Shown here: one piece after another, positions 1 to 62,900 of the stretch
Layout of the letters: every line of letters begins with the position of its first letter
How positions within the stretch are numbered: position 1 is the first letter of the stretch
From: a virus
Lineage: Duplodnaviria > Caudoviricetes
IMG/VR virus record: IMGVR_UViG_3300042987_001364
Span: 1-62,900 of that record
DNA: 62,900 bases
Strand: one strand, 5' to 3'
Program-made: the position numbers and the translations under genes
Notes under the pieces: generated by a model
Database searches by the model: none
Told to the model about the DNA's origin: nothing
The model's input: the letters and a program-made list of their open reading frames with translations, nothing else

Positions 1-127
1 CAGGCATTGATGTCGGGCAAGACTATAGATGGTGAGCGCATCGAACAGGACGCCTCATCGCTACTGGCCGAGCTATCAGCACCACAAGACACGCCAGGCA
101 CAGCCAGCACCGACAGCACAAATGCTA
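1..127. repeat. Direct terminal repeat copy 1 (contig circularisation overlap)
   Basis: Bases 1-127 (caggcattga...aatgcta) are identical to 62774-62900. Confidence 0.97.
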
Positions 128-598
128 AGTGATTGATTCTACAGGGACGGGTGTCGAAAAACACGGGGTTGTATCCCCACCGGCACCCCACCCCCCACGG
201 CAGCAAAGGGACTCCGTGTTCGGCTCTACATATTACTCCACACAAACGATTACCAACTCCACACAAATCTCCCACAAAATCAATCACTTACGTTTTTTGC
301 CTGTGTATTCCCCCAGACGGGACGGGTAAGGAGAGTCGCCTGACGGCGTGCGTTGCTAGTGTCTTTGGGCACTGTTTTTGGAGTGGAGTATGACTTTTGT
401 AATAGCGGAGTATCGGGCAACTAGTGCCGAAGGTCATAGTTTTGGTGGGGTAGGGGTGTGTTTTTTGTTCGGGAGCTACCCCACCCCTGCTGTATGGGGG
501 GTGCCCCCCTTGTATGGAACCGTGGAATGGATAAAGGCGTAGGTAAGAAAATTCAGTGGCGGAAGGTGTGTGGTCGTCCGATTGATTACAACCCGGTG

Positions 599-880
599 AT
601 GACTTGGACGCGTTCGTCTTTGACGGCGGCGGAATGTGAGGCGGTGAGTATGACTCCGGTTCAGCGGGAGATGTACATTTTGATAGATGAGTTTTGGAAG
701 CGGTTTGGGTGTGGTCCGACGTACCGGGAGTTGGAGCAGTTGAGGGGTGTGAAGGGTTTGGGGAATGTGAAGCGGTTGGTGGATGCGTTGGTGAAGTTGG
801 GTGTGGTGAAGCGTGTAGCGGGTATGGAGCGGAGTGTTAGGCCGTCGTACATGAAATTTCACGCTAGGGAGTTTGAGTGA
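599..880 (+). CDS. LexA-like winged-helix DNA-binding protein (no peptidase domain)
   Basis: MTPVQREMYILIDEFWKRFGCGPTYREL...VKRLVDALVKLG matches the LexA N-terminal pattern. Start is probably ATG 599 or 650 rather than 458. Confidence 0.7.
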   Translation: MTWTRSSLTAAECEAVSMTPVQREMYILIDEFWKRFGCGPTYRELEQLRGVKGLGNVKRLVDALVKLGVVKRVAGMERSVRPSYMKFHAREFE

Positions 881-902
881 TGAACTCGAAGAGTGAATTG
901 GA

Positions 903-1178
903 ATGGAAGAGATGACTGATCTGGAAGAAGTGTTGGCTGAGCGTGGCTCCAAGTACGGCGAGTTTTCAAAGAACTCTATGGTGAGCCAGTTGCTTAAATC
1001 AACTTTGTACAATGTTCCGCGAAATGCAGCGTTCTCCCACTATCAGCGGGAAGCGTTGGACATGATCGCCAATAAACTATCCAGGATTGTCTGCGGCGAC
1101 CCGAATTACGCCGACTCGTGGAGAGACATTGCTGGCTATGCCACGTTGGTGGCTGACATTCTTGAGTCTCGCAAATGA
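903..1178 (+). CDS. DUF6378-like small phage protein
   Basis: LAERGSKYGEF...KLSRIVCGDPNYADSWRDIAGYATL motif. Confidence 0.7.
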   Translation: MEEMTDLEEVLAERGSKYGEFSKNSMVSQLLKSTLYNVPRNAAFSHYQREALDMIANKLSRIVCGDPNYADSWRDIAGYATLVADILESRK

Positions 1179-3679
1179 GCGACTTGGCCGCGTTGATTTC
1201 TAAGCTGCCTGAGAATGAGCAACAGAAGTTGTTGGCTCAGGTAGGCGCATATAAAGAGGCGCTGGAGCGGGAGAAGGCGCAAGCGGACTTCATGGCGTTT
1301 GTGAAGATGATGTGGCCGTCGTTTATCCACGGTCGGCACCATGCTTTGATGGCGAAGAAGTTCGAGGAAATCGCGGCGGGGAAGGTGAAGAGACTCATCA
1401 TCAACATGGCCCCTCGGCACGCGATAAGGTTAGATATGAAGATACCAACATTGAACGGATGGAAAACGATGGCCGACTTATTGGTTGGCGATTATGTTTT
1501 CGGGCCTGATGGGATTCCAACAGAGGTAATTGGAAAATCAGAAGTGTTTCACGATAGAGACATTTATCGCGTGACTACGGATGATGGATTCAGCCTGGAT
1601 GTTGATGGCGAGCATCTTTGGACGGTTAGGTTGCACCGAAAGCACGATGTCTATCACGACTTCACGACTGAAGAGTTATGGCGTAGGCAGAACGGTGAAG
1701 TGCTGAGAATGGGTAGAGGTGGGAGCACACACTTCTTGGCGGGGCATGTCAAAAATCCACGATTGCCAAGATTGCCTGACGTGAATCCCGTCATTTACGA
1801 ACGGCAATCCTTGCCGATAGCACCCTATGTTCTTGGTGTATGGCTCGGTGATGGGCACAAGAATCAAGGGGTAATTACCTGTCACGATGACGATCAGGTT
1901 GGCATTCGGCAAATGTTCGAGGCGCTTGGGTACAGAACGACTGCCCAATCTACCCCGATGACGTTCGGAGTTTTGGGTCTAAAAGAAAAACTCCGCGATC
2001 TTGGTGTGTTAGGGAACAAACACATCCCGCAGGCGTATCTGATGGGTAGCGTAGATCAACGTAGATGGTTGCTCAAAGGTCTGATGGACACGGATGGCAA
2101 CGTGTCAAAAGCAGGTCAATGTTTCTTCGCGCAAAGCAACTTGAGTCTCATCAATCAAGTGCGCGAACTTCTAGCCAGCCTTGGGATTAAGAACTCATTG
2201 ATCTCTACCGAGGCAAAAATTGGAGACAAAAGCTACGGCAAGACATGGAGGATTAGCTTTTATGCTTCCAACATTGCTCATTTAGACAGGAAAGAAAATC
2301 GGACGATCAAGTACAAGCCAGCATTCGGAAGGTACATCAAAGTAGAAAAACTAAACGAAACTGGCAGTACGCAATGTATCAAGGTAGCTCGTCAAGACGG
2401 TTTGTTTTTGGCCGGAGAAGGCTACATTTGTACGCACAACACCAAATCCGAGTTTGGCTCGTTTCTTTTGCCGGCTTGGTTTTTAGGAAAGTACCCGGAG
2501 AAGAAAGTTATCCAATGTTCAAACACGGCGGAATTGGCTGTTGGCTTCGGACGGAAGGTTCGAAACCTGGTTGGGTCGGATCACTATAAGAAAGTGTTTC
2601 CGAGTGTTGATCTTCGGGCTGATAGCAAAGCGGCTGGACGCTGGGATACCTCGGGTGGGGGTAGCTATTTTGCTATCGGCGTTGGAGGTACGGTGACAGG
2701 TAAAGGTGCTGACCTTCTTATCATCGATGACCCGCACAGCGAGCAAGAGGCCAAGTTAGCCCAAGGCGACCCGACCGTATTTGACGGCGTGTATGAATGG
2801 TACACCTCCGGACCACGGCAACGTCTCCAGCCAGGGGCGGCCATTGTCGTAATTATGACTCGCTGGAGTGACAAGGACTTAACGGGCAAGATCATTAGGA
2901 ACTCACGACACGAGGACGAATGGGAAGTGATCGAGCTACCGGCCATCCTTCCATCGGGCGCACCTCTATGGCCTGAGTTCTGGAGTCTCGAAGAGCTTCT
3001 TGCTCTTAAAGAAGAGTTACCTTCCTACAAGTGGAACGCACAGTACCAGCAACAGCCGACTGGCGAAGCGGGTGCGATTATTAAGCGTGAGTGGTGGCGT
3101 ATATGGAATAAAGATCGTCCGCCTAATTGTGAATTCATTATCCAGTCTTGGGATACAGCCTTTACCAAAGGCGAGAGGTCGGACTATTCGGCCTGTACGA
3201 CTTGGGGTATTTTTAATCTTAACGAAGACCCCAATGATGTGAATATCATATTGCTGGATGCGTTTAAGGATAAATGGGAGTTCCCGGAATTAAAACAAGC
3301 AGCATTTAATTCGTGGAAAGAATGGGAGCCTGACGCATTTATTATTGAAGCGAAGGCAGCTGGGGCGCCGTTGATATTTGAGTTAAGGCGTATGGGTATT
3401 CCGGTTAGTGAATATACGCCATCGCGCGGTAATGACAAATTTGCGCGTCTCAATTCGGTTACAGATTTGTTTGCCTCGGGTAAAGTATGGGCACCGGACG
3501 CGAGGTGGGCTGATGAAGTAATTGAGGAAATGGCGAGATTTCCTAATGCGGAGCACGATGACTTATTGGATAGCTCGGTGCAGGCCCTCATCCGGTTTAG
3601 GCAGGGTGGATTTTTGCGGTTACAGACCGACGAGCCTGACGAGGAAATCGGATGGCGGCGAAAAAAGGCATATTATTGA
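1175..3679 (+). CDS. terL: Terminase large subunit, intein-containing (about 494 aa after splicing)
   Basis: Walker A INMAPRH|TKS split by an intein; Walker B LLIIDDP; nuclease motifs IIQSWDTA, IEAKAAG and HDDLLDS. Confidence 0.95.
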   Translation: MSDLAALISKLPENEQQKLLAQVGAYKEALEREKAQADFMAFVKMMWPSFIHGRHHALMAKKFEEIAAGKVKRLIINMAPRHAIRLDMKIPTLNGWKTMADLLVGDYVFGPDGIPTEVIGKSEVFHDRDIYRVTTDDGFSLDVDGEHLWTVRLHRKHDVYHDFTTEELWRRQNGEVLRMGRGGSTHFLAGHVKNPRLPRLPDVNPVIYERQSLPIAPYVLGVWLGDGHKNQGVITCHDDDQVGIRQMFEALGYRTTAQSTPMTFGVLGLKEKLRDLGVLGNKHIPQAYLMGSVDQRRWLLKGLMDTDGNVSKAGQCFFAQSNLSLINQVRELLASLGIKNSLISTEAKIGDKSYGKTWRISFYASNIAHLDRKENRTIKYKPAFGRYIKVEKLNETGSTQCIKVARQDGLFLAGEGYICTHNTKSEFGSFLLPAWFLGKYPEKKVIQCSNTAELAVGFGRKVRNLVGSDHYKKVFPSVDLRADSKAAGRWDTSGGGSYFAIGVGGTVTGKGADLLIIDDPHSEQEAKLAQGDPTVFDGVYEWYTSGPRQRLQPGAAIVVIMTRWSDKDLTGKIIRNSRHEDEWEVIELPAILPSGAPLWPEFWSLEELLALKEELPSYKWNAQYQQQPTGEAGAIIKREWWRIWNKDRPPNCEFIIQSWDTAFTKGERSDYSACTTWGIFNLNEDPNDVNIILLDAFKDKWEFPELKQAAFNSWKEWEPDAFIIEAKAAGAPLIFELRRMGIPVSEYTPSRGNDKFARLNSVTDLFASGKVWAPDARWADEVIEEMARFPNAEHDDLLDSSVQALIRFRQGGFLRLQTDEPDEEIGWRRKKAYY
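1421..2440 (+). mobile_element. Intein (340 aa, Ala1, class 3-type) with LAGLIDADG homing endonuclease
   Basis: Starts AIRLDMKIPTLNGWKTM; block B GEHLW; block F TQCIKV; ends ICTHN followed by Thr. LAGLIDADG motifs YVLGVWLGDG and LLKGLMDTDG. Confidence 0.92.
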
Positions 3680-3687
3680 GGTGAAGC

Positions 3688-6084
3688 ATGGCAACAAATT
3701 TTGACCGAGCGTTATACAGTGACGTGCCTCCACTAAATCTGGCTGAAGAGGCGCCAGAAATCGAAGTGGAAGTCGAATTTCCTGAAACATCACTTGGGAT
3801 TGACGGCCTTGAGATTAATCTTTCTTCAGAAGAAACAACGGCGGATGATTTTGATGGCAACTTGGCTGAGTTCATGGAGGAAGGTGCTCTTGAAAGCGTT
3901 GCTGGTGATCTTGTTGCTCTGGTGGATGCTGACATAAGCAGTCGCAAAGACTGGTCGGAGACATTCGTCAAAGGCTTAGAAGTTCTGGGGATGAAGTATG
4001 AAGAAAGAACAGAGCCATGGAACGGTGCCTGTGGTGTGTTTTCTACTGTGCTCACCGAAGCGGCAATTCGGTTTCAAAGTGAGTGTATTACCGAAACCTT
4101 CCCAGCAGCCGGCCCTGTTAAAACCCTCATCATCGGGGAAATAACCCAGCAAAAGACCGAAGCGTCAGAGCGTGTCAGAGATGACATGAACTACCAGCTT
4201 ACGGAGGTGATGCAAGAGTACCGCCCAGAACATGAGCGCGCACTGTTTAATCTTGGCCTGTCAGGAGCCGCGTTCAAAAAGGTCTATTTTGACCCGGCGC
4301 TTGATCGACAAGTATCCATGTACATCCCGGCTGAAGACATCATCATGCCGTATGGCTCGTCAGGCGTTCTCACCGCAGAGCGCGTGACCCACCTGATGCG
4401 CAAGACCAAGAACGAAATACGCAAACTGCAAGTAGCAGGCTTCTACCGCGACATCGATCTTGGCGAGCCAATCCAGATTCCGACTGATATCGAGAAGAAG
4501 AAAGCCGAGGAAGAAGGCTATTCAATCACAGATGACGAGCGTTATCAGATTCTCGAAATCCACGTCGATTACGACCTCCCCGGCTACGAGAACGAAGACG
4601 GAATTGCTCTGCCATATGTAATTACAATCGACCGTGGCAGCAACAAAGTTCTGGCAATTCGCAGGAACTACGCCGAAGATGACCCGACCTTCGCCAAACG
4701 TCAGCACTTCGTTCAATACACCTATATCCCTGGCTTCGGTGCGTACGGTTTTGGCCTGATCCATCTGATCGGTGGCTATGCCCGAGCGGGCACGATGCTC
4801 ATTCGGCAATTGATTGATGCCGGTTCCTTGGCAAATTTGCCCGGCGGATTGAAATCTCGCGGCCTGCGCGTCAAGGGTGACGACACGCCCATCGCCCCAG
4901 GTGAGTTCCGTGATGTGGATGTGCCGTCTGGGAGCATCCGGGACAACATCATGCCGTTGCCCTACAAGGAGCCAAGCCAAGTATTGATGGCACTTTTGGG
5001 CAATATCACCGAAGAAGCCCGAAGATTGGGTGCAATTTCGGACATGAAGATTAGCGACATGTCAGCGAATGCCCCAGTGGGTACGACGTTGGCATTGTTG
5101 GAACGGCAACTGAAGACCATGAGTGCGGTTCAGGCTCGTGTTCATTTCGCCATGAAGCAGGAATTCAAGCTGCTCAAGGCGATTATTCGTGATTTCACCC
5201 CAAGCCAGTACGAATACACGCCGGAGAAAGCCGACCGGAAGGCAAAACGCGAGGACTATGACCTCGTTGAAGTAATTCCGGTGAGCGATCCGAACAGCGC
5301 AACGATGGCGCAACGGATTATGCAGTACCAAGCGGCTATCCAATTGGCTCAAGGTGCGCCCCAAATCTACGATCTTCCTCAACTTCACCGCCAAATGCTC
5401 GAAGTTTTGGGTGTCAAGAACGCCGATAAGCTGGTGCCGCTTGAAGATGACATGAAACCGCGTGATCCGATCAGCGAAAACATGGCTTTCCTGTCCGGCA
5501 AACCCACGAAGGCGTTCATTTATCAGGATCACGACGCGCATATCGCGTGTCACATGTCGATGATGCAAGACCCGGTGCTGATGGCGCAGATTGGACAGTC
5601 TCCAATGGCCCAACAAATGCAGGCGGCGATTATGTCGCACGTGGCAGAGCACTTGGCATTCCTGTATCGCAAGCGTGTGGAAGAACAATTGGGTGTTCCG
5701 ATGCCAAAACCCAACGAAGAACTACCGGAAGACGTAGAAGTCCAGTTGTCGAGACTCGTGGCCCAGGCTGCAACACAGGTTTTGGCGCAAAGCAAGGGAC
5801 AAGCGGCACAGCAACAGGCCCAACAACAGGCACAAGACCCGCTTTTCCAGTTGCAACAACAGGAAATGCAGATCAAAGCGCAGGAAATCCAGAGAAAAGC
5901 CCAGAAAGACGCTCAAGACGGGCAAATTGCGCAGGCAAGACTGGCTTTGGAGTCGCAGCGCGCGGCAAATCAGGCCGAAGCAGACAGGTTGCGCATCGCG
6001 CTTCAGGCGCAACAACAGCAAGACGAGCAGGTACGCGATTTTGTCGATCGTATTACCGATATGCAATCACCCGAGACACGGTAA
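3688..6084 (+). CDS. Portal protein (P22-like, long Gln-rich coiled-coil C-terminus)
   Basis: 798 aa directly after terL; FKKVYFD motif; Q-rich helical tail. Confidence 0.85.
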   Translation: MATNFDRALYSDVPPLNLAEEAPEIEVEVEFPETSLGIDGLEINLSSEETTADDFDGNLAEFMEEGALESVAGDLVALVDADISSRKDWSETFVKGLEVLGMKYEERTEPWNGACGVFSTVLTEAAIRFQSECITETFPAAGPVKTLIIGEITQQKTEASERVRDDMNYQLTEVMQEYRPEHERALFNLGLSGAAFKKVYFDPALDRQVSMYIPAEDIIMPYGSSGVLTAERVTHLMRKTKNEIRKLQVAGFYRDIDLGEPIQIPTDIEKKKAEEEGYSITDDERYQILEIHVDYDLPGYENEDGIALPYVITIDRGSNKVLAIRRNYAEDDPTFAKRQHFVQYTYIPGFGAYGFGLIHLIGGYARAGTMLIRQLIDAGSLANLPGGLKSRGLRVKGDDTPIAPGEFRDVDVPSGSIRDNIMPLPYKEPSQVLMALLGNITEEARRLGAISDMKISDMSANAPVGTTLALLERQLKTMSAVQARVHFAMKQEFKLLKAIIRDFTPSQYEYTPEKADRKAKREDYDLVEVIPVSDPNSATMAQRIMQYQAAIQLAQGAPQIYDLPQLHRQMLEVLGVKNADKLVPLEDDMKPRDPISENMAFLSGKPTKAFIYQDHDAHIACHMSMMQDPVLMAQIGQSPMAQQMQAAIMSHVAEHLAFLYRKRVEEQLGVPMPKPNEELPEDVEVQLSRLVAQAATQVLAQSKGQAAQQQAQQQAQDPLFQLQQQEMQIKAQEIQRKAQKDAQDGQIAQARLALESQRAANQAEADRLRIALQAQQQQDEQVRDFVDRITDMQSPETR

Positions 6085-6087
6085 ATC

Positions 6088-6285
6088 ATGGAAAACAAGC
6101 TGTTGATGCTGCTTACCTCAAGGCTTGAGGAACGAAGAACTCAATTGATTGAATCACTGGCAGACGGAGCGGTTAAAGACCACTCCGAATACCGGTACTT
6201 GTGCGGCACGATCCGAGGTCTTGCGTTCGCACAATCAGAAATAGAAGACCTCGTGCGCAAACTAAGGGATTTTGATGATGAGTGA
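6088..6285 (+). CDS. Small head-module protein
   Basis: 65 aa between portal and GroES, coupled to its neighbours; YRYLCGTIRGL motif. Confidence 0.65.
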   Translation: MENKLLMLLTSRLEERRTQLIESLADGAVKDHSEYRYLCGTIRGLAFAQSEIEDLVRKLRDFDDE

Positions 6286-6676
6286 GCTGTTAATCAGTGA
6301 CGGTCAGAACGAAACGGTGCTTCCAAATACGCCTGAAGAGAAAGCTAAGCAGTTGCCGGACCCCGTGACCTATCACTTGCTGTGTGCTTTGCCAGAAGTT
6401 GAGGAAGCTACTGAAGGTGGGATTCTAAAATCCGCCCAGAGTATTCACTTTGAGGAAGTTTTGTCCCCAGTTTTGTTTGTAGTCAAGATGGGTCCGGATG
6501 CCTACGCCGATAAGTCACGATTCCCGCAAGGGCCGTCCTGCAAGGTTGGTGATTTTGTATTGGTCCGTCCCAATACCGGCACTCGCGTCAAGATTCATGG
6601 CCGTGAATTCCGAATCATCGTTGACGATTCCGTTGAAGCAGTGGTGGACGATCCGCGCGGTATCAAGAGGGCTTGA
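6278..6676 (+). CDS. groES: GroES-like co-chaperonin
   Basis: TEGGIL mobile loop; VVKMGPDAY; CKVGDFVL; GREFRIIVDDSVEAVV. Confidence 0.85.
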   Translation: MSELLISDGQNETVLPNTPEEKAKQLPDPVTYHLLCALPEVEEATEGGILKSAQSIHFEEVLSPVLFVVKMGPDAYADKSRFPQGPSCKVGDFVLVRPNTGTRVKIHGREFRIIVDDSVEAVVDDPRGIKRA

Positions 6677-6678
6677 TT

Positions 6679-7593
6679 ATGAGTGACGATAAAGTTGAAT
6701 TTGAGATTCAGAGCGAGGAATCTCAAACGGAAACAAAAACGCCTGAACCTGAGCTAGAAATTATTGACGACACGCCCGAGAAGGATCGCGGCCGTAAGCC
6801 CATGGAGGAACCGCCCAAGGAATTTTCCGAGGACGAGATTTCTCAATACCATGAGAGCGTCCAGAAACGTATCAAGCATTTTACTAAGGGTTATCACGAA
6901 GAGCGTCGTGCAAAGGAAGCAGCACTGCGCGAGCGTGAGGAAGCATTAAAACTGGCTCAGTCAATTATTGAAGAAAATAAACGACTGAAATCCACAGTAT
7001 CCGAAAATCAGCAAGCATTGCTTGAGCAGGCAAAACGGGTTACTGCGCAAGAGCTGGAGAAGGCCAAAGAGGAATTCCGTAAAGCCTATGATATGGGTGA
7101 TTCCGAAGCCTTGGCTTCCGCACAGGAAAACCTGACATCGGCAAAGATTAAAGCAGAAAGAGTTGCTAACTTTACGCTGCCCTCTTTACAGCAAGAAGAG
7201 CCTGCGTTACAAATACCTCAAGCGCCAAAACAACAGCCAGATCAACGTGCTGAGAAATGGCGTAATGACAATCAGTGGTTCGGGCAAGACCGTCGTATGA
7301 CTGCTTATGCCTTGTCACTCCACGATGAGCTTACATCGGTAGAGCATATTGATCCTACCAGCGATGAATACTATCGGAAAATCGACGCAGAAATGCGTGA
7401 GAGATTCCCGGATAGGTTTGATTCGGATGCGCCTCCTCCGAAGAAATCAACAGTTGTGGCCCCTGCCACGAGAAGCACAGCGTCCAAAAAGATCGTGCTG
7501 ACTCAAACGCAGGTCAATATCGCCCGCCGGCTGGGTCTTTCTCCGGAAGCCTATGCCAAAGAGGTTGCGAAACTTAATAGAGGAAATGTCTAA
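6679..7593 (+). CDS. Capsid scaffolding protein
   Basis: Acidic coiled-coil protein upstream of the capsid genes; C-terminal IARRLGLSPEAYAK helix pair. Confidence 0.65.
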   Translation: MSDDKVEFEIQSEESQTETKTPEPELEIIDDTPEKDRGRKPMEEPPKEFSEDEISQYHESVQKRIKHFTKGYHEERRAKEAALREREEALKLAQSIIEENKRLKSTVSENQQALLEQAKRVTAQELEKAKEEFRKAYDMGDSEALASAQENLTSAKIKAERVANFTLPSLQQEEPALQIPQAPKQQPDQRAEKWRNDNQWFGQDRRMTAYALSLHDELTSVEHIDPTSDEYYRKIDAEMRERFPDRFDSDAPPPKKSTVVAPATRSTASKKIVLTQTQVNIARRLGLSPEAYAKEVAKLNRGNV

Positions 7594-8042
7594 TGGAAAA
7601 GCAAGTAAGAACACCGCGAGAACAGGAACAGCGTGCAGCCTTCGAGCGCCCGACTTCGTGGCGTCCGCAAAGTCTGTTGCCCAATCCGAATCCGGAGCCG
7701 GGCTATACGTTCCGTTGGGTTCGTGTTGCGATGCTTGGCATGGATGATCCAAAGAACATTTCCACTAGTCTTGGCGAAGGTTGGGAGCCGGTCAAGGCAT
7801 CAGAACATCCTGAGATTCGTCTGTTCAACGCGGGCAACAACCGCTTCCCGGACAGTATCGAAATCGGTGGTTTGTTGCTTTGCAAGATTCCGGCGGAGTT
7901 TATGGAGCAGCGGAGTCAGTATTTTGAGCAAAAGACTGAATCCGATATGCGCGCCGTAGACAGCAACTTTATGCGAGAAGGCGATCCGCGTATGCCTCTG
8001 TTCAAGAACAGGGACTCGCGGACAACATTTGGACAAAGATAA
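7593..8042 (+). CDS. Conserved head-module hypothetical protein
   Basis: FRWVRV...EGWEPV...IGGLLLCKIP; coupled to the scaffold gene. Confidence 0.7.
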   Translation: MEKQVRTPREQEQRAAFERPTSWRPQSLLPNPNPEPGYTFRWVRVAMLGMDDPKNISTSLGEGWEPVKASEHPEIRLFNAGNNRFPDSIEIGGLLLCKIPAEFMEQRSQYFEQKTESDMRAVDSNFMREGDPRMPLFKNRDSRTTFGQR

Positions 8043-8058
8043 ATTCTAGGAGCGAAAC

Positions 8059-8655
8059 ATGGCTTATCCGACCGTTTCTGCCCCGTATGGTCTGGTGCCC
8101 GTCAATCGTATTGACGGCCTGCCCTACGCGGGTCAAACCCGGCAAATCCCCATCGCGGTGGGTTATGCCACAGCAATCTTCAATGGCGACACAGTGAAAC
8201 TGGATAGCACAGGTTTCCTGGTGGCAGACACCGGCACAAACAACGCGACCCCCGTGGGCGTGCTGGTTGGCTGTCAGTATGTCAATTCGTCCGGCCAAAA
8301 GATTCAGGGCCAGTTCTACCCGGCTGCCGCTTCGACGACAGCTAACAACGCCATCGCCTATGTGATCGACGATCCTATGGCCGCCTTCAAGGTGGCAGTG
8401 GTTTCGACCGGCACAACCATGGCGACCGTGGGTCGTACAGTGGTGGGCTCCAACATGGAACTGGTGCAAAACACTGGCTCCACCACAACCGGTGACTCGG
8501 CTGTGGCGGTTCTGTCCACAAGCACATCGACAACAAACACCCTGCCGGTGCGAGTGATCGATGTGGTGCCCGAAACAGCGACTGGCGCGAATGCGTTCGC
8601 GGAAGTCATTGTTAAGATCAACACCCATCAGTACAACAGCACCACTGGTGTCTAA
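8059..8655 (+). CDS. Capsid decoration/cement protein
   Basis: 198 aa, T/A/V/G-rich beta-type protein immediately before the major capsid gene; strong SD. Confidence 0.6.
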   Translation: MAYPTVSAPYGLVPVNRIDGLPYAGQTRQIPIAVGYATAIFNGDTVKLDSTGFLVADTGTNNATPVGVLVGCQYVNSSGQKIQGQFYPAAASTTANNAIAYVIDDPMAAFKVAVVSTGTTMATVGRTVVGSNMELVQNTGSTTTGDSAVAVLSTSTSTTNTLPVRVIDVVPETATGANAFAEVIVKINTHQYNSTTGV

Positions 8656-8666
8656 GGAGCTAAGTC

Positions 8667-9578
8667 ATGGCTATTTCTCGTGCGCAGCTACTCAAAGAAC
8701 TGCTCCCCGGCCTGAACGCTCTGTTCGGTATTGAATATGATCGTTATGGCGAAGAGCATAAGGAAATCTACGAAACCGAAACTTCTGAGCGTAGCTTCGA
8801 AGAAGAAACCAAGCTGTCCGGTTTCTCCGCTGCTCCGGTAAAGAACGAAGGTTCTGCAATCTCCTACGACAACGCCCAAGAAGCTTGGACGGCTCGTTAC
8901 AACCACGAAACTATCGCTATGGGTTTCTCGATCACCGAAGAAGCGATCGAAGACAATCTGTACGACAGCCTCTCGTCTCGTTACACCAAGGCTCTGGCTC
9001 GCGCCATGGCCTACACCAAGCAAGTTAAGGCCGCTTATGTGCTGAACAACGCGTTCAACACAGCCGTGACCTACGGTGACGGTGTGACACTGTGTAACAC
9101 AGCCCATCCGCTGATCTCCGGTGGCACCAACAGCAACCGTCCTACAGTCGGTACCGACCTGAACGAAACCGCGCTGGAAAATGCGGTCATTCAGATCGCC
9201 GGCTGGACCGACGAGCGTGGTCTGCTGATCGCCGCCAAGCCCCGTAAGCTGGTCGTGCCGCCCGCACTCCAGTTCGTTGCTACCCGTCTGCTGGAAACCG
9301 AACTCCGCGTCGGTACGGCTGACAACGATATCAACGCGCTGAAGAACAACGGCTCGATCCCCGAAGGCTATACGATCAACCATTGGCTGACCGATACAAA
9401 CGCGTGGTTCCTTATCACCGACGTGCCCAACGGTCTGAAGCACTTCGTCCGTACTCCGATGCAAACCGGAATGGATGGAGACTTTGACACCGGTAATGTA
9501 AGATATAAAGCGAGGGAGCGGTACAGTTTTGGTGCGTCGGACCCGCTCGGTATCTTCGGTTCGCCCGGTTCGTCCTGA
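8667..9578 (+). CDS. Major capsid protein
   Basis: MAISRAQLLKELLPGLNALFG N-terminus typical of a widespread aquatic phage MCP family; strong SD (taaggag); biased codons; followed by a terminator. Confidence 0.88.
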   Translation: MAISRAQLLKELLPGLNALFGIEYDRYGEEHKEIYETETSERSFEEETKLSGFSAAPVKNEGSAISYDNAQEAWTARYNHETIAMGFSITEEAIEDNLYDSLSSRYTKALARAMAYTKQVKAAYVLNNAFNTAVTYGDGVTLCNTAHPLISGGTNSNRPTVGTDLNETALENAVIQIAGWTDERGLLIAAKPRKLVVPPALQFVATRLLETELRVGTADNDINALKNNGSIPEGYTINHWLTDTNAWFLITDVPNGLKHFVRTPMQTGMDGDFDTGNVRYKARERYSFGASDPLGIFGSPGSS

Positions 9579-9603
9579 TAGTAAAATCAAGCAGTTAGCT
9601 TGG

Positions 9604-9633
9604 AACCCCGCCCCTAAAAAGGCGGGGTTTTTT
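9604..9633 (+). terminator. Intrinsic terminator after MCP
   Basis: AACCCCGCC-loop-GGCGGGGTT followed by a T-run. Confidence 0.85.
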
Positions 9634-9640
9634 ACGCCTA

Positions 9641-9669
9641 TTGATTTCTTGCAAAGACTTTGTTACAGT
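9641..9669 (+). promoter_or_regulatory. Sigma70-like promoter for the HNH gene
   Basis: TTGATT-N17-TACAGT with extended -10 TG. Confidence 0.55.
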
Positions 9670-9706
9670 GTATTGACGTTACCAGTAACTAAATCTCGGA
9701 GGACTC

Positions 9707-10345
9707 ATGGACGTAAAAACTTTGCCAAAAACACGAGCTGAAGCGAAGGCGATCGGGGCAACGCACTATTTCACGGGACAACCTTGCAAGCACGGGCATG
9801 TGGCGCCGCGCAAGACAAAAGGTAGTTGTGTTGAATGCCTGCGTTTGGAATGGATGACAAACAATGAGAAACGAGCCGACTACTTCGCGGAACGCAACCG
9901 CGATGAGGCGGTCAAACAGAAAAAGCACGAATGGTACTTAGCTCACCGGGAGGAGGTTATCGCACGAGCAAAGACGCAAACGCGAGAGCAAAAACGGCAG
10001 TATCAGACAGCATGGAAAGAGCGCAATCTTGTGTGGGTTAGGGCAGATACCAAAGCCCGTCGCCGTAAACATAGACAATCCACCCCGCCATGGATAACTC
10101 GCAAACAGAAATCAGAGATGCGCGAGTTGTATCAGATTGCTATCACTATGTCTAAAACCACGGGAGAGTTGTACGTCGTAGATCATATCTATCCCCTACG
10201 ATCAGAAACCGTATGTGGGTTACATGTGCCGTGGAATTTACGGGTCATTACGCGAGAGGAGAATTTGCGTAAGTCAAACGCAATTCCAGATGACTCCGTG
10301 GCTTTGGCATTTCTAAACGCTGTTGACCCCACCGAATCTACCTGA
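9707..10345 (+). CDS. Free-standing HNH endonuclease
   Basis: VDHIYPL...CGLHVPWNLRVITREENLRKSN; N-terminal PCKHGH...CVEC zinc-binding module. Confidence 0.88.
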   Translation: MDVKTLPKTRAEAKAIGATHYFTGQPCKHGHVAPRKTKGSCVECLRLEWMTNNEKRADYFAERNRDEAVKQKKHEWYLAHREEVIARAKTQTREQKRQYQTAWKERNLVWVRADTKARRRKHRQSTPPWITRKQKSEMRELYQIAITMSKTTGELYVVDHIYPLRSETVCGLHVPWNLRVITREENLRKSNAIPDDSVALAFLNAVDPTEST

Positions 10346-10380
10346 TAATAACAACTCTCCATCAACAACGAGGACGAAGC

Positions 10381-11127
10381 ATGACAGAGAAGAAAATTAC
10401 CTTGGCTGGCCGTAAGCTGATGATTGCAATTCCGGCCTATGACGGCAAGATCAACATCGCGGCTGCGTTTGCGCTACCGAAGTTGGCTTTAGCTGCGGTC
10501 AAACATGGCTTCGAGATTCATCTTGCTCACTTGTCTGGGTGTTCAATCATCACCAGGGCCAGGAATTCTTTGGTCAATCAGTTTCTGGAGTCCGACTGCA
10601 CCGAGATGTTGTTTGTAGATGCAGACATCAACTTTACTGAACGTGATGTATTGCGGATTATGGCTCTGGGTGGGGACAAAGATGTGCTGGCCGGGGCATA
10701 TCCGAGACGTGCGAAGGATCAAATGTTTTTTGCAGACATTTACTACAACGAACACGGCGGAATAGAAATCACAGAGGAAGGTCTAATGCGACTCAATCGT
10801 ATTGGTACAGGCTTTATGTATATCCGTCGTCACGTATTAGAGACGTTGCGCGATAAGCATCCAGAATGGAAATACTGGGTAGATGTAGAGCACAAGCATC
10901 ACTACGCCATCTTTGATTTTGCAGTTACGGAGCAGGGGTATATGGGAGAGGACTATTTGTTCTGCGACCGAGCCAGAGAGATGGGGTTTAAGATTTACAT
11001 TGATCCAGACATTAACTTGGGACACTATGGCTCTACTGAATTCACAGGGCATTTTGGAAAACAAGTATTGCAACCGATGATTAAGAGCACAATCTCACAG
11101 ATGGAAAAAGGTACTGAATTTCCTTGA
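10381..11127 (+). CDS. Glycosyltransferase (GT-A fold)
   Basis: IAIPAY, RARNSLV, LFVDAD (DxD), GTGFMYI and GEDYLFC motifs. Confidence 0.85.
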   Translation: MTEKKITLAGRKLMIAIPAYDGKINIAAAFALPKLALAAVKHGFEIHLAHLSGCSIITRARNSLVNQFLESDCTEMLFVDADINFTERDVLRIMALGGDKDVLAGAYPRRAKDQMFFADIYYNEHGGIEITEEGLMRLNRIGTGFMYIRRHVLETLRDKHPEWKYWVDVEHKHHYAIFDFAVTEQGYMGEDYLFCDRAREMGFKIYIDPDINLGHYGSTEFTGHFGKQVLQPMIKSTISQMEKGTEFP

Positions 11128-11152
11128 CATGAATTGTAGTGCGGGATAAAAA
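11124..11152 (+). promoter_or_regulatory. Sigma70-like promoter
   Basis: Perfect TTGACA at 11124, N17, then TAAAAA(T). Confidence 0.5.
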
Positions 11153-11160
11153 TGGGCCAT

Positions 11161-11230
11161 CCGGGAGTTCCCGGTATATGCGACAGACCCGGCTGACTTC
11201 ATGCAGACGCATATACCTAACCGCATGAGG
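11161..11230 (+). ncRNA. Double-pseudoknot cis-regulatory RNA leader (possibly the Polynucleobacter-1 motif)
   Basis: Interleaved helices CCGGG 11161-65/CCCGG 11188-92, GGTATATGCG 11173-82/CGCATATACC 11208-17 and TTCATGC 11198-204/GCATGAG 11223-29 (overlaps the SD). Confidence 0.7.
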
Positions 11231-11236
11231 GACAAT

Positions 11237-11770
11237 ATGGCTCTTACCACTTTCCAAGGCCCGGTACGCTCCTTGAACGGCTTCTATGCCCAAGGCCCCG
11301 GCTCTGTTGTTAACGTCGCTAACAACACCAATACTCTTTCTCTGACCGTTGCGGCTCACGCCGGCAAGGTGATTCGCACCAACGACGCAACGCTGATTCT
11401 GACGCTGCCCGCGATCATTGCCACGGCTGATTCGGCTAGTGCCGGCCCCGGCTCGGACCCCAACACGCTGAACAACATCGGCACCACGTACACCATCGTG
11501 ATTGATACAGCGGCGACTGCTGTTGCTATCAAGACGAACGGCACCGACAAGTTCATCGGCTCCCTGCTGGTGGTTGATACCGATTCTTCTGGTGCAATGA
11601 CTGGCTTCGCGCCTGCTGCGTCTAACGACGTCATCAACCTCGACGGCAGCACCACGGGCGGCGCTGTTGGCTCGATCATCACCATCACCGCGCTGTCTTC
11701 GCTCGAATACCTCGTGCAAGGCGTGTTGCTTGGCTCTGGCACGATCGCTACGCCGTTCGCTGACGCCTAA
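11237..11770 (+). CDS. Virion structural protein (head decoration/fibre-like)
   Basis: MALTTFQGPV start after SD; T/A/G/S-rich, biased codons. Confidence 0.6.
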   Translation: MALTTFQGPVRSLNGFYAQGPGSVVNVANNTNTLSLTVAAHAGKVIRTNDATLILTLPAIIATADSASAGPGSDPNTLNNIGTTYTIVIDTAATAVAIKTNGTDKFIGSLLVVDTDSSGAMTGFAPAASNDVINLDGSTTGGAVGSIITITALSSLEYLVQGVLLGSGTIATPFADA

Positions 11771-11783
11771 TTAGGAGCGCATC

Positions 11784-12062
11784 ATGGCGATGCAAACTGA
11801 TGTAAAGGCGAAGTCGCTGGATGCGTCCGGGGCGATCACCGATACTCGCACTCGCGTGCGCGGCATGGTAATCGAGCCCGGCGCGACGGCCGGCAGTGTG
11901 GTGCTCAAAGATGGAGGCTCTGGCGGCACAACCGTGCTGACGATTAACACGAGAGCGGAGGGAGCGCCATTTAACGTGGTCATCCCTGCCGAGGGCGTGT
12001 TGTTCGAGGCGAGTGCTTATGCCACGCTGTCAAACGCTAAAGTCACGGTGTTTTATGGCTAA
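11784..12062 (+). CDS. Small virion protein
   Basis: 92 aa; SD aggag; VIPAEGVLF motif. Confidence 0.6.
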   Translation: MAMQTDVKAKSLDASGAITDTRTRVRGMVIEPGATAGSVVLKDGGSGGTTVLTINTRAEGAPFNVVIPAEGVLFEASAYATLSNAKVTVFYG

Positions 12063-12327
12063 GAAGAACGTCTCTTTGGCGGTAGGTCGAGGTGAGAAAC
12101 TTCCGGTTTCTCAGGGAGCTGGCTTAACTGCCAAGGGACGTGCTCGTTATAACGCAGCCACGGGGTCAAACCTCAAGGCCCCGGCGCCCAATCCCAAAAC
12201 CAAAGCAGACGCTGGTCGCAAGAAATCTTTTTGCGCGCGAATGAGCGGCATGCCCGGACCGATGAAGGATGAGAAAGGGCGCCCGACACGCAAGGCTGCT
12301 AGTCTTAAACGGTGGGGCTGTAAATGA
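12055..12327 (+). CDS. Small basic protein
   Basis: MAKKNVSL...RKKSFCARMSGM...LKRWGCK; start overlaps the previous gene. Confidence 0.65.
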   Translation: MAKKNVSLAVGRGEKLPVSQGAGLTAKGRARYNAATGSNLKAPAPNPKTKADAGRKKSFCARMSGMPGPMKDEKGRPTRKAASLKRWGCK

Positions 12328-12518
12328 GTGATACAAGCGAAACGATAAAGCATGTAGTTGATGCTTTATCAATTGTGACTGTGGTCGGAACCCTGGTCGA
12401 TATGCTGCCTTCAATTGCCGCAGTATTTACGATAGTCTGGACTGCCATCCGTATCTGGGAAACGGATACGGTGCAGAACATGCTAGGTCGAAAGGACAGT
12501 GAAGACGATGCCGTCTAA
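12324..12518 (+). CDS. Small membrane protein (holin-like)
   Basis: 64 aa with hydrophobic segments LSIVTVVGTLV and IAAVFTIVWTAI. Confidence 0.55.
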   Translation: MSDTSETIKHVVDALSIVTVVGTLVDMLPSIAAVFTIVWTAIRIWETDTVQNMLGRKDSEDDAV

Positions 12519-12876
12519 ATCGATTAAACAGCATAATCTGATGGCAATGGTAGCAAACGATCCGGCGGCAGCTAAACGTGTTGGCATTCCGCAGTCGGTG
12601 GGAAAAGAGTTCGTAAAGGCCGATAAAGGCCGCAAATTCAAAGAGGGCGGTGACATGAAAGAATCCAAAGCGATGATGAAGAAGGAAGTGGCCTTTATGA
12701 AAGCTAAGGGCGCTCCCAAAGCCATGGTCAAGCACGAAGAGAAGGAAGCCAAAGGCATGAAGTCGGGCGGCAAGTGTTACGCGGCTGGCGGCTTTACCAA
12801 GTCGGCTGACGGCGTTGCCAAAAAGGGCAAGACCAAGGCCAAACAGATTGTCATGAAAAAAGGCGGGAAGTGCTGA
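12508..12876 (+). CDS. Lys-rich putative internal core protein
   Basis: Four [FYM]xxGG motifs; ADGVAKKGKTK. Confidence 0.65.
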   Translation: MPSKSIKQHNLMAMVANDPAAAKRVGIPQSVGKEFVKADKGRKFKEGGDMKESKAMMKKEVAFMKAKGAPKAMVKHEEKEAKGMKSGGKCYAAGGFTKSADGVAKKGKTKAKQIVMKKGGKC

Positions 12877-12877
12877 T

Positions 12878-13168
12878 ATGCCACGCGACATCTACACTGC
12901 TGATATGGGCAACCCCCCGTCTCCGGACGAAGGCGCACCGGTGAAGAAAAAGCCGGCCAAGAAACCGATGGTACGTCGTCCTATGCCGGATGTTTATACA
13001 GCCGATATGGGTACGCCACCGTCTCCTGATGAAGGTCCAACAGCACCAGTCCGATCATCTACCCCGCGTCAGAGCAGGCCATTTGCCAAAGGCGGTAAAG
13101 TAGGTTCTGCCTCCAAACGTGCGGATGGTATTGCTCAGCGGGGCAAGACCAAAGGCAAGATCATTTGA
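12878..13168 (+). CDS. Basic, Pro-rich putative core protein
   Basis: Duplicated D(I/V)YTADMGxPPSPDEG; FAKGG; ADGIAQRGKTKG. Confidence 0.65.
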   Translation: MPRDIYTADMGNPPSPDEGAPVKKKPAKKPMVRRPMPDVYTADMGTPPSPDEGPTAPVRSSTPRQSRPFAKGGKVGSASKRADGIAQRGKTKGKII

Positions 13169-13174
13169 TGGGGT

Positions 13175-13432
13175 GTGATGATGATGGCAAGCCGTGGGAT
13201 GGGGGCGATCAACCCCAGCAAAATGCCGAAGGCGAAGAAGATTGTGCGCAAGGATCACCCGCAGGATGTAACGATGTATCAGAAGGGTGGCAAGGTTGGC
13301 CTGTACGAGAACATTCACAAGAAACGTGAGCGTATCGCGGCGGGCTCAGGCGAGAAGATGCGTAAGCCAGGTACAAAAGGCGCTCCCACGGCGGCAGCAT
13401 TCAAGCGGTCAGCACTTACAGCAAAGAGATAG
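13175..13432 (+). CDS. Basic putative core protein
   Basis: ASRGMGAI...YQKGG...GLYENIHKKRERI. Confidence 0.65.
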   Translation: MMMMASRGMGAINPSKMPKAKKIVRKDHPQDVTMYQKGGKVGLYENIHKKRERIAAGSGEKMRKPGTKGAPTAAAFKRSALTAKR

Positions 13433-13434
13433 TT

Positions 13435-13611
13435 ATGGCTGAGAAATGGATTCAAAAGGCGATTGGTAAGGAAGGCTCGCTGCGGAAGACCTTGGGTGTC
13501 AAAAAGGGTGAGACTATTCCTGCCGGAAAACTGGCGGCAGCGGCGAAGAAGCCTGGTGTCACAGGGAAACGCGCACGTTTGGCCCAAACTCTCAAGAAAA
13601 TGGGTAAGTAA
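13435..13611 (+). CDS. Small basic protein (58 aa, not in the ORF track)
   Basis: MAEKWIQKAIGKEGSLRKTLGVKKGETIP...RARLAQTLKKMGK; fills the gap exactly. Confidence 0.7.
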   Translation: MAEKWIQKAIGKEGSLRKTLGVKKGETIPAGKLAAAAKKPGVTGKRARLAQTLKKMGK

Positions 13612-14325
13612 ATGACCACATCCGGTACAACTGCGTTCAATCCAGAATTTACAGAGATTGCGGAAATGGCGTGGGCGCAGGCTGGCCGGGAGATGCGTTC
13701 GGGGTTTGACCTTAGACTTGCCCGTTTCTGCATGAACATGATGACGATTGAGTTGGCTAATCGTGGCATCAACATGTGGACAATCGAGCAGGGCACCAAA
13801 GCCTTGGAACAAGGAGTGGCAACATATACGTTGCCAGCCGATACGATTGATCTTCTCGATCAGGTAATTCGTACCAGCCCAGGTGTTACCAATTCACAGG
13901 CAGACATCACAATCTCGCGGATTAGTGTATCGACTTATTCCAGCATCCCGAACAAACTGGTACAAGCCCGACCGATCCAGATTTGGATACAGCGTTTAAG
14001 AGACGCCCCACAATTTACTGTGTGGCCTGTTCCAGACCAAGGCACACTGGCAAGTCCGTACTACACGCTTGTTTATTGGCGTATGAGACGAATCCAGGAT
14101 GCAGGTAGCGGTATCGAGACGCAGGACGTCAATTTCCGTTTTCTGCCAGTGTTGATCGCGGGGTTGGCGTACTACATCGCCTTGAAAACACCAGAGTTGA
14201 TGCAACGTGTTCCCATGCTTCAAGCAGAATATGAGAAGCAGTTCGAACTGGCAGCGGGCGAGGACAGAGAGAAGGCGCCGGTCCGATTCGTTCCGAGACA
14301 GTCGTTCATTGGTGGCGTGTTCTAA
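13612..14325 (+). CDS. Head-tail adaptor-like protein
   Basis: 237 aa; ANRGINMW, VWPVPD and AGLAYYIA motifs; position before the tail genes. Confidence 0.6.
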   Translation: MTTSGTTAFNPEFTEIAEMAWAQAGREMRSGFDLRLARFCMNMMTIELANRGINMWTIEQGTKALEQGVATYTLPADTIDLLDQVIRTSPGVTNSQADITISRISVSTYSSIPNKLVQARPIQIWIQRLRDAPQFTVWPVPDQGTLASPYYTLVYWRMRRIQDAGSGIETQDVNFRFLPVLIAGLAYYIALKTPELMQRVPMLQAEYEKQFELAAGEDREKAPVRFVPRQSFIGGVF

Positions 14326-14712
14326 ATGGCAAACAGATTTGCATCCGGCAAGTTTGCTATCGCGGAATGCGACATCTGCGGACAGCGGTACAAGCTGAAA
14401 CAATTGAAGACGCAAGTTGTAAAGACGAAGCAGATTAACGTGTTGGCATGTCCCGAGTGCTGGTCGCCAGACCATCCTCAGCTTCAGTTAGGGATGTATC
14501 CGGTTGAAGACCCACAAGCGTTGCGTAACCCACGGCGAGATTTGTCTTATATCCAGTCCGGGATCACAACAGATGGATCAATTGGCGAAGGAAGTCGTGT
14601 TATCCAGTGGGGATGGGCACCGGTTGGTGGTGCAAGCTTGAATGCATTTGGCCTCACGCCGAATGATCTGGTGGCTAGGGGCCGAGTGGGGCAGGTAACA
14701 GTAACGGTTTAG
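14326..14712 (+). CDS. Zinc-finger-containing virion-module protein
   Basis: ECDICG...ACPECW...HPQL. Confidence 0.65.
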   Translation: MANRFASGKFAIAECDICGQRYKLKQLKTQVVKTKQINVLACPECWSPDHPQLQLGMYPVEDPQALRNPRRDLSYIQSGITTDGSIGEGSRVIQWGWAPVGGASLNAFGLTPNDLVARGRVGQVTVTV

Positions 14713-14721
14713 GAGAAAATC

Positions 14722-14916
14722 ATGGGCATGAAAGAAGTTGCAAAGACGGAAGCGAAGAAAGCTGTGAAGGCGCACGAGAAGTCCATGCACGCCAAGGGCT
14801 ATGCCAAAGGCGGCGTGACGAGCCTTCAGCGCAAGCAGCTTGGCCGTGGCTTGGCAAAAGTTGCCAACCAGAAAAAGTCATCTTTCACCTACAAGGGTCA
14901 GAAGACAAATGCCTAA
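14722..14916 (+). CDS. Small basic protein
   Basis: SD aggag; AHEKSMH...YAKGG. Confidence 0.6.
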   Translation: MGMKEVAKTEAKKAVKAHEKSMHAKGYAKGGVTSLQRKQLGRGLAKVANQKKSSFTYKGQKTNA

Positions 14917-15166
14917 GTACAGCCATAAGCTAATGGGCAAAGAAGTTGGTCAAGCCAACGTATATGCGGAGCCACATACCATGCAAGGTAAGAAATTGTC
15001 GAATGTTGAGGCAGGTCGCAAGATGCCTTTCAACCAAAAGAAAAACTGGACACCGATGGACGGCGTGTCATTGACCCTGAATGATGAAGTCAAAACGACT
15101 GGTATCAAGATTCGTGGCACAGGTGCAGCTACCAAAGGTGTAATGGCTCGCGGCCCGATGGGGTGA
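14909..15166 (+). CDS. Small basic protein
   Basis: MPKYSHKLMGKEVG...GIKIRGTGAATKG; ATG overlaps the previous gene. Confidence 0.6.
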   Translation: MPKYSHKLMGKEVGQANVYAEPHTMQGKKLSNVEAGRKMPFNQKKNWTPMDGVSLTLNDEVKTTGIKIRGTGAATKGVMARGPMG

Positions 15167-15170
15167 TTCC

Positions 15171-15821
15171 ATGAATTATTCTGAGTTGGTGACTGCGGTT
15201 AGTGATTATTGCGAGAATACGTTTAATACGACGGACATGAATACAATGATCCGTCAGGCCGAGCAACGTATTTACAATACAGTTCAGCTTGCAAATTTAA
15301 GGAAGAACGTACAAGGTAACTTCACAGCAAATAACAAATACTTAGCCGCGCCCAATGATTTTTTGTCGGTGTACTCGATTGCAGTCATTGATGGCTCGGG
15401 TAATTTCAGTTATTTGTTGAACAAGGATGTAAACTTCATCCGAGAAGCATACCCGTCGCCAACGAGTACGGGATTGCCTAGACACTATGCCTTGTTTGGG
15501 CCAGACTCCAGTAGTGTCAATGAACTGACATTTATCGTCGGGCCGACACCGAACGCATCGTATACGACAGAGTTGCATTATTATTATTACCCAGAGTCGA
15601 TTGTTACAGCTAATACAACATGGCTCGGGGACAATTTTGATTCAGTGTTGCTGAACGGTGTAATGGTAGAAGCCATCAGATATATGAAAGGCGAGCCTGA
15701 TATGGTCAAGCTATATCAGGATATGTATCTGCAATCGATCGCGTTGCTCAAGAACCTGGGTGATGGCAAGCAGCGTCAAGACGCCTACAGAGATGGACAA
15801 GTCCGAGTACAAGTTAATTAA
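15171..15821 (+). CDS. Tail adaptor/tubular-type protein
   Basis: MNYSEL...AEQRI...VGPTPN...YYYYPESI...TWL pattern of podoviral adaptor proteins. Confidence 0.65.
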   Translation: MNYSELVTAVSDYCENTFNTTDMNTMIRQAEQRIYNTVQLANLRKNVQGNFTANNKYLAAPNDFLSVYSIAVIDGSGNFSYLLNKDVNFIREAYPSPTSTGLPRHYALFGPDSSSVNELTFIVGPTPNASYTTELHYYYYPESIVTANTTWLGDNFDSVLLNGVMVEAIRYMKGEPDMVKLYQDMYLQSIALLKNLGDGKQRQDAYRDGQVRVQVN

Positions 15822-15829
15822 GGTGGAAT

Positions 15830-16255
15830 ATGGCTATCACACAGGCGATGTGTTCTTCGTTCAAGCAGCAAATCTTGCTTGGCGAACATGATCTGGATAC
15901 TGATGTAATCAAAATCGCGTTGTACACCAGCAGCGCGACACTGAGCGCAGCAACCACTGCGTACACCACGTCTAATGAGGTGTCTTCCTCCGGTACTAAC
16001 TACACGGCAGGTGGAAACACGCTGACAGGTGCGGCTGTAACGCTCGATGGCACGACGGCTGTGGTGGATTTCAACGACACAACATGGTCTAGTTCGACGA
16101 TTACCGCGAGGGGCGCGTTGATTTATAACAGCAGCAAATCCAATAAGGCTATCGCTGTGCTGGACTTCGGGTCGGATAAGACTTCGACATCGGGCGATTT
16201 CACAATTAACTTCCCGGCAGCTACGGCTGGGTCGGCAATTATTCAGGTGGGTTAA
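15830..16255 (+). CDS. Tail structural protein
   Basis: SFKQQIL...KIALYTSSA...YTAGG...ARGALIYN...VLDFG. Confidence 0.65.
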   Translation: MAITQAMCSSFKQQILLGEHDLDTDVIKIALYTSSATLSAATTAYTTSNEVSSSGTNYTAGGNTLTGAAVTLDGTTAVVDFNDTTWSSSTITARGALIYNSSKSNKAIAVLDFGSDKTSTSGDFTINFPAATAGSAIIQVG

Positions 16256-19200
16256 TGTCGACAATCGTTACGCGAGCGGGTAAGGGATCGGCGCTTACCT
16301 ACGCCGAGGTCGATTCAAACTTTACCAATCTAAATACTGACAAGTATCAGTCGGGGTCAGCGGCGTCATTGGCGTCGCTGACATTGGCTTCCGCGCTGCC
16401 CGTGCTGAGTGGCGGAACAGGAGTAACTTCTAGCACTGGAAGTGGCGCAGTGGTGCTATCAGTAAGCCCCGCATTAGTCACGCCTGCACTCGGAACGCCT
16501 ACGTCTGGCAATTTCAGCACTGGCACATTTACATGGCCGACTTTTAATCAAAACACAACAGGCCAATCAGGAAATGTTGCCAACGCGCTCACAATCGGCA
16601 CAGGTTTATCTGGGGCATCGTATAACGGTTCATCTCCAGTAACAATCTCGATTGACGGAACAGTCGCCACTTTGTCCGGTACACAAACGCTTACTAATAA
16701 AACAATCAGTGGAGCAAATAATACTCTAAGCAATATTGGAAATTCTTCATTGCTTAATAGTTCAGTGACAATTGGAACGACGTCAGTAGCACTCGGCGCG
16801 ACTAGCACAACGATTTCTGGCTTAAATTCAGTAACGCTTACGGCGGACCCAACATCAGCGTTGCAAGTCGCAACAAAGCAATATGTTGATGCAGCAGTAA
16901 GCAACACTAATTATCACGCCGCGTCTAGCTACGCAACGACGGCTGACTTGGGGTCGGTGACGTACAACAATGGCTCGTCTGGCATTGGGGCAACTTTGAC
17001 AAATGCTGGTACGCAAGCGGCGTTGGTTGTTGATGGATACACCATGACTGCGGCAGATGTCACCAACGCAGTTCGTATTTTGGTGAAAAACCAATCCATT
17101 GCATCACAAAACGGCATTTATGTTTTAACTAATCAAGGGTCAGTCTCAACAAATTGGGTATTAACTCGGGCAACGGATTTTGACCAAGTGGGAACAGGTC
17201 AAAATGAAGTTGCGCCTGGCGATATAACCTACATTTTGAAAGGGACAATCAATGCAAACACGCAGTGGGTTCAAACGACTGATTTCCCAATCACAATCGG
17301 AACAACTTCTCTTGTATTTGTTCAAGTTGCCTCGCCAAGTTCATATACGGCAGGAACAGGTCTTACGCTCACGGGAACGCAGTTTAGCTTAACGTCTCCA
17401 GTAACTGCGGCGCTTGGTGGAACTGGACAAACTAGTTACACAGTTGGCGATTTGTTGTATGCAAATACAGCAACATCGTTGGCAAAACTTGCGGATGTCG
17501 CCACGGGCAATTCCCTCATTTCGGGCGGTGTCGGTGTTGCGCCGAGCTGGGGCAAGATCGGCCTGACAACTCATGTGTCCGGCACTTTGCCAGTTGCCAA
17601 CGGCGGAACCGGACTTACTGCCGGGACGTCAGGCGGAGTTCTTTATTACTCAGATACCGGAACGTTGGCAAGCTCCGCAGTGCTTACTGCTAACGCGCTT
17701 ATGGTTGGTGGGGGCGCAGGAGCAGCGCCATCTACTATCACGACCGGCACTGGTGTAATAACTGCTCTGGGCGTTAATACTGGCACCGCTGGCGCGTTTG
17801 TTGTTAATGGCGGCGCGCTTGGTACGCCGTCGTCTGGTACGCTGACAAGCTGCACCGGGTTGCCGATTTCAACAGGTGTGTCCGGCCTTGGCACCGGCAT
17901 CGATACGTTTCTTGCCACGCCATCTAGTGCTAACCTGGCTGCCGCAGTTACAGATGAAACTGGTTCGGGTTCTTTAGTGTTTGCAAACACCCCGTCTTTG
18001 ACCACGCCCAATATTGGCGCAGCAACTGGCACTTCGCTCGCTGCAACCGGCGGCACAGTATTGGTTCGCGCAGCGGCAACGCAGGACGGGGTGCAGCTTC
18101 AAGGGCGTTCCGGCGGAACATCATCATATTCGGTAACGCTTACACCTACGACGCTCACGGCGTCTCGAACCATAACGCTCGCAGACGGTAATACCACGCT
18201 TCAAGCCGGTACGATGGCGACCACGGGAGGTACGCTTGCTCAATTTTCACCCACAACTTCTTCACAGCTTGCTGGCGTAATTTCTGACGAAACTGGCAGC
18301 GGCGCATTAGTATTTGGCACCAGCCCCACCATCGCCACGCCGACCATTACCACATCCGCAACCGTCCCGCTTATTATCGGCGGCACCGGCACCACTAGCG
18401 CGCTGAGATTGCGATCCACTTCCGGCGTAGGCGCCGCAGGCGCAGACATTATTTTCCAAACCGGAAATAATGGCGCAACGGAAGCAATGAGGATACTTAA
18501 TAATGGAAATATCGGTATCGGGACAACAAATCCAGTCGCTGTTTTAGAGTCTGCAAATTCATCTGGGGGCTTTAATTTTGGGTCCACCGTTTCAATATCA
18601 ACAGCAGATGGCCCTGCTTATTTTGGTCGAAAATCCAGGGGTTCTTTGACTGTTCCAACCGCAGTTTTAGCTAATGATACGCTTACATACTTTACTGCCG
18701 GAGGGTATACAGGAACGGCATGGACAGCTTCGCGCGGATATATGTCAATTTTAGCGTCACAAAATTGGACAGGCACCGCAAACGGGACGGATATAGCGTT
18801 TTTTACGACACCAACCAACACAACGTCAGTATCCGAAAAGTTACGGATTAAAGCTGATGGAAACGTTGGGATAGGCACTAGTTCGCCATCTTCTAAGTTG
18901 GACGTCGTAGGTTCAATTTGTTCGAACACAACCACGTATCCGAATTTTAATTACAACGCAGATTACAGAATTACTTTTGGCGAGAATTTTGCTCCACCAA
19001 ATGAAACCGGCTCAGTTGTTCAGTTTGGGTCTGGTGTTAATACTAAAAATATGATTTTTGCGTTTTCAAAAACGAACGTTAATACTTCGTTTTTTGGAAA
19101 TGATGGGTCAAAAATGGTTATTGGCTCCGAAGGTTCGTTGCCAATTACATTTAGGACTGGTTTAGATTATTACAATACCGATATTTTAAACAGCGGAACT

Positions 19201-19578
19201 CAACGAGTAGTTTTAGATTCTAATGGAAATTTTCTAATTACCAGCTCTGGGGGATTAGGGTACGGCACTGGCTCGGGCGGCGCTGTTACGCAAATAACTT
19301 CGCGAACAACCGGCGTGACACTAAATAAAACAAACGGTGCTATCACGTTAGTTTCTGCTGCTGGAACTACCGCTTGGACGTCTTTTACGGTAACTAACAA
19401 CACAGTGGCGACAACAGATACTGTAATTATTGGTCAAAAATCTGGGGCCAACCTTTACGAAATCCACATTACGGCGGTATCCGCAGGTAGTTTCAGAGTT
19501 TCTTTTAGGACTACGGGCGGCACGACAACCGAGCAGCCTGTGTTTAATTTTTCTGTAATCAAAGCAGTGACGAGCTAG
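16255..19578 (+). CDS. Tail fibre 1 (1107 aa)
   Basis: G/T/S/A-rich repeats; ATKQYVD, VKNQ..QNGIY and GNVGIGT motifs. Confidence 0.85.
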   Translation: MSTIVTRAGKGSALTYAEVDSNFTNLNTDKYQSGSAASLASLTLASALPVLSGGTGVTSSTGSGAVVLSVSPALVTPALGTPTSGNFSTGTFTWPTFNQNTTGQSGNVANALTIGTGLSGASYNGSSPVTISIDGTVATLSGTQTLTNKTISGANNTLSNIGNSSLLNSSVTIGTTSVALGATSTTISGLNSVTLTADPTSALQVATKQYVDAAVSNTNYHAASSYATTADLGSVTYNNGSSGIGATLTNAGTQAALVVDGYTMTAADVTNAVRILVKNQSIASQNGIYVLTNQGSVSTNWVLTRATDFDQVGTGQNEVAPGDITYILKGTINANTQWVQTTDFPITIGTTSLVFVQVASPSSYTAGTGLTLTGTQFSLTSPVTAALGGTGQTSYTVGDLLYANTATSLAKLADVATGNSLISGGVGVAPSWGKIGLTTHVSGTLPVANGGTGLTAGTSGGVLYYSDTGTLASSAVLTANALMVGGGAGAAPSTITTGTGVITALGVNTGTAGAFVVNGGALGTPSSGTLTSCTGLPISTGVSGLGTGIDTFLATPSSANLAAAVTDETGSGSLVFANTPSLTTPNIGAATGTSLAATGGTVLVRAAATQDGVQLQGRSGGTSSYSVTLTPTTLTASRTITLADGNTTLQAGTMATTGGTLAQFSPTTSSQLAGVISDETGSGALVFGTSPTIATPTITTSATVPLIIGGTGTTSALRLRSTSGVGAAGADIIFQTGNNGATEAMRILNNGNIGIGTTNPVAVLESANSSGGFNFGSTVSISTADGPAYFGRKSRGSLTVPTAVLANDTLTYFTAGGYTGTAWTASRGYMSILASQNWTGTANGTDIAFFTTPTNTTSVSEKLRIKADGNVGIGTSSPSSKLDVVGSICSNTTTYPNFNYNADYRITFGENFAPPNETGSVVQFGSGVNTKNMIFAFSKTNVNTSFFGNDGSKMVIGSEGSLPITFRTGLDYYNTDILNSGTQRVVLDSNGNFLITSSGGLGYGTGSGGAVTQITSRTTGVTLNKTNGAITLVSAAGTTAWTSFTVTNNTVATTDTVIIGQKSGANLYEIHITAVSAGSFRVSFRTTGGTTTEQPVFNFSVIKAVTS

Positions 19579-20526
19579 ATGACTGACGTTATCGTTTTTC
19601 TTGCGCCTGTCCCCGCCGCATACACGACGTTTGCCGAGTATGTAGCGGTTGGGTATTGGGATGACGGTTATGTAGTTAGCTACGCGTGCCCCTACACAGT
19701 GTCGGGGGACACCAATGTCACGGCTACAGGCGTTTCGGCCACCGCAGCAGTAGGAACAGTATCAGTCAGCGCGGCGGCACTGGTCGCAGTGACGGGCGTA
19801 TCGGCAACGGGCGCTGTTGGAAATGTCGCGGTATCAGGGACGGCAAATGTAGCGGTAACGGGCGTCTCGGCTACTGCGGCAGTAGGAACAGTATCGGTTG
19901 AGGCCGATGCGGTTGTTGTAGCGACAGGAGTGTCCGCGACCGGGAATGTAGGATCGGTATCCGTAACCGGCACAGCGACTGTTTCTGTTTCGGGAGTGGC
20001 AGCAACCGCAACGGTAAATTCCGTAACGGTTTCGATCGGCATTTTAGTGCCCGTCACCGGAGTAAGCGCGACGGGGGCGGTCGGAATCGTCACGGTAACC
20101 GTCGACCAGATTGTTTATGTCACAGGCGTCAGTGCCACGGCGACAGTACATTCGGTCAATGTGTGGGGAGTGATCGATGATTCCCAAACACCGAACTGGG
20201 CGCCGATCACAACGCCATCGGGTATCTGGACACCGATTACAGACTCGCAGACCGCCGGATGGATTAGCATTTCAACTCCGGTTACAACATGGTTGTTGGT
20301 GGATGATTCTCAGAACCCCGGTTGGGCGCATATCACGACGCCTGCAACGGGGTGGGTGTCAATCGACGACAGTCAGACGGCAGGGTGGAGTCAAATTGCC
20401 ACGGGGTCGGGTACTTGGGCGACAATCGATGACACGCAAAGTCCTGCATGGAATACCGTGACGGATGCACAGGTGGCTGGATGGACTCCAGTCAGTGATG
20501 TACAAACACCGAATTGGCAGCAATAA
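19579..20526 (+). CDS. Repeat-containing tail-associated protein
   Basis: Tandem VTGVSATxxVGxVxV repeats followed by DSQTxxW repeats. Confidence 0.65.
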   Translation: MTDVIVFLAPVPAAYTTFAEYVAVGYWDDGYVVSYACPYTVSGDTNVTATGVSATAAVGTVSVSAAALVAVTGVSATGAVGNVAVSGTANVAVTGVSATAAVGTVSVEADAVVVATGVSATGNVGSVSVTGTATVSVSGVAATATVNSVTVSIGILVPVTGVSATGAVGIVTVTVDQIVYVTGVSATATVHSVNVWGVIDDSQTPNWAPITTPSGIWTPITDSQTAGWISISTPVTTWLLVDDSQNPGWAHITTPATGWVSIDDSQTAGWSQIATGSGTWATIDDTQSPAWNTVTDAQVAGWTPVSDVQTPNWQQ

Positions 20527-20535
20527 GGACGAAAT

Positions 20536-23001
20536 ATGGCTACTTCCTACACATCCCTCCTTGGTCTGGCCTTGCCCGTCACTGGCGAATTGGCCGGCAC
20601 GTGGGGCGACACGGTAAATAACTCCATCACCTCGCTGCTGGACACCGCGATTGCGGGCACCACGACGCTGTCTACTGATGCGGACGTCACTCTTAGCACC
20701 ACTACAGGCGCGTCTAATCAGGCGCGTCAGGCGATTTTGCTGTGCTCCGGCGCCCGGACAGCGCAACGGACTATCACGGCGCCGGCACAGTCCAAGATTT
20801 ATGCCGTGGTGAATAACACCACCGGCGGCTTCGCCGTGAAAATTGTGGGTGCAGGCCCTACGACTGGCGTGACAGTGGCTAACGGCAAGACGGCTATCGT
20901 AATTTGGAATGGTTCAGACTTCGTTGAAGTCGCTCCGGCTACAGCGACTACTGCCACCAACCTAGCAGGGGGTGCGGCTGGCTCCGTGCCCTATCAAACA
21001 GGCGCAGGGGTTACGACCTTCTTGAGCCTCGGCACCGCCGCTCAAGTTCTGCAAGTGAATGCCGGCGCGACGGCCCCAGAGTGGGTATCCAGCACAGGCA
21101 CAGGAAACGTGGTTCGCGCCACCAGCCCCACGATCGCAACGCCGACATTCACCACCTCGGCGACATTCCCGCTGCATATCGGCGGCACAGGCACGACTAG
21201 CACGCTGACGCTGCGCTCGACATCGGGCGTCGGTACCACGGGCGCGGACATTATTTTCCAGACCGGGAATAACGGCGCCACAGAAGCGATGCGAATCCTA
21301 AATAGCGGTAACGTGGGGATTGGAACCGCAGCGCCAAGCGCCATGCTTACAGTGGCTTCGTCGGCCCTGATTGATGGACTTACTGTTGGCACAGGTGGTC
21401 AGACTAACAGTACTGTAGTCGGTAACTCCGCGACCGTAACGAGTACGAATGCAGTGGCAATCGGGAATGCGGCGGCGGCAACAGCGGCAGGGGGCGTGGC
21501 TGTTGGGCAAAATTCAGCGGCTGGGAACGTCGGAGTTGCACTGGGCCGAGATACTTCAGCGTCGTCATCGTCAGTGGCCCTCGGCTACGGTGCTATAGCC
21601 TATACCAATTCTGTTGCGATTGGTCGAAATGCCACGTCTACTAACACTCAACAAGTGGTGTTCGGCAGCGATACGATTCCGCTGACCGCTTATTGGTTGG
21701 GGCAAGGCGTAAGTTCAGCAACGCCGTCCGCTGTAACAATCTTGCCGACCGCAGCTTCAGGCACAGACATCGCGGGCGTTAATCTCAATTTGTACGGCGG
21801 ATACAGCACCGGATCGGGTGCTGGCGGCGCAGTAGTATTTGGCACATCGGCCGCAGGTGCGGCAGGCACGACGTTGCGCACTGCAACTGAGCGCATGCGA
21901 ATCACGTCGGCAGGACGCGTAGGGATTGGCACCACCACACCCGCAACTGCGCTTGAGTTGAGCGGCACCACAAACACGACATTTATTGGCACCGCTTCGA
22001 TTACTGGCACGACCTTGGATGTGACATCGGTATCAAGCGGCACATTAGCAGTGGGCGATCGAATTTTCGGAGCCGGAATCGACTTCAATACCGTAGTCAC
22101 CGCGCTTGGTACAGGCACAGGCGGCACGGGCACTTATACGATAAACAATTCACAGACTGTCGCGAGCGGCACGGTGTCAGCATTCGCAGCAAGTGCCAAT
22201 GTCTTTCGAATTACAGATACCGATACATCATCGGCAGCGGTGCAGCCAATCGGTGCAATTGAATTCTATGGTTCGGATTCAGGCACGCCCGGTGCAGGGG
22301 TAAAAGGGTATCTGTCGCTCATCGCGGAAACGACAGCGCCCGACACAGCGATGATCTTCGGCACCTCCGATAACACGGCCAGCACGTTGGCGGTTGAGCG
22401 CATGCGGATCAACTCAACGGGCACGGTGTTCATCGGCAACGGCGAAACCATGTCTACGCCTACCAATGGTTTGCTGTCCGCAACTGGCGGCTTGGGAACC
22501 GATATTGCCGGCGCAACGCTGACGATTCGGGGTGGTCAACCAACGGGCTCAGGCGCCGGTGGCCCGATTGTGTTTTCGACGGCTGCGGCAGGTGCATCTG
22601 GTACCACGCTGCGCACCGCGACCGAGCGGATGCGGATTGATACTTCCGGGAACGTATTAGTGACCGGCGTAGGCGGCCTTGGCTACGGCACAGGCTCAGG
22701 CGGCGCAGTCACACAGGCGACATCGCGCACAACAGGCGTGACGTTGAATAAAACCAATGGCGCAATTACATTGGTAAGTGCGGCGGGGACTACTTCATAC
22801 CAGACTTTCACGGTTACGAACTCGACCGTGGCAGCGACTGATGTGGTGTTTGTATGCCAGAAATCGGGGACAGACAAATATATTTTGTCCGTGACCAATG
22901 TTGCCGCAGGAAGTTTTCAAATCACGTTTGCTACTACGGGCGGCACCACGACAGAGCAGCCAGTATTCAGTTTTGCGGTGGTTAAAGCGGTGACTGCTTA
23001 A
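20536..23001 (+). CDS. Tail fibre 2 (821 aa)
   Basis: GELAGTWG N-terminal anchor; ERMRI/GNVGIGT repeats; YadA-like VAIG repeats; C-terminus paralogous to fibre 1. Confidence 0.85.
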
Positions 23002-23011
23002 GGAGATTGAT

Positions 23012-23194
23012 ATGAACCCGGTACTGATTCAGGCATTGGTCAGGCACATCCTCACCGCAATCGCGGGCGGGTTTGCTGTGAAATATGGTATCGATGGCGC
23101 TACCATGGACGCCCTCGTTGGTGGCGCGGCTGCCGCTGCTGGCGTCGGTTGGTCGATTTATGATAAGAAACGTGCAAGTCAAACTGTGGAGTAA
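23012..23194 (+). CDS. Putative holin
   Basis: 60 aa, two hydrophobic segments, basic C-terminus, upstream of the endolysin. Confidence 0.6.
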   Translation: MNPVLIQALVRHILTAIAGGFAVKYGIDGATMDALVGGAAAAAGVGWSIYDKKRASQTVE

Positions 23195-23197
23195 TTC

Positions 23198-23353
23198 ATG
23201 ATTAAGCTGGAACTGTCGTTGGAAGAAACCCAAATTGTTTTGGTCGGTGTATCGAAGTTGCCGTATGAAGCGGTAGCTGGGCTGATTGACAAGATCAAGG
23301 CGCAAGCGCAACCTCAAGTGCAACCTGCGGCGGAACAGCCACAGGCGGAGTAA
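23198..23353 (+). CDS. Small protein, possible fibre chaperone (51 aa, not in the ORF track)
   Basis: MIKLELSLEETQIVLVGVSKLPYEAVAGLIDKIKAQAQPQV; SD ggag. Confidence 0.65.
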   Translation: MIKLELSLEETQIVLVGVSKLPYEAVAGLIDKIKAQAQPQVQPAAEQPQAE

Positions 23354-23446
23354 GCGGTAGAATAGCGATGGGCAGTCCGGCCTGCCCATCGTCTTGCAGT
23401 CAGCCGTGCCAGTGGGACTAAACCTTCTACGATCACGGACTGACCA

Positions 23447-23959
23447 GTGAAAGAAAACTTCGACAAGGCGTTTGCCAAGCTCATCCGGCATGAAGGGACT
23501 TACTCAAACCATCCGCAAGATAAAGGGGGCGTCACAATGTACGGCGTCACCAAACGCGTGTGGGAAGAGTGGGTCGGCCATGCGGTAGACGAGCGGACCA
23601 TGCGGGGGCTCACCCCGGAGATGGTGAAACCGCTCTACAAACGCAAATACTGGGACAAAATCTGCGGTGATGATCTGCCTGCCGGGGTGGATTATTGCGT
23701 CTTCGATGCGGCGGTAAATAGTGGACCGGGCCGCGCGATCAAATGGCTTCAACAATCTCTCGGTGTCACGCAGGATGGGGCGTTGGGCCCTAAAACGCTG
23801 GCTGCCGCAAAAGCGGCCGACCCACAGCTTCTGGTTGTGGGCTATAACGCCGTCCGCCTAGCGTTCTTGCAAGACCTGCCTACGTGGGACACCTTCGGGC
23901 GAGGGTGGGGCCGTCGGGTGGCCGAGGTTAAACATGACGCCACCGACATGACTGCATAA
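23447..23959 (+). CDS. Endolysin, glycoside hydrolase family 108 with peptidoglycan-binding domain
   Basis: HEGTYSNHPQDKGGVTMYGVT catalytic motif; FDAAVNSG; FGRGWGRR. Confidence 0.9.
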   Translation: MKENFDKAFAKLIRHEGTYSNHPQDKGGVTMYGVTKRVWEEWVGHAVDERTMRGLTPEMVKPLYKRKYWDKICGDDLPAGVDYCVFDAAVNSGPGRAIKWLQQSLGVTQDGALGPKTLAAAKAADPQLLVVGYNAVRLAFLQDLPTWDTFGRGWGRRVAEVKHDATDMTA

Positions 23960-23968
23960 GGGGGCAAC

Positions 23969-24733
23969 GTGCCGGCAAAAAACATGCAAAACTTCCAAAC
24001 CAAAGAGCAAAATTGTTTTGTTTATTGCTGGACGGATAAAGAAAGTGACAAGCTATACGTCGGCTTCCACAAGGGGAGCGTAGATGATGGTTACATTTGC
24101 TCATCAAAGCATGTTAAAGCGCAGTATAAAATTCGACCTCAAGATTTTTCACGACAAATTATTGCTATCGGATCATATGACGATTGTCGGAAATTTGAGT
24201 CATTATTAATCCGTAAAATGTTAGATGAGGGAATAGCGTGTTACAACCTCAACGTGAATGGCGCTGTTGTCTACACCCAAGAAGTGCGCCAAAAAATCAG
24301 CGCAGCAAACAAAGGCAAAAAACTTTCTGCCGAACATTTGGCGGCATTAAGACGCTGGAGTGCAGAAAGCCGCCAGCCAACGTCCCAAGAAACCAAAGAA
24401 AAAATTAGGCAATCAAAACTTGGCGTTAAAAGGGCGCCGTTTTCTGAAGAGTGGAAACGGAAAATCGCCGAAGCATCCTCGAAATGGAAGCGACCTCCAG
24501 AGTTCGGCCAAGCGGTTACGGCGCGACAGACCGGGTCAAAACGCGGGCCGTACCCCGAAGAGGCAAAACAAAAACTGCGGGAAATTATGACCGGACGCAA
24601 GCACAGCGCAGAAACCATTGCCAAGCTGAAAGAGATTAAAGGCAATGTAAGTCAAGAAACGCGCGACCGGTTGAGCGCGGCTAAAAAAGCATATTGGGAC
24701 AAAAAAAGGGCGGAGAAAACAAATGGCTCTTAA
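23969..24733 (+). CDS. GIY-YIG (Seg-like) homing endonuclease with NUMOD3-like repeats
   Basis: FVYCWTD...LYVGFHKG...YICSS; YNL; KGKKLSAEH, SQETKEKI and GRKHSAET repeats. Confidence 0.85.
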   Translation: MPAKNMQNFQTKEQNCFVYCWTDKESDKLYVGFHKGSVDDGYICSSKHVKAQYKIRPQDFSRQIIAIGSYDDCRKFESLLIRKMLDEGIACYNLNVNGAVVYTQEVRQKISAANKGKKLSAEHLAALRRWSAESRQPTSQETKEKIRQSKLGVKRAPFSEEWKRKIAEASSKWKRPPEFGQAVTARQTGSKRGPYPEEAKQKLREIMTGRKHSAETIAKLKEIKGNVSQETRDRLSAAKKAYWDKKRAEKTNGS

Positions 24734-26597
24734 GAAGTTACAGTTGCGACCGGGCATGTGGAGAGAAGGAACGCGATATACGGCGGAGGGCGGCTGGTAT
24801 GACGGAGATAAAATCCGGTTTCGCCAAGGTACGCCCGAAAAGATCGGTGGGTGGGAGCGTATTTCCGCCAACACCTATTTAGGGGTGTGCCGGAGCCTGT
24901 GGAATTGGGTCACGCTCGCTAATTTGAACCTGATGGGCGTCGGCACTAATCTCAAGTTTTATATCGAGTCGGGCGGGGCGTATTACGACATCACGCCGAT
25001 CCGGGCCACAGTTACGCTGAATAATCCTTTCACGGCCACACTGAATTCATCGGTAATTACCGTCGCGCACACGGCGCATGGCTGTTCCACAGGAGACTTT
25101 GTGACCTTCAGTAGCGCAGTCGGGCTAGGGGGGAACATCAGTGCATCAGTGCTGAATCAGGAATATCAAGTTACCGTAATCAACAGTAACAGCTACACGA
25201 TTACCGTAGCGGCTACGGCTAATGCCACAGACGTGGCGGGGTCGCCCGGCGGCGGGGCGTCCGTGTCGGCAGCGTATCAGATTCCAACAGGCCCAGCTTT
25301 TACAGTACCACTAACCGGCTGGGGCGCGGGAACATGGGGCAGTGGTTCGTGGGGCATCACGGCGTCCGCGTTGCCAGACAGCTTGCGTGTGTGGAGCCAA
25401 AACAATTTTGGCGAGGACCTGATCTTCAATCCGCGCGGTGGTGGCATCTACTATTGGGACGCATCGGCAGGTCTTACAACCCGAGGCGTCGCGCTGTCTT
25501 CCTTATCCGGGGCGTCTAACGTACCCACGCAAGCCAACTTTGTGTTTGTGTCAGACACGAGCCGGTTTGTATTCGCTTTCGGAACGACAGATTATTTGTC
25601 ATCGACTTATGATCCGATGCTGATTCGTTGGTCAGATCAGGAAAGCGCGGTGAATTGGACGCCTGCTGCCACGAACCAAGCAGGTAGTGTGCGGTTGTCG
25701 CATGGGTCAGAGATTGTGACGTGCCTGCAAACTCGTCAGGAAATTCTCGTCTGGACTGATTCGGCGCTCTACGCGTTGCAGTACCTAGGCGCACCCGAAG
25801 TCTGGGGGACACAGCTTCTGGGCGACAACCTATCCTTGGCCGGACAAAACGCCCGAGCAATCGGCAGCGGCGTAGTGTATTGGATGGGCATCGACAAGTT
25901 TTACAAATACGACGGCCGGGTCGACACTTTACGTTGCGATTTGAAGCAGTTCGTATTCAGCGATTTCAACGCGGCGCAGCGCGGCCAAGTCTTTGCCAGT
26001 ACAAACGAAGGCTTCAACGAAGTCTGGTGGTTTTATTGCAGCGCCAACTCTACGACAATCGACCGGTACGTGGTGTACAACTACCTCGAAGATGTCTGGT
26101 ACTACGGCACCATGGCGCGCACAGCTTGGATCGACAGCGGGTTGCGCACTTACCCAGTTGCAGCGACATACCTGAACAACTTGGTGAATCACGAAACTGG
26201 AGTGGATGACAATTCCACTGGCGTGCCCGCGCCCATCAACGCCTACATTACCTCGTCGGAATTCGACATCGACGACGGGCATAACTTTGCGTTCATCTAC
26301 CGCATGCTGCCGGACGTGACATTCCGAGGATCGACGGCCGTGAGTCCAAGCGCAACCATGTATCTGTTGCCTCTCGCCAACTCGGGCTCGGGCTATAACA
26401 ACCCCGCGTCAGTCGGGGGTAGTAACTCTGCGGCAGTAACGCGTACGGCAACAGTGCCTATTGAACAATTCACCGGCCAAGTATTTACGCGGGTACGTGG
26501 CAGGCAGATGTCGATCAAGATGGAGAGCACTGGGCTGGGTGTGCAATGGCAGTTGGGTGCCCCGCGAATCGACCTCAGACCTGACGGCAGGCGGTAA
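24723..26597 (+). CDS. Tail nozzle/head-closure protein (P22 gp10-like)
   Basis: 624 aa beta-propeller-like; IRWSDQE, YWMG and EVWWFY; position before the ejection proteins. Confidence 0.7.
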   Translation: MALKKLQLRPGMWREGTRYTAEGGWYDGDKIRFRQGTPEKIGGWERISANTYLGVCRSLWNWVTLANLNLMGVGTNLKFYIESGGAYYDITPIRATVTLNNPFTATLNSSVITVAHTAHGCSTGDFVTFSSAVGLGGNISASVLNQEYQVTVINSNSYTITVAATANATDVAGSPGGGASVSAAYQIPTGPAFTVPLTGWGAGTWGSGSWGITASALPDSLRVWSQNNFGEDLIFNPRGGGIYYWDASAGLTTRGVALSSLSGASNVPTQANFVFVSDTSRFVFAFGTTDYLSSTYDPMLIRWSDQESAVNWTPAATNQAGSVRLSHGSEIVTCLQTRQEILVWTDSALYALQYLGAPEVWGTQLLGDNLSLAGQNARAIGSGVVYWMGIDKFYKYDGRVDTLRCDLKQFVFSDFNAAQRGQVFASTNEGFNEVWWFYCSANSTTIDRYVVYNYLEDVWYYGTMARTAWIDSGLRTYPVAATYLNNLVNHETGVDDNSTGVPAPINAYITSSEFDIDDGHNFAFIYRMLPDVTFRGSTAVSPSATMYLLPLANSGSGYNNPASVGGSNSAAVTRTATVPIEQFTGQVFTRVRGRQMSIKMESTGLGVQWQLGAPRIDLRPDGRR

Positions 26598-26599
26598 AC

Positions 26600-27949
26600 A
26601 TGGCTCTCGTAGATGCACGCATGCCCGCTGTGCCGAGCCTGCCACTAGGTCCGGTGCAATACGACAAAAAGTTCATGGATCAGTTCGCAAACGTCTTGCG
26701 GCTGTATTTCAATCAACTCAACTACGTGGTGGATCAGCTCGTGGCAAACCAAGGCCCTTATGAAGTTGGCTTCTACGGCGGAGCCATTGATGCGTTCGGA
26801 CGCGCTCGTTTTAGCGAGCCGTATACATTATTCGATAGCCAGAATCGGTTTGCGGCCGATGACCAGTTCGACACCTCTACGGCTACAGGCGGCAGCACAA
26901 CGTATCAAGCCAATGAGAGCACGGTCGATCTCAATGTGACGACAAGCTCCGGTAGTGAAGTGGTGCGACAGACCTATCGTTCCATGCCATATCAGCCGGG
27001 TAAGAGCCTGCAAGTCATGGCGACATTTGTGATGAACGCCGGAAAAGAAAACCTTCGGCAACGCGTAGGCTATTTCAACACCGAAAACGGCGTGTTCTTC
27101 CAGCAGAACGGAACAACGAAATCCTTCGTGCTGCGCACTTACACCAGCGGCACCGCCAGCGACACACGAACCGTAAATCAGGCAGACTGGAACGGTGACA
27201 AGTTGGATGGAACCGGCGATAGCGGCTATACGCTCGACATTACGAAAGCGCAAATTTTCTTTGCCGACTTCGAGTGGCTGGGCGTAGGCAGTGTGCGGTG
27301 TGGCTTTGTCATCAACGGGCGATTCGTTATCTGCCACACATTCAACAACGCGAACGACATCAATAAGGTGTACATGACCACGGCTATTCTGCCGGTCAGG
27401 TATGAGATTACAAATACAGGCGTGACTGCATCTTCATCGACCATGAAGCAGATTTGCTCGACGGTCGTGTCAGAAGGCGGCTACCAGCAGCAAGTCAAAC
27501 AGCAGATTGCCCGGCGCACGACGGCCTTGGCAACAATTGGCACTACGCTCCTACCGCTGGTATCTATTCGGCTCAAAAGCACAAGGCTCGGGGCGATTGT
27601 GCTACCTCAACTGATGTCAGTGTTCCCAACAAGTGCAGGCAACTACGAAATTCAGTTGGTCAAAAACACGACCCTCACTGGCGCATCGTGGGTGACAAGT
27701 GGCTTCAATAATGTGGAATACGACATCACAGCAACAGCCATGAGTGGTGGCACTACGGTGCAGGTCGAATACTCCTCAGCGACAAACCAATCAGGTGGTT
27801 CCTCCACAGGAGATACAGGGTACAACTTTGATTTGCAACTAGGTGCCAGCCTTGCCGGGGTAAGCGACATCTACACAATCGGCGTGCGCGTATTGTCGGG
27901 CACGGGAGACGCCATTGGCGGACTTGCATTTATTGATTTGACGGATTGA
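26600..27949 (+). CDS. Tail tip/spike-associated protein
   Basis: N-terminal LRLYFNQL helix, then a DAFGR...YQPGK...EWLGVG beta domain. Confidence 0.55.
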   Translation: MALVDARMPAVPSLPLGPVQYDKKFMDQFANVLRLYFNQLNYVVDQLVANQGPYEVGFYGGAIDAFGRARFSEPYTLFDSQNRFAADDQFDTSTATGGSTTYQANESTVDLNVTTSSGSEVVRQTYRSMPYQPGKSLQVMATFVMNAGKENLRQRVGYFNTENGVFFQQNGTTKSFVLRTYTSGTASDTRTVNQADWNGDKLDGTGDSGYTLDITKAQIFFADFEWLGVGSVRCGFVINGRFVICHTFNNANDINKVYMTTAILPVRYEITNTGVTASSSTMKQICSTVVSEGGYQQQVKQQIARRTTALATIGTTLLPLVSIRLKSTRLGAIVLPQLMSVFPTSAGNYEIQLVKNTTLTGASWVTSGFNNVEYDITATAMSGGTTVQVEYSSATNQSGGSSTGDTGYNFDLQLGASLAGVSDIYTIGVRVLSGTGDAIGGLAFIDLTD

Positions 27950-27951
27950 TT

Positions 27952-30900
27952 ATGTCTGAGTGGTGGGAGCAACTTACCGGTGAATCGGGCGGCCCAAGCC
28001 AAGCGCAACTGAACCTGGCGGGTTGGGAATGGACGGGCGGAGAAGGAGGTAGTTGGAGACCTCCTCCGGGTTGGGTGAGCGACGACAACGCCCTTATGGG
28101 GTATCGTCCGCCCACACCTGAACCCCCGCCTCCACCCCCTCCGCCGCCTCCGCCGCCGCGTCAACAGATCATTATTGACTCAAGCGCGGCTAAGAACGCG
28201 TCTGAATACTGGTCACGCTGGTCCAAGGATGACCTTTATAACAGAAGCGCGGTACAGCTACAATATAACGGCGTTCCCGCTATTTTTGTACCTGAATCAT
28301 ATGTCCAAAAAGGTGCTTTGGTAGGCGATATTCAGTTCTACAACAAAGCCTTTTTGAACAAAGATAATTGGCAGTATTTGAAGCCAGTTCAATTGGAATC
28401 TGATGTGGTTCCAGAAAGCGATCCGGGTCGAAAGTTTCGGTATGATTACCTAGACAACCCCAACACGGGGTATTTAATCGAAAAGGATGTTTGGAAAAAC
28501 ATATTTAGCCCGAATCAAGTATACGCTCGCAAAAGCACCTTCAGCGTAAAAGGCAACTCCAAGGATTCGGTTCCCATACAAGGCATGGCCGAAATCGATG
28601 GCAAGCTTCAGTATTACGGTTTGCGCGGCGGAGAGAGCGCCGGAGAACTTACTACTTACGCAGATACATATCAGTCAAAAGGATGGAAGTCAGGTAGCAG
28701 CGGCTTTTTCCCAAGATTATTCAGTAACCCAGTCACACAGATTATTGGCGCTATTGTTGGCGGGGTTCCGTTCGTTGTTGGCTCGGCTATCGGCCGTTCG
28801 GCAGTGACCGGAAACTGGGGGCAGGCCGCACTATCGATTGCGCTGGCAAATATCCCCGGTGCGGACGGAGCGTCAGCGGTTGAAGGCACCATTTTCGAAA
28901 TTCCAGCAGTTGCCTCGTCCGTGAAAACGGTATCCGAGGTATTGGGCGTTTCCGCTGCAACGGCCGGTGCAATCGTAGGCGGAACTTTCACGTCGTTAGC
29001 ATCGGGCGGTGATATTAAAGATGTGCTGAAGACCGTCGCAGCGAATGTGGCGGGGCTCAATGTTGGTGAATACGTAGGGCAGTTAGTCGAAACAGCGGGA
29101 TTTAAGGGATTGCAACAGATTGCAACGGCGGTATCCAAAGAGGGTACTCGTGCCATGCTGTTGAATCAGGATATTCCAGCAGCTACTAAAAACGCGTTTA
29201 TCAACACGGCGGTTCCGCTTGCTCTGCAATCAGCACCGGGCTGGAAAAATCTAAGCGCAACGCAGCAGAAGGCCATTACGAGTGCCGCACTGGGAGCGGC
29301 ACAAGGCGGTAAGTTGGACGTTGGACAAACGATTAAGAACTTTGCGACTGAAGTATTCGCTGAATCGGCGCTGGAAACGCTCGGCAAGTCGATGAAGCTG
29401 TCAGCGTCGCAACGTCAGTTTGCGAAGGACTTGATCGTAGGCGGCATCCAAGGCAAACCATTGGATTCAGTGCTGCAAAAATCACTGCTCAACCAAGCCA
29501 AGGCAGGTATTCAGCTTCAGGTCAATGATGCCAACGCGCAAAAAGCAGGGTGGGCAGACTACGCGCAACAACAGGCGGCGCAGAGTCAGTACGGGCCCAA
29601 GATTACGGCAGCGGATTACCAAGCCCGGCAACAGGGTTGGGAGGACTTAGCCGATAAACGAGCCGCGATCAAAGCTTACGGCGACACCATCACGCCTGTT
29701 GGCGCCAAAGAACGCGAACAGGTCAAAAGCATTGATCCAAAGTTTGATGCCGAAGCCTATGCCAAGCTGAATGACGTGGCGGGCGACCCGTTTGCTCACT
29801 TTTTGGAGCAAGGCGTCAAGGCAAAGTTGCCTACAAACTACGCGGCTGGTGCGGATGAGGCACTAAAATCCGTTGGGTATTCGGCGTCGGGTAAAGAAGT
29901 AAATGAAGTTGCCAAAGGATTAAAAGATTCGGCAAACCCAGACGTGTTTCTGGCGCAGTGGTACGACCAGAAAACCGTAACTCAAAGCGAACTCGCACGG
30001 CTAGAGCAAGAAACCGGGATAACGCTGACGGATGCCCAAAGACAGAAACTCATCGGTCAAAATGACCAAGCTAAAGTCACAGCAGACTTGCAAAAACTTG
30101 GTGAGGTATCAAAGAAAGATCAACAAACGAAGCTCGTCCGAGAGCAAACGCTTACGGATAGTCTGATTAAAAAATTCACGGATCGCGGCGAGACACCAGA
30201 AGTAGCGCAGAGACGGGCGCAGGAGTATTTGTCGCAACTTCGGTCAGTTGAGAAACAACTGGCAGATGAAAAGACGCTGTATGCCAATCAAGTTGGTGCT
30301 AAATACGGTAGAAACTCGCCAGAGTTTATAGCCGCCATGCGCGACGTGTTGGAATACAAAGCCAAGGTCGGTGGATTTGGCGTTACAAAGGATGAGTCCG
30401 GTGCGTTTGTCACAACGACTGGCGCCAAGATTGATCCAGAAACGCTGAAATCAATTTCAGAGGTGTCAACATCTGGATTGTTGGCAGATGCCAAGAATGC
30501 GCTGTCCGGGCTGTTCCCACGAACAATCGGCACTATCCCGTCGGCAGCAGACATTACCAAAGAAGCGAAGGCGCTAGGCATTACTCTGACCAAAGATCAG
30601 ATCAATAGCATCGCGGGCAGGTACTCAGAACAGTCATTAACGGACCGTATCAAGGGCATCGCGGAAAGCGCGTTGGGAGCGATCATTCCGTCGGCAGAAG
30701 CTGCTGGGATAGCGCCGGTGGCTAGGGAAACTATCCGTCAAGAATATAACTCGCAAAAAGTAAGAGAATTTTTGACCGATTCTCAGGTGATGGCAAACAG
30801 AACGAATCCGAATGGGTTCTCCGGCTATGTAAATGCGTCGGGCCGAAAGTTGACCAATGCGGAGGCATATAACCTCGTCGGAAAAGAGCCGTTATATGGC

Positions 30901-32055
30901 AATCTCAATATACTGGTTCCAGATGGTAAGGGAGGCATAACGTATATTGGACGGGAAGTTTCAGAAACCCAAGATAAAGACGGTGAGGAAACGGTATCCC
31001 TGTCAGAAGCTCTGAACGAACAACAGAAAGAACAGCAAGCTATATCTCAGGCGCTGCGGGACATATTGGAAGGCAAAGAACCGCAACTGCCTCCTTTGCC
31101 TGAGCAGCCAACGCAACCTCCGACTCCTCCGACAGAGGAAAAGCCCACGGGTGGAGAAGGCACGACACAACCAACTCCGGAAACGCCTACGCCAACTCCG
31201 GTTACGCCTACGCCGGGAGGAGGGTCGATTGGTGAAGCGACAACTCCGACACCTACCCCTACACCAACTCCGGGTGCAGGCGATACAAACATCACGCCGG
31301 TAACGCCACAGGTGCCCACGCCAACACCGGAGACTGGTAGCGGATCAGGCGGTGCAGGCACAACACCTACACCTCCACCTACACCGGGAGGTGGTACGAC
31401 AGGCGGCACGACAGGCGATACAACGGGCGGCACGCCCGGAGGTATAACAGGTGGTACAACAGGCGGAGAGCCGGGGGGTACAACAGGTGGAGAGCCCGGA
31501 GGTACTACAGGTGGCACGCCGGGGGGTACTCCCGGAGGTACTACAGGCGGAGAGCCTGGTGGCACGCCGGGTGGTGGTCTTGGAGGCACCGGAATTGACA
31601 CAGGTACAGGTGGCGGCGGTATTGGTGGAGGTGGAACTGGGACCGGCGGCACAGGTGGCACAGGCGGTGGAACTGGAGGCGGAACAGGTACTGGGACTGG
31701 CACAGGCACAGGGCCCGGAACGGGTATCGGTGGCGGAACAAGTGCAGACATTCTCAAAGAATTGCGCGATATCCTCGGTCCGGGGTTTGCTGGCATCGCG
31801 ATCAATCAAGCGTTGTCGCAGTCGGCAACCAACAGACAGATACAGCAAGCGCAGCAACAGGCTAATTTCGGTAACTTGTTGTCAATTCTAGGGCTCGCTG
31901 GTCAGCAGAAGGAACAGCCAGAGATTCCGTTGCCGTTAGTAGGCAATATCACGCCCTATCAGTTCAGCACAAATTTGCTTGAGAACGTATATAAACCGAA
32001 AATGGCCGAAGGCGGCTCAATTGATGAATTGTTGAAAATTATTAGGGGATCGTGA
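27952..32055 (+). CDS. Large internal virion/ejection protein with hydrophobic segment and low-complexity tracts
   Basis: About 1367 aa; poly-Pro, hydrophobic GAIVGG region, PT and GGTTG repeats; C-terminal MAEGG. Confidence 0.6.
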   Translation: MSEWWEQLTGESGGPSQAQLNLAGWEWTGGEGGSWRPPPGWVSDDNALMGYRPPTPEPPPPPPPPPPPPRQQIIIDSSAAKNASEYWSRWSKDDLYNRSAVQLQYNGVPAIFVPESYVQKGALVGDIQFYNKAFLNKDNWQYLKPVQLESDVVPESDPGRKFRYDYLDNPNTGYLIEKDVWKNIFSPNQVYARKSTFSVKGNSKDSVPIQGMAEIDGKLQYYGLRGGESAGELTTYADTYQSKGWKSGSSGFFPRLFSNPVTQIIGAIVGGVPFVVGSAIGRSAVTGNWGQAALSIALANIPGADGASAVEGTIFEIPAVASSVKTVSEVLGVSAATAGAIVGGTFTSLASGGDIKDVLKTVAANVAGLNVGEYVGQLVETAGFKGLQQIATAVSKEGTRAMLLNQDIPAATKNAFINTAVPLALQSAPGWKNLSATQQKAITSAALGAAQGGKLDVGQTIKNFATEVFAESALETLGKSMKLSASQRQFAKDLIVGGIQGKPLDSVLQKSLLNQAKAGIQLQVNDANAQKAGWADYAQQQAAQSQYGPKITAADYQARQQGWEDLADKRAAIKAYGDTITPVGAKEREQVKSIDPKFDAEAYAKLNDVAGDPFAHFLEQGVKAKLPTNYAAGADEALKSVGYSASGKEVNEVAKGLKDSANPDVFLAQWYDQKTVTQSELARLEQETGITLTDAQRQKLIGQNDQAKVTADLQKLGEVSKKDQQTKLVREQTLTDSLIKKFTDRGETPEVAQRRAQEYLSQLRSVEKQLADEKTLYANQVGAKYGRNSPEFIAAMRDVLEYKAKVGGFGVTKDESGAFVTTTGAKIDPETLKSISEVSTSGLLADAKNALSGLFPRTIGTIPSAADITKEAKALGITLTKDQINSIAGRYSEQSLTDRIKGIAESALGAIIPSAEAAGIAPVARETIRQEYNSQKVREFLTDSQVMANRTNPNGFSGYVNASGRKLTNAEAYNLVGKEPLYGNLNILVPDGKGGITYIGREVSETQDKDGEETVSLSEALNEQQKEQQAISQALRDILEGKEPQLPPLPEQPTQPPTPPTEEKPTGGEGTTQPTPETPTPTPVTPTPGGGSIGEATTPTPTPTPTPGAGDTNITPVTPQVPTPTPETGSGSGGAGTTPTPPPTPGGGTTGGTTGDTTGGTPGGITGGTTGGEPGGTTGGEPGGTTGGTPGGTPGGTTGGEPGGTPGGGLGGTGIDTGTGGGGIGGGGTGTGGTGGTGGGTGGGTGTGTGTGTGPGTGIGGGTSADILKELRDILGPGFAGIAINQALSQSATNRQIQQAQQQANFGNLLSILGLAGQQKEQPEIPLPLVGNITPYQFSTNLLENVYKPKMAEGGSIDELLKIIRGS
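31080..31740 (+). repeat. Coding low-complexity PT-rich and GG(T/E)(T/P)G repeats
   Basis: TPTPTPTP and GGTTGGEPGGTTGG arrays in the 27952-32055 protein. Confidence 0.85.
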
Positions 32056-33845
32056 TGGATGAGTCTAACAACAGCGGTGGAAACGATACGGAAATCGTGG
32101 TCGATAACCCAGATGTACCGGTGATCGATTGGGCAAACATCAAACTGCCCGAAGGTACAACATATGGCGATATTCTTAATTTCGCGTATGACCCTACTCA
32201 AACGGGTGGTTCGTCTTCGACGATCAAGGATTGGCTCTCCGGTCTTTTCAAGGGCGGCACATCGTCCGGTTCTGGCTCCTCCGGTACGGGAGGTTTGAGT
32301 GGGCTGTTGGGCGGCAGCACGCTGCCCGGAGTTTTGCAGAACAACGCAGGCATGCTCACGGCTCTTGCTGGTTTGTATTCTCTGATGGGTGGGAACAAGA
32401 AACAAACAGCCGGATATGCCGGGAATATCCCTCGTTACACCGCGACTCAGCAAGCCGTACAGCAACCAGCAGGCAGACCAGGTGGGCCGCGTGGTCGATA
32501 TCTGACAGATGTCCAGTACCGTGCCGGAGGTGGGTATCTCCGTGGCGCGACAGGTGGAATGGCGGACGAGTTAGACACAACCATTGACGACCAACAGCCA
32601 GCGAAGTTGAGCCACGGCGAGTTCGTTGTGCCCGCCGATGTGGTGTCACATCTGGGAGATGGGAATAGCGAAGCGGGCGCCAAGAAACTCTACGACATGA
32701 TGGATCGAGTTCGAAAAGCGCGTACCGGAAAGACGGAACAAGCACCAGAAATCAAAGCGGAGAAATACATGCCCAAGTACAACAAGGGTGGCATCGTGGC
32801 ATTTTCAAACGGAGCCTTGGTCCCCACAGCCACGACTACCGGTGCGACGGGGAACATTCCGGGTCTAAGCAGTCCTACACAAGTGGGGCAGACAGGCACA
32901 AGCACGGTCGGCACGCTGGCACCTTGGGCTGGTGAATACGTCACGGACATGCTTGGCAGGGCGCGCGCTTTGGCAGAAATGCCGTATACGCCGTACACCG
33001 GTGCGCTTACGCCTGAAGCATCCGGGCTCCAGCAGAAGGCATTTGCCGGGTTATCAGGTTTGACTACGCCGACTGGGATCGGAGCAGCCGAGCAAGAAGC
33101 AGCACGTCTGGGTGGACAGATGGCCGCTCAGACATACCGTCCTACTACGTTCGGATACGAGCAATTTACTCCTGCCGCTGCTCAGCAGTATATGAACCCG
33201 TACCTTCAAGCGGCCTTGAATCCACAACTGGAAGAAGCCCGTCGTCAGGCTGAGATTCAGCGGGCTCAACAAGCGGGGCGTTTGACCAAAGCAGGCGCAT
33301 TTGGCGGGTCACGTCAAGCAATCATGGAATCGGAACTGGCGCGTAACCTGCAACAGAATCTGGCAAACATCACCGGCCAAGGATACAACCAGGCTTATCA
33401 ACAAGCAGCGAATCAGTTCCAAGCAGATCAAGCACGCAAAGCAGCCGCACAACAAGCTACGGAAGCGTCTCGTCAGTTTGGTTCGACGTTCGGTATGCAA
33501 GGGCTCCAAGGCGCGTTGCAAGCGCAAACACAGCGGGCGAATCTTGCACAAGCCGGACAAGCGGCAGGACTGAGAAACATTGAAGCCCAGTTGGGCGCAG
33601 GCGCACAGCAGCGTGATATCGAGTCGCAAGGGCTGGCGGCGGATTACAACCGGTTCAAAGAAGAACGCGATTGGCCGTACAAGATGCTCCAGTACCAGCA
33701 GTCGTTCCTCCAAGGACTGCCGATTACCGCGACTTCATACACGGCGGACACGAGCCCGTTGCAGAACATCATCGGCTCCGGCACAGGTTTGTTGGCTCTC
33801 TATCAGGCACTAGCTGGCCTCGGTCAAGCCCCTGCATCCAAGTGA
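32052..33845 (+). CDS. Internal virion/DNA ejection protein
   Basis: AKLSHGEFVVPADVV motif; YMNPY; GAFGGSR; Q/A-rich helices. Confidence 0.7.
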   Translation: MMDESNNSGGNDTEIVVDNPDVPVIDWANIKLPEGTTYGDILNFAYDPTQTGGSSSTIKDWLSGLFKGGTSSGSGSSGTGGLSGLLGGSTLPGVLQNNAGMLTALAGLYSLMGGNKKQTAGYAGNIPRYTATQQAVQQPAGRPGGPRGRYLTDVQYRAGGGYLRGATGGMADELDTTIDDQQPAKLSHGEFVVPADVVSHLGDGNSEAGAKKLYDMMDRVRKARTGKTEQAPEIKAEKYMPKYNKGGIVAFSNGALVPTATTTGATGNIPGLSSPTQVGQTGTSTVGTLAPWAGEYVTDMLGRARALAEMPYTPYTGALTPEASGLQQKAFAGLSGLTTPTGIGAAEQEAARLGGQMAAQTYRPTTFGYEQFTPAAAQQYMNPYLQAALNPQLEEARRQAEIQRAQQAGRLTKAGAFGGSRQAIMESELARNLQQNLANITGQGYNQAYQQAANQFQADQARKAAAQQATEASRQFGSTFGMQGLQGALQAQTQRANLAQAGQAAGLRNIEAQLGAGAQQRDIESQGLAADYNRFKEERDWPYKMLQYQQSFLQGLPITATSYTADTSPLQNIIGSGTGLLALYQALAGLGQAPASK

Positions 33846-33853
33846 GGTAAAAC

Positions 33854-35470
33854 ATGAATCTGGTTCAAATTCAAGAACGTCTCAAAGACACACCCACCCC
33901 GGCCCTGATGCAATATGCCAACGGGATGAACCCGATGGTTCCGCCCTATCTGGCCTTGGCAGAATTGCAGCGCCGTGAGTCCATTACTAAAGCGGCCGCC
34001 AATCAACAAGGTATGGCGCAAGGCCAGCAACCTAGTGTCAAAGAGCAAGTGGAACAGGCCGCAGGATTGGCAGCACTCCAAAAGCAAGCGCAAGCCAAAG
34101 GACTTCAGGCACTGACAGGTGCCGCACAACCAGCTCCGCCAGTGCCCACTCCGCAGCGTCAGCCCGAAGCTGAGGGAATTTCGGAACTCCCGACAGAAGG
34201 TATGTACAACTTTGCTGAAGGCGGAATTATCGGTTATGCCGCTGGGGGTCTACCGGATTATGAGTCACGAGTGCTTACTACTGAAGAATTACAGGAACAG
34301 TACAAACGTGCTCTCCGGGCGGGGAAGCCAGTAGTGGCGAATGCAATTTTAGAAGTGATAAAGAAACGTCAACCGTCGGAGCCTAAAACGGTTTCAGTGC
34401 CTGTTGCAGAGATGGAAGCCCCTCAACAAGCACCTGAGTTTGGGTTCCAGGGAAACGTAGCAGATATCACTAGGCAGATTGCGTCAATTCAAGACCCGAC
34501 AGATCGGCAACGTGCTCAGGAGCAGTTTCAACAGGAAATTTCGGCGGGAAATCCAAAACTGCAAACGGCTCAACCACAGCGTCCGCCGGTCATGCAGCCC
34601 GAACAGCCAGCACGACCGATGCCCGCTGTAGGTATTGCCGCGTTGCCCGGCGCAGAAGAATCAGCTCAATTCATGCGACAGAGAATGGCCGAGCCTTCTC
34701 CACAACAAGCGATCGGCACAGAACGGGAAATCGCTAAGGTTTACGGCATCGATCAGCCCTATGGCGATGAGCGCATGAAACGTGTCCAAGAGATGCAGGC
34801 GGAACGCCAGAAGATGCTGGAGCCGCGCGGTATGGAACGTCTGATGCGCGTGTTGGGGGGTATTGCAGGTCGTGGTTTAGAAGGCGCAGGTCCTGCGTAT
34901 TTGCAAGCCATCGAAGCGGAACGGGCATCCGATCTTGAGTTCCGCAAACAAATGGATGCGCTGATGGCTGGCACGGAAGAAAAACGTCGTGCAGCGATGG
35001 AAGCAAGAGCGGAACGTGCTCGTGGAGAATTTGGTAAAGCGCGGGAACTGCAAGCGGGCGCGGCTTCGGAAATGTTCAGAGCAGCCCAGCAACGGGAGTT
35101 GCGTCAGGCAGAGTTGGAGTTGCGCAAACTTGAACTCAAGGCGCAGCAAAAACGCGAACTCACGCCAGACGAACAGTGGCTGGTAAGTTATGCACAAGGT
35201 GATCCCAACAGATACTTGGAAGGCACAGAGAAACTTTATGGCGCCAAGACTGGAGCTAAGGCAGACCTGACTCGTGAAGGTCGACTGCAAGCTGCACAGA
35301 CGGAATATCGCAAGGCCATGCTTGATCCGATGCAGAAAGCAGCAATGGAGCAGGCGAACATTAAGACATTCGAGGACTTTGCAAAAAGATTCTATCCGCA
35401 GTTAGCGCAGGGGGCGTCGGAAGTTGATCCGATAGTCGCCAAAGGTCTGCAGATTATTGGGAGCAAATGA
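33854..35470 (+). CDS. Internal virion/DNA ejection protein
   Basis: VPPYLALAELQRR; FAEGG and YAAGG; coiled-coil. Confidence 0.65.
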   Translation: MNLVQIQERLKDTPTPALMQYANGMNPMVPPYLALAELQRRESITKAAANQQGMAQGQQPSVKEQVEQAAGLAALQKQAQAKGLQALTGAAQPAPPVPTPQRQPEAEGISELPTEGMYNFAEGGIIGYAAGGLPDYESRVLTTEELQEQYKRALRAGKPVVANAILEVIKKRQPSEPKTVSVPVAEMEAPQQAPEFGFQGNVADITRQIASIQDPTDRQRAQEQFQQEISAGNPKLQTAQPQRPPVMQPEQPARPMPAVGIAALPGAEESAQFMRQRMAEPSPQQAIGTEREIAKVYGIDQPYGDERMKRVQEMQAERQKMLEPRGMERLMRVLGGIAGRGLEGAGPAYLQAIEAERASDLEFRKQMDALMAGTEEKRRAAMEARAERARGEFGKARELQAGAASEMFRAAQQRELRQAELELRKLELKAQQKRELTPDEQWLVSYAQGDPNRYLEGTEKLYGAKTGAKADLTREGRLQAAQTEYRKAMLDPMQKAAMEQANIKTFEDFAKRFYPQLAQGASEVDPIVAKGLQIIGSK

Positions 35471-38400
35471 TGGCCGCCGCTCGTGAACTTGCACAATGGA
35501 TTGTGAATAATGAAGATAAAAAGGGCACGCCGGATTTTGATGCGGTAGCTCAGGCATTGGAACGAGCGGTGCAATTGGAGTCTCAAGCCGCCCCTCAACC
35601 GCAACCACCAGCCCCACCAGAAGGCATCTTTTCCTCATTCGGTCGTGGCCTAGCTTCATATGGGCCACAACTGAGAGAAACCTTCGGCGGTTTGCAGGCT
35701 CTCACAGGTAAAGCGTTAGCAGAAACAATCGCGCCTGAAACGGGGGCATCGCTTATCAAGAGCGGGGTGGAGCGCATTCAAGCGGCGGGCGCTGAACAGC
35801 AAGCCGCAACACGCCCAGGCGAGGCGAGTTTTACGGACGCACTGGACAAGGGAGTTGGCACCGTACTGACGGAATGGTTGCCCTATCAGATCGGCTCCGG
35901 GGCGGCAAATTTGCTTGAAACATTGGGTGTTATGGGAGCAGGGGCGCTCGTTGGATCGGCAGCTCCAGGTGCGGGGACAGCAGTCGGTGCTATTACAGGT
36001 GCTGTTCAGAAAGAACTGGTCAAAAAAGGTGTACGAGAAGCAGCACTGAAGATAGCCAAAGAACAGGGCGAAGATGCCGCTAAGCAGTTCGTGGAGAATC
36101 AGACGCTATCGGTAACAAAAGACTTGGCACGCAAGGTCGGTATGAACGCGGCACTTGCTGGACAAGCGGCTGGATATGGTTTTGGTCAGACGGCATCTCG
36201 TGCAGTCGAATCTGCTATCGAGCGCGGTGAAAACCCAGAAGACATTGATCTTGCCCGTGTCATTCCCGCCGGGATGGTCAGCACAGCAGCAGAGTTTGTC
36301 AGTGATAAGCTTGCTTTTGGTGCTCTGAAAGGGCTTAAGAAAGAAGTTAAAGATGCGGTGGAGGACACCACTCGCACAGTGCTGCAAAAGGCGGTGAGAA
36401 CGGCCGGTGACATGGCAAAGGGCATCGCAATTACCGGCACCAAAGAAGCGCCTACCGAGATCATCCAGTCTCTTGCCGAAAGATTCGGGGCGAAGTTGTC
36501 CCTGTCCGATCAGCAGGCCATCGACGAATACATTAACGCAGTTGCGGCGTCATATGCAATGTCTGTGGTGCCTGGTGCTATTGGCGGTGTCAAGACGAAA
36601 CCGGTAGAAGCGAAGCAGGGAGAAGAGCAAGAAGAGCCCATTATGGTGGACTCTGGTGCTCCGGTGAAGGCAGAGGCGCCTATCAGCACGCCTGAAGCAG
36701 GGCCAGAGCAGACAGCGCCCTTGTCCCCGGCAGAGCAGCGCGAACTGGCTATGCAGCAAGAGATGTATGCGTCACGCCAGCCGAAAGCGGAAGATATCCT
36801 TGGGGAAGTGCGAGGTGCTATCAAAACCGCACCGATGACTACGCAAGAAGACATCGCACGTATTAAGGACGATCACGAGACAGCAGTTATCAATTCACTT
36901 CTTGAGCAAGACAAGAAGATGCAAGCAGTCTCCGATTTAGCCCGCGCCAATCAAGAGCGCATGAGCCAGTTGGAGTCGATTGAGGCCGCTACTCAAGATG
37001 CTGATCGTCGTGTCCGAGAAGGCCGATTGTTAGGCCGTGTGCAATCGCTGATCGATCAGAACATTCCTTTCGCAAGTACCGCTATTGCTGACATCAATCG
37101 CAAGTTTGAGATGATCGGTGAAGCACCGCTGGACGATAGCGAGCGTGCTCGTGTGCAGAACATCATGACGATGGCACAGGGCTTTACGGATTTCGTTAAA
37201 TTGCCGTCGCCACCTGTGAGAGAGCAAGATATCTTCGCCGAAAATCAGGCGATGGAAGCACTTATCAAAGAAAGGAAACCTCGTGGACAAGTTCCATCCC
37301 AACCCGTACGAGCAGAAGTTACTGCGCCAAGCCAAGTCGTCCAAGAAACTCCCGTCAGCCCAAGAGTTGAAGAAGGTCGTCCCGTACGACCGGAGGGTGG
37401 CATTGAGCCTAGCGTTGCGGAAGATCGTCAACGCGTAGAACCGTCGGTTGGGCCGGTCGTACCAGAAACGACGGTTATTGAGCGGAAAGCTCCAGAAGTC
37501 CAACAAGCTCTTGAACCTCGGGTACTTGATTACGAGGGACGGCCTGTGGATAAACAGCCTATTCGTGGCGGGGATGTGTTTTCTACTTCTTCAGGCAGAT
37601 TTACGACGCCATACCCAAAACAGAAAAGCGAAAAATACGCAACACAGTGGCTCATTGACAATGCCATTGCCGAAGCAGAATCAAGAGGCGACCGGTTCAA
37701 CTCACAGGCATTCAAAAGTGAAACACCGGGAAAAGGAGGAACCATCCCTCCGGCAAGTATTGCATCGATGCAGGAATATCTATTTGGACAACAGCCCGCA
37801 GTTCCAGCTCCATTTCTCAAGCCAATTCAACCGAAAGAAAAGAAATCCCTCGGTGGAGAGCGTGCACAACAAGTCGCAGACTTCGAACAAACCCTCCGCA
37901 CCACGCTCAACAAGTTCGGCCTGAAAGATGTTGGTCTGAACCTTGTGGATGGCTTGAAGGAAGCAGGCTCCTACGCACAGCAACTTATCAAGATCGCGTC
38001 GGACTCTGCCAACCCCATCCGTGATCTGCGCCATGAAGCTATCCATGCTCTCCGGGAGCTAGGCTTCTTCACCGATGCCCAGTGGAAAACGCTGTCCAAG
38101 ATGGCTAAGGACAAGTGGATTGACCAGTATCTGAAGCAACGTGACGTAGATGGAAAGCCACTGAGAGCCGGAGAAGAGTCTCGCTACGACGCCTACATGC
38201 GTGAGTACAACGGCGACATGGAGAAGATCACCGAAGAAGCGGTGGCCGATGCTTTCGCTGACTTCGATGCCAAGAAAGCTCCGTCAGGATTGATCCAGTC
38301 GTTGCTGACGCGCTTGCGTAATCTGTTCCAAGCAATCAAGTCGGCGCTCACCAAGGTGGAATCGCCGGAACAAATTTTCGGCAAGGTTGAGCGCGGTGAG

Positions 38401-41175
38401 TTGAAAACGGGTGAGCGGCGCGCAACAAGCGAGGCAAAGAGCCTCCGTGCTCCGGGCAAAGTAGAAGAAATCGCCCGGAAGGTCGAAGCCAAAGTTCTGC
38501 CGCCGAAAGAAAAGATCGAAACAGAATCGTTCAGCGACATTAAGAGCGATGCTCTCAAAGCGGAAATCCAGCGTCGATTTAATCCTAAGCCAGAGACCGT
38601 AGTCGATCGCATCAATTCCATGCGTGAAAAATTCTGGGAGCGCATGGCACAAGGATTCTTAGATAAGTATCGCGCGATCAAAAAGTACAGCGACGAAGGA
38701 TACATGCTGGCGCGGATGTCCAACACCGTGGATGGTGCAGTGGAAGGGCTTCTGTTTCATGGACAGGTGTTCAATGACGGCGGTGCGCTGAATATCAAAC
38801 CCAACACGGAAGGACTTTACGAAGCGTTCAGACCTTTAGGGAAAGAGGTTGATCGGTTCTTGGTCTGGATGGCGATGAGCCGTGATGCAAATCTGCCAGA
38901 AGAAAAGCGTTCATTCTCCAGCCAGGCGTTGCAGGCTAAGGATGAAATGATTGAAGGCGATGTAGGCGGTCGGCCGCGTGCAGAGGTCTACAACGAAGTG
39001 CGGCGCAAGATGAACGCGCTAAACAAGTCCGTGCTTGATGTTGCCAAGGAAGCAGGAATCATCGACAAAGAAGGATACAAAAGATTCAGCAGCGACTTGT
39101 ACTACGTTCCTATGTACAAGATCACAGAGGAAGGCGAACTCGTTCCCACGTCGGGGGAGAAGCTGACCGATCAATTCTTCAGCAAAGAATTGAAGGGCAA
39201 TAAAGAGTTGGCCTTTGGCGATCTGATGCAGAACATCGTACAGAACTGGTCTCACATCCTTTCAGCTTCGATGAAGAACATCGCAGCTACCAAAGTATTG
39301 CAGGCCGCTGAGCAGTCAAAGCTGGATGTAGTGCGTCCAAGTATGAAAGCGCAGTATGAGTACGAAAACGGGCTTGTCTACAAGGTAACGAAAGATGGCA
39401 GAGAAGTACTCGGTAAGTTGTTGCCGGGGCACACAACCAAGAAGCCAGGCACAGTCAGCGTAATCAAAGACGGGATGCCGGTGTACTACGAAGTTAATGA
39501 TCCGCTCCTCTTGGATTCCATCGCTGGCATCACCTGGTTAGGGCCACAAGGAAAGTGGCTGGATGTCGCCAAGAACTTCAAGAACATGCTTCAGTTCGGC
39601 GTGACCATTTCTCCAGCATTCCGGGTTCGTAACTTGATCCGCGATTCGGTGTCGGCTATCTCGATCGCAGACATCAAAAAGAACCCGGTGATGAATGCTA
39701 TCGAAGGCATGAACTTCTACGACCCGAAAGACCCGAATTACATCGGCGCCTTGGCGGGTGGTGGCATGATGAAGTTCGGGGCCGCGATGGAAGGCGGGAT
39801 GTCCGAGAATATCAAGCGTCTCGTCAAAGCCGGTGTCCCAGACAATACCATTCTGGACTCCCCAGAGAAGATCAAGAACGGGCTCAAGTACCTGTACAAC
39901 AAGTACGAAGAGTGGGGCAACAAGATGGAAAACGCCAACCGTCTGGCGATCTATCAACAGGCCCGAGCCAAAGGGATGTCGCACTTGGAAGCGTCGTTCC
40001 ATGCCAAAGACCTGATGGATTTCACCCTGCATGGTTCGTTCCCGGCATTCCGTCGTTTGACGATGGTGATTCCGTTCTTGAATGCGCGAGTCCAAGGGCT
40101 GTACAAATTGGGTCGTGACGGGATTACTCCGACCTATAGGCTCATTTACAGCAGTCTGACGGGCAAAGAAATCAGTGAGTCCGACAAGAAAAAGGGCGAA
40201 AGATTTGCGATTGTTCTGGCCGGAGTAGGTTTGGCCTCTGCCGCGTTGTACTATGCCTTTAAGGATGACGAAGAGTTCAAGAAGCGCGAACAGTGGGACC
40301 GTGACAACTTCTGGTGGATAAAATTCCCTGGGATGGAACATGCCTTCCGTATCCCCAAACCGTTCGAACTGGGTGCGTTCGGGACGTTGGTCGAAAGATC
40401 GCTGGAGCAGATTGTCGATCAAGGGGCAGAAGGCAAAGTGTTCGGTGAGGCGATGACACGGATGCTATCCGATACCTTTGCGATTAATCCTATCCCGCAG
40501 ATGTTCAAGCCTGTTCTAGATATCTACGCCAACAAAGACAGCTTTACCGGTGCGCCGATTGAAACGGCGGGCATGGAGAAATTGTCCAAACAAGAACGTG
40601 TTGCAGATTCGACTTCTTGGATCGGCAAAGGGCTTGGCGGGGTAAGTAAGGCCATCGCAACCGTGACCACGGAGAAAGCGGAACTGTCTCCCGTCCAGAT
40701 TGAATATCTCATCAAGGGATACTTTGGATGGCTGGGAGCCATGGCTACCTCCACAGCCCATTACGCAGCGATGCCGTTCTCCAAGGGCGCGTATCCAGAC
40801 ATGAAGTACGCGGATACGTTCTCAATGGGTTTCGTCAAAGAACTTCCGGCGACTCAATCGAAGTTTGTTACTTCGTTCTACGACAATAACCAGAAGATTC
40901 AACAAGCCATGGCGGACATGCGCCACTATGCAACACTGGGAGAAATTGAGAAAGCGCAGAAGATCGCCATCGACCAGGCCGATAAGATCAAGCTGGCTAA
41001 GTTCTACGATAAAGCATCGGATGACATGTCGAGGATGCGGAAGTACATCAGCATCATCACGGCCAATCCGAATATGACGGGAGCAGAAAAGAGGCAAGAG
41101 ATTGATCGTGCGAAACTCATCATCGCAGAGATCGCACGTCAGGCTGAAGAACTGCGGGTGGCTCTAAAGGAGTGA
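35467..41175 (+). CDS. Large polyvalent ejection protein (metallopeptidase-like HExxH plus LPD38-like C-terminus)
   Basis: 1902 aa; LRHEAIHAL...EEAVADAF; C-terminal WDRDNFWWI...FRIPKPFELG. Confidence 0.7.
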   Translation: MMAAARELAQWIVNNEDKKGTPDFDAVAQALERAVQLESQAAPQPQPPAPPEGIFSSFGRGLASYGPQLRETFGGLQALTGKALAETIAPETGASLIKSGVERIQAAGAEQQAATRPGEASFTDALDKGVGTVLTEWLPYQIGSGAANLLETLGVMGAGALVGSAAPGAGTAVGAITGAVQKELVKKGVREAALKIAKEQGEDAAKQFVENQTLSVTKDLARKVGMNAALAGQAAGYGFGQTASRAVESAIERGENPEDIDLARVIPAGMVSTAAEFVSDKLAFGALKGLKKEVKDAVEDTTRTVLQKAVRTAGDMAKGIAITGTKEAPTEIIQSLAERFGAKLSLSDQQAIDEYINAVAASYAMSVVPGAIGGVKTKPVEAKQGEEQEEPIMVDSGAPVKAEAPISTPEAGPEQTAPLSPAEQRELAMQQEMYASRQPKAEDILGEVRGAIKTAPMTTQEDIARIKDDHETAVINSLLEQDKKMQAVSDLARANQERMSQLESIEAATQDADRRVREGRLLGRVQSLIDQNIPFASTAIADINRKFEMIGEAPLDDSERARVQNIMTMAQGFTDFVKLPSPPVREQDIFAENQAMEALIKERKPRGQVPSQPVRAEVTAPSQVVQETPVSPRVEEGRPVRPEGGIEPSVAEDRQRVEPSVGPVVPETTVIERKAPEVQQALEPRVLDYEGRPVDKQPIRGGDVFSTSSGRFTTPYPKQKSEKYATQWLIDNAIAEAESRGDRFNSQAFKSETPGKGGTIPPASIASMQEYLFGQQPAVPAPFLKPIQPKEKKSLGGERAQQVADFEQTLRTTLNKFGLKDVGLNLVDGLKEAGSYAQQLIKIASDSANPIRDLRHEAIHALRELGFFTDAQWKTLSKMAKDKWIDQYLKQRDVDGKPLRAGEESRYDAYMREYNGDMEKITEEAVADAFADFDAKKAPSGLIQSLLTRLRNLFQAIKSALTKVESPEQIFGKVERGELKTGERRATSEAKSLRAPGKVEEIARKVEAKVLPPKEKIETESFSDIKSDALKAEIQRRFNPKPETVVDRINSMREKFWERMAQGFLDKYRAIKKYSDEGYMLARMSNTVDGAVEGLLFHGQVFNDGGALNIKPNTEGLYEAFRPLGKEVDRFLVWMAMSRDANLPEEKRSFSSQALQAKDEMIEGDVGGRPRAEVYNEVRRKMNALNKSVLDVAKEAGIIDKEGYKRFSSDLYYVPMYKITEEGELVPTSGEKLTDQFFSKELKGNKELAFGDLMQNIVQNWSHILSASMKNIAATKVLQAAEQSKLDVVRPSMKAQYEYENGLVYKVTKDGREVLGKLLPGHTTKKPGTVSVIKDGMPVYYEVNDPLLLDSIAGITWLGPQGKWLDVAKNFKNMLQFGVTISPAFRVRNLIRDSVSAISIADIKKNPVMNAIEGMNFYDPKDPNYIGALAGGGMMKFGAAMEGGMSENIKRLVKAGVPDNTILDSPEKIKNGLKYLYNKYEEWGNKMENANRLAIYQQARAKGMSHLEASFHAKDLMDFTLHGSFPAFRRLTMVIPFLNARVQGLYKLGRDGITPTYRLIYSSLTGKEISESDKKKGERFAIVLAGVGLASAALYYAFKDDEEFKKREQWDRDNFWWIKFPGMEHAFRIPKPFELGAFGTLVERSLEQIVDQGAEGKVFGEAMTRMLSDTFAINPIPQMFKPVLDIYANKDSFTGAPIETAGMEKLSKQERVADSTSWIGKGLGGVSKAIATVTTEKAELSPVQIEYLIKGYFGWLGAMATSTAHYAAMPFSKGAYPDMKYADTFSMGFVKELPATQSKFVTSFYDNNQKIQQAMADMRHYATLGEIEKAQKIAIDQADKIKLAKFYDKASDDMSRMRKYISIITANPNMTGAEKRQEIDRAKLIIAEIARQAEELRVALKE

Positions 41176-41430
41176 GTCCAGAAGGCGCTCGATGGTGACG
41201 TTGAGCGCCGACAATTCATCCATCTTTTTAACTTTCCACATCCGGCGCTGCCCATGGAGTCCGTTTAGGCTACCTCGGTGGCAGTCGGCACATAAGGCGA
41301 CACAGGTGTATTGATCGCCTTGATTGATGTGGTGGGCCTCCGAAGGTGGATAGGCATCACATACAGAACAAGGGAGCGACTTGACTCTTGCCAAGTGCTC
41401 CCGTTGTTTATTGGTTAGCTGATTATTCAA
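41164..41430 (-). CDS. Small HNH-fold Zn nuclease (Ref/DUF968-like)
   Basis: LPCSVCD...EAHHI...ALCADCH...GLHG. Confidence 0.7.
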   Translation of the reverse strand: MNNQLTNKQREHLARVKSLPCSVCDAYPPSEAHHINQGDQYTCVALCADCHRGSLNGLHGQRRMWKVKKMDELSALNVTIERLLDSLL

Positions 41431-41726
41431 GCGACCAGCAGTTCAGCTTTATCCACACCTTCGTTCAGGCGGGCAGAGAACCACTGAGGGGCTTTGCCAC
41501 GGCCGGACCATGTTTTACCGCTTACGGGGTCCTTGTACTTGGCAGCAGCCTTCGCACGCTTATCCACAAGACCCAGCTTGAGACCGAGTTCGTTGGCACT
41601 GAAGTTCCACTCAGCGACAGCATCTTTGGTTTCGGCCAGAACGCGAGCACGTTCTTCGGCACGGAGTTGTTCCGCTTGACGCAGAAGTTCTTCAGCTTGA
41701 TTTTTCAGTTCTTGATAGTTAGACAT
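41427..41726 (-). CDS. hns: H-NS family nucleoid protein (Burkholderiales Bv3F-type)
   Basis: C-terminal KYKDPVSGKTWSGRGKAPQW signature; N-terminal coiled coil; SD ggagag before ATG 41726. Confidence 0.92.
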   Translation of the reverse strand: MSNYQELKNQAEELLRQAEQLRAEERARVLAETKDAVAEWNFSANELGLKLGLVDKRAKAAAKYKDPVSGKTWSGRGKAPQWFSARLNEGVDKAELLVA

Positions 41727-41758
41727 AGCACTCTCCATAGAGGGTTAAAGGGGAACGG

Positions 41759-41788
41759 ATTGTAAAATAAACTTGATTCAAAAGTAAA
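41759..41788 (-). promoter_or_regulatory. Promoter for hns
   Basis: Minus strand TTTACT-N18-TACAAT in an AT-rich gap. Confidence 0.5.
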
Positions 41789-41971
41789 TCAGTTTTCTGT
41801 TTTAGACTTTGTTATTACAAAGCTATCTTGGATTGATTTCTCGCCATGCGCTATCGCATTCTTGTGGCATCCGGCACAGCGCCATCGAACATGTTTCCCA
41901 CGGCGATAGATGTGTGCGCCACCATTCAGAGGCTTATCCTGCCCGCACGAACTACAGAACTTCTTTTCCAT
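41789..41971 (-). CDS. Small zinc-finger protein
   Basis: FCSSCG...RWRCAGC. Confidence 0.55.
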   Translation of the reverse strand: MEKKFCSSCGQDKPLNGGAHIYRRGKHVRWRCAGCHKNAIAHGEKSIQDSFVITKSKTEN

Positions 41972-42131
41972 CGAGCCAACGATTGATTTCATCAGTACAG
42001 TGTCTCAACTCTTGAGTAAGTTCCCGAATCTCATCACGCTGTTTCGCAGTGAGACTCATTGCAGCGAATAAGTCTCTGAGTTTCCTAGAAATCTGTCCGA
42101 TACGTACAACATGCAGGGCGGGATCATTCAT
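41952..42131 (-). CDS. Hypothetical protein (59 aa, not in the ORF track)
   Basis: MNDPALHVVRIGQISRKL...WLDGKEVL; overlaps neighbours in an operon. Confidence 0.45.
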   Translation of the reverse strand: MNDPALHVVRIGQISRKLRDLFAAMSLTAKQRDEIRELTQELRHCTDEINRWLDGKEVL

Positions 42132-42268
42132 AATCGAGTTTTTCCAGAACAGTGACTAAGTTTTCAGCGATTGCGGCACACCACATAGCGTATGGCGTAG
42201 CTTCGATAAACGGCTGGTCGGCTAGATGTTCCAGCTTGATGATGCAGTCCTGCAAGATTTCGTATGCC

Positions 42269-42634
42269 TCATCCATTATCTTTCCTCGAAAGTTTGAGGC
42301 GCCGCATCGTGGCGTTCCAAATTTTCTGATTCGGTTGTGTCGCTATCCACTGCACGACAGTACCTATGACGGAACGCATCTCATCATAGTTGGTACTTTT
42401 GCTGGTGAGTAGTTCGGTGCCGCGCAGAGACAACTCATGTATCTCGTCTCCAGGCTGGGACATATCATATCCCAAACAACAGGCCGTCATCAGATCGTAG
42501 TAATGCCGCTCTGTCATCCAATCTTGACCGAGTGCCATAAGCCCAACATGGCCTGGCATCTCGATCAGTTCAAGCCTTTTCATCCCCAGCGGAAGGATCA
42601 CTGGGCGCATCGTTCGGCGGGATCGTTTTCTCAC
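42269..42634 (-). CDS. Hypothetical protein
   Basis: Part of the leftward operon; start uncertain. Confidence 0.5.
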   Translation of the reverse strand: MRKRSRRTMRPVILPLGMKRLELIEMPGHVGLMALGQDWMTERHYYDLMTACCLGYDMSQPGDEIHELSLRGTELLTSKSTNYDEMRSVIGTVVQWIATQPNQKIWNATMRRLKLSRKDNG

Positions 42635-42859
42635 AGTTGCCTAAAACAGAGAATTCTTGTAAGAGTCGTTGAGTCATGGCATCGAAGATGTCGTTGCCAG
42701 CTTTCCGATAGATATTATTCCACCATTCTTCAGTCATTCGTATCTCTTTTCCGTCTGAGGAAATGTAAAACAACCAAAGGTAATGCTACTACGCACGCAT
42801 AGAACAACAAACATCCACACACCAAAGAACCACTATAAAACGACTGACTGAAAGACATA

Positions 42860-43123
42860 TCAATCCTTCCACCCCGGCCCGAGTCGCAATTCGTCAGGGG
42901 CTTTGCATTTCAACCACGGCCCGCTAGGGTCTCCAACGCCATTCCATTTGTTGAGTGCTTCTTCCGCTAATGACGCAGTATCGTAACTATACCGACGTTG
43001 GTACGAAGTGCCTTTGATTCCGACAACAATATCTACGGTGTTCACATAATCACGAAGCGCAGTCGTCCCGACAGGGAATTCCCGGATATTGTAATAGCCG
43101 GCGCGTAACAATTGATGTTTCAT
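42860..43123 (-). CDS. Hypothetical phage protein
   Basis: YQRRYSY...WNGVGDPSGPWLK. Confidence 0.55.
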   Translation of the reverse strand: MKHQLLRAGYYNIREFPVGTTALRDYVNTVDIVVGIKGTSYQRRYSYDTASLAEEALNKWNGVGDPSGPWLKCKAPDELRLGPGWKD

Positions 43124-43433
43124 GACGGTTTCTTTTTGGAAGGTAGTTTCTTAGACCGAGCTCGTTCCCGTTCTCTTTCCCGTTGCCGGGATAATTCGAC
43201 GGGCGATAAAGTTGGAACGCGCATCAACATTGCGGCCAAAGATAAAGGATCAGTAACTTTGCCTTTCACGTTCAATCATCCTTGTAATTAAATCACCGAA
43301 TTGCCGCCTCTCGTTACGATAAACGGCTCGATAGAAATTGATTAAGTTAATCAAAGGGTCATCATCAAAGCTAACCTGTTGATTCTCATCAATTTCAATT
43401 CCACTAGCTTCCGCCAAGGCAACGAAGGTAGGA

Positions 43434-43793
43434 TCAAGAACCCGCATATTGATCCTTGATAAGTTCAGCACACATATAGGCGCCGTCCATTTTGCCGTCC
43501 ATGAAGTCATTCCGGAAAGCACTGAACTCATTGCCCTTCGCGTTACAGATGGCAGAGTCTTTTTCTAGTTGCCATTGAGCGATCAAAACAGCGAACTGTA
43601 CTAAAGATGTGGAATGCCGAGAACGCAGAATGCTACCGAATCCAGCCTTCTCTGCGGCGTCATTGATAACAACTTTGGGAATCACCGACGGCTCCCCGGA
43701 TATGGAATGATGTTTGAGTTGAGCATTTTTTCGAATGCAATTCTTTCTAAGTCGCTCAATGTTCGGAGCGGGAGTTCTTTGTATGACGACCAC
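43434..43793 (-). CDS. Hypothetical protein
   Basis: AEKAGF...QFAVLI pattern resembling the small modular ORF family; real start probably internal. Confidence 0.4.
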   Translation of the reverse strand: MVVIQRTPAPNIERLRKNCIRKNAQLKHHSISGEPSVIPKVVINDAAEKAGFGSILRSRHSTSLVQFAVLIAQWQLEKDSAICNAKGNEFSAFRNDFMDGKMDGAYMCAELIKDQYAGS

Positions 43794-43894
43794 TTTTCTT
43801 GATAAACCGGATTTTCGCTAGGTGGCAGCCAGCCCAAGCGTCTCCAGCGTTCAGTAATATCAGTGCCACTCGGGGTCCAGATGTGATCGTTCAT
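43682..43894 (-). CDS. Hypothetical phage protein
   Basis: SD aggag; TDITERWRRLGWLPPSE. Confidence 0.6.
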   Translation of the reverse strand: MNDHIWTPSGTDITERWRRLGWLPPSENPVYQEKWSSYKELPLRTLSDLERIAFEKMLNSNIIPYPGSRR

Positions 43895-43902
43895 AACGGC
43901 TC

Positions 43903-44178
43903 CTATTTGTTAAGAGATTTGATTTCCTTCACCAACACATCAGAAACTACTTGTCCTTCATAAGCGAGTGCTTTAGCAAGTTTGTTGCTAGAGACTTTAT
44001 TGGCTGCATCAGCTAGGCCGGTAGCATATCCTTGATTATAGAGGTCGCCATTCTCAATGAATGCAGTGATGGCTTGTCTTACCAGTCCAGATGCTTTGCG
44101 GCCTTCAGCAGCCTGTTTGATCTGGTTGTAGATATGTTCGGGAAGATGCACAGAATAAGGGATCAATCGCTTTTCCAT
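43903..44178 (-). CDS. Ribbon-helix-helix-like DNA-binding protein
   Basis: PYSVHLPEHIYNQIK...ASGLVRQAI. Confidence 0.55.
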   Translation of the reverse strand: MEKRLIPYSVHLPEHIYNQIKQAAEGRKASGLVRQAITAFIENGDLYNQGYATGLADAANKVSSNKLAKALAYEGQVVSDVLVKEIKSLNK

Positions 44179-44582
44179 AAATTAAACTCCTGTTGAATTG
44201 AAATAAGCCGACTCACGGCGTGTTGATGCTGTGGTATCTCCGTGCGTGACTTCACTCCCAATTCATCTTTCAGCCACTGCGCAGCACTCTCTTCGGAGGC
44301 TTCGAATACTTGGTTTGCTTCTACTAAAAACTGATGAAACTTTTTGTCTCGACAGAGGATTCCCGCCAGACGGACGTAATCATGAGACAGTTCTTTCTCA
44401 CGTTCCATCGGGCGTTCATCCTCATTGAGACGAACCATCACAACCTGATACCGAGCCCCAACGAAGTCACGGATAATTTCGTCCGGGAGTTCATCAGGGT
44501 GAATGCCGAAAGAAAGTACGAAACCATTCTTGGCATCTTGTTTCAAGGCAATCTTCACGGCTTCAAATTGTGAGGTTTTCAT
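44163..44582 (-). CDS. Conserved phage protein of the recombination module
   Basis: MKTSQFEAVKIALKQ...IHPDELP...GARYQVVMV...AGILCRD. Confidence 0.6.
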   Translation of the reverse strand: MKTSQFEAVKIALKQDAKNGFVLSFGIHPDELPDEIIRDFVGARYQVVMVRLNEDERPMEREKELSHDYVRLAGILCRDKKFHQFLVEANQVFEASEESAAQWLKDELGVKSRTEIPQHQHAVSRLISIQQEFNLWKSD

Positions 44583-44583
44583 A

Positions 44584-44871
44584 TCAGAACGGCACGTCTT
44601 CGTCTTGTTGAGGGGGCGAATAAGTTTGAGGTGCAGGACGGTTAGGCGACACAAAAGGTGCACCGACCTTAAGACTCACAAACCAGCCGCGCGAAGATTC
44701 TTTCCGCCAGCCACCGAGACGAATCTTGACAAGACCGTTATCGGCATTCTTGATGAGGTCCTGAAGCAGAGACACTTCGATTGAAACATCGCCTTGGAAG
44801 TCAGGGGATTTCTCATGAACCTTGCGGTCATTCTGAAACAGGGCACCAGAGTTAGGGTAAAGCGTGGTCAC
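44584..44871 (-). CDS. Putative single-stranded DNA-binding protein (DUF736-like)
   Basis: GALFQN...PDFQG...GW; acidic DEDVPF tail; adjacent to ERF. Confidence 0.7.
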   Translation of the reverse strand: MTTLYPNSGALFQNDRKVHEKSPDFQGDVSIEVSLLQDLIKNADNGLVKIRLGGWRKESSRGWFVSLKVGAPFVSPNRPAPQTYSPPQQDEDVPF

Positions 44872-45509
44872 TTGAAACTCTCTTTCATGGTTTTGAACAG
44901 GGCCATCACGTTCTCATACGTGTCGGCATCTTCAGCTTTGAGTTTGTCGTAGGTCTGACGATTGACCTTGAACACGCTCATCACATCATCGGGAGTCTTG
45001 CACAGATCAAGAGCCACTCCGGTTGCATCCACCACAGCCTGTGCCCAGTTAGACACCTTGGGCGGAATGTGGAGTGAACCGAAGGCGGGCTTGTCGGACT
45101 TAGGTTCCGGCTTAGGCTCGGGCCGAACTTCGGGTTTGCTATCACCTGCATCGATGGCATCGTGCTCAACGATTTCCAAGGCGGTCATCCACAGGTAACG
45201 GCGCTGGTAAGTCTGGACAGCACCAAGCTGTTGGATTGGGTGAGCGCCCTTCAGTTCAGCAGCGGCCATCGGAGAGGTGATGTTCAGCAAGCTGCCATCT
45301 TCCGTATCGACGATGCTAAGTTCGGCATAGTCGCGTCCGAAAGTGACAACACCACACAAGCCAAGGTCATAAAAGATCGACTGGATGTGGGGAAGGAAGT
45401 CACCCAGTTCAAAGTAGTGATAACCGCTGAACTTGTTATGGCCGCTTTTCTTCAGGTCACGCGACTGTAGCTTCACTCGCGCTTTCATCAGCTTCTTGTG
45501 CACTGACAT
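44868..45509 (-). CDS. ERF-family single-strand annealing recombinase
   Basis: KSGHNKFSGYHYFEL...QQLGAVQTYQRRY...D motif. Confidence 0.85.
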   Translation of the reverse strand: MSVHKKLMKARVKLQSRDLKKSGHNKFSGYHYFELGDFLPHIQSIFYDLGLCGVVTFGRDYAELSIVDTEDGSLLNITSPMAAAELKGAHPIQQLGAVQTYQRRYLWMTALEIVEHDAIDAGDSKPEVRPEPKPEPKSDKPAFGSLHIPPKVSNWAQAVVDATGVALDLCKTPDDVMSVFKVNRQTYDKLKAEDADTYENVMALFKTMKESFK

Positions 45510-46380
45510 TCATTGATTCCTTGTAGAGTTGATACTGGTTACACCACGGAGAGACTGTGCAGAACTTCTCGCAACGGGTTCTCTCACCTGGACGCCTTTC
45601 AATAACATACGCCTCACCCATCTCCTGAACTTTGGCGTTGGCTTTATCTTCTTCAACAAACACAAAATTCGCACGCTTGTTGCCTTTCTTCTTGATGGCG
45701 AAAGTGGTCGGCTTCTCCCACATCTCTTCGCTCGAACACTCTGGGAGATCGCCCCCCACCTCCGACTGGAACATAGCTTCGGCGTGGAGATGGATACGCT
45801 TGCGGATGTACTCTTCACGAGCCTCAATCGGCCAGAGAGGGATAGGAACGACAACAATCGGGGCCGAAGGATAATCCTGTTTCTGTTCGGCGTCGCGCCG
45901 ATTCCAGTCACGGAGGATCGCCACGATCTGTAAAGACTTGATCGGACGATGTTTGATTGTCTCGATCAACCAAGCATAGACATTCAACTGGCGATGCCAG
46001 TCCAGCTTGTCGTTCATGACCGACCAAACAGAGGTTACCTTGTAATCACTGATGACGATGCCATCGTCAAAGAACTCTTGAAGATCAACGGCCCCACTCA
46101 ACGACCAGCCATCCACTTCAGCAAACAATCTTTCTTCAACAACGTGGTTGCGATCCTTGCCGTGTTCAAGGACGTTATGCAGCGCAGACCCAAACAAACT
46201 CCACACCATCTCACTGGCATCTTCTTCAATATCATTCCAGTGCTGGCGACGAAGCTGCACGATTCGCGGAGAAGATAATAATTCAGTGGCACTTACGTGA
46301 GCACCACCCTTGCTATACTGTGGGCGCCTCAAGACATTGATAATTGTCTCTGGCAAATTATGTCGGTTGGTGAGTTTCAT
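45457..46380 (-). CDS. PD-(D/E)XK (Cas4-like) exonuclease
   Basis: SATEL, GSALH, LSGAVD, ISDYKVT, QLNVY; C-terminal RCEKFC...WC; SD ggagg. Confidence 0.85.
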   Translation of the reverse strand: MKLTNRHNLPETIINVLRRPQYSKGGAHVSATELLSSPRIVQLRRQHWNDIEEDASEMVWSLFGSALHNVLEHGKDRNHVVEERLFAEVDGWSLSGAVDLQEFFDDGIVISDYKVTSVWSVMNDKLDWHRQLNVYAWLIETIKHRPIKSLQIVAILRDWNRRDAEQKQDYPSAPIVVVPIPLWPIEAREEYIRKRIHLHAEAMFQSEVGGDLPECSSEEMWEKPTTFAIKKKGNKRANFVFVEEDKANAKVQEMGEAYVIERRPGERTRCEKFCTVSPWCNQYQLYKESMNVSAQEADESASEATVA

Positions 46381-46398
46381 GTGTCCTCCTGAAACGTC

Positions 46399-46427
46399 AC
46401 TGTAAGGCAACAGTCAGCATCATGCAA
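46399..46427 (-). promoter_or_regulatory. Promoter of the leftward recombination operon
   Basis: Minus strand TTGCAT-N17-TACAGT. Confidence 0.6.
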
Positions 46428-46459
46428 GAACTATCTGGTAACATGGTGTCCTAAGACAT

Positions 46460-46738
46460 ATGCGAAGAGCAGCGAGGCGGGACGATAACGAATCATCTAT
46501 TGTGAAAGCGTTGCGTGACGCGGGCGCCACGGTGTATTTCATCGATCAACCCTGTGATCTGATCGTAGGTTACGAGGGAAAAACGCTGTTGTTTGAAGTG
46601 AAAGATGGCAACAAGCCACCGTCGGCGCGGAAGCTAACAGAGAACGAGCAGAAGTTCTTCGACACGTGGACAGGTGGTCCGGCATATGTAGTAGATAGCA
46701 TCCAGGCGGCCCTTGCAGTTATGAAGGGCGTGGTGTAA
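46460..46738 (+). CDS. VRR-NUC domain nuclease/resolvase
   Basis: RDDNE..IVKALR...PCDLIVG...LFEVKDG...LTENE. Confidence 0.85.
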   Translation: MRRAARRDDNESSIVKALRDAGATVYFIDQPCDLIVGYEGKTLLFEVKDGNKPPSARKLTENEQKFFDTWTGGPAYVVDSIQAALAVMKGVV

Positions 46739-46774
46739 AGTAGTGGGGTTGTATCTCCGGTTCGAGTGAGTTTT

Positions 46775-46802
46775 GGCCCTCTTAGTTGAGGGCCTTTTTT
46801 TT
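46775..46802 (+). terminator. Intrinsic terminator
   Basis: GGCCCTC-ttagtt-GAGGGCC followed by T8. Confidence 0.85.
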
Positions 46803-46941
46803 GCTCTTGACCGATACAGGGACTCAAGCTATCTTTTAGAGGCAACTTTCCTTTCGGTTGTGCTCGTTGTTATCTCGTCCTCCATGAGAGCGGTGTCCCC
46901 CCAGGCGTCGGTGCCTGGGGGAATGCTGTCCAGCTTGATCC

Positions 46942-47016
46942 GCTCCCTTCGTATAACGGTTATTACGGCTGATTTGTAATCAGCTTATCTGGGTTCGATT
47001 CCTAGAGGGAGCACCA
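46942..47016 (+). tRNA. tRNA-Thr(TGT)
   Basis: Acceptor GCTCCCT/AGGGAGC; anticodon stem GCTGA/TCAGC with loop TT-TGT-AA; T-loop TTCGATT; encoded CCA. Confidence 0.92.
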
Positions 47017-47120
47017 GTCAGAGTGGGCATTGTGCGCCAATCCTTTCTCGGGATGCGCAGTCAGTATGCACAGTGCCTACTCTCACTGGTATCTGCCAGT
47101 GAAACCGAGAAAGGAAAATC

Positions 47121-47276
47121 ATGAAACGCAAAATCTTAGTTGGCCTCGCCTTAGTCGGCATCCCGCTGGCGGCATGGGCTAACTGCACTCACTTCACGAT
47201 GATGGTCGGAGATCGTGTGGTGCCATGTACCATATGCTGCACACCAGAGGGTCAGTGCGTCACGCGCTGTTTCTAA
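47121..47276 (+). CDS. Secreted cysteine-rich peptide (51 aa, not in the ORF track)
   Basis: SD aagga; signal peptide MKRKILVGLALVGIPLAAWA; mature NCTHFTMMVGDRVVPCTICCTPEGQCVTRCF; hairpin at 47284-47305. Confidence 0.75.
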   Translation: MKRKILVGLALVGIPLAAWANCTHFTMMVGDRVVPCTICCTPEGQCVTRCF

Positions 47277-47375
47277 GCAACGCCCGCCCATCTCCGGGTG
47301 GGCGGTCTGAAGTTCTAGCAGAAACCTCATAGAACCTTATAGAACTCCCATAGAGACTCATAGAAGTAAAAAAAG

Positions 47376-47417
47376 TTACGTCACCCTCTTGACGTAATAC
47401 GTGAGGTTAGGCAAGAT
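47376..47417 (+). promoter_or_regulatory. Promoter with overlapping palindromic operator
   Basis: TTGACG (47389)-N17-CAAGAT; inverted repeat TTACGTCA-N6-TGACGTAA at 47376-47397. Confidence 0.6.
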
Positions 47418-47423
47418 TTCTCC

Positions 47424-47580
47424 TGTTGGGCGGCATCCCAACAATGTCTATAGGAACAATAACTTACCCCAGAATGTTCAAGTGGGGCATGTGTAATCAG
47501 TGGTGCGTTGTTCCTATCGCATTGTTGGTTGCCCATGCCAGGGCCATGCCCCACTTAAGCACTCTGGGGTTTTTGCTTTT
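47424..47580 (+). ncRNA. Antisense/attenuator RNA: long stem plus U-tract, loop complementary to the upstream leader
   Basis: 25-bp stem 47467-91/47545-69 then TTTTTGCTTTT; loop 47508-33 pairs with 47432-59. Confidence 0.7.
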
Positions 47581-47581
47581 C

Positions 47582-47959
47582 TGGCTCGCTTCAACTCGGC
47601 TTCTGTTTAAGAGTCACTTAAGTCCCGATACCTCGGGTAGGAACTGAGTAACCGTAAAGCGTCATGGCGGCGGCGAAAGGGTAGTACCTTAGGACGGACG
47701 TATGGAAACGGTGGGCAGTAGCTTAAAGCTGGAACAATCGCACCAGACCAGCAAGAGCGGGATGCACTCAAAGTATCGAGTGGCGCAGTGCTCGGTGTGA
47801 GCCTCCTGATAGGCAAAAGACTGCGACTCAACACGGGTTAGGCCGGGGTTGAGCGATGGGGTGACTCAGCGGATACCTAATCTAGCATGAGCCATTGGAT
47901 ACATCCCGAGGGTTGCCTTCGTAGGCTGCCCTTGGGAAGGTTTTGCCCAGAGTTCCTAT
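47582..47959 (+). ncRNA. Candidate long structured RNA
   Basis: No convincing ORF; many helices including TGGCTC/GAGCCA, GAGTCAC/GTGACTC, CGCAGT/ACTGCG and TAGGAACT/AGTTCCTA. Confidence 0.55.
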
Positions 47960-48003
47960 GCGTTTCCTATCCCGCATGCCACGTGATCCTGACGAGACTG
48001 AAT

Positions 48004-48426
48004 ATGCGAGTCGACTTAAACGTACCGTATGCTGAAAAAGAGAGTGCCAAAAGATTAGGCGCTAGATGGGATGCAATCAAAAAGACTTGGTATGTGATCG
48101 ACGCTGTGGAGTTGTGGCCGTTCATGAAGTGGATGCCTGCTCATCTTAAGCGGCCTGTTAAGAACACTCAGCCTACAGCACAGACCAAGACGGCTAAACG
48201 AAGTAAGCAAGTGAAGTCTAAGAAGGCTTATGAGAACGCCATGAACAGACTGGCACAGAAGAACGCGAGTCTGATTGTTGGCCCGATGACTTCACGAACG
48301 GACTTCTCTTTACCTGACACGGGTTGTTCGTGTCCGCCGTGGGAGGAATGCGAACACGTTCTACGGGCTAGAGTTGAAGTCAGTCCTGAGCAGTTAAGTC
48401 ATATCAGGTCGATCATCAACGGGTAG
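48004..48426 (+). CDS. DUF5710-domain protein
   Basis: LNVPYAEKESAKRLGARWD...KKTWY; start ATG 48004 preferred over 47887. Confidence 0.75.
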   Translation: MRVDLNVPYAEKESAKRLGARWDAIKKTWYVIDAVELWPFMKWMPAHLKRPVKNTQPTAQTKTAKRSKQVKSKKAYENAMNRLAQKNASLIVGPMTSRTDFSLPDTGCSCPPWEECEHVLRARVEVSPEQLSHIRSIING

Positions 48427-48663
48427 TAGACTTGTGGGTTAACGTACTACAATATGTCATGTTGTCGGACTCGAACCATGGCGAGGCGTGTGATCCACAG
48501 ATGACAACGGACACCCCGGAGAGACGGGGGCTAACAGGAAAGCAAGTCAGGAGTATCCTCAACTACAGGGGATAGAATTCGTGGCTTCTGGCTTGCTTCC
48601 TTGTTGGCGTTACGGGGCGGGGCGCTGTCATGGCGCGTTAAGAAAGTCCTATTTCGCCAACAT

Positions 48664-48786
48664 CCAACACGCATGAGTATTGGAGTCCGAGGGGGCGCGA
48701 ACCCTTGGTAAGCCAGTTAATAATTCCGACAGTCCTAGGAAACTTCGAATGAAACTGACCAGATAGCCAGTACTCAGCCGTGTTGG
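48664..48786 (+). ncRNA. Three-way-junction RNA motif, copy 1
   Basis: CCAACACG-ca-TGAGTATTGG ... CCAGTACTCA-gc-CGTGTTGG; covaries with copy 2. Confidence 0.75.
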
Positions 48787-48897
48787 TGTAGCTCAACTGA
48801 AAGCTGGCATATATTGAAACCAGCTAGTCGGCAGACGAAAGATAGAGCGGCCTCGGCAGGGGACGGTTGCGGGTTTGAATCCCGTCATCAACAACCA
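48781..48897 (+). ncRNA. tRNA-like RNA lacking an anticodon, with expanded D-loop
   Basis: 8-bp acceptor, TA, D-stem GCTC/GAGC, T-arm GCGGG-TTTGAAT-CCCGT, A-CCA end; anticodon loop replaced by a GGCA tetraloop. Confidence 0.75.
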
Positions 48898-49024
48898 ACA
48901 CGCATGGCGATTGGACTCTAAGATAGCGCGAAATCTTGGTAAGCCCATCAATAGTCCGAAGTCCTGGCGCTAGAGGTATTCTTCGGATGCGGTGAGCCAG
49001 ATAGCCAGTCGCCAGCCGTGTTGG
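48895..49024 (+). ncRNA. Three-way-junction RNA motif, copy 2
   Basis: CCAACACG-ca-TGGCGATTGG ... CCAGTCGCCA-gc-CGTGTTGG. Confidence 0.75.
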
Positions 49025-49128
49025 GGGAAGTACTGAGTGCCACAGTGCACTATTGTTACTGTGTTCCTACCTGTTAGCATGCTACTCATTACAACACATG
49101 CCACGGGGCATGAACTTGGAGAGTCTGT

Positions 49129-49425
49129 ATGAACCGCATCCCGTCAGTACCTAACATCCCTGTTCTGTCGAAGCCAGAGCGTAACTTTACATACGGAGAG
49201 TTGCGGCAGAAATGTGACAAGCTACAGGATGAAGTTCGTCGGCTGCAGGATATCGTGGATCATCAGCACGCGATCATCTTGAGCCAGCAGCCCATGATGG
49301 CTCATCTTCAATGGGAGGCATCGAAGTGGCAGCACTTCAAGAGGATCATGGAGAAGGAACAGGGTACGGCCGCAGTTGCGGAGGCAGAGCACGCGGTACA
49401 ACAACGCATGGCGGGGTTGATTTGA
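49129..49425 (+). CDS. Hypothetical coiled-coil protein
   Basis: SD ggaga; first ORF after the RNA array. Confidence 0.6.
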   Translation: MNRIPSVPNIPVLSKPERNFTYGELRQKCDKLQDEVRRLQDIVDHQHAIILSQQPMMAHLQWEASKWQHFKRIMEKEQGTAAVAEAEHAVQQRMAGLI

Positions 49426-49433
49426 GGTGATAG

Positions 49434-49634
49434 GTGAAGAATAGGTATCGGATCAAAAGCACAGAGATAGGCAGTTTCAGTATCGATGTTAAGTATTGGT
49501 GGTGGCCGTTCTGGATTCCTGCCACGAATACAAGTTATGGAACAGTTGATGAAGCAAGATCGGCAACGATGAAGTTGATAAATGCCGGACGAATTGTTGA
49601 GGAAGTGCGTGAGGGGAATAACAACAAACAATAG
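49434..49634 (+). CDS. Hypothetical protein
   Basis: SD gaggt; KYWWWPFW motif. Confidence 0.5.
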   Translation: MKNRYRIKSTEIGSFSIDVKYWWWPFWIPATNTSYGTVDEARSATMKLINAGRIVEEVREGNNNKQ

Positions 49635-49903
49635 GTAAAACACAATGGGTTGGTACGAGCTGTTCGAACAAGGTTTCGAAGAGGGAATGAAAACGGGTGT
49701 AGCGATAGGCGTGTTGTTTGGTATCGCTCTGACATGCGGTATTGGTTTGTTCTACGTAATGGTGATTCGATGACTGAAGAGCAAAAGAAGATTTGGAATG
49801 ACGCAATTGATTCGGTACTTGAGTTATTGCGCATCCATCCTCCGAGCCGCATCGGAGAGGCAGCATTCATGCGGCGCTTAATAAACCTTAAGGAGAAACT
49901 AAA

Positions 49904-50329
49904 GTGAAATCAGTCTCATCGTTGTCGGTTGCACCTGCGGCTAGTGAATGGTCAGTCAACATCCCAGAGGCCCCGGCTAAACCGGAACGATCTGTTTCAA
50001 CAGTCTGGACAAACTCAGACAGTCTGGCACCTACGAACGATGCGATCCGCATGGTGCTAAGGATGTCCAGGGTAAACGCACAAAGAGGTACGGCTCCCAT
50101 AGAGCGGCCGTCACAACAGCCTGTAGAGCCCGAGACCACACAGCCTACAGAGTCTAAGTTGAGAAAGATCGCACGGGCTACATTGATGGGCTTAGGAATG
50201 CTCATCGCGGTGCCTGGGGCGCTTGCAGCGGCGTTATCGGTGATTGCTATCGGACCGATCGGATTGGCAATCGCGGTGGGCGCGTTCGTCGTCGGCGGTG
50301 CTATCTTGGGCGTAGCTTGTAAGGTCTAA
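49904..50329 (+). CDS. Membrane protein with C-terminal bilobed hydrophobic domain
   Basis: SD aaggag; S/P/T-rich N-terminus; about 45-aa hydrophobic hairpin. Confidence 0.65.
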   Translation: MKSVSSLSVAPAASEWSVNIPEAPAKPERSVSTVWTNSDSLAPTNDAIRMVLRMSRVNAQRGTAPIERPSQQPVEPETTQPTESKLRKIARATLMGLGMLIAVPGALAAALSVIAIGPIGLAIAVGAFVVGGAILGVACKV

Positions 50330-50339
50330 GGAAAAAGTT

Positions 50340-50891
50340 ATGGGCAACGGCGTCAGCAAGACATATCCGGTTGGCATCATCAGAAATAGTCCGACCAGGG
50401 TTAATTTCGGAAGACCAGAAGTCCGGGTATATAACGAGCACGAATGGGATACAAAGCCGTTGCTCAACACTCATGAAGTACGCCGCATCGAGGCAAAGAT
50501 CAGAGCAGCCGAGGTGCGGCCCATAGAACGAGTATCGCCACAAATAAAACTCACTGCTCCGAAGTACAAGTGGTGGCAAAAAGCACTAATGATTGATGGC
50601 GATAAAATGGTATCCGCTTTTTGCGCGGGATTCCTAGTGTCGGCGGCTTTGTTTGTACCAATGGGGCCCGCGTCATTTATATTCACCGGGCTTGCGGTGA
50701 CGTATGTTGTCGCATGTCTTTTGTATCAGAAATACCACAAGCCACCCCAAGTTAATCATCAGCATGAGATGGCGAAGCATAAAGCAGCACAACACATGCT
50801 TAAGCTTGCCAAGAAATACGAGCGTGCTGGGCTCGAAGTTGACGCAAAACTTTATCTAAAGATGGCTAACAAATATCTAAAAGCAAAATGA
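50340..50891 (+). CDS. Membrane protein with internal bilobed hydrophobic domain
   Basis: SD taagga; MGNGVS start; hydrophobic MVSAF...VVACLL segment. Confidence 0.65.
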   Translation: MGNGVSKTYPVGIIRNSPTRVNFGRPEVRVYNEHEWDTKPLLNTHEVRRIEAKIRAAEVRPIERVSPQIKLTAPKYKWWQKALMIDGDKMVSAFCAGFLVSAALFVPMGPASFIFTGLAVTYVVACLLYQKYHKPPQVNHQHEMAKHKAAQHMLKLAKKYERAGLEVDAKLYLKMANKYLKAK

Positions 50892-51058
50892 AACTATACG
50901 ACGTCCCGAGAGATACACGCATCGCCGTCAAGCTAGACGATGGCACCGTAGAAAAACTGAACTTTAGCCACATCGATGGCATGTACAGCTATTGCACCGA
51001 CGATGCCGGCAACGTAGTTCACCTAGCAGCATGGACAGAAGTGGAGATTGAGAAATGA
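50888..51058 (+). CDS. Small phage protein (56 aa, not in the ORF track)
   Basis: MKLYDVPRDTRI...FSHIDGMYSYC...VVHLAAWTEVE; ATGA overlaps at both ends. Confidence 0.65.
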   Translation: MKLYDVPRDTRIAVKLDDGTVEKLNFSHIDGMYSYCTDDAGNVVHLAAWTEVEIEK

Positions 51059-51414
51059 TTAAAGGTTTTGGCGAAACTATCGAATCAGTGCGGTTGGGCG
51101 AGGACGACGCGCTTTATATTGATTTTAAATGGCGAGGTGCATTAAAGATTAGCGACGACGGACAGAGCTGCTGTGAGCACAGGTACATGACCACTGACGA
51201 TAACTTGCAGGATTTTGCCGGGGCTGACTTTCTAGGGCTTGAGATCAAGCAAGCGCCCTATACCGAAGATGTAGACGGCAATACGCACGAAGTGCAATTC
51301 CTCGAAATAAAGACCAGCAAAGGCTGTTTCACAATTGCTACCCATAATGAGCACAACGGATACTACGGCGGCTTTTCTATTGTGCTGGAAGGAGTGAATG
51401 ATGAAAACGCCTAA
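51055..51414 (+). CDS. Conserved phage protein
   Basis: QSCCE and HNEHNGYYGG motifs. Confidence 0.65.
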   Translation: MIKGFGETIESVRLGEDDALYIDFKWRGALKISDDGQSCCEHRYMTTDDNLQDFAGADFLGLEIKQAPYTEDVDGNTHEVQFLEIKTSKGCFTIATHNEHNGYYGGFSIVLEGVNDENA

Positions 51415-51661
51415 GGACTCATTTCACGAAAAGAAGCTTCGCAAGAAAGTGCTTAAGAAACAGGAAAAGTGGCTGGGCTACCAAATGGATACGTTGGTAA
51501 TGGCTCGACGGTATGCGTACTTGATGGCTAATTTCGAAGCAAATTTATTGTATCTACTGCAAGGCAAGGAAGGAGAAGATGTGGACACCTTGATTGATGA
51601 GCGGATTAGGTTTGGAGATTTTTATAAAGAAGTGAAGGGGTCGAACGATGAAACCGAATGA
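51398..51661 (+). CDS. Hypothetical protein
   Basis: SD ggag; coupled to its neighbours. Confidence 0.55.
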   Translation: MMKTPKDSFHEKKLRKKVLKKQEKWLGYQMDTLVMARRYAYLMANFEANLLYLLQGKEGEDVDTLIDERIRFGDFYKEVKGSNDETE

Positions 51662-51839
51662 AAATGAAATAGTGCGAATGGCAAAAGAAGCTGGTTTCCT
51701 GCGACACCCACTTGGAGTAGTAGTGTGCAACCCGCACGAGATGTTTAAGTTTGCCGACATGGTATTCGCCGCTGGAGCTGAGGCCGAGCGCAATCGGATA
51801 CTGGACGTTTGCAAAAACGGTTTGGAGATTGATAAATGA
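51648..51839 (+). CDS. Modular small-ORF family protein
   Basis: IVRMAKEAG...FA...AEAER. Confidence 0.6.
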   Translation: MKPNENEIVRMAKEAGFLRHPLGVVVCNPHEMFKFADMVFAAGAEAERNRILDVCKNGLEIDK

Positions 51840-52127
51840 ATTGGGATGAATACAACAATCAATCTTGCCTTGGACGATCAGCGCGAGATCATCGCCTCAT
51901 GGGTAGCCGACATGTGCCAAGGGCTTGATGCCAACACTATCGCAGAGGCAATAAGGAGAGATGGGAATGAATGAAGACAACATGTTTGGGTTTGGGCTGA
52001 TGCCGGTGAAATTCGAAGGGGGAATTCGTAACCCCGATGAATTGCTCTGGGAGTGCGACTGTGAGAAGTGCCAAGAAAGATACAAAAAGTGGAAAGCGGT
52101 TTTTGAGGAAGAACAAGCGAGGCTCAG

Positions 52128-52481
52128 ATGAGTCTTACGATTAGACACTGCCTGCTGGCACTGCTGTTCATCCCCACGTCTGGCTGGGCACAGGCGGATC
52201 AATTCCACACCTTCACCGTTGAGGATGCGACCTTCACCCTGATGCCCAGTTCCATGCGGATGGAAAACAAACTGCTGGTCGCGCAGTGGAGTGTATCGAC
52301 GCCGAGCCAGTCATGGCGCTGGAAAGTGCATATAAGCGATTGCAGCAAGCCCTACGGCACCATTCATACGAAAATGGATCGCACCGAGCGCACGGATGAG
52401 TGGTCAGTCGAAGGGCTTAGGGCGTATGACTTCCTCGCCGCATATACCTGCATCTCATACGCCTTGAAGGACAAGAAATGA
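52128..52481 (+). CDS. Putative secreted/periplasmic protein
   Basis: Signal-peptide-like LLALLFIPTSGWAQA. Confidence 0.55.
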   Translation: MSLTIRHCLLALLFIPTSGWAQADQFHTFTVEDATFTLMPSSMRMENKLLVAQWSVSTPSQSWRWKVHISDCSKPYGTIHTKMDRTERTDEWSVEGLRAYDFLAAYTCISYALKDKK

Positions 52482-52864
52482 GCATCGAAGCCATGAAGAT
52501 GGCGCTTGAGGCGTTGGAGTACTTTGACGGTGAATACGACGTAAAGGATGAAATCACCGCCCTTCGCGCCGCCATAGCCGAGGCCGAGCAGCTTACGAAT
52601 GTGCAGCAGGAGATGGAGCAGGAGCCGGTGGCGTTGCAGCACAAGCACGAATGGTTCAGAACGGGCGGCATGGAACCGGGGCAGTCTCGATGCATTCACT
52701 GCGGAGCATGGGCGAAAGAAATTGACCCACCCCACCGCGAATGGGTTGAGCTGACGGATAACGATATTTTGTGGATTAAGCGCGAGTTTAGAGGAACACT
52801 TAATGTGCAGTTTGAAGACTTTGCCCGCGCCATTGAAGCCAATCTGAAGGAAAAGAACTCGTGA
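52478..52864 (+). CDS. Modular small-ORF family protein
   Basis: MSIEAMKMALEALE...QEMEQEPVA...REWVELT...ARAIEANLKEKN. Confidence 0.65.
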   Translation: MSIEAMKMALEALEYFDGEYDVKDEITALRAAIAEAEQLTNVQQEMEQEPVALQHKHEWFRTGGMEPGQSRCIHCGAWAKEIDPPHREWVELTDNDILWIKREFRGTLNVQFEDFARAIEANLKEKNS

Positions 52865-53349
52865 CGGAAAACACTGAAATTTGTCGCATCAACGCAGATG
52901 GCACTACAACCTATTACTGGGACAACATTGAAGCGCAAGCACAGAGATGGCAGCCGGGATGCGACGACTTTTCGGTTAATCTATCAAAGCTGCTCCTGCC
53001 GCTGCGTCCGAGCCGCGAGTGGGTTGGGCTTACGGATGCGCAGCAAGACTGGTCTGAAGTAGAAGCCCTGCGCGAAAGTTTGCGAGAGCACATGGCCGAG
53101 ATTCATCGGCTCAGGTCTGAACTTGCCATGCAGCGGCTTACAGATGTGCAGCAGGAGATGGAGCAGGAGCCAGCCATTTATCCGGAAGAAGCACGCGATA
53201 TGGGGCTGGAAGAGATTCCGTATTACACCCGCCCATCTCGCCGCGAGTGGGTTGGGCTGACGCTAGAAGAAGTTCAGGACTCGTACAACGCCGACTATCA
53301 AGCACAAACTCGCGCTATCGAATCCAAGCTAAAGGAAAAGAACACATGA
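52861..53349 (+). CDS. Modular small-ORF family protein
   Basis: Two REWVGLT modules, QQEMEQEP, RAIESKLKEKN. Confidence 0.65.
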   Translation: MTENTEICRINADGTTTYYWDNIEAQAQRWQPGCDDFSVNLSKLLLPLRPSREWVGLTDAQQDWSEVEALRESLREHMAEIHRLRSELAMQRLTDVQQEMEQEPAIYPEEARDMGLEEIPYYTRPSRREWVGLTLEEVQDSYNADYQAQTRAIESKLKEKNT

Positions 53350-53839
53350 CCGAAACCGTAAAAGCTAAATACAAAGCCAGCATCCCCGGCAAAAGCAGCA
53401 TTGAGATTGATTACGGAACTTTGCCGCTTGAGCTTAACAAGCTGATCGTGTGGATCATGACCAAACCAGAGGAAGCAATCGCACTGGTGCCGGAATATGA
53501 GCGGCTAAAGGGGGAATAACACGTGAGCGCAGGGCGTAACCGGCACAGTCGAAGCGGGCTACGCCGTAAGCAAGTAGCCAGACGCCAGACGGAAAAGCTT
53601 ATGACGAAGCTGGCACAGAGAGCGCGTCGGAAACAACAGAGATTGAAGCAGATCGGGCTGAAGGGAAAAAACGATGTGTGAGTATTACAACTTTCTCATA
53701 GCAATAACCGGCGGATTGATTGGTTGGATCATTGGATCGGTCGTCGGGTGGATAATATTCAAGTAAATGATAAAACATTGATTAAGTTATATATCTCACA
53801 CGACAATTCAATCTATTAAAACTCAGAAAGAAAATAACA

Positions 53840-54067
53840 ATGTCTGAGCCATTTATTGCTATCGGTAACGACGAGCTAGGCGGCGCACTTGGCGACACCA
53901 TCACCTGCCCAACGTGCGGGGGTGAGCATGTGATTGAGCAGAGCGGGCCATCTAAGTATCTCCAGTCCGACGGCACATGGGGTGTTGGGCCAGCGGGATT
54001 GATGCAGTTTTACAAGTGCGGCGAGGATACTTACGTGGCCGGGATCGGCGGGAAGAGGTTGAGATGA
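53840..54067 (+). CDS. Small zinc-ribbon protein
   Basis: ITCPTCGGEH...FYKCG...AGI. Confidence 0.55.
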   Translation: MSEPFIAIGNDELGGALGDTITCPTCGGEHVIEQSGPSKYLQSDGTWGVGPAGLMQFYKCGEDTYVAGIGGKRLR

Positions 54068-54291
54068 CTAACAAGATATTTTTGATGCTATGTGTCGCAG
54101 CGTTGGCAGGTTGCGGCGAATCTCGCCCTCCACGAATCCCTCCCGATGATTGGATAAAGCTGGAAAGTGACGTTAGTTTGACTACCTATGTCGCGCCAAT
54201 AAAAATGCCTGACGGAACTCGTTGTCTTGTGGTGCTTGTTAGTGGCTACGCCAACAGAGCCATAAGCTGTGATTGGGAGGATAAGAAATGA
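54064..54291 (+). CDS. Putative lipoprotein
   Basis: MTNKIFLMLCVAALAGC lipobox; DGTRC...AISCDW. Confidence 0.65.
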   Translation: MTNKIFLMLCVAALAGCGESRPPRIPPDDWIKLESDVSLTTYVAPIKMPDGTRCLVVLVSGYANRAISCDWEDKK

Positions 54292-54578
54292 CCCGCGAAG
54301 ACATCATCCGCTGGGCGCGCGAGGCGGGGTGGAATGGCATTTATTCCAAACCTCTAATGAAAATTGCCATGCAAGAGAAGGACTTCTTGCGCTTTGCCTC
54401 ATTAGCTTACGCCGCTGGTGCCGCCACCGAACGCCAGGCGTGTGAACTTATCTGTCATGAAATAAAAATGCAAAACAAATTCCAAAACGCGGACGATCAG
54501 TACGACGATTGGAACCATGGTATAGCCCACGGCGCGGAATTGTGCAGAAATGCGATTAGAGCAAGGGGTAAACAATGA
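54288..54578 (+). CDS. Modular small-ORF family protein
   Basis: MTREDIIRWAREAG...ATERQAC...AIRARG. Confidence 0.7.
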   Translation: MTREDIIRWAREAGWNGIYSKPLMKIAMQEKDFLRFASLAYAAGAATERQACELICHEIKMQNKFQNADDQYDDWNHGIAHGAELCRNAIRARGKQ

Positions 54579-54898
54579 CTGACGAAGATGAGCAGCAATT
54601 AGAGTTGTTAAACGAAGCGGTAGAAAGTGCAATTGAAGCGAGAACTGCGTGGCTCGACGAGCGCATGCCAAAGTACGCAAAATTCGCCATCGGTGAAGAT
54701 TTATACAATTTAGAAACCGGGGAGCTTCTTGGCACGGTCAAAGGATATTACCGCTATTGGGCTGAGCATGATGTTATGCACGACACCTCAATGGACATTG
54801 ATTACGAAATTCACGTCGGGGGCTGCGTCTATGACAACACCAGCCGCTACGCAGGGAGTATTTCGATAGGTCGAAAAACGGATCAGGAGAACAATTAA
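54575..54898 (+). CDS. Hypothetical protein
   Basis: ATGA-coupled; DNTSR motif. Confidence 0.55.
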   Translation: MTDEDEQQLELLNEAVESAIEARTAWLDERMPKYAKFAIGEDLYNLETGELLGTVKGYYRYWAEHDVMHDTSMDIDYEIHVGGCVYDNTSRYAGSISIGRKTDQENN

Positions 54899-55180
54899 AT
54901 GAACCGCGACGACATTATCCGCATGGCGCGGGAAGCTGGGGTTTTGTCAGGGTATGACTCTGATTTGTTCCAACGCTTTGCCGCTCTTGTCGCTGCTGCC
55001 GTACTTTCGCGCAAGCCGCTAATACAAGAAGACGTGGATTTTCTTGTTACGAGATATAGCTCGTTTAAAAAACATTGGGTTGAGGGCGAAGTATTTGCAA
55101 ATTGGGAATGCGATGGAGCAGCATTAGTTCGGGCCGTGGAGCGCGCGCATGGAATTGGGGGACAAAATGAACCGCGATGA
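54899..55180 (+). CDS. Modular small-ORF family protein
   Basis: MNRDDIIRMAREAG...RAVERAHGI. Confidence 0.7.
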   Translation: MNRDDIIRMAREAGVLSGYDSDLFQRFAALVAAAVLSRKPLIQEDVDFLVTRYSSFKKHWVEGEVFANWECDGAALVRAVERAHGIGGQNEPR

Positions 55181-55430
55181 CATCATCCGTATGGCGCGTG
55201 AGGCTGGATGTAAAGACCTGCGTGAATTTGATTCTGAAATGCGCGACGACATTTTTATCAGCAATACGCAAGACCTTGAACGCTTCGCCGCCCTTGTTTC
55301 TGCTGCCGAGCGTGAGCGCATCGCAAGCCAGTGGGACGCGTTGCACGATCAATACATAAAAGACCCGCTGCGCCGGCAGATGATGCTGAGTTATGAGATG
55401 GTGGCAAGGATGATTAGGGGTCGAGCATGA
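55167..55430 (+). CDS. Modular small-ORF family protein
   Basis: MNRDDIIRMAREAG...ERFAALVSAAERE. Confidence 0.7.
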   Translation: MNRDDIIRMAREAGCKDLREFDSEMRDDIFISNTQDLERFAALVSAAERERIASQWDALHDQYIKDPLRRQMMLSYEMVARMIRGRA

Positions 55431-55642
55431 CCAATGTCGTGCGATTCACAGGCATCACCAAGCTGGATATGCCTGCCGATCATGTCATCGAGTCCGCTCT
55501 TGGCAAGCTGGAGGGGGTAGTCATCCTTGGTTACGACAAAGACGGGCAGGAATAATTCGCGTCTTCTTATGCCGACGGAGGCGATATGTTGTGGCTGCTA
55601 GAGCGAGCAAAGAAAGCACTCTTAGAGGTGGCAGATGAATGA
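55427..55642 (+). pseudogene. Small phage gene with an in-frame TAA
   Basis: MTNVVRFTGITKLD...GYDKDGQE*FASSYADGGDMLWLLERAKK; TAA at 55553-55555; the frame continues to an overlap with the next gene. Confidence 0.65.
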
Positions 55643-55910
55643 TATGCCGCGCGAAGAAGTAGCGCGATTGATCCGCGAGTCCGGCATGAGTTTCCATCTT
55701 GGCATGCCGCATGAAGCCGTGATTGAGCAAATGACACGGTTTGCCAGTATGTTGCGTGACGAAATGCTCGAAGCCGCAGAGCACGCCATCCAGTGCGCGA
55801 TGGAATTTGAGCGAGAGGCGTGTGCGAAGGTGGTCGAACACTACACAGGTGCATGGAGCGACGAAGGCTATGCACTCGCGCAAACCATCCGAGCCAGGGG
55901 GCAAGAATGA
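55635..55910 (+). CDS. Modular small-ORF family protein
   Basis: FEREACAKV...TIRARGQE. Confidence 0.65.
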   Translation: MNDMPREEVARLIRESGMSFHLGMPHEAVIEQMTRFASMLRDEMLEAAEHAIQCAMEFEREACAKVVEHYTGAWSDEGYALAQTIRARGQE

Positions 55911-56086
55911 AAGTGAATGAATACCAAGTCCTGCGGGACTGCATCGAGGCTGGCATAAACAGAGGGTGGGGGAAAGCACATAAGCACTCAGCCACACCAA
56001 CGGCGGAACAGATTAAAAGATTTATCGAAGAAGGAATTATGTTCGAGATATGCGAGTACTTCAATTTCGGAGTAGATGACGAATGA
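55907..56086 (+). CDS. Hypothetical protein
   Basis: MKVNEYQVLRDCIEAG...AHKH...EICEYFNF; ATGA-coupled. Confidence 0.6.
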   Translation: MKVNEYQVLRDCIEAGINRGWGKAHKHSATPTAEQIKRFIEEGIMFEICEYFNFGVDDE

Positions 56087-56616
56087 CATATAACTCAGAA
56101 GTTATATCAAAAGAATTGCTCATCGGATGTGGCAGGGATCACAGAAAGAAACTGTTTTTGCCGGGCAAAGATACATGGAATAACCTAGTAACACTGGATA
56201 TCAACCATCATCACAAGCCGGATGTAGTATGGGATTTGAACTTGGTCAGGTTACCATTCGCAGATAATGAGTTCCAAGAGATACACGCATATGAGGTGCT
56301 GGAACACGTAGGAACGCAAGGAGATTACAAGTTTTTATTCCGCCAGTTTGAGGAGTTTCATCGTATCCTAGCGCCGTCGGGTAAATTCTTCGCCTCAGTT
56401 CCGTCACCGGATTCTGAATGGGCATGGGGTGATCCGAGTCATACGAGAATCTTCCACCCGAACTGGCTTACGTTCCTGAGACAAAAGACATACGAAGAGC
56501 AGGTAGGTAAAACATCTATCAGCGATTTCAGATACTGCTATCGAGCAGATTTCGAGATTTTGTTTGCAGATATAAAAGAAAATACTTTCTATTTCATATT
56601 GGAGGCCATCAAGTAA
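56083..56616 (+). CDS. Class I SAM-dependent methyltransferase
   Basis: LLIGCG, VTLDI, DVVWDL, LPFADNEF, EVLEHV, RILAPSG and DPSH motifs. Confidence 0.85.
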   Translation: MTYNSEVISKELLIGCGRDHRKKLFLPGKDTWNNLVTLDINHHHKPDVVWDLNLVRLPFADNEFQEIHAYEVLEHVGTQGDYKFLFRQFEEFHRILAPSGKFFASVPSPDSEWAWGDPSHTRIFHPNWLTFLRQKTYEEQVGKTSISDFRYCYRADFEILFADIKENTFYFILEAIK

Positions 56617-56677
56617 CAAACCATCGTCGCTTCATCAGTAGTTCAGTACCGATAAATAAATTAAAACTGAGCCGAAA

Positions 56678-56926
56678 ATGGATAAAGATAGTTTGATTGA
56701 AGCACTGACCGAAGAGAACAACCAACTGCGCAAGCGCCTCGCGTTGCATTTCATGGATGCAACCGAAGAGGACAAGAGATACGCGGAGCAGTTATTCAAT
56801 GAACAGAGAGATGTAATCGCAGTACTTGAAGTAGAAGTAAGCGCACTCACCAAGTCCCGCGACGCATTCCAGGCGGACAACAGGCGTCTGAAGCGTAGGA
56901 TCGCAGCTTTGGAGGGGCGCAAATGA
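56678..56926 (+). CDS. Coiled-coil hypothetical protein
   Basis: SRDAFQADN...LKR; coupled to the helicase. Confidence 0.6.
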   Translation: MDKDSLIEALTEENNQLRKRLALHFMDATEEDKRYAEQLFNEQRDVIAVLEVEVSALTKSRDAFQADNRRLKRRIAALEGRK

Positions 56927-58395
56927 TCCTCAAGCTACGTGACTATCAGGAAGAATCCATTCGCAAACTGAGGGAGGGATTCGCCGCCGGCAAGAAGGCT
57001 CAGATGCTGTACTTGGCGACGGGTGGAGGCAAAAGCGAAGTCGCGGCTTACATGCTCGACAAAGCCCGAGAGAAGGGCAACAGGTCAGCCATGATTCTGG
57101 ACCGTGTGGTGCTGGTCAATCAGATGTCTGAGAGGCTGGATAAGTACAGCATCGAGCACGGTGTCCTACAGGCTGGACACTGGCGTTACCGGCCCTATGA
57201 GTTCATCCAGGTGTGCTCAGCACAGACCCTTGAGCGTCGAGGCCAGATGGAAAATCTCACCCTCGTGGTGGTCGATGAGGCCCACTGCACCAGGGCGCAG
57301 ACGCTGGAGTGGATCAAGAATAATCCACAAGTGAAGGTAATCGGTCTATCGGCCACGCCTTTCACCAAGGGGCTGGCAAAAACTTATGACGGAATCGTCA
57401 GTACCTGCACCACGAAACAATTGGTCGATCAGGGCGTGCTCGTACCACTGAAGGTGTTCATATCAAAAGAAGTTGATATGACCGGAGCCAAGAAGGTCGC
57501 TGGGGAGTGGTCGGGTGCCGAGGCAGGCGAGCGCGGCATCAAGATCGTCGGAGACGTAGTAGCTGAGTGGATCAAGAAGACTCACGAAATCTTCGGCCGG
57601 CCTGTCAAGACTATCGTGTTCAGTAGTGGTGTCGCACATGGTACGGAGTTGTCTCGGAAGTTTCAGGAGCAAGGGTATAACTTTATCTGTGTTTCATACC
57701 GGGATGATTCGGAGTTCAAAAGAGACCTGATCGCAGATTTTCAGAAGCCGGATACAGAAATACACGGCCTGATCGCAACGGACATTCTAACCAAAGGATT
57801 TGACTGTCCCGACGTTCTCATGGGCGTGTCAGCAAGGCCATTCGCTCGGTCGCTATCTTCACACATTCAGCAGATGGGGCGTGTCATGCGCGGCGCTCCC
57901 AATAAATCCTTCGGCGTTTGGCTGGACTTCAGCGGCAACTATCTCCGGTTCCGTGAAGACTGGGAAAACATCTACGAAAATGGCGTAGATTCGTTGAACG
58001 ACAACAAAGAGCGTGTAAAGAAAGAGCCCACGCCGAAGGAAAAGGAAGACAGTAAATGCCCCAGTTGTCAGACCTTATGGGTTAAGGGCTGGAGAAATTG
58101 TGGGCACTGCGGATTCATGCGTGAGCGCCCGAGCATGGTTGAATCCGTCCCCGGCCAGATGGAAGAGCTAACCGTCGGAAGTAAAGACGAGAAACAGAAG
58201 TTCTGGTCCATGTGCCGATACAAGGTAATGATTGAGGGTTGGTCGCCTGGGCGAGCAGCGCACACGTACAGAGCAAGATTTTCGGTATGGCCCCGGCTCT
58301 TGGACAACGAGACAATCCTAGTCCCGGACATTGAGTTTGACCGGTTCGTAAATAAGCTTCTGAGGGCTTACCTTCGGAAGGTGAGGGCAGCATGA
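56923..58395 (+). CDS. Superfamily 2 DNA helicase (DEAH) with zinc ribbon
   Basis: LRDYQ, ATGGGKS, VVDEAH, GLSATP, TKGFD, QQMGRVMR; CPSC...CGHC. Confidence 0.93.
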   Translation: MILKLRDYQEESIRKLREGFAAGKKAQMLYLATGGGKSEVAAYMLDKAREKGNRSAMILDRVVLVNQMSERLDKYSIEHGVLQAGHWRYRPYEFIQVCSAQTLERRGQMENLTLVVVDEAHCTRAQTLEWIKNNPQVKVIGLSATPFTKGLAKTYDGIVSTCTTKQLVDQGVLVPLKVFISKEVDMTGAKKVAGEWSGAEAGERGIKIVGDVVAEWIKKTHEIFGRPVKTIVFSSGVAHGTELSRKFQEQGYNFICVSYRDDSEFKRDLIADFQKPDTEIHGLIATDILTKGFDCPDVLMGVSARPFARSLSSHIQQMGRVMRGAPNKSFGVWLDFSGNYLRFREDWENIYENGVDSLNDNKERVKKEPTPKEKEDSKCPSCQTLWVKGWRNCGHCGFMRERPSMVESVPGQMEELTVGSKDEKQKFWSMCRYKVMIEGWSPGRAAHTYRARFSVWPRLLDNETILVPDIEFDRFVNKLLRAYLRKVRAA

Positions 58396-59297
58396 CCTTC
58401 ATCGAATTTTGCTGTGCTCACGGCATCATCATCACGCACCCGCCTCGCCTGGGAGTGTGGGAGCGGTTCCCCACCGAGTCACACCCCAAGAAAAAGAACG
58501 GTGCCGTGAAGTGGATGGGCGACCACGGATTCCTACAGGATCACGCTGTCCACACGGAGGTAATCTTCTGGCGTGAAGACAAGCCGATCAAGATTGATCC
58601 GCGCGTCACCATGCAAGCCCTGACCCAAGCCCAAGAAGAGCGCAAACGGCTACAGGAAAACGCCGCGATGCGGGCCTCGATGATCTTAAATCGATGCGTC
58701 TATGGAAGACACGACTACCTTCGGAAGAAAGGATTTCCAGACGAGAAGGGGTTGATCTGGTGCCACGATCAGACGGAGCATTTTGTAGTTCCAATGTACG
58801 ATGAGCTTAACCGTCTGATAGGAATGCAAACAATCGACGCCGAAGGGAATAAAAAGTTCCTGTACGGACAGCGCACAAAAGGCGCAGAGTTCATCATCGG
58901 ACGGCAAGGGCCAGACATACTCTGTGAAGGATACGCGACAGGCTTATCTATCCGCGCCGCGATGCAGTCACTAAAACACCTATGGAAAATTCACGTATGT
59001 TTCAGTGCGAACAACCTGCTAACAATCGCTAGTCGTTTGAAACCGGGTCTTGTGGTCGCGGATAATGACAAAAGCGGTACGGGCGAGACAATCGCCAAAA
59101 AAACAGGGTGGCCGTACTGGATCAGTCCCACAGTCGGCCAGGATTTTAATGACTACCATCAAGAGCACGGACTGTTTCGCGCAGCCAGTAACCTCTGGCG
59201 ATCACTGTACAAGCGTGCACCGGAGAATCGGAGAGACCCTGACACGTTCGCCAGCAGCATCAAGTGCCGCCAGTTGTCCGATCAGGTCAAGCCCTAG
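58392..59297 (+). CDS. TOPRIM-domain DNA primase
   Basis: HDYLRKKG, VPMYD, LCEGYATGLS, VADND and DFND motifs. Confidence 0.88.
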   Translation: MTFIEFCCAHGIIITHPPRLGVWERFPTESHPKKKNGAVKWMGDHGFLQDHAVHTEVIFWREDKPIKIDPRVTMQALTQAQEERKRLQENAAMRASMILNRCVYGRHDYLRKKGFPDEKGLIWCHDQTEHFVVPMYDELNRLIGMQTIDAEGNKKFLYGQRTKGAEFIIGRQGPDILCEGYATGLSIRAAMQSLKHLWKIHVCFSANNLLTIASRLKPGLVVADNDKSGTGETIAKKTGWPYWISPTVGQDFNDYHQEHGLFRAASNLWRSLYKRAPENRRDPDTFASSIKCRQLSDQVKP

Positions 59298-59393
59298 TTC
59301 TAGCACCGCTTCACCTTCGCCAGTGTAGTCAGCGTGAGCGGTGATGTATCCGTCAGATTCGATGAGGTGGATGGTAAAGATTTTAGGATTCAT
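59202..59393 (-). CDS. Hypothetical protein
   Basis: 63 aa convergent ORF overlapping the primase 3' end. Confidence 0.35.
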   Translation of the reverse strand: MNPKIFTIHLIESDGYITAHADYTGEGEAVLELGLDLIGQLAALDAAGERVRVSPILRCTLVQ

Positions 59394-59401
59394 AGGGCAC
59401 C

Positions 59402-59429
59402 AAAAGAAAAACCCCGCGCATGGCGGGGT
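59402..59429 (-). terminator. Intrinsic terminator of the leftward early operon
   Basis: ACCCCGC/GCGGGGT hairpin preceded on the + strand by AAAAGAAAA. Confidence 0.75.
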
Positions 59430-59493
59430 AAAGCATTATCGGAAAACATATAATAGGAAAAGTGCGAAGATGACAAGGTAAAAAATGCTCTCT

Positions 59494-59700
59494 TTATCTG
59501 TCATTTTTCGCATTAACCTTTTTTTGCCAGCGCACAAGAAACGAGATAGCTCCGTCAAAAGCATGCTCCCGAGACACAGCAGCATCTACTAAAAAGGCGT
59601 GTTCGTCGATGAAAAACGAGTGCCCGATCATGTCGCCCGTAAGAGCGCGAGAGATTTTCGGGGAGGCATAGATGCCGGCATCGGTCACAATCCAGAACAT
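59494..59700 (-). CDS. Hypothetical protein
   Basis: Member of the leftward operon. Confidence 0.45.
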   Translation of the reverse strand: MFWIVTDAGIYASPKISRALTGDMIGHSFFIDEHAFLVDAAVSREHAFDGAISFLVRWQKKVNAKNDR

Positions 59701-59885
59701 TTTTTTTCCCTTTCGTCGATGATAACGGCAGCTAGACTGGCAATCATCAGTTGCGCGATCACCAGCACCACGGCAGATAGATCACTCAGGACGTACTCCC
59801 CCCACAGAAAAACGGTAACACAGGACCCCGCGAGGGACGATGCAAAGATCAAACCATAAAGATAGAGCATGTCAAACCCCCGCAA
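59685..59885 (-). CDS. Small two-TM membrane protein
   Basis: Two hydrophobic segments. Confidence 0.5.
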   Translation of the reverse strand: MRGFDMLYLYGLIFASSLAGSCVTVFLWGEYVLSDLSAVVLVIAQLMIASLAAVIIDEREKKCSGL

Positions 59886-60069
59886 TCAAACGAGCGTAGG
59901 TGTGCGCCGCGTCAAGTTTCTCGGGCGAATAGATACGGGAAGAGGGCACCGCTTCGAAGGCGCCCAGGTCAAACAACACTACGGACAAACGGCCGTCATT
60001 CAAACGATACACACGGCCTTCGAGTCCGTCGCGGTGATTCGTGAAACGTGCTATCAGTTGCGCTTGCAT
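59872..60069 (-). CDS. Hypothetical protein
   Basis: Strong SD ggagat. Confidence 0.55.
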   Translation of the reverse strand: MQAQLIARFTNHRDGLEGRVYRLNDGRLSVVLFDLGAFEAVPSSRIYSPEKLDAAHTYARLIAGV

Positions 60070-60096
60070 TGTTTTTATCTCCCTTTATTGTTGTGG

Positions 60097-60612
60097 TCAG
60101 CGATTCGAGAAAATCCACAGATCGCCATGCCGACCAGCCGTGCAATAATCATGACGAAGGTTACTGTCCCACGAATCTTGCCAGTCAATGACGATCCAGC
60201 ACGGTAAGTCTTTCGGAACCGCGCCAGACTCTTCTGCAATCTGCTGGGCAGCATCCGCGCCAGAATCGAACCGGCCCCAGAATGCTTCACGGGCATTCTC
60301 TATCGTTAGTTCGGTGATGTCGTACCCGGTTGCCTCAGCGTACTTTTCCAGCAACTCGCGGTCATAGTCATCAAGCTCCAGCCATTCAAACAATTCTTCG
60401 GGCAGGCCGCTTTCAGAGTAAAACTCACGCGGGAAACATTGGAAATCTTGAAACATAAATTCAGGGTCAGCTTCGTCCGAATGCAGCTCGGCGCATGCGG
60501 CATAGAAGCCCTCGCGGTCTCCTGCGTAGTCTTCGAGATTGATCCACGCGCCCTTGATACTGCCCGAGTTATATTTGGCATAGGTGCCGACGTATACAGA
60601 TGGTGTTTCCAT
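60097..60612 (-). CDS. ardA: ArdA antirestriction protein
   Basis: VYVGTYAKYNSGSIKGAWINL...EFMFQD; highly acidic; SD ggagat. Confidence 0.9.
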   Translation of the reverse strand: METPSVYVGTYAKYNSGSIKGAWINLEDYAGDREGFYAACAELHSDEADPEFMFQDFQCFPREFYSESGLPEELFEWLELDDYDRELLEKYAEATGYDITELTIENAREAFWGRFDSGADAAQQIAEESGAVPKDLPCWIVIDWQDSWDSNLRHDYCTAGRHGDLWIFSNR

Positions 60613-60675
60613 TTTGTTTTATCTCCAGTTGTGGGCATGTCGCCCCGAAAGCCCAGCACGCCGGGCTTTAAGGGA

Positions 60676-61158
60676 TCACGCAACAGAGGCTGGAACGCGA
60701 TCACCAGATGCCAAGAAAAAATACTCGTTGGCAATTAGGAAATCGTCTACGTAGTCGTCCGATTGTTGGCTTTCAAGATCATCACGAAACGCGACAAGCG
60801 CAGCATGTAGCGCATCATGAAAGGCGATTTTTGCGCTTCCGGTACGTTTGAAACTGTCGTAAAAAGTCTCCCACAGCACACAATCAAGGAAATATCCTGT
60901 GGGCATCGCATCACGCGTAAATGCGTTTAGACGCAATCCACGAAAAATGTCATTCGGTGCGTCCACGTCATAGTGCAGTCGGTCGAAATCATACGAACGC
61001 AAGCGCGCGCCAAAGTGGGTGAGGAAAGAGTCTATGGAATCGCTGGACTCATCAACCCAGCAAGGATTAAGCGCGAGCATTTCACGTCCCCACTGGCGCG
61101 CATGCTCTTTAGCATCATCACTTAATTCGTCAAAAGTGAAAACGGAAATTTGTTTCAT
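60676..61158 (-). CDS. Acidic conserved phage protein
   Basis: VFTFDELSDDAKEHA...PTGYFLD...DFLIANEYFF. Confidence 0.65.
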   Translation of the reverse strand: MKQISVFTFDELSDDAKEHARQWGREMLALNPCWVDESSDSIDSFLTHFGARLRSYDFDRLHYDVDAPNDIFRGLRLNAFTRDAMPTGYFLDCVLWETFYDSFKRTGSAKIAFHDALHAALVAFRDDLESQQSDDYVDDFLIANEYFFLASGDRVPASVA

Positions 61159-61159
61159 G

Positions 61160-61435
61160 TTAAACCCCACATTCAGGATCGATCACGCGCAACAGCGCCC
61201 GGATATCACGGGACAAGGTGCGACAGTTGGGTTTGTTGAACTCTTCGCCCTCTTCGACATAGGGTAGGGCAGCAAGTAGCAAATCGGCCATGTCGGGAGC
61301 GGCAGCGATCAAACGAGCATTGTGGATAGCCGTTGGTCCGATCAATGGAACGGGTTTCCCTTGAGTAGTGACAATGGCAAAGTATCCAGGGCTCCCACAT
61401 TGTTGAAACAGCCAAGGTCCGGGGGTGTGTTTCAT
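61160..61435 (-). CDS. Phage protein, HTPGPW...NARLIAAAP family
   Basis: MKHTPGPW...NARLIAAAPDM. Confidence 0.7.
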   Translation of the reverse strand: MKHTPGPWLFQQCGSPGYFAIVTTQGKPVPLIGPTAIHNARLIAAAPDMADLLLAALPYVEEGEEFNKPNCRTLSRDIRALLRVIDPECGV

Positions 61436-61689
61436 GACTGCACCCCCGCAAAGCGTGGCAGATTGCGAATAAATGTGTTTTCTTGGAACACCTCTTCAAT
61501 TGGCAGGGGCTCATTCCGCGCTTTTTTTGCTTGCGCGAAAATTGCAGCGTCACAGTCTTCCTCTAGATAAACTAGATCGCCGGTTTGGTAGCTATAGCTA
61601 CTGATTTTATTGGCGATGCCCAGAGCGTGTAATTCGGTCAAGGGAACTTCCAACCAGCTATGGCCGGGATCGGAAATAAATTTATACAT
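61432..61689 (-). CDS. Conserved phage protein
   Basis: FISDPGHSWLEV...ISSYSY...YLEEDCDA. Confidence 0.7.
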   Translation of the reverse strand: MYKFISDPGHSWLEVPLTELHALGIANKISSYSYQTGDLVYLEEDCDAAIFAQAKKARNEPLPIEEVFQENTFIRNLPRFAGVQS

Positions 61690-61894
61690 TATTACCCCCA
61701 TTGATAGATTCACTCAGGGCGACGGCCGCAGGATCAACGAAGACCACTTCGAACCCAAGGGCGCGGACATTCGCCAGCGCATCGCGCGAAAGTGTCTTAG
61801 TTCCGGCAATCTTTGCAAATCGGTGGGCGTGTTCGTCGAGCGGGTAGACGGACTGGTTGCCATACACGTTTTTGAGAGTGACTGTGATTTTCAT
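61682..61894 (-). CDS. Conserved phage protein
   Basis: KNVYGNQSVYP...FAKIAGTKTL...LGF; SD actggaga. Confidence 0.7.
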   Translation of the reverse strand: MKITVTLKNVYGNQSVYPLDEHAHRFAKIAGTKTLSRDALANVRALGFEVVFVDPAAVALSESINGGNNV

Positions 61895-62027
61895 TTTCTT
61901 GTATCTCCAGTGAAAGCCCCCGAAGGGGCGAAAGGTTAAAGAGCGCCCATGCGCCACCAGATATAGGCATGCGCTCCGACATACACAGCACCGAATGCCA
62001 GCGCCACCAGGTGCAGCGCATGAATGG

Positions 62028-62077
62028 ATGATAGATACACACCTGATGATAGTCAATGTAACCTATCAGGTCAGGTG
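62028..62077 (-). promoter_or_regulatory. Strong sigma70 promoter of the early leftward operon with flanking inverted repeats
   Basis: Minus strand TTGACT (62056-51)-N17-TATCAT (62033-28); CACCTGA 62040-46 is inverted against TCAGGTG 62071-77. Confidence 0.7.
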
Positions 62078-62179
62078 ATATGTGCCTGTGTGCATTAGGG
62101 CTGTTACGTACGTTCCTATTCCGTTCTCATGCTAAGATCAAGTGCGATGCAGTACAGGACAGGCAAGAGGGGGGAAAAG

Positions 62180-62900
62180 ATGAGCGAAGACAAGTGGGAC
62201 AAGATCGAGCCAGCAGGTAGGGGCAAGCGCGGGCTGTCAGGTGGGAGTGAGGGCGCGGAAAAGAAAAAGAGTAGCGAAGCGAAACGGCTCACACGCAGAC
62301 AGATACAAGAAACAAGACAGACACTTAAAGAGATGTCCCCAGATCAAATGCTCCACGTCGTAGGAGTAAGCAAATCAACACTCACACCAAAGCAAAGAGC
62401 ATACGCATACAACGTCGCAATGGGACACACAGGCGCAGATGCCTACAGGAAAGCGTACAACTGCACAGGAAAACCAAAAACAATCGGGGATCATGCCAGC
62501 CGATTGAAACGCGATGCCCGAATACAGGCGGAAATAGAAGCGTATCAGCTAGCTAATGAAGCGGCGAAACATCGCACCCCTGAGCAGCTAAGAAACCTTG
62601 TAATTCAAACACTTGTACAGCAAGTGATCGATCCCGAAACACCTCCGGCGATACGTACTCAGGCTGTAAAAACGCTCGGTCAGGTCACAGAAGTCGCTGC
62701 ATTTACTGAGCGGAAAGAATCAATTGTACATCATAGCTCAGATGCGTTGCGCACAAAGATAATGGGCGAATTACAGGCATTGATGTCGGGCAAGACTATA
62801 GATGGTGAGCGCATCGAACAGGACGCCTCATCGCTACTGGCCGAGCTATCAGCACCACAAGACACGCCAGGCACAGCCAGCACCGACAGCACAAATGCTA
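62180..62900 (+). CDS. terS: Terminase small subunit; continues across the junction to TGA at 130-132 (about 241 aa)
   Basis: Manual translation gives MSEDKWDKIEP...LTPKQRAYAYNVAMGHTGADAYRKAY...ASRLKRDARIQAEI..., a TerS-type HTH. The frame is open through the repeat and lies upstream of terL. Absent from the ORF track. Confidence 0.8.
   Translation, partial: MSEDKWDKIEPAGRGKRGLSGGSEGAEKKKSSEAKRLTRRQIQETRQTLKEMSPDQMLHVVGVSKSTLTPKQRAYAYNVAMGHTGADAYRKAYNCTGKPKTIGDHASRLKRDARIQAEIEAYQLANEAAKHRTPEQLRNLVIQTLVQQVIDPETPPAIRTQAVKTLGQVTEVAAFTERKESIVHHSSDALRTKIMGELQALMSGKTIDGERIEQDASSLLAELSAPQDTPGTASTDSTNA
62774..62900. repeat. Direct terminal repeat copy 2 (contig circularisation overlap)
   Basis: Identical to 1-127; 127 is a common assembler k-mer length. 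Confidence 0.97.

Follow-up and report, generated by a model that had tools for sequence, protein, structure and literature searches.

To our knowledge, control by an antisense RNA carried on the same strand as its target is known from very few systems, the C4 RNA of P1/P7 and the CI RNA of P4, all of which belong to one Rfam clan. In P1/P7 heteroimmunity, the specificity words differ between the related phages. Leader transcription attenuation in pT181, pIP501 and pAMbeta1 is driven by an antisense RNA from the opposite strand, which is fully complementary. According to PMC4825925 (in part), the P4 CI RNA is made by processing of the primary transcript and pairs with seqA and seqC of its own transcript, which leads to termination; C4 blocks the expression of downstream genes in its own operon (PMC8198154, in part).

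We analysed a window of 62,900 nt, the whole stretch taken from IMG/VR virus record IMGVR_UViG_3300042987_001364, in which a first-pass annotation had read a target-antisense-target switch of the C4 kind at 47424-47959. The region is the leader of the rightward early operon of the phage, and this operon extends to the genes of a helicase and a Toprim protein. A search with blastn using 47280-48010 against 50,697 phage records gave no match, and Rfam searches at the gathering score and at E <= 10 gave one tRNA, one weak tRNA-like match and noise only. Coding by the region was considered and rejected: of two ORFs across it, of 73 and 75 aa, the 73-aa one was scanned and had no Pfam match, and the alignment of the region with its L052 counterpart contains indels that are not multiples of three. 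As a route to relatives, the first gene of the operon led to one locus only, without synteny. A scan of 28 ORFs revealed neither an integrase nor a repressor, so that lysogenic 'immunity' is without support. The features of the leader are listed below.

47328-47366, plus strand: four phased direct repeats, (C/T)ATAGA(A/G), spaced by 10, 11 and 10 bp, with the promoter directly downstream (read from the sequence)
47376-47397, no strand assigned: perfect 8-bp inverted repeat TTACGTCA/TGACGTAA, operator-like, overlapping the -35 hexamer
47389-47417, plus strand: putative promoter, -35 TTGACG (47389-94), spacer of 17 nt, weak -10 CAAGAT (47412-17)
47424-47443, plus strand: P0, a small leader hairpin with a 7-bp stem, arms 47424-30/47437-43, loop CGGCAU (alignment A1)
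47438-47459, plus strand: address or target A in two blocks, CCAACAATG (47438-46) and ATAGGAACAA (47450-59), its 3' end 7 nt from the stem
47467-47491, plus strand: B, 5' arm of the stem (covariation, helices 3 and 4)
47495-47530, plus strand: apical hairpin, whose 10-nt terminal loop is A', TTGTTCCTAT (47508-17) (MFE folds)
47528-47545, plus strand: family-invariant motif GTTGCCCA-N-GCCA-(N)-GGGCC, with the mini-hairpin GCCC 47531-34/GGGC 47541-44, including the loop word b' (invariant alignment columns)
47545-47569, plus strand: B', 3' arm of the stem (covariation)
47570-47584, plus strand: U-tract TTTTT (47570-74) and a conserved CUUUUGG-like tail (alignment columns 213-224 conserved)
48004-48426, plus strand: gene that opens the rightward operon; DUF5710 domain at the N-terminus of its product (Pfam PF18974, E = 8.4e-18)

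From 5' to 3' the element thus consists of promoter, P0, the variable address A, the 25-bp G+C-rich stem, which bears A' at its tip, and the U-tract. The ten words and the stem with its U-tract were all confirmed at the positions given in the first-pass annotation; the stem has 22 Watson-Crick pairs, one G-U pair and two mismatches (A47474/C47562 and C47479/A47557). A second block complementary to A, CATTGTTGG (47520-28), sits within the 3' arm of the apical hairpin. The promoter is a weaker point. A TTGAC(A)-like hexamer is readable by eye at a similar upstream distance in the flanks of most relatives; the -10 hexamer matches the consensus in 3/6 positions only, and no promoter was called at 47389-47417 by a consensus scan, which reported the inverted repeat as a minus-strand terminator-like site. 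Transcription would start near 47424, and the array of repeats may consist of protein-binding sites.

Homologues of the hairpin were found on 40 other phage or metagenome contigs. The window hairpin was first recovered by nhmmer from loci L064 and L027 (loci are numbered with L), and against the profile of alignment A1, which matched 45 loci on 40 distinct contigs and was built with the window itself included, the window scored 86.8 bits (E = 2.8e-26). It has all parts of the family, namely P0, A, the long stem, the apical A', the invariant GUUGCCCA-N-GCCA-GGGCC and the U-tract. A hairpin followed by a U-tract was carried, as in the window, by 30 of the 64 pattern matches on viral contigs and, by eye, by all 15 of the metagenome matches. 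The same pattern searched against genomes of 185,579 species gave a sole match, which lies inside a coding region and was judged to be due to chance, and no cultivable host is known; a search of sequencing runs for the element gave no RNA run among the matches listed.

The helices were tested with 19 aligned sequences. Of the cells in the alignment, 93.6% pair, compared with 80.0% in shuffles (reached by 0/500) and 28-53% in slid controls, and the stem is more than a product of chance. Both sides have changed in 18 of 39 pairs overall, in 10 of 17 pairs of the main stem helix and in 2 of 4 pairs of P0 (helix 1), of which 93% of the cells pair and whose loop in the relatives is UGGCA; G-U pairs are numerous and compatible with an RNA of the plus strand only. 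Both the stem and P0 have been conserved as helices of an RNA. The mini-hairpin (helix 6) never varies in these 19 sequences and is uninformative either way on pairing. The form of an intrinsic terminator, in which a U-tract on the transcribed strand directly follows a G+C-rich stem, is kept in 19/19 aligned members, and the U-tract at 47570-74 is presumably the point of termination; a terminator scan omitted this hairpin, whose stem and loop are beyond the 20-pair and 8-nt-loop limits of the tool. The leader element belongs to a previously uncatalogued RNA family, that of a terminator-like hairpin with an address-bearing tip.

Membership in the C4 clan, which the first-pass annotation had proposed to examine, was not borne out by covariance models. 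The C4 model (Rfam RF01695, gathering threshold 45 bits) had no match at E <= 10 in 47250-48100 and none at the gathering score in the whole window, and neither c4-a1b1 (RF03163) nor isrK/seqA (RF01394) had a match at E <= 10 in 47250-48100; the same library found C4 (74.9 bits), isrK (60.8 bits) and c4-a1b1 (44.1 bits) in phage P4, the positive control. What the window hairpin has in common with the C4 of P4 is a likeness of shape only, in that an outer stem encloses two inner hairpins, one of which has a large or variable loop and displays the antisense (C4 consensus compared with our MFE folds). The two have no sequence similarity, and their inner hairpins follow each other the other way round.

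The tip of the hairpin is complementary to the leader upstream of it. In the window, the complementarity between A and 47508-28 has a local score of 32, compared with a shuffle mean of 12.2 (sd 2.3), and was reached by 0/1000 shuffles. In a 16 x 16 matrix of 16 representatives, the longest Watson-Crick run between leader and loop averages 8.4 nt for cognate and 4.7 nt for non-cognate combinations; exact runs were counted in place of RNAduplex leader/loop energies, which were confounded by the G+C-rich flanks. Cognate-specific complementarity of A and A' is present in all 16 representatives, with sequences that differ between members. Between near-identical relatives, the differences are almost confined to A and A' and compensate each other: L151 and L180 are identical at 120/123 positions of the rest, 5/10 of A and 7/12 of A', and L062 and L053 at 119/120 of the rest, 6/9 of A and 5/10 of A'. 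A close relative on a contig of run X4 lacks G47453 and has G47454>T in the leader, while the partner C47513 is deleted and C47514 is changed to A, and the lake group G4 has four distinct 7-nt cores. Changes in A go with changes in A', and both segments evolve much faster than the remainder of the element. The upstream targets of the first-pass annotation therefore stand as far as complementarity and co-variation are concerned, except that TGGGCGG (47427-33) and part of CCAACAATG form arms of P0 and are not free. Its second loop word, b', proved to be invariant across the hairpin family.

In the MFE folds of the nascent RNA, all or nearly all A:A' pairs are held in 15 of the 16 representatives, with a linker of 1-16 nt between A and the stem; all 10 pairs form in the window and 0/10 in L129. 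In the final folds, A' is at least half unpaired in 14/16 and fully or nearly fully unpaired in 8/16, and in the window it is unpaired at 10/10 positions. A is thus close to the stem base (1-16 nt), whereas A' sits at the stem tip, at a distance of 25 bp or more. On geometric grounds, A:A' and the complete stem should be mutually exclusive in one molecule, and this implies either a switch of the fold or pairing in trans. No further target of A' was found across the whole 62.9-kb genome, and two near-complete relatives contain no further target beyond one 9-mer at the chance level.

We favour, tentatively, the reading that the element is an address-controlled terminator leader, which would govern feedback and superinfection in the manner of P4 CI or pT181. 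On the nascent transcript, A would pair with A' ahead of the synthesis of the 3' arm and enclose the 5' arm in a closed loop, so that completion of the terminator would be hindered and the polymerase would read into the large RNA and the early genes. Terminated transcripts would come free as stable hairpins, about 150 nt long, that expose A', and these could bind in trans to the A of nascent leaders with the same address; cis pairing would then be blocked, the terminator would form and the operon would be shut off. The address would be the specificity determinant and under diversifying selection. The released RNA would bear both A and A', and self-titration is possible if the leader is not removed; no signal for such processing was identified.

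The further step, that these uncultivated freshwater phages have an RNA-only, self-addressed system of exclusion or immunity, in which the terminated hairpin is a trans-acting repressor that reads an address of 7-19 nt on co-infecting genomes, is possible from the sequences and, in our judgement, doubtful. If it is true, a co-infecting genome of the same address would be terminated before its early and replication genes and its large RNA (Betaproteobacteria-1 or others), addresses would diversify as immunity specificities do, and the antiterminator would act through a topological clash with the stem with no nucleotides shared.

This logic can be set against the described systems in several respects. 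As in P4 immunity, antisense and target lie on one strand and in one leader transcript upstream of replication genes, with an upstream target corresponding to a1/b1 or seqA, and premature termination is the outcome (in P4, PMC4825925, in part; here proposed). At its own 3' end the window element has a U-tract of the intrinsic-terminator kind, whereas CI RNA is processed from a primary transcript (PMC4825925, in part). The target here adjoins the stem, hence pairing in cis competes sterically with the stem, unlike in P4, and only the upstream target is general, a seqC-like downstream site being present in 2/15 at best. As with the C4 of P1/P7, two short complementary words lie upstream in the same transcript, and specificity words differ between related phages; in contrast to P1/P7, a large non-coding RNA and not icd/ant comes first in the controlled unit, none of the targets overlaps a ribosome-binding site, the invariant b' is not a specificity word, and there is no Rfam membership. 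The proposed logic resembles that of pT181, pIP501 and pAMbeta1 in that a small RNA bound to the nascent leader keeps an early competing pairing from forming and the terminator forms instead, but here the same promoter would supply the small RNA as its terminated transcript, with complementarity over a short address. We infer from the sequences that the window element is a non-homologous variant of same-strand antisense logic.

The alternative that survives best, though we think it unlikely, is a kinetic attenuator or folding switch that acts in cis only, in which co-transcriptional A:A' pairing sets the read-through, perhaps through polymerase speed or a bound factor, with nothing acting in trans and with an address that varies because complementarity alone is constrained. 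It draws on the same cognate runs, nascent folds and helix covariation as the address-controlled leader, and both the missing second target in the whole genome and a released RNA that carries its own target, which speaks against a free antisense, are in its favour. Fast co-variation of A and A' is also possible in a purely cis helix of free sequence. However, in the near-identical pairs the address is replaced wholesale (A and A' 50-67% identical) while the rest, including unpaired linkers and tails, is 98-99% identical, a turnover faster than expected of a helix that is merely unconstrained.

Other alternatives concern the RNA downstream of the U-tract, for which the features are as follows.

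47585-47995, plus strand: large structured RNA, non-coding, about 410 nt long, reaching the first gene (homologue on the contig of L052/L087)
47712-47718, plus strand: UGGGCAG, with two complements, namely UUGCCCA, invariant in the hairpin, and UUUGCCCA (47942-49)
47731-47745, plus strand: GGAACAATCGCACCA, a candidate downstream target that complements loop 47501-14 across one bulge, mostly in a hairpin loop
47943-47977, plus strand: loop words repeated in the same sense, as TTGCCCA (47943-49) and GTTCCTAT (47952-59), followed at 47959-77 by loop 47504-22 in gapped form

The fold of 47424-47959 has z = -3.7. The large RNA had no Rfam match; its homologue was found on one other IMG/VR contig, recovered twice (L052, L087), and near-identical stretches occur on contigs of runs X4-X6. 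The comparison with contigs of runs X3-X6 covered those parts of 47300-48100 that these contigs contain. Two patterns made from its conserved blocks matched 8 and 33 stretches on viral contigs, of which only L087, the contig of L052, fits the profile. In a two-sequence consensus fold 26 of 66 pairs vary on both sides, on an alignment that differs from that of nhmmer, and this result was not relied upon.

In eight homologue loci (L062, L059, L053, L144, L156, L180, L151 and L178), the hairpin is followed, 5-10 nt past its tail, by the Rfam RNA Betaproteobacteria-1 (RF02932; 55.7-98.9 bits, threshold 49.4 bits). The model has no match in the window, and the large RNA there does not match it even at E <= 10; by eye, the large RNA of the window shares with the consensus the short words GGGUAGGAA-like and GGCGGCGAAAG, and it is about 3.5 times longer. 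Betaproteobacteria-1 was found in none of those searched of 151 sampled genomes of one class, a result of little weight, since 14 control genomes were also silent. This RNA is absent from the main text of PMC5737381 and may be described in its supplements. Through the hairpin family, this orphan RNA has a defined partner upstream and a regulatory setting.

It is improbable, in our view, that hairpin and large RNA form one RNA whose 5' domain docks on its 3' domain through UUGCCCA/UGGGCA, with A and A' pairing head to tail between molecules into dimers or multimers and with the U-tract as a linker. Such a molecule would be in keeping with the impossibility of A:A' pairing in cis when the stem is intact, with the conserved tail past the U-tract and with published RNA-only assemblies of large phage-linked RNAs (bioRxiv 10.1101/2024.12.08.627333, in part). 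UGGG(C/U)A occurs in 12/15 downstream RNAs, with 0.16-0.36 expected per sequence, though the classes are possibly homologous and the occurrences not independent, and the C/U variation preserves a G-C or G-U pair. Against it, there are several classes of downstream RNA, to all appearance unrelated, and they are shuffled relative to the hairpin types, L062 and L135 have no UGGGYA, and a G+C-rich stem with U5 is the signature of an intrinsic terminator.

We likewise give little credence to the full model of the first-pass annotation, in which the loop words a' and b' compete with their 3' copies (47943-59) for 47638-44, 47712-18 and 47731-37 and the long RNA refolds. Within the window, the downstream targets and 3' copies are borderline (p about 0.01-0.03): adjacent same-sense word pairs were found in 34/2000 shuffles and adjacent complementary pairs in 36/2000, and the score of the gapped 3' copy was reached by 30/1000. 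The word GGAACAA extends to a 14/15 match at 47731-45 (score 23, reached by 8/1000 shuffles; z = 4.7 against non-cognate loops), the one candidate in the window for a C4-type downstream target (a2/b2, seqC), for which there is no family-wide cognate signal. By eye, the hairpin around it (GCTGG 47728-32/CCAGC 47748-52) co-varies with GCCGG/CCGGC in L052, and GGGCA (47713-17)/UGCCC (47944-48) can still pair there as GGGUA/UGCCC.

Across 15 relatives, however, cognate and non-cognate combinations are alike for the targets (7.3 and 7.05 nt) and the copies (7.4 and 7.3 nt), and by local alignment the signal stands out in 2/15 only, the window and L184. TAGGAAC and TGGGCAG have the 7-mer length that 800 nt yields by chance. 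The reading of TAGGAAC and UUUUGCCC as loop-dependent words does not agree with L052, whose large RNA retains GGGTAGGAA and GGTTTTGCCC despite an unrelated hairpin sequence and has lost GTTCCTAT. On the X4 contig with the altered loop word, TAGGAAC has become TAGGAAA, which does not compensate, and no change in the 3' copy is among those listed. Of the target-antisense-target arrangement, the upstream target and the loop antisense on one transcript co-vary and the downstream set has no family-wide co-variation; competition of the loop with the 3' end of the long RNA is possible in this lineage only, as far as sequence comparison goes.

Less probable still is control of replication of the ColE1 kind, in which an untranslated RNA of about 520 nt would be a pre-primer or origin-activating transcript folded by the hairpin RNA at its 5' end, with the address as an incompatibility determinant. 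A long structured untranslated RNA does head an operon of replication genes, phased repeats lie directly upstream (47328-66), and the first gene has a DUF5710 domain. The hypervariable 7-nt loop cores resemble the loops of ColE1-type RNA I/RNA II, an analogy that may point the same way. Against this, no origin was identified, the cumulative GC skew has no turn at the leader, and the downstream RNA of relatives is as short as about 230 nt before an ORF or a separate promoter follows directly. An ordinary intrinsic terminator or small-RNA gene with incidental leader-loop matches would account for the G+C-rich stem and U-tract and is very improbable, being contradicted by the cognate-specific complementarity in 16/16, the co-variation of the segments and the 0/1000 shuffles in the window.

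With the window counted, the element is present on 41 contigs of uncultivated phages, and its specificity segment combines textbook co-variation with rapid turnover. If the address-controlled leader is real, it would be an independent invention of the same-strand antisense logic of P1/P7 C4 and P4 CI. The natural pairs L151/L180 and L062/L053, which differ almost only by their address, are ready reagents for studies of RNA-RNA specificity and terminator control. Note also that the loops of P0 (UGGC) and of the mini-hairpin (GCCA) could kiss; of the five pairs, three are invariant, the fourth is U-A in 18/19 sequences and the fifth is unpaired in 9/19.

The hairpin in the leader of the rightward early operon (stem 47467-91/47545-69) is a conserved RNA. 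A script check found every coordinate of the first-pass annotation to be right, and the stem has 22 Watson-Crick pairs, one G-U pair and two mismatches and is followed by TTTTT. The fold of 47424-47959 was better than those of 100 out of 100 shuffles (z = -3.7). An nhmmer search over 80 loci fetched via the exonuclease gene detected homologues of the hairpin in the viral-contig loci L064, L027, L062, L059 and L053. When viral contigs were searched with the invariant core pattern GTTGCCCA-N(1,2)-GCCA-N(0,2)-GGGCC, 64 stretches matched, and the stem and the U-tract were present at 30 loci, which together with the window represent 22 distinct hairpins. A stricter pattern matched 15 loci in metagenomes, all 15 of them family members; across the genomes of 185,579 species it matched only once, within a coding region, and this match was attributed to chance. 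The profile built from the alignment matched 45 loci (40 distinct contigs), among which were just 5 of the 80 loci fetched via the exonuclease gene. Standard pairs occupied 93.6% of the cells in 19 aligned members, compared with 80.0% in shuffles (0 of 500 reached the observed value) and 28-53% in slid controls, and changes on both sides were found at 18 of the 39 pairs (10 of 17 in the main helix). The frequent G-U pairs indicate that the structure belongs to the plus-strand RNA. In those parts of the literature on 'Betaproteobacteria-1' and 'c4-a1b1' that were consulted, this hairpin is not described; the supplements of PMC5737381 may cover the context of the Betaproteobacteria-1 motif. The members share the following anatomy.

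Anatomy of the hairpin family, 5' to 3'
1. promoter
2. small hairpin P0, with the loop UGGCA
3. variable segment A (the leader 'address'; window 47438-59)
4. long stem
5. apical hairpin
6. invariant mini-hairpin GUUGCCCA-N-GCCAAGGGCC
7. 3' arm of the stem
8. GGGGUUUUU and the conserved CUUUUGG

Of the promoter proposed ahead of the stem, the -35 hexamer TTGACG is present at 47389-94, and a TTGAC(A)-like hexamer was seen by eye at a comparable upstream distance in most relatives' flanks; the -10 sequence CAAGAT (47412-17) is poor, and a consensus promoter scan called no promoter. Four copies of (C/T)ATAGA(A/G), spaced by 10, 11 and 10 bp, lie at 47328-47366, the last of them ending some 20 bp upstream of the -35 hexamer; they resemble a phased array of protein-binding sites, either iterons or an activator site. 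A perfect inverted repeat, TTACGTCA-N6-TGACGTAA (47376-47397), spans the hexamer; it was listed by the scan as a minus-strand terminator-like site and is operator-like, a putative operator.

The first-pass annotation had also noted upstream targets complementary to the loop. Two of these, TGGGCGG and part of CCAACAATG, are arms of P0. The complementarity between leader and loop co-varies in the family. In each of 16 representatives, a stretch of 6-11 nt within the last 27 nt of the leader is perfectly complementary to part of the apical region, the mean length being 8.4 nt for cognate combinations against 4.7 nt for 240 non-cognate ones. In the window, the leader-to-loop alignment score was 32 (shuffle mean 12.2; 0 of 1000 shuffles as high). 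The addresses are wholly different between members, yet each is complementary to its own loop.

Examples of the complementary sequences
window: ATAGGAACAA
L027: ACGCTAATG
L144: GAATCTCGG
L151: GAAAAAGG
L180: GCGTTTAGG
L184: TACACATCAAA

Inside otherwise near-identical groups, variation concentrates in A and in A', its complement at the stem tip (window 47508-17). L151 and L180 are identical at 5/10 positions of A, 7/12 of A' and 120/123 of the rest, and L062 and L053 at 6/9, 5/10 and 119/120, respectively. A group from lake metagenomes has four distinct 7-nt cores at a single loop position, and between L140 and L165 a G-C pair inside the core is replaced by A-U in a compensated change. The changes listed for a near-relative contig from sequencing run X4, which spans 47410-47585, include clusters at leader 47441-60 and loop 47513-20; among them, leader G47453 is deleted and G47454 is replaced by T, and the matching loop partners C47513 and C47514 are deleted and replaced by A, respectively.

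In the 16 representatives, 1-16 nt separate the end of A from the first base pair of the stem (1-8 nt in 14 of them), and A' begins 37-68 nt into the hairpin, past at least 25 bp of helix. When a strand pairs with a loop closed by another helix, pairing beyond about one turn requires that helix to open. Since a linker of 1-8 nt is too short for the distance, we infer that the A:A' helix and the full stem are mutually exclusive in cis. When the RNA was folded only until A' is made, all or nearly all A:A' pairs were present in the minimum free energy structure of 15 of the 16, the sole exception being L129, in which A:A' was absent. When the complete element was folded, the long stem formed; at least half of A' was then unpaired in 14 of 16 representatives, and in 8 of the 16 none or hardly any of A' was paired. 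The 10-nt terminal loop of the window coincides exactly with A'. These partial- and full-length folds suggest either an early fold with A:A' and a late fold with the stem and the U-tract in which A' is displayed, or intermolecular pairing.

We propose that the A:A' helix would slow the completion of the terminator in cis and thereby allow read-through, and that terminated hairpin RNAs would base-pair with segment A of nascent leaders that carry the matching address and favour termination, the outcome being feedback and address-specific exclusion. An address swapped wholesale between near-identical relatives is what would be expected of a specificity determinant under diversifying selection. 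A switch confined to the cis part of this scheme is one rival, to which the early and late folds would equally apply; another takes the intermolecular pairing as the assembly of one large RNA. The proposed logic is the same as that of phage P4, in which, according to PMC4825925, the leader-derived CI RNA base-pairs with seqA and seqC, both on its own transcript, so that transcription ends prematurely before the replication genes; C4 of P1, according to PMC8198154, blocks genes downstream within its own operon. The P4/P1 type likewise has an outer stem around two hairpins. Unlike that type, the present family carries its own predicted terminator, its target abuts the stem, and a downstream target is not general. 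The element is not a member of the Rfam families C4, isrK and c4-a1b1: none was matched in the window at E <= 10, and all were recovered in phage P4 as the positive control (74.9, 60.8 and 44.1 bits, respectively).

According to the first-pass annotation, the loop words would compete with copies at the 3' end of the downstream RNA (47943-59) for shared targets. In 15 relatives, neither part of this 3'-mimic model co-varied with the loop: the longest complementary run within 800 nt downstream was 7.3 nt for cognate and 7.05 nt for non-cognate combinations, and the corresponding values for same-sense copies were 7.4 and 7.3 nt. In the window, the 3' copies stand out modestly from chance: the adjacent words were equalled in 34 of 2000 shuffles, and a gapped copy at 47959-77 in 30 of 1000. 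Gapped local alignment rose above background only in the window (score 23, z = 4.7) and L184 (19, z = 6.1). The candidate downstream site in the window, GGAACAATCGCACCA (47731-45), complements loop 47501-14 with one bulge, a score matched by 8 of 1000 shuffles; it sits mostly in a hairpin loop whose stem, GCUGG/CCAGC, is GCCGG/CCGGC in L052, co-varying by eye. The large RNA itself (about 410 nt, structured and non-coding, 47585-47995) matched no Rfam family and was found on one other IMG/VR contig (L052, fetched twice, also as L087), where the hairpin has an unrelated sequence and the same topology (GTAGCGGCA ... CCCTCAGGCCTC ... TGCCGCTAC ... GAGGCCTGAGGG, then a U-tract). There GGGTAGGAA and GGTTTTGCCC are retained and GTTCCTAT is not; because the former two are kept beside an unrelated hairpin, they are words of the large RNA and are not tied to the loop. 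Of 15 downstream RNAs, 12 contain UGGG(C/U)A, which complements the invariant UUGCCCA (expectation, 0.16-0.36 per sequence); on their opposite strand it is found once. This hints at a conserved contact, and is not independent evidence if the downstream RNAs are homologous. No further loop targets were found genome-wide in the window (31 matching 9-mers, after 45 trivial self-matches were taken out, against 23.8 +/- 7.5 for shuffled loops), and two near-complete relatives gave one extra 9-mer beyond A and A', at chance level. The 3'-mimic model is a further, less likely rival of the proposed mechanism, as is primer control like that of ColE1.

The 62.9-kb window is a complete IMG/VR phage record that has direct terminal repeats. 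Its genes include those for a terminase, a capsid protein, a helicase and a Toprim protein; no integrase or repressor match was found among the 28 ORFs scanned. The hairpin and the large RNA fill the ORF-poor 47.3-48.0 kb, to the left of which are a leftward ERF/PD-(D/E)XK exonuclease operon, a rightward endonuclease-like ORF (PHROG match), a tRNA-Thr and a 51-aa ORF. Its right border is the start (48004) of a DUF5710 gene, the first of the rightward operon, which reaches the helicase and Toprim genes at about 57-59 kb. The segment 48782-48893 gave an Rfam tRNA match of 31.2 bits stretched over 112 nt and no ARAGORN call; the acceptor and T arms are discernible, some 40 nt are inserted mid-way, and the segment may encode either a tRNA that is interrupted or a tRNA-like RNA. 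The ORF at 60100-60612 (-) matched PHROG anti-restriction families (phrog_2059, E = 5.6e-15). A LAGLIDADG-like domain at residues 294-350 of the terminase large-subunit ORF (1175-3676) suggests an intein or homing-endonuclease insertion.

Hairpin types and downstream RNA types occur in shuffled combinations. The Rfam Betaproteobacteria-1 RNA starts 5-10 nt past the tail in L062, L059, L053, L144, L156, L180, L151 and L178; the remaining members have differing structured RNAs of about 230-430 nt, after which comes either an ORF directly or a strong promoter of its own, accompanied by palindromes. In L062 (10940-10990), some 150 nt before the hairpin promoter, CUGAUGAG ... CGAAAC resembles by eye a hammerhead ribozyme core, with no Rfam report of a hammerhead in L062 at the gathering score or E <= 5. 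In relatives, palindromes of the CTAGATGTAG/CTACATCTAG type flank strong TTGACA promoters that adjoin the non-coding RNA region, and are likely operators of a shared repressor.

TTGACA promoters with palindromes
L064: about 4400-4460 (-)
L027: about 3380-3440 (-)
L052: about 2890-2930 (-)

A roughly 100-nt module, GGTGGTGAATGCGTAGGCTGATGCGCGG ... GCCGGAGATCAGC ... CCACCACC, is found 3' of the hairpin in L064 (4770-4880, -) and L129 and 5' of the promoter in L027 (4020-4110, -), and may be a mobile structured insert.

Follow-up and report, generated by a model that had tools for sequence, protein, structure and literature searches.

A chain of stalked hairpins and tRNA-like elements as a candidate small-RNA array of freshwater phages

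What kind of element fills some 560 nucleotides between two phage genes with consecutive hairpins whose ends overlap? The question is raised by positions 48461-49024 of the window, by which we mean the whole stretch of DNA analysed here, a complete genome of a freshwater phage from IMG/VR with a length of 62,900 bases. The initial annotation had described the locus as a chain of structured non-coding modules, and the coordinates and sequences which it gave for all of them agree with the sequence in every case. The explanation that we favour, with somewhat better than even confidence, is an array in which stalked RNAs and tRNA-like elements are transcribed together and then cut apart by host RNase III and by the host enzymes of tRNA maturation.

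Modules of the array and their genome setting

The array is located between the gene of a DUF5710 protein (47887-48426, + strand) and an ORF of 98 amino acids (49129-49425, + strand). An ERF annealing protein and a PD-(D/E)XK nuclease are encoded just upstream on the opposite strand, a helicase and a Toprim protein further downstream, and scans with Pfam and PHROGs revealed no RNA-processing enzyme among the approximately 20 neighbouring ORFs. The neighbouring nuclease has no close cultured relative in INPHARED (best identity 39%). Both ends of the genome are identical over 127 bases, which may represent a 'terminal repeat' or, equally possible, the overlap of a circular assembly.

Upstream of the array, a tRNA-Thr was found at 46942-47013 (Rfam 15; the sole ARAGORN call of the window), with a strong hairpin on its 3' side (47020-47083, z -4.56 in folding against shuffles). 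An additional long hairpin on the + strand, which lies beyond the coordinates of the initial annotation, extends from 47438 to 47528 and is closed by CCAACAAUG/CAUUGUUGG; it carries the hexamers of the handle at positions 47438 and 47523, the surrounding region 47410-47535 has a fold z of -3.08, and a GGGG-U-rich, terminator-like end follows. Behind the array, a consensus scan alone points to a weak terminator-like hairpin with a poor T tract (49030-49051, + strand). Neither a sigma-70 promoter nor a clear terminator flanking the array was found in the window, and the array probably shares its transcript with the + strand genes on either side. Among the related loci described below, promoter-like sites are weakly enriched upstream of those H modules that come first in their array (8/102 compared with 2.9% of control windows). 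None of the sequencing runs listed with the stretch is on record as RNA, and one run labelled as RNA-Seq is marked 'probably DNA'.

On the + strand, the order of the modules is a small hairpin, H', X1, H1, X2 and H2, and no ORF of more than 52 amino acids overlaps the array on either strand, in line with the earlier statement that it contains none. For the assessment of folding, each piece was compared with 200 dinucleotide shuffles. The putative small junction at the 5' end (48461-48508, + strand) could be followed only in part: the proposed strands GUUGUC (48461-66) and GACAAC (48503-08) are present, whereas the junction together with its hairpin (48461-48532) folds within chance (z -0.64) and no conserved counterpart of the junction was found in relatives. 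It is followed by a short hairpin, CCCCG-GAGAGA-CGGGG (48514-48529, + strand), which is placed just 5' of an H or H' module. The pattern of this G-hairpin was found at 18 places, a number which includes Polynucleobacter sites recounted in the overlapping loci L215, L218 and L219, and all of them are on the strand of the array, seven being directly followed by an H. Five compensated versions of its stem exist, namely CCCCG/CGGGG, CCUCG/CGAGG, CUCCG/CGGAG, UCUCG/CGAGA and GCGCG/CGCGC.

The next module, H' (48531-48607, + strand), is a long and nearly perfect hairpin closed by CUAACA/UGUUGG, with a stem of about 21 pairs including wobbles and one bulge (48533-53/48585-605). Its outer handle is of the H type and its inner stem is different, and the H handle model described below scores it with merely 8.5 bits (E 1.3). 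A module of the same kind, again after a G-hairpin, is found in a Polynucleobacter prophage, where the handle has the matched variant CUAUCA/UGAUGG. The hexamer UGUUGG is common to H' and the hairpin X1 (48602-48662, + strand), which is closed by UGUUGGCG/CGCCAACA (as DNA, TGTTGGCG at 48602-09 and CGCCAACA at 48655-62) and followed by U and then by CCA. The piece 48533-48662 folds with a z of -5.19.

Motif copy 1, H1 (48664-48786, + strand), consists of a stalk around an interior of 85 nt, the stalk being composed of P1 (CCAACACG/CGUGUUGG), a 2x2 internal loop (CA/GC) and P2 (UGAGUAUUG/CAGUACUCA). X2 (48781-48897, + strand) is a tRNA-like element without an anticodon, recognised by its Rfam tRNA match and by its homologues, and motif copy 2, H2 (48895-49024, + strand), shows a handle of the H1 type with the P2 UGGCGAUUG/CAGUCGCCA around an interior of 92 nt. 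When both copies are aligned, 10 of the 37 predicted pairs are changed on both sides, and a full-length relative of the H2 interior type was found in locus L091 (86 bits with the model R1, see below). H1 and H2 have fold z-scores of -4.13 and -4.64, and, as for the piece 48533-48662, none of the 200 shuffles folds as well. The chain of structured modules on one strand is thus borne out by the shuffles, with three pieces between -4.13 and -5.19, as well as by the relatives.

The H family, its strand and its carriers

For the collection of relatives, a covariance model of the two window copies (R1) was run on 80 related loci which had been found through the neighbouring nuclease; the neighbouring DUF5710 protein as query led to only one related locus. 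The model gave 15 matches, all on the strand equivalent to the + strand of the window, which are alike at their ends only (CCAAsACGCAUGGGGAUUG ... CAGUCCCCAGYCGUGUUGG) and have unrelated middles from 4 to about 100 nt. A pattern specific for the window interior yielded no matches in a first viral scan. A pattern of 18 bases from the 3' handle was found in at least 120 IMG/VR stretches, and 153 distinct sequences from 126 loci remained among the matches listed when both ends were required. Motif copies 1 and 2 are members of this large unannotated family, H.

Each locus contains 1 to 3 canonical H. The stalk consensus, 19 nt on either side (YYAAsACGCAUGRGGAUUG ... CAGUCCYCAGYCGUGUUGG), is near-invariant, and it encloses a hypervariable interior of 4-104 nt. 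The invariance of several columns is built in because the collecting pattern fixed them; those columns which the pattern left free are 86-100% conserved. In the handle, P1 (8 bp) and P2 (9 bp) are separated by a 2x2 internal loop in which CA faces GY, and with this arrangement, as with the 21 or so pairs of H', the handle has the geometry of an RNase III-type stalk. A handle-only model from 54 short relatives, from which the window was left out (R2), recovers H1 with 28.4 bits (E 2.7e-7) and H2 with 13 bits (E 0.04).

Conservation of the helices in relatives had been set as a check beforehand, and in these 54 sequences 94.9% of the handle cells pair, with 5 of the 17 pairs changed on both sides. 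Five measures were also computed for 500 shuffles, not one of which attained the observed value in any of them, and if the partner strand is slid by 1-3 columns, 31-48% of the cells pair. P1 is weaker than P2, and 48 of the 153 H have G opposite G at its position 5; covariation in P1 was also seen in L104, L125 and L087.

Conserved inverted ends around a variable middle also suggest another explanation, namely that the elements act as DNA, either as single-stranded hairpins or as inverted repeats for recombination, cassette exchange, replication or packaging. Arrays are often placed in a non-coding region before terL (26 of the 28 loci with a terL match), genes of recombination are found in their vicinity (ERF and the PD-(D/E)XK nuclease in the window, RecT and an exonuclease in the Polynucleobacter prophage), and the module orders of relatives differ with joints exactly in TGTTGG, as described below. 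The pairing of the handles argues against this explanation: 227 G:U stand against 5 A·C among 2601 cells, a strong bias which fixes one strand, the one that is sense for the tRNAs and genes nearby, and the wobble U17:G is retained in 143 of the 153 H. This bias excludes a palindrome that a protein dimer would recognise in double-stranded form. In all 28 loci with terL, H is on the strand of terL, so that its orientation relative to the genes is never opposite, and wherever true tRNAs occur near H they are on the same strand as well; MITEs, on the other hand, insert in both orientations. In addition, some of the modules possess T arms of the tRNA type, a real tRNA is abutted at its CCA (in L027, H starts exactly at the CCA of a tRNA-Met), and the neighbours scanned include no gene of an integrase or a transposase. 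Integron attC sites and MITEs would bring such a gene, either orientation and symmetric DNA pairing, none of which was seen in the arrays or among the neighbours scanned. We therefore regard a function as DNA as improbable and continue with a co-transcribed array of RNAs.

With regard to its carriers, H is not tied to one position in the genome or to one neighbour. The commonest neighbour is terL (28/120 loci), no protein of the window is a consistent neighbour of H across the loci, and a true tRNA is found on the same strand within 500 nt downstream in 5 of 60 loci. INPHARED contains no DNA match to the stretch, and a search of it with the short canonical H returned chance matches of 18-23 nt only. 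From 15 pattern matches in bacterial assemblies, five are complete H modules; the other ten are most likely due to chance because the 5' handle is missing. The complete ones are located on three contigs of uncultured Burkholderiales MAGs, on a contig of 2.3 kb binned as Flavobacterium and on a 1.18-Mb contig of a cultured Polynucleobacter strain (L219). In the latter, the array belongs to a lambdoid prophage and has a tRNA-Gly downstream of it; the prophage encodes a repressor, replication proteins, RecT, an exonuclease, an HNH nuclease and an RNA ligase. Searching 151 Polynucleobacter genomes with R2 gave a single match, which is the same prophage-bearing genome. The H element is phage cargo and not a host gene, since the Polynucleobacter copy lies in a prophage and occurs in one of 151 genomes.

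X modules, the shared strand and the exchange of interiors

The modules that alternate with H, denominated X, are hairpins closed by UGUUGGUG/CACCAACA, some of which are tRNA-like. In 99 of the 153 H, the handle is directly followed by UG, which gives UGUUGGUG, and an exact complement of 8 nt to UGUUGG plus the next two bases is present within 260 nt downstream of 67/153. The X stems have a length of 8-13 bp in 66 of these 67, and nine of the 67 carry bases other than UG behind UGUUGG, each time with a matching partner strand. A single base follows the 3' strand of X, often with the next H directly behind it; this base is A in 32 of the 36 direct joints from X to H.

A resemblance to a tRNA had been noticed for X2, and this was supported by the Rfam tRNA model (RF00005), which matches 48782-48893 with 31.2 bits at a cut-off of 29 (E 0.015 for the whole window), and by homologues in which the fold is kept. 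In detail, X2 has an acceptor of 8 bp (UGUUGGUG/CAUCAACA), a D stem GCUC/GAGC around an insert of 46 nt, a short hairpin with a GGCA loop in place of the anticodon arm and a T arm GCGGG-UUUGAAU-CCCGU, followed by A and CCA. The alignment to RF00005 likewise places 46 nt in the D loop and 14 nt where the anticodon arm of 17 nt would be. X2 was not called as a tRNA gene by ARAGORN, no anticodon arm with a loop of 7 nt is present in it, and its fold alone is within chance (z -0.85). Acceptor, D stem, mini hairpin and T arm are kept in the homologues from L122, L187, L118, L175 and L180. All six sequences of the X2 type show an acceptor stacked on a T arm with a loop of the UUCRANY type, and in place of the anticodon arm they have a hairpin of 5 bp with a loop of 4 nt, which is GGCA in four of them; the 4-bp D stem of the tRNA-like set contains a compensated change from C:G to U:A. 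The X of L132 is nearer to a real tRNA than this set, and an anticodon loop is absent from X2, from its five homologues and from L132.

The initial annotation had pointed out that copy 1 and the tRNA-like RNA cannot both be fully folded on one molecule, and this proved to hold far beyond the window. TGTTGG is common to CGTGTTGG (48779-86), the 3' strand of copy 1, and TGTTGGTG (48781-88), the 5' acceptor strand of X2, and throughout the family UGUUGG is the end of the H stalk as well as the start of the X stem. Since the hexamer is common to both, the H stalk and the X stem are never both complete on one molecule, and since it is shared family-wide, their mutual exclusion is a trait of the family and not an accident of the window. 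Three loci contain a changed hexamer: in L219, UGAUGG faces CUAUCA in the 5' strand of H and CCAUCA in the 3' strand of X; in L171, UGUUGA faces UCAA.. and UCAACA; and in L199, UGCUGG faces CUAGCA and CCAGCA. Because the change is matched in both partners each time, both pairings seem to matter, and the alternatives appear to be under selection rather than accidental, as far as three anecdotes can stand for a statistic. Constrained folding of 48590-49030 gave -166.0 kcal/mol with the H1 stalk and -157.6 kcal/mol with the X2 acceptor, which favours the H1 stalk by 8.4 kcal/mol in an intact RNA if tertiary contacts of the tRNA are ignored.

The interiors of H are very diverse. Those of at least 20 nt, 152 altogether, fall into 109 sequence clusters, the largest of which has at most four members, and taken alone they barely beat shuffles (mean z -0.68 over 137 interiors, 12% below -2, both window interiors about -0.3). 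The fold signal of the window modules therefore comes mostly from the handles, and much of the interior could be filler. This leads to the alternative that the handles are hairpins which process or stabilise the transcripts of phage operons in cis, for which the RNase III sites between T7 genes are the model, and that the interiors are neutral filler from which no trans-acting RNA is made. The position of the array between two + strand genes, lacking its own promoter and terminator, would fit this alternative, as would the 11 of the 153 H which directly follow a T run like that of an intrinsic terminator. A plain RNase III hairpin requires neither an invariant 19 nt nor a tRNA-like neighbour, though, and the interiors themselves show signs of having been kept. 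The helices of the window interior type are preserved by changes on both sides, between its two copies as well as in L091, a T-loop-like motif was found in nine interiors, and the same interior is placed in an H handle in one phage and in an X handle in another (L132/L161; L120/L097), as would be expected of a kept cargo. There is accordingly some evidence that the interiors are more than filler, and hairpins acting in cis only are in our view unlikely. With respect to a role of the interiors as guides or antisense RNAs, BLAST searches against the collected loci matched array modules only, besides a few exact matches of 18-21 nt.

A comparison of module number and order between relatives had been proposed at the outset, and number, order and content were all found to differ. 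On contigs from other metagenomes, modules of the window are reordered, with an H of the copy 2 type followed by the module 48602-48672 and then by a terminator, and the reordered modules are joined within the shared TGTTGG handle. It had also been suggested that cassettes accumulate by insertion at CCA ends. CCA is the start of 78 of the 153 H; where an H comes directly after an X, which is so in 36 cases, 11 start with CCA, 13 with CUA, 9 with CCU and 3 with CUU. As CCA is not a conserved joint and the joints are in the TGTTGG handle, the idea is unsupported.

The size of the array, its phage setting, its embedded tRNA-like element and its strong fold are also reminiscent of ROOL and GOLLD, which are phage-associated RNAs often found near tRNA genes, and the approximately 560 nt might accordingly form one large ornate RNA of a fixed tertiary architecture. 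Even at an E of up to 10, neither ROOL nor GOLLD nor another large RNA of Rfam matches the window, and relatives have their 1 to 3 canonical H in shuffled orders. A single fixed fold is disfavoured because number, order and content of the modules vary so freely, and we consider such an RNA very improbable. The co-transcribed array of separate modules is thus retained, which we now compare with what has been catalogued. The window and 17 to 18 related loci were compared with Rfam 15, both with its gathering cut-offs and with more permissive ones (E up to 10 for the window stretch and up to 0.5 for the 18 related loci), and besides tRNA no match to the array family was obtained, which agrees with the earlier impression that the system is not a described one. 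Side matches were an int-alpA RNA elsewhere in L161 and an 18-bit fragment of a tmRNA T arm. The literature search returned no description of such an array, and the handle sequence led to unrelated matches only, such as primers. The 8,495 structured RNA candidates that have been catalogued from IMG/VR, the source collection of the array as well, include many unnamed tRNA-like and hairpin candidates, and the available part of the catalogue's text describes no such array or handle (PMC10690425); the H motif may sit unnamed among these candidates.

A scheme of maturation and its likeness to known systems

The nucleases and the order of events in the following scheme are our own reading. During RNA synthesis, the H stalk would form first, and it would also be the more stable option in the intact precursor. 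Its approximately 20 bp with an internal loop might then be cut by host RNase III in the manner of the stalks of 16S and 23S rRNA, and the UGUUGG freed by this cleavage would subsequently close the X stem. In the last step X would be treated as a pre-tRNA, with RNase P cutting at U|GUUGGUG and the 3' end being processed behind the discriminator A. With U at -1, G at +1 and a single base after the 3' strand, the X stem looks like a substrate of RNase P and of 3' trimming, a likeness for which we presume the established knowledge of these enzymes to hold.

As the conservation of the handle exceeds the needs of RNase III and RNase P, another reader of it is likely. Families of Ro/TROVE, RtcB and RNA ligases are absent from the window phage; TROVE was searched in the complete phage genome with an E of up to 1, and control genomes were detected. 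The RNA ligase of the Polynucleobacter prophage operon was found in no other locus. We would guess that the products of the array are decoys or adaptors directed against RNA-binding or tRNA-targeting factors of the host.

A more far-reaching reading, which we put forward as a whole with considerable doubt, is that freshwater Burkholderiales phages possess a plug-in system for small RNAs with two universal sockets, the H stalk and the X stem, and a large library of interiors which turns over fast. At the level of DNA, the handles would allow cassettes to be exchanged by short-homology recombination; in the RNA, the shared hexamer would toggle between both helices and thereby release one module after another; and the released RNAs, among them mimics of acceptor and T arm that lack an anticodon, would be decoys or adaptors which counter host defences that target tRNA or sense RNA. 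As another possibility within this same reading, surplus CCAACA strands might pair between molecules and build larger assemblies.

If transcribed, the modules would represent a large family of structured RNAs from uncultivated phages which is missing from Rfam 15, and perhaps a means for phages to trade small RNAs in the form of cassettes. They would also be an example from nature of how helices that exclude each other fold in order along a polycistronic RNA, and they would give a testable lead on phage RNAs that imitate the acceptor end of tRNA. The cultured Polynucleobacter strain with its array prophage makes bench tests possible.

Viral non-coding RNAs chained to tRNA-like elements are a known kind. 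For the grammar of the array we know of no described counterpart: it combines a universal stalk, hypervariable interiors, overlapping helices which covary three ways and reshuffling at the handles. One close likeness in maturation is that of rRNA operons, where RNase III stalks surround 16S and 23S rRNA and the spacer tRNAs are released by RNase P. Here as there, stalks made from the flanks enclose RNAs which alternate with tRNA-shaped elements on one transcript, and the stalk has about two helical turns with an internal loop. In contrast to rRNA operons, the enclosed RNAs of the array measure 4-104 nt and are hypervariable, the stalk is near-invariant across phages and has six bases in common with the next tRNA-like stem, and cleavage is, for the array, part of our reading.

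The tRNA cluster of T4 with its stable species 1 and 2 RNAs and the tRNA-miRNA units of murine gammaherpesvirus 68 are similar in that viral non-coding RNAs are chained to tRNAs or their mimics and host tRNA-maturation enzymes are expected to cut. To our knowledge, neither of them has a universal stalk with swappable interiors or overlapping, mutually exclusive helices of neighbours.

Bacterial Y RNAs (YrlA/Yrn1) resemble the array in their modular build, their tandem paralogues and their occurrence in phages as well, a conserved terminal stem being combined with a variable or tRNA-like domain, according to the available part of the source (PMC4201824). The H handle differs from them in lacking the ...GNCGAA... 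motif of Rsr binding given in that part of the same source (PMC4201824). Furthermore, the window phage has, as stated, no Ro/TROVE gene, no Y RNA or YrlA of Rfam matches the window or 18 related loci, and the tRNA-like part of the array is a separate neighbouring module instead of belonging to the same hairpin. Finally, transcription attenuators, with their choice between 1:2 and 2:3, share with the array the principle of one strand with two exclusive partners. In the array the three strands covary, and its putative switch differs from an attenuator in that it comes without a terminator or expression platform and in that the unit is repeated along the array.

Surroundings of tRNA-Thr and a candidate small-RNA unit

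The interval 47380-47580 (+) is a possible stand-alone small-RNA unit, in which a promoter-like site recognised by eye (TTGACG...TAGGCA) is followed by a hairpin closed by CCAACAAUG/CAUUGUUGG (47438-47528, +) and, 3' of it, by a GGGG-U-rich terminator-like end on the same strand. A consensus scan called no promoter at the TTGACG...TAGGCA site. A second hairpin, long and very stable (47017-47100, +; fold z -4.56), lies immediately 3' of tRNA-Thr (46942-47016). Between this tRNA and the RNA modules an ORF of 51 aa (47121-47276, +) is found, which is Cys-rich and whose start resembles a signal peptide; a comparable short Cys-containing ORF is located in the related locus L168 (~10150-10260), 3' of a G-hairpin, the small conserved CCCCG-GAGAGA-CGGGG hairpin.

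The terminase gene and the setting of the array

In three related loci (L094, L086 and L144) the array of H (stalked RNA-like) and X (hairpin) modules is placed 5' of the large terminase gene terL, within a long non-coding region with many CCCCACC-type runs that is bounded on one side by an ORF resembling a terminase small subunit and on the other by a small ORF with a LexA-type HTH. The window has a similar C-rich region at 130-530, but without an array. Its own terL (1175-3679, +) encodes 834 aa, and because a LAGLIDADG/Hom_end homing-endonuclease domain (residues ~284-354) is flanked by the N- and C-terminal terminase domains, an intein in the large terminase is suggested.

Repeats in the window

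Within an ORF of 1369 aa (27946-32055), probably a tail or fibre protein, a short-period repeat of glycine-rich codons was observed (31390-31581, +), whose 12-base unit occurs in nine overlapping copies. The ends of the window (1-127 and 62774-62900) are identical over exactly 127 bases; instead of a physical repeat, this "direct terminal repeat" could reflect a circular or permuted genome whose assembly overlaps itself at the ends.

Other elements in related loci

The Polynucleobacter prophage (L219) carries an RNA ligase gene (3082-4044, -; phrog_968, E 7.8e-43), which shares the strand of the prophage's H/X array and tRNA-Gly and lies ~6 kb downstream of them; a ligase of this kind is absent from the window and from the other related loci. 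One related contig (L161) contains an int-alpA RNA (Rfam RF02996; 5427-5494, +; 44.9 bits), separate from the array.

Follow-up and report, generated by a model that had tools for sequence, protein, structure and literature searches.

Species 1 and 2 RNAs of phage T4 are small, stable, structured non-tRNA RNAs that are encoded in the phage tRNA gene cluster and mature together with the tRNAs. The packaging RNA of phage phi29 is about 120 nt long and contains a three-way junction with loops proposed to kiss, while integron attC sites have the core consensus RYYYAAC/GTTRRRY. Y RNAs of the YrlA type carry a terminal stem with a conserved irregularity and a variable module capable of tRNA mimicry, and they occur in tandem, also in phages, according to the available part of PMC4201824. 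HDV-like theta ribozymes adjoin viral tRNAs, including those of gut phages (PMC10879173, available part). The PeSLs of T4-type phages are short, conserved intergenic stem-loops for which a role in modular shuffling between phages has been proposed (available parts of PMC2839356 and PMC4122927). Finally, prophage arrays of non-coding RNAs, conserved in structure and diverse in sequence, accompany the UG27 reverse transcriptase and template cDNA, as stated in the available part of bioRxiv 10.64898/2026.09.22.753630.

The RNAs described here are encoded in a window of 62,900 nucleotides (the whole stretch of DNA analysed; IMG/VR virus record IMGVR_UViG_3300042987_001364), which is a complete phage genome. 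Each consists of a long stem, the A handle, that encloses a folded insert. Like the T4 RNAs, they are structured non-tRNA RNAs among phage tRNA genes; however, the T4 RNAs are described as two fixed genes and not as an interchangeable cassette family, and we know of no sequence or conserved handle shared with them. The resemblance to the phi29 packaging RNA, which an idea of the preliminary description echoes, lies in the three-way junction and in the proximity of many units to terminase genes. Yet no Rfam match was found, the self-complementary GCGC loop is present in only 6 of 14 homologues, the handle is common to at least 136 insert clusters, and the window's array is located in the early region, far from the terminase gene; a phi29-type packaging RNA was rejected. 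Y RNAs are similar in their irregular terminal stem, variable and sometimes tRNA-like module, size (60–150 nt here) and tandem arrangement, but the handle lacks the Rsr motif GNCGAAN0-1G given in the available part of PMC4201824. In addition, no Y RNA family model matches positions 48300–49200 at E ≤ 10, TROVE (PF05731) is absent from the complete phage genome and from all five unit-carrying bacterial genomes, some of which are incomplete MAGs, and the insert diversity is far larger than that of Y RNAs. PeSLs also flank variable segments with conserved stem-loops, although in the available text they are promoter-terminator motifs around protein genes, whereas the present stems enclose folded RNA in arrays devoid of reading frames. 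Unlike the systems with UG27, the 62.9-kb phage genome has no reverse transcriptase gene (RVT_1, PF00078), and a retron or reverse-transcriptase-associated RNA array was rejected on this ground.

No published description of the handle was found in the accessible portions of the literature. The available part of PMC10690425 reports 10,006 candidate RNAs, 14 of them upstream of a putative large terminase, and handle RNAs may be among the 10,006. Neither the 731-nt region nor a consensus-like unit gave a blastn match among 50,697 records of cultured phages.

Organization of the array

Two look-alike three-way-junction RNAs had been reported from the window, and this observation is confirmed. The RNA is also unrecognised, as had been claimed: apart from a chance-level contact with Afu_513 (11.6 bits, E 8.5) in a search of 48300–49200, no Rfam 15 family is found on the two copies at the gathering score or at E ≤ 10. 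Over the whole window, only two matches exceed the gathering score, both of them tRNA. The features of the region are as follows.

46942..47016, + strand: genuine tRNA-Thr(UGU) upstream of the array (ARAGORN; Rfam 60.2 bits)
47020..47083, + strand: strong 16-bp hairpin beginning 4 nt downstream of the tRNA-Thr CCA (fold −43.2 kcal/mol, z −5.4)
48514..48529, + strand: small hairpin CCCCG-GAGAGA-CGGGG before the array (sequence; fold of 48500–49030)
48529..48609, + strand: module A0, degenerate A-type unit (R1 11 bits, E 0.26; inverted repeat I1)
48603..48661, + strand: module B0, insert closed by the acceptor-stem-like GUUGGCG/CGCCAAC (sequence and fold)
48664..48786, + strand: module A1, the first copy (R1 63.7 bits, E 5e-17; insert alignments)
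48664–48671/48779–48786, + strand: outer helix of A1
48672–73 and 48777–78, + strand: CA and GC of the A1 internal loop
48674–48683/48767–48776, + strand: inner helix of A1
48684–48766, + strand: three-way-junction insert of A1
48782..48893, + strand: module B1, tRNA-like (Rfam RF00005 31.2 bits; gathering score 29)
48895..49024, + strand: module A2, the second copy (R1 63.4 bits), with an insert of the same type as A1
48895–48914 and 49005–49024, + strand: A2 handle (outer helix 48895–48902 with 49017–49024)

Since B1, with its second type of handle, sits between the copies and overlaps the first by five bases (GUUGG, shared with the 3' strand of A1), the locus is an alternating array, A0-B0-A1-B1-A2. 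The preliminary description had overlooked both the tRNA-like module and the array around it. B0 likewise shares its first five bases with the 3' strand of A0, which retains the outer helix CUAACA/UGUUGG, has lost the core CA/GC loop and appears as a long hairpin in the fold of 48500–49030. In another locus, L006, a homologue of B0 (3802–3860) is closed by GUUGGUG/CACCAAC, a compensatory change in the handle, and a terminator lies behind it. The small hairpin at the start of the array also precedes units of relatives, its stem covarying (L005).

The three-way junction RNA

The letters of both copies contain the outer helix CCAACACG/CGTGTTGG, the 2x2 CA/GC internal loop and an inner helix of 10 bp, where AGT/ACT of copy 1 is replaced by GCG/CGC in copy 2. 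They also contain the second hairpin, CCGAGGG/CCCTTGG in copy 1 and CTAAGAT/ATCTTGG in copy 2, around the loop RGCGCGAA, and they have the strands TAAGC and CCAGATAG in common. The three-way junction is the minimum-free-energy structure of each copy, with −45.3 kcal/mol (z −4.1) for copy 1 and −54.6 kcal/mol (z −5.1) for copy 2; none of 200 shuffles was as good in either case. The copies are 83% identical per column, and the R1 covariance model gives them 63.7 and 63.4 bits on the + strand versus 21.6 and 22.6 bits on the − strand. An alignment of 14 sequences, i.e., the two copies and 12 distinct homologues from other viral contigs, has double compensatory changes at 11 of 29 predicted pairs and 97.3% of cells paired, and none of 500 column shuffles reached the observed covariation. 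The covariation and the strand signals support an RNA fold selected on the + strand rather than a recent duplication, as had been proposed.

The earlier interpretation of this RNA is only partly supported. The junction strands, which had been called invariant, are conserved over the 14 sequences as UA(A/G)G and (C/U)AGAUAG, so they are not strictly invariant, although the AGAUAG itself is present in 14/14. The third arm is more than merely variable, because its closing stem covaries at six of seven pairs (n = 14). The loop RGCGCGAA, described as retained, is kept in 6 of the 14 and replaced in the other 8 by a CCGCAAGA-type loop; the GCGC loop suggested to form kissing dimers is not conserved. 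A catalytic core is not borne out either: none of the ribozyme models gave a match, and what is conserved in the handle amounts to a simple helix containing a 2x2 loop. For the insert itself, the putative roles in protein binding or as a guide or decoy are possible.

The A handle

The outer helix, CA/GC loop and inner helix had been taken for the core of this particular RNA. They form a generic handle instead, which is not specific to the three-way-junction RNA and occurs with at least 136 insert clusters. Its pattern is ACCAACACG-CA-UGnnnAUUG ... CAGUnnnCA-GC-CGUGUUGGUG, the 5' strand being (A)CCAACACGCAUGnnnAUUG, with an outer helix of 8–9 bp, the conserved 2x2 internal loop and an inner helix of 9–10 bp, three pairs of which are free to vary while complementarity is always kept. 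In 72 diverse units, two patches of conserved sequence enclose these three free pairs; 93.2% of cells are paired, 7 of 18 pairs show double changes (0/500 shuffles), and there are no extrahelical bases. As every locus was collected with handle-derived patterns, conservation at the pattern positions is partly built in. Positions 1–8 of the outer helix, however, are 82–98% paired in 56 units collected without any constraint on that helix, and the compensatory swaps in these units include CCUACACG/CGUGUAGG and CCAUCACG/CGUGAUGG. A G.G mismatch recurs at outer-helix position 3 in 9 of the 56, and G is found there in 92 of the 320 units listed. The handle sequence is conserved beyond the needs of the helices, which implies a sequence-specific partner; conservation of the CA/GC loop likewise implies a partner. 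Rfam matches on the A handle are absent from 33 different related loci. Sub-threshold matches near the arrays lie off the handles and comprise int-alpA (L188, L200) and the anti-hemB/Betaproteobacteria toxic sRNA (L072).

The B modules

The acceptor-like stem of B1 is GUUGGUG/CAUCAAC, and the next base is A. The module also has a D stem containing an insertion of 46 nt and a T arm with the loop UUUGAAU; all three elements align to RF00005. In place of the expected 17-nt anticodon arm, it has 14 nt that form no regular arm. Because of this irregularity, the D-loop insertion and the lack of an ARAGORN call, B1 is classified as tRNA-like and not as a tRNA. Taken alone, it folds weakly (z −1.1).

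In general, B modules are closed by an acceptor-stem-like GUUGGUG...CACCAAC followed by AAC; the 5' strand of this stem shares five bases with the end of the A handle. An exact GUUGGnn complement lies within 220 nt after the unit in 129 of 270 units, compared with 14 for a shuffled target (among the matches listed). Among the unique B modules listed (n = 127), the stem is GUUGGUG in 82 and the preceding base is U in all, and a hairpin occupies the T-arm position in 36 (shuffled mean 13.4). Only a minority of the modules have bodies resembling tRNA: B1 of the window reaches the gathering score of the Rfam tRNA model, as do 2 of 21 modules examined in 20 loci, about one in ten. The U at −1 (127/127), the G at +1, the 7-bp stem and the hairpin at the T-arm position (36/127) are indirect signs of a possible RNase P substrate. 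RNase III was also considered as the enzyme making both borders. Together, cuts after the upstream CCA and at U|G would produce 5' overhangs of 2 nt, and since RNase III products have the opposite overhangs, this candidate was set aside; an RNase III cut higher in the stem is possible.

Distribution and genomic context

Three pattern scans of viral contigs returned at least 119, 120 and 120 stretches. Two of the four matches of the first pattern scan (L003 and L004) were chance matches inside coding sequence and were discarded. At least 320 distinct units carry the handle, in at least 259 loci comprising 248 viral contigs, 10 bacterial contigs and the window, and 261 unique units among the matches listed fall into at least 136 insert sequence clusters. 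The bacterial contigs, mostly from Burkholderiales among the matches listed, belong to Burkholderiales MAGs, Chromobacterium, Variovorax, Methylotenera, Halothiobacillus and one Flavobacterium MAG contig; five bacterial carrier genomes have 1–3 handle copies each. Examples of carrier prophages are those of Chromobacterium subtsugae PRAA4-1 and Variovorax sp. JS1663. Handle-borne folded inserts are present in phages and prophages, mostly of Burkholderiales, and are of well over 100 kinds.

The arrays have a consistent orientation. Among the matches listed, all 30 units within 500 nt of an ARAGORN tRNA lie on the strand of that tRNA. The CCA end of six tRNAs coincides exactly with the A(C/G)ACGCAUG of a unit, and two more tRNAs end 3 nt earlier. 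Of the 320 units listed, only 8 abut a tRNA recognised by ARAGORN, and 138 have CCA as their outermost 5' bases. Among the matches listed, 97 of 231 loci have a terS or terL gene on the strand of the unit and no more than 4 kb away; the terminase genes are mostly downstream, with a median gap to terS of 271 nt. Terminase is the only protein family that recurs beside the arrays. A binding site of the small terminase, or a pac site, was rejected, as the same units are found far from terminase and bear RNA signatures. The ends of arrays differ: a terminator follows 10 of 127 B modules among the matches listed, and others are followed, after some 20 nt at most, by a ribosome-binding site with its start codon.

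Signatures of RNA are confined largely to one strand. GNRA loops account for 42 of 171 predicted tetraloops of A units on the + strand versus 5 of 168 on the reverse complement, and for 17 of 92 versus 1 of 74 in B modules. The + strand is the more stable one in 86% of A units and 77% of B modules, and a T-loop-like motif occurs in 25 of 306 on the + strand versus 4 on the reverse complement.

Exchange of inserts

A2 is about 90% identical to modules in L005 and L006 exactly between the handle ends, while the flanks are unalignable and the comparable helicases are 27% identical. Module order also varies between phages, being A2'-B0'-terminator in L006 and A0-B0-A1-B1-A2 in the window. The cassettes are bounded at the handles. 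The three-way-junction insert is found in differing contexts: the window has it in the early region, L006 ahead of a terminator and L104 upstream of terL. By eye, at least three insert types were seen in both A and B handles. Sharing was detected by blastn-short for 6 of 255, about three of which are parsing artefacts; thus, the claim of sharing relies on the three types seen by eye. A search for close relatives through the upstream DUF5710 protein gave a single, distant locus.

Possible function

The best explanation, to which we give about an even chance of being correct, is that the locus encodes two-part structured RNA cassettes, A handle plus insert, which would be co-transcribed, released by tRNA-processing enzymes and active in trans. 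It builds on the observed anatomy, covariation, strand, spread, placement among tRNA genes and cassette-like shuffling. Each copy joins the generic handle to a cargo, here a three-way junction whose unpaired junction bases are conserved. The array and the neighbouring genes would be transcribed as one precursor. RNase P would cleave it at the invariant U|G that stands ahead of every B module, leaving the A unit upstream with a fully paired 3' end. The A helices win in the predicted fold of the unprocessed array (48500–49030), where the acceptor-like B stems do not form, so access of RNase P would need strand displacement. Further points against this explanation are the small shares of B modules that have a hairpin at the T-arm position or reach the tRNA threshold, the few units that abut a recognised tRNA, the recurrent G.G mismatch, and a handle sequence more conserved than its helices require. 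The long handle stem may then shield the released RNAs of 60–150 nt from exonucleases, the inserts would bind host or phage factors, and the conserved handle sequences may double as short homology joints for cassette exchange between phages.

A bolder version of this reading is tentative and, on balance, unlikely to be right. Freshwater Burkholderiales phages would possess a plug-and-play RNA display with interlocking handles, one derived from the tRNA acceptor, in which host tRNA-processing machinery excises and stabilises any folded insert placed between the handles. The inserts would form a fast-evolving arsenal, including tRNA mimics, of more than 100 exchangeable aptamers or decoys aimed at host defence or takeover targets, and the three-way junction, with its two copies, would be one of these weapons.

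If the cassette reading holds, environmental phages would hold a large set of small structured RNAs unmatched in Rfam 15. The single handle already bears at least 136 clusters of inserts, each having its own covarying fold, and the handle search would provide a rule to find and delimit RNA genes in anonymous intergenic regions of phages. The handle would be a natural counterpart of the engineered tRNA scaffold used for stable RNA expression, and it would become testable whether the exchangeable accessory "morons" of phages include RNAs as well as proteins.

A rather unlikely alternative is that the arrays act in cis and punctuate a polycistronic transcript: processing would take place at the A|B junction, the upstream RNA would end in a paired A hairpin that blocks 3' exonucleases, the B hairpin would protect the 5' end of the downstream mRNA, and the inserts would have no function of their own. 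Terminal hairpins stabilise mRNA, and the location of arrays between gene modules, the many short distances to start codons, the same-strand terminase genes and the A/B overlap with its invariant U agree with this. However, a mere stabiliser does not need the AGAUAG found in every homologue or the compensated pairs of the insert; the recurrence of one insert type in differing contexts and the arrays that end in a terminator instead of a gene also argue against punctuation. The overlap likewise allows a leader-RNA switch or antiterminator, in which the A 3' strand would have two competing partners, the 5' strand of its own handle and, via GUUGG, the 3' strand of B. Such exclusive helices upstream of late genes would control read-through or translation, with the inserts as sensors. 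Many arrays do lie directly upstream of terS, but more than 100 unrelated sensor folds on one platform would be unlike any known riboswitch class, genuine tRNAs occur inside arrays, arrays also stand at operon ends ahead of terminators or, as in the window, far from terminase, and in the examples read the B 3' strand does not pair with the ribosome-binding site; this makes a switch very unlikely.

The two conserved patches around three free pairs would suit a Y-RNA-like ribonucleoprotein, in which the handle docks a sequence-specific host or phage protein, as the Y RNA stem docks Ro60/Rsr, and the variable insert tethers or gates a second partner. The available part of PMC4201824 describes tRNA-like modules in bacterial and phage Y RNAs, which fits; given the missing Rsr motif, model matches and TROVE gene, and with terminase as the only recurrent neighbour, we regard such a particle as improbable. 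Folded single-stranded DNA recombination sites like attC would have their inverted ends recognised by a recombinase. The units do resemble attC sites in length (about 50–150 nt), imperfect inverted ends with an internal loop, variable centre and shuffling that breaks at the handle, and CACCAAC/GTTGGTG agrees with the attC core at five of seven positions. Yet the RNA features lie on one strand only, units among the matches listed are always co-oriented with tRNAs and downstream genes, some begin exactly at a tRNA CCA end, no reading frames lie between the sites, extrahelical bases are absent, and the complete phage genome has no Phage_integrase-family gene or tyrosine recombinase, so that this possibility is remote; the Y RNA and integron assignments were both rejected for want of their marker genes. 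The exact abutment of some units to a CCA would also suit a self-cleaving ribozyme that makes tRNA 3' ends, and theta ribozymes lie directly beside phage tRNA genes in the available part of PMC10879173. Such a ribozyme is scarcely tenable: none of the ribozyme families in Rfam 15, HDV-type models included, gives a match even at E ≤ 10, the sole conserved part is a plain two-helix coaxial stem with a 2x2 loop, and the putative cleavage point lies about five pairs away from that loop. Moreover, the HDV fold, with its nested pseudoknot core, needs the partner strand of its first helix inside the element, which is hypervariable here.

No run recorded as RNA is listed for positions 45000–52000 of the window; the three runs listed are DNA freshwater metagenomes, two of which may be the source sample. 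Near the genuine tRNA-Thr, a consensus scan gave a terminator-like site at 46775–46794 and a promoter-like site at 46807–46835. The strong hairpin after this tRNA (47020..47083) has an AUUG/CAGU-like upper part and a weak partial R1 match (E 7); it is possibly a distant derivative of the A handle.

Three-Way-Junction RNA and Its Homologues

Copy 1 and copy 2 (modules A1 and A2) are two RNAs in which a three-way-junction insert is enclosed by a conserved handle, consisting of an outer helix, a CA/GC 2x2 loop, and an inner helix. The sequence features ascribed to them in the preliminary description were all found in place, the three-way junction drawn there is the minimum-energy fold of both (z −4.1 for copy 1 and −5.1 for copy 2), and the helix differences between the copies, which are 83% identical, are indeed compensatory. 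The array region contains the following features.

Features of the array region and its borders (coordinates, strand where assigned, description)
47887–48426: 179-aa ORF with DUF5710, preceding the array region
48529–48609, +: degenerate A unit (A0), 11 bits and E 0.26 with R1, the covariance model of the A handle; precedes copy 1
48603–48661, +: further B module (B0, a type described below); precedes copy 1
48664–48786, +: copy 1
48895–49024, +: copy 2
49129 (start), +: next ORF on this strand after the array region

Pattern scans of viral contigs, together with the window copies, gave 14 distinct sequences whose insert has the AGAUAG junction. RNAalifold returned the identical three-way junction for these sequences, with double changes in 11 of 29 pairs; 97.3% of cells pair, none of 500 shuffles matches the observed covariation, and sliding the partners lowers pairing to 27–45%. 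The third arm had been described as variable, but its closing stem covaries in six of seven pairs. A suggested kissing contact through GCGC is not a conserved feature, because the loop RGCGCGAA occurs in 6 of the 14 sequences and is replaced by a CCGCAAGA-type loop in the remaining 8. The RNA had also been called unrecognised, and no Rfam 15 family matches the copies: at gathering thresholds the whole window yields two tRNA matches and nothing else, at E ≤ 10 no credible match touches copy 1 or copy 2, and scans of 33 different related loci gave no match on any handle.

A Generic Handle with Many Inserts

Three scans that specified both ends of the element and left its middle unconstrained gave at least 119, at least 120, and at least 120 stretches. 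At least 320 distinct units (handle plus folded insert), about 50 to 150 nt long, are present in at least 259 loci, i.e., 248 viral contigs, 10 bacterial contigs, and the window. The handle consensus over 280 units is ACCAACACG-CA-UGnnnAUUG ... CAGUnnnCA-GC-CGUGUUGGUG. At least six of seven inner-helix bases are complementary in 264 of 274 raw matches (among those listed for the first two scans), and in a set of 72 diverse units, pairing in the handle reaches 93.2% and 7 of 18 pairs show double changes. By contrast with this common stem, 261 unique units fall into at least 136 insert clusters (blastn-short, among the matches listed), many of which show conserved folds of their own on inspection. 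The handle is thus generic, one stem being common to many different middles.

Because the initial patterns prescribed the 3′ strand of the outer helix, a further scan left that helix free. In 56 units from loci found in this way, outer positions 1–8 are paired in 82–98%, and the third outer pair shows a recurrent G·G mismatch (9 of 56). Chromobacterium and Variovorax are among the carriers of true compensatory swaps in the outer helix. In a few units the outer helix is entirely different; therefore, the invariant core is ACG-CA-UG...AUUG / CAGU...CA-GC-CGU. No description of the handle was found in Rfam 15 or in the literature searched; the unnamed candidates of PMC10690425 may include some of its members.

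B Modules, tRNAs and the Array

Between the copies, residues 48782–48893 score 31.2 bits against the Rfam tRNA model, reaching its threshold. They form a T arm and, with GUUGGUG/CAUCAAC, a stem resembling an acceptor; the D loop carries an insertion of 46 nt, a proper anticodon arm is lacking, and the handle of copy 1 shares its last five bases with the start of the segment. Such an insert closed by a second, acceptor-stem-like handle is a B module (here B1), and the arrangement is general. An exact complement of GUUGGnn lies within 220 nt 3′ of 129 of 270 units, against 14 with a shuffled target. In all of 127 unique B modules, position −1 is U, and AAC follows the stem; GUUGGUG is present in 82. 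Their insides are diverse, like A inserts. Apart from the window's module, 2 of 21 B modules examined elsewhere reach the tRNA threshold. Near-canonical tRNAs are seen as B modules at L068 1513–1585 and L278 1921–2033 (42.4 and 35.4 bits), with the acceptor stem GUUGGUG in common, and the B handle may have originated in this form.

Because B0 and A0 precede copy 1, the window array reads A0-B0-A1-B1-A2. Downstream of the 127 B modules, the next A unit follows in 24 and a T-run within 60 nt in 10; in many of the remaining 93, a ribosome-binding site and start codon come next.

In related loci, the CCA end of six ARAGORN tRNAs coincides with the exact start of A(C/G)ACGCAUG in the unit; another two tRNAs stop 3 nt short of it. 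In the abutting cases, the tRNA itself supplies, as its 3′ end, the CCA at the handle start; among the matches listed, 138 of 320 units have CCA at this position. Other arrays show the order A-B-tRNA-Met. The window has a genuine tRNA-Thr upstream of the array, on the same strand and behind a promoter-like site. Four nucleotides 3′ of its CCA begins a very stable 16-bp hairpin (47020–47083, +; z −5.4), whose upper part, ...GGGCAUUG/CAGUGCC..., resembles the upper end of an A handle; the hairpin may be a handle that has diverged and lacks the CA/GC loop.

Strand and Cassette-Like Shuffling

R1 scores the window copies at 63.7 and 63.4 bits on the + strand and at 21.6 and 22.6 on the − strand. 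GNRA tetraloops, G·U pairs, and folding energy alike favour the + strand, and T-loop-like motifs are enriched there too: among 306 A-type inserts 25 carry one, compared with 4 when the reverse complement is read, and among 255 B-type inserts the figures are 18 and 7. The 30 units found no more than 500 nt from a tRNA are all on the tRNA's strand. Nearby terS ORFs are co-oriented with the unit in 59 of 59 cases, and terL ORFs in 55 of 55 and 29 of 30 for two terL clusters. On sequence grounds, we take the cassettes to work as RNA, read from the + strand.

Copy 2 is ~90% identical to L005 and L006, two related loci, over precisely the stretch that its handle delimits; outside it the sequences are not alignable, and comparable helicases are 27% identical. 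Module order also varies, being A2′-B0′-terminator in L006 and B0 before A1 in the window, and at least three insert types occur in both A and B handles. In 97 of 231 loci, a unit lies within 4 kb of a co-oriented terS or terL, that gene being mostly downstream. Carrier bacteria are mostly Burkholderiales, and since five carrier genomes have one to three copies each, this is a phage element rather than a host RNA family. One unit, on a 2278-nt contig binned with a Flavobacterium MAG (L250), falls outside Proteobacteria, a placement that could mean either a binning error or a broader range of hosts. Sub-threshold Rfam matches near arrays, to anti-hemB and a Betaproteobacteria toxic sRNA (29.8 and 27.1 bits; L072 1278–1339) and to int-alpA (31.8–31.9 bits, threshold 35.8; L188 2677–2753 and L200 1175–1242), suggest that the cassettes have further small RNA genes clustered around them.

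Proposed Mechanism and Alternatives

By the general rules of tRNA processing, the array would be co-transcribed, and RNase P would cleave 5′ of every B module, at the U|G step, so that the 3′ end of the A unit is left fully paired. The released small RNAs would resist exonucleases, and their inserts would act in trans. Against this scheme, A helices outcompete B stems in the predicted precursor fold, most B modules are not tRNA-like, and the strong sequence conservation of the handle points to a specific partner. RNase III as maker of both borders was rejected, as the geometry gives the wrong overhang polarity for this enzyme. The handles could also be pure punctuation around inserts without function of their own. 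However, insert families keep unpaired bases and one insert type recurs in different genomic contexts, which argues that the inserts are functional, not filler; the trans-acting reading is therefore ranked above punctuation.

The nearest concepts are Y RNAs (handle-plus-module RNA), phage tRNA clusters (small RNAs matured within the cluster), and conserved intergenic stem-loops (mediating module shuffling). The Y RNA motif is absent, and neither the phage nor any of the five carrier genomes, some of them incomplete, has a TROVE gene; an RT-linked ncRNA array was rejected because the phage has no RT gene, an attC-like DNA site because RNA signatures are present and the phage has no integrase, and a ribozyme because neither a model match nor a core was found. 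On a bolder reading, the cassettes could be a natural RNA display and exchange system.

Surroundings of the Array

The complete 62.9-kb record has direct terminal repeats and encodes the large terminase, portal, and major head protein of a tailed phage. The large terminase (1175–3679, +) has an unusual length of 834 aa, and residues 75–321, in its N-terminal third, weakly match a DNA-primase PHROG besides terminase families. The 48426–49129 gap holds no ORFs beyond short ones of 44–52 aa. A 51-aa ORF (47121–47276, +), flanked by the tRNA-Thr hairpin and a GC-rich one, has a hydrophobic N-terminus and seven cysteines and could encode a small secreted or membrane peptide. Short direct repeats of the CATAGA(A/G) type (47320–47365, +; five copies by eye) recall iterons or operator repeats, and similar CATAGAAA repeats lie 3′ of a B module in L227. 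A long, strongly folding hairpin structure at 47465–47580 (+; z −5.3 for 47425–47570), ending in a GGGG stem and then a U-run, looks like an independent small RNA with a predicted intrinsic terminator.
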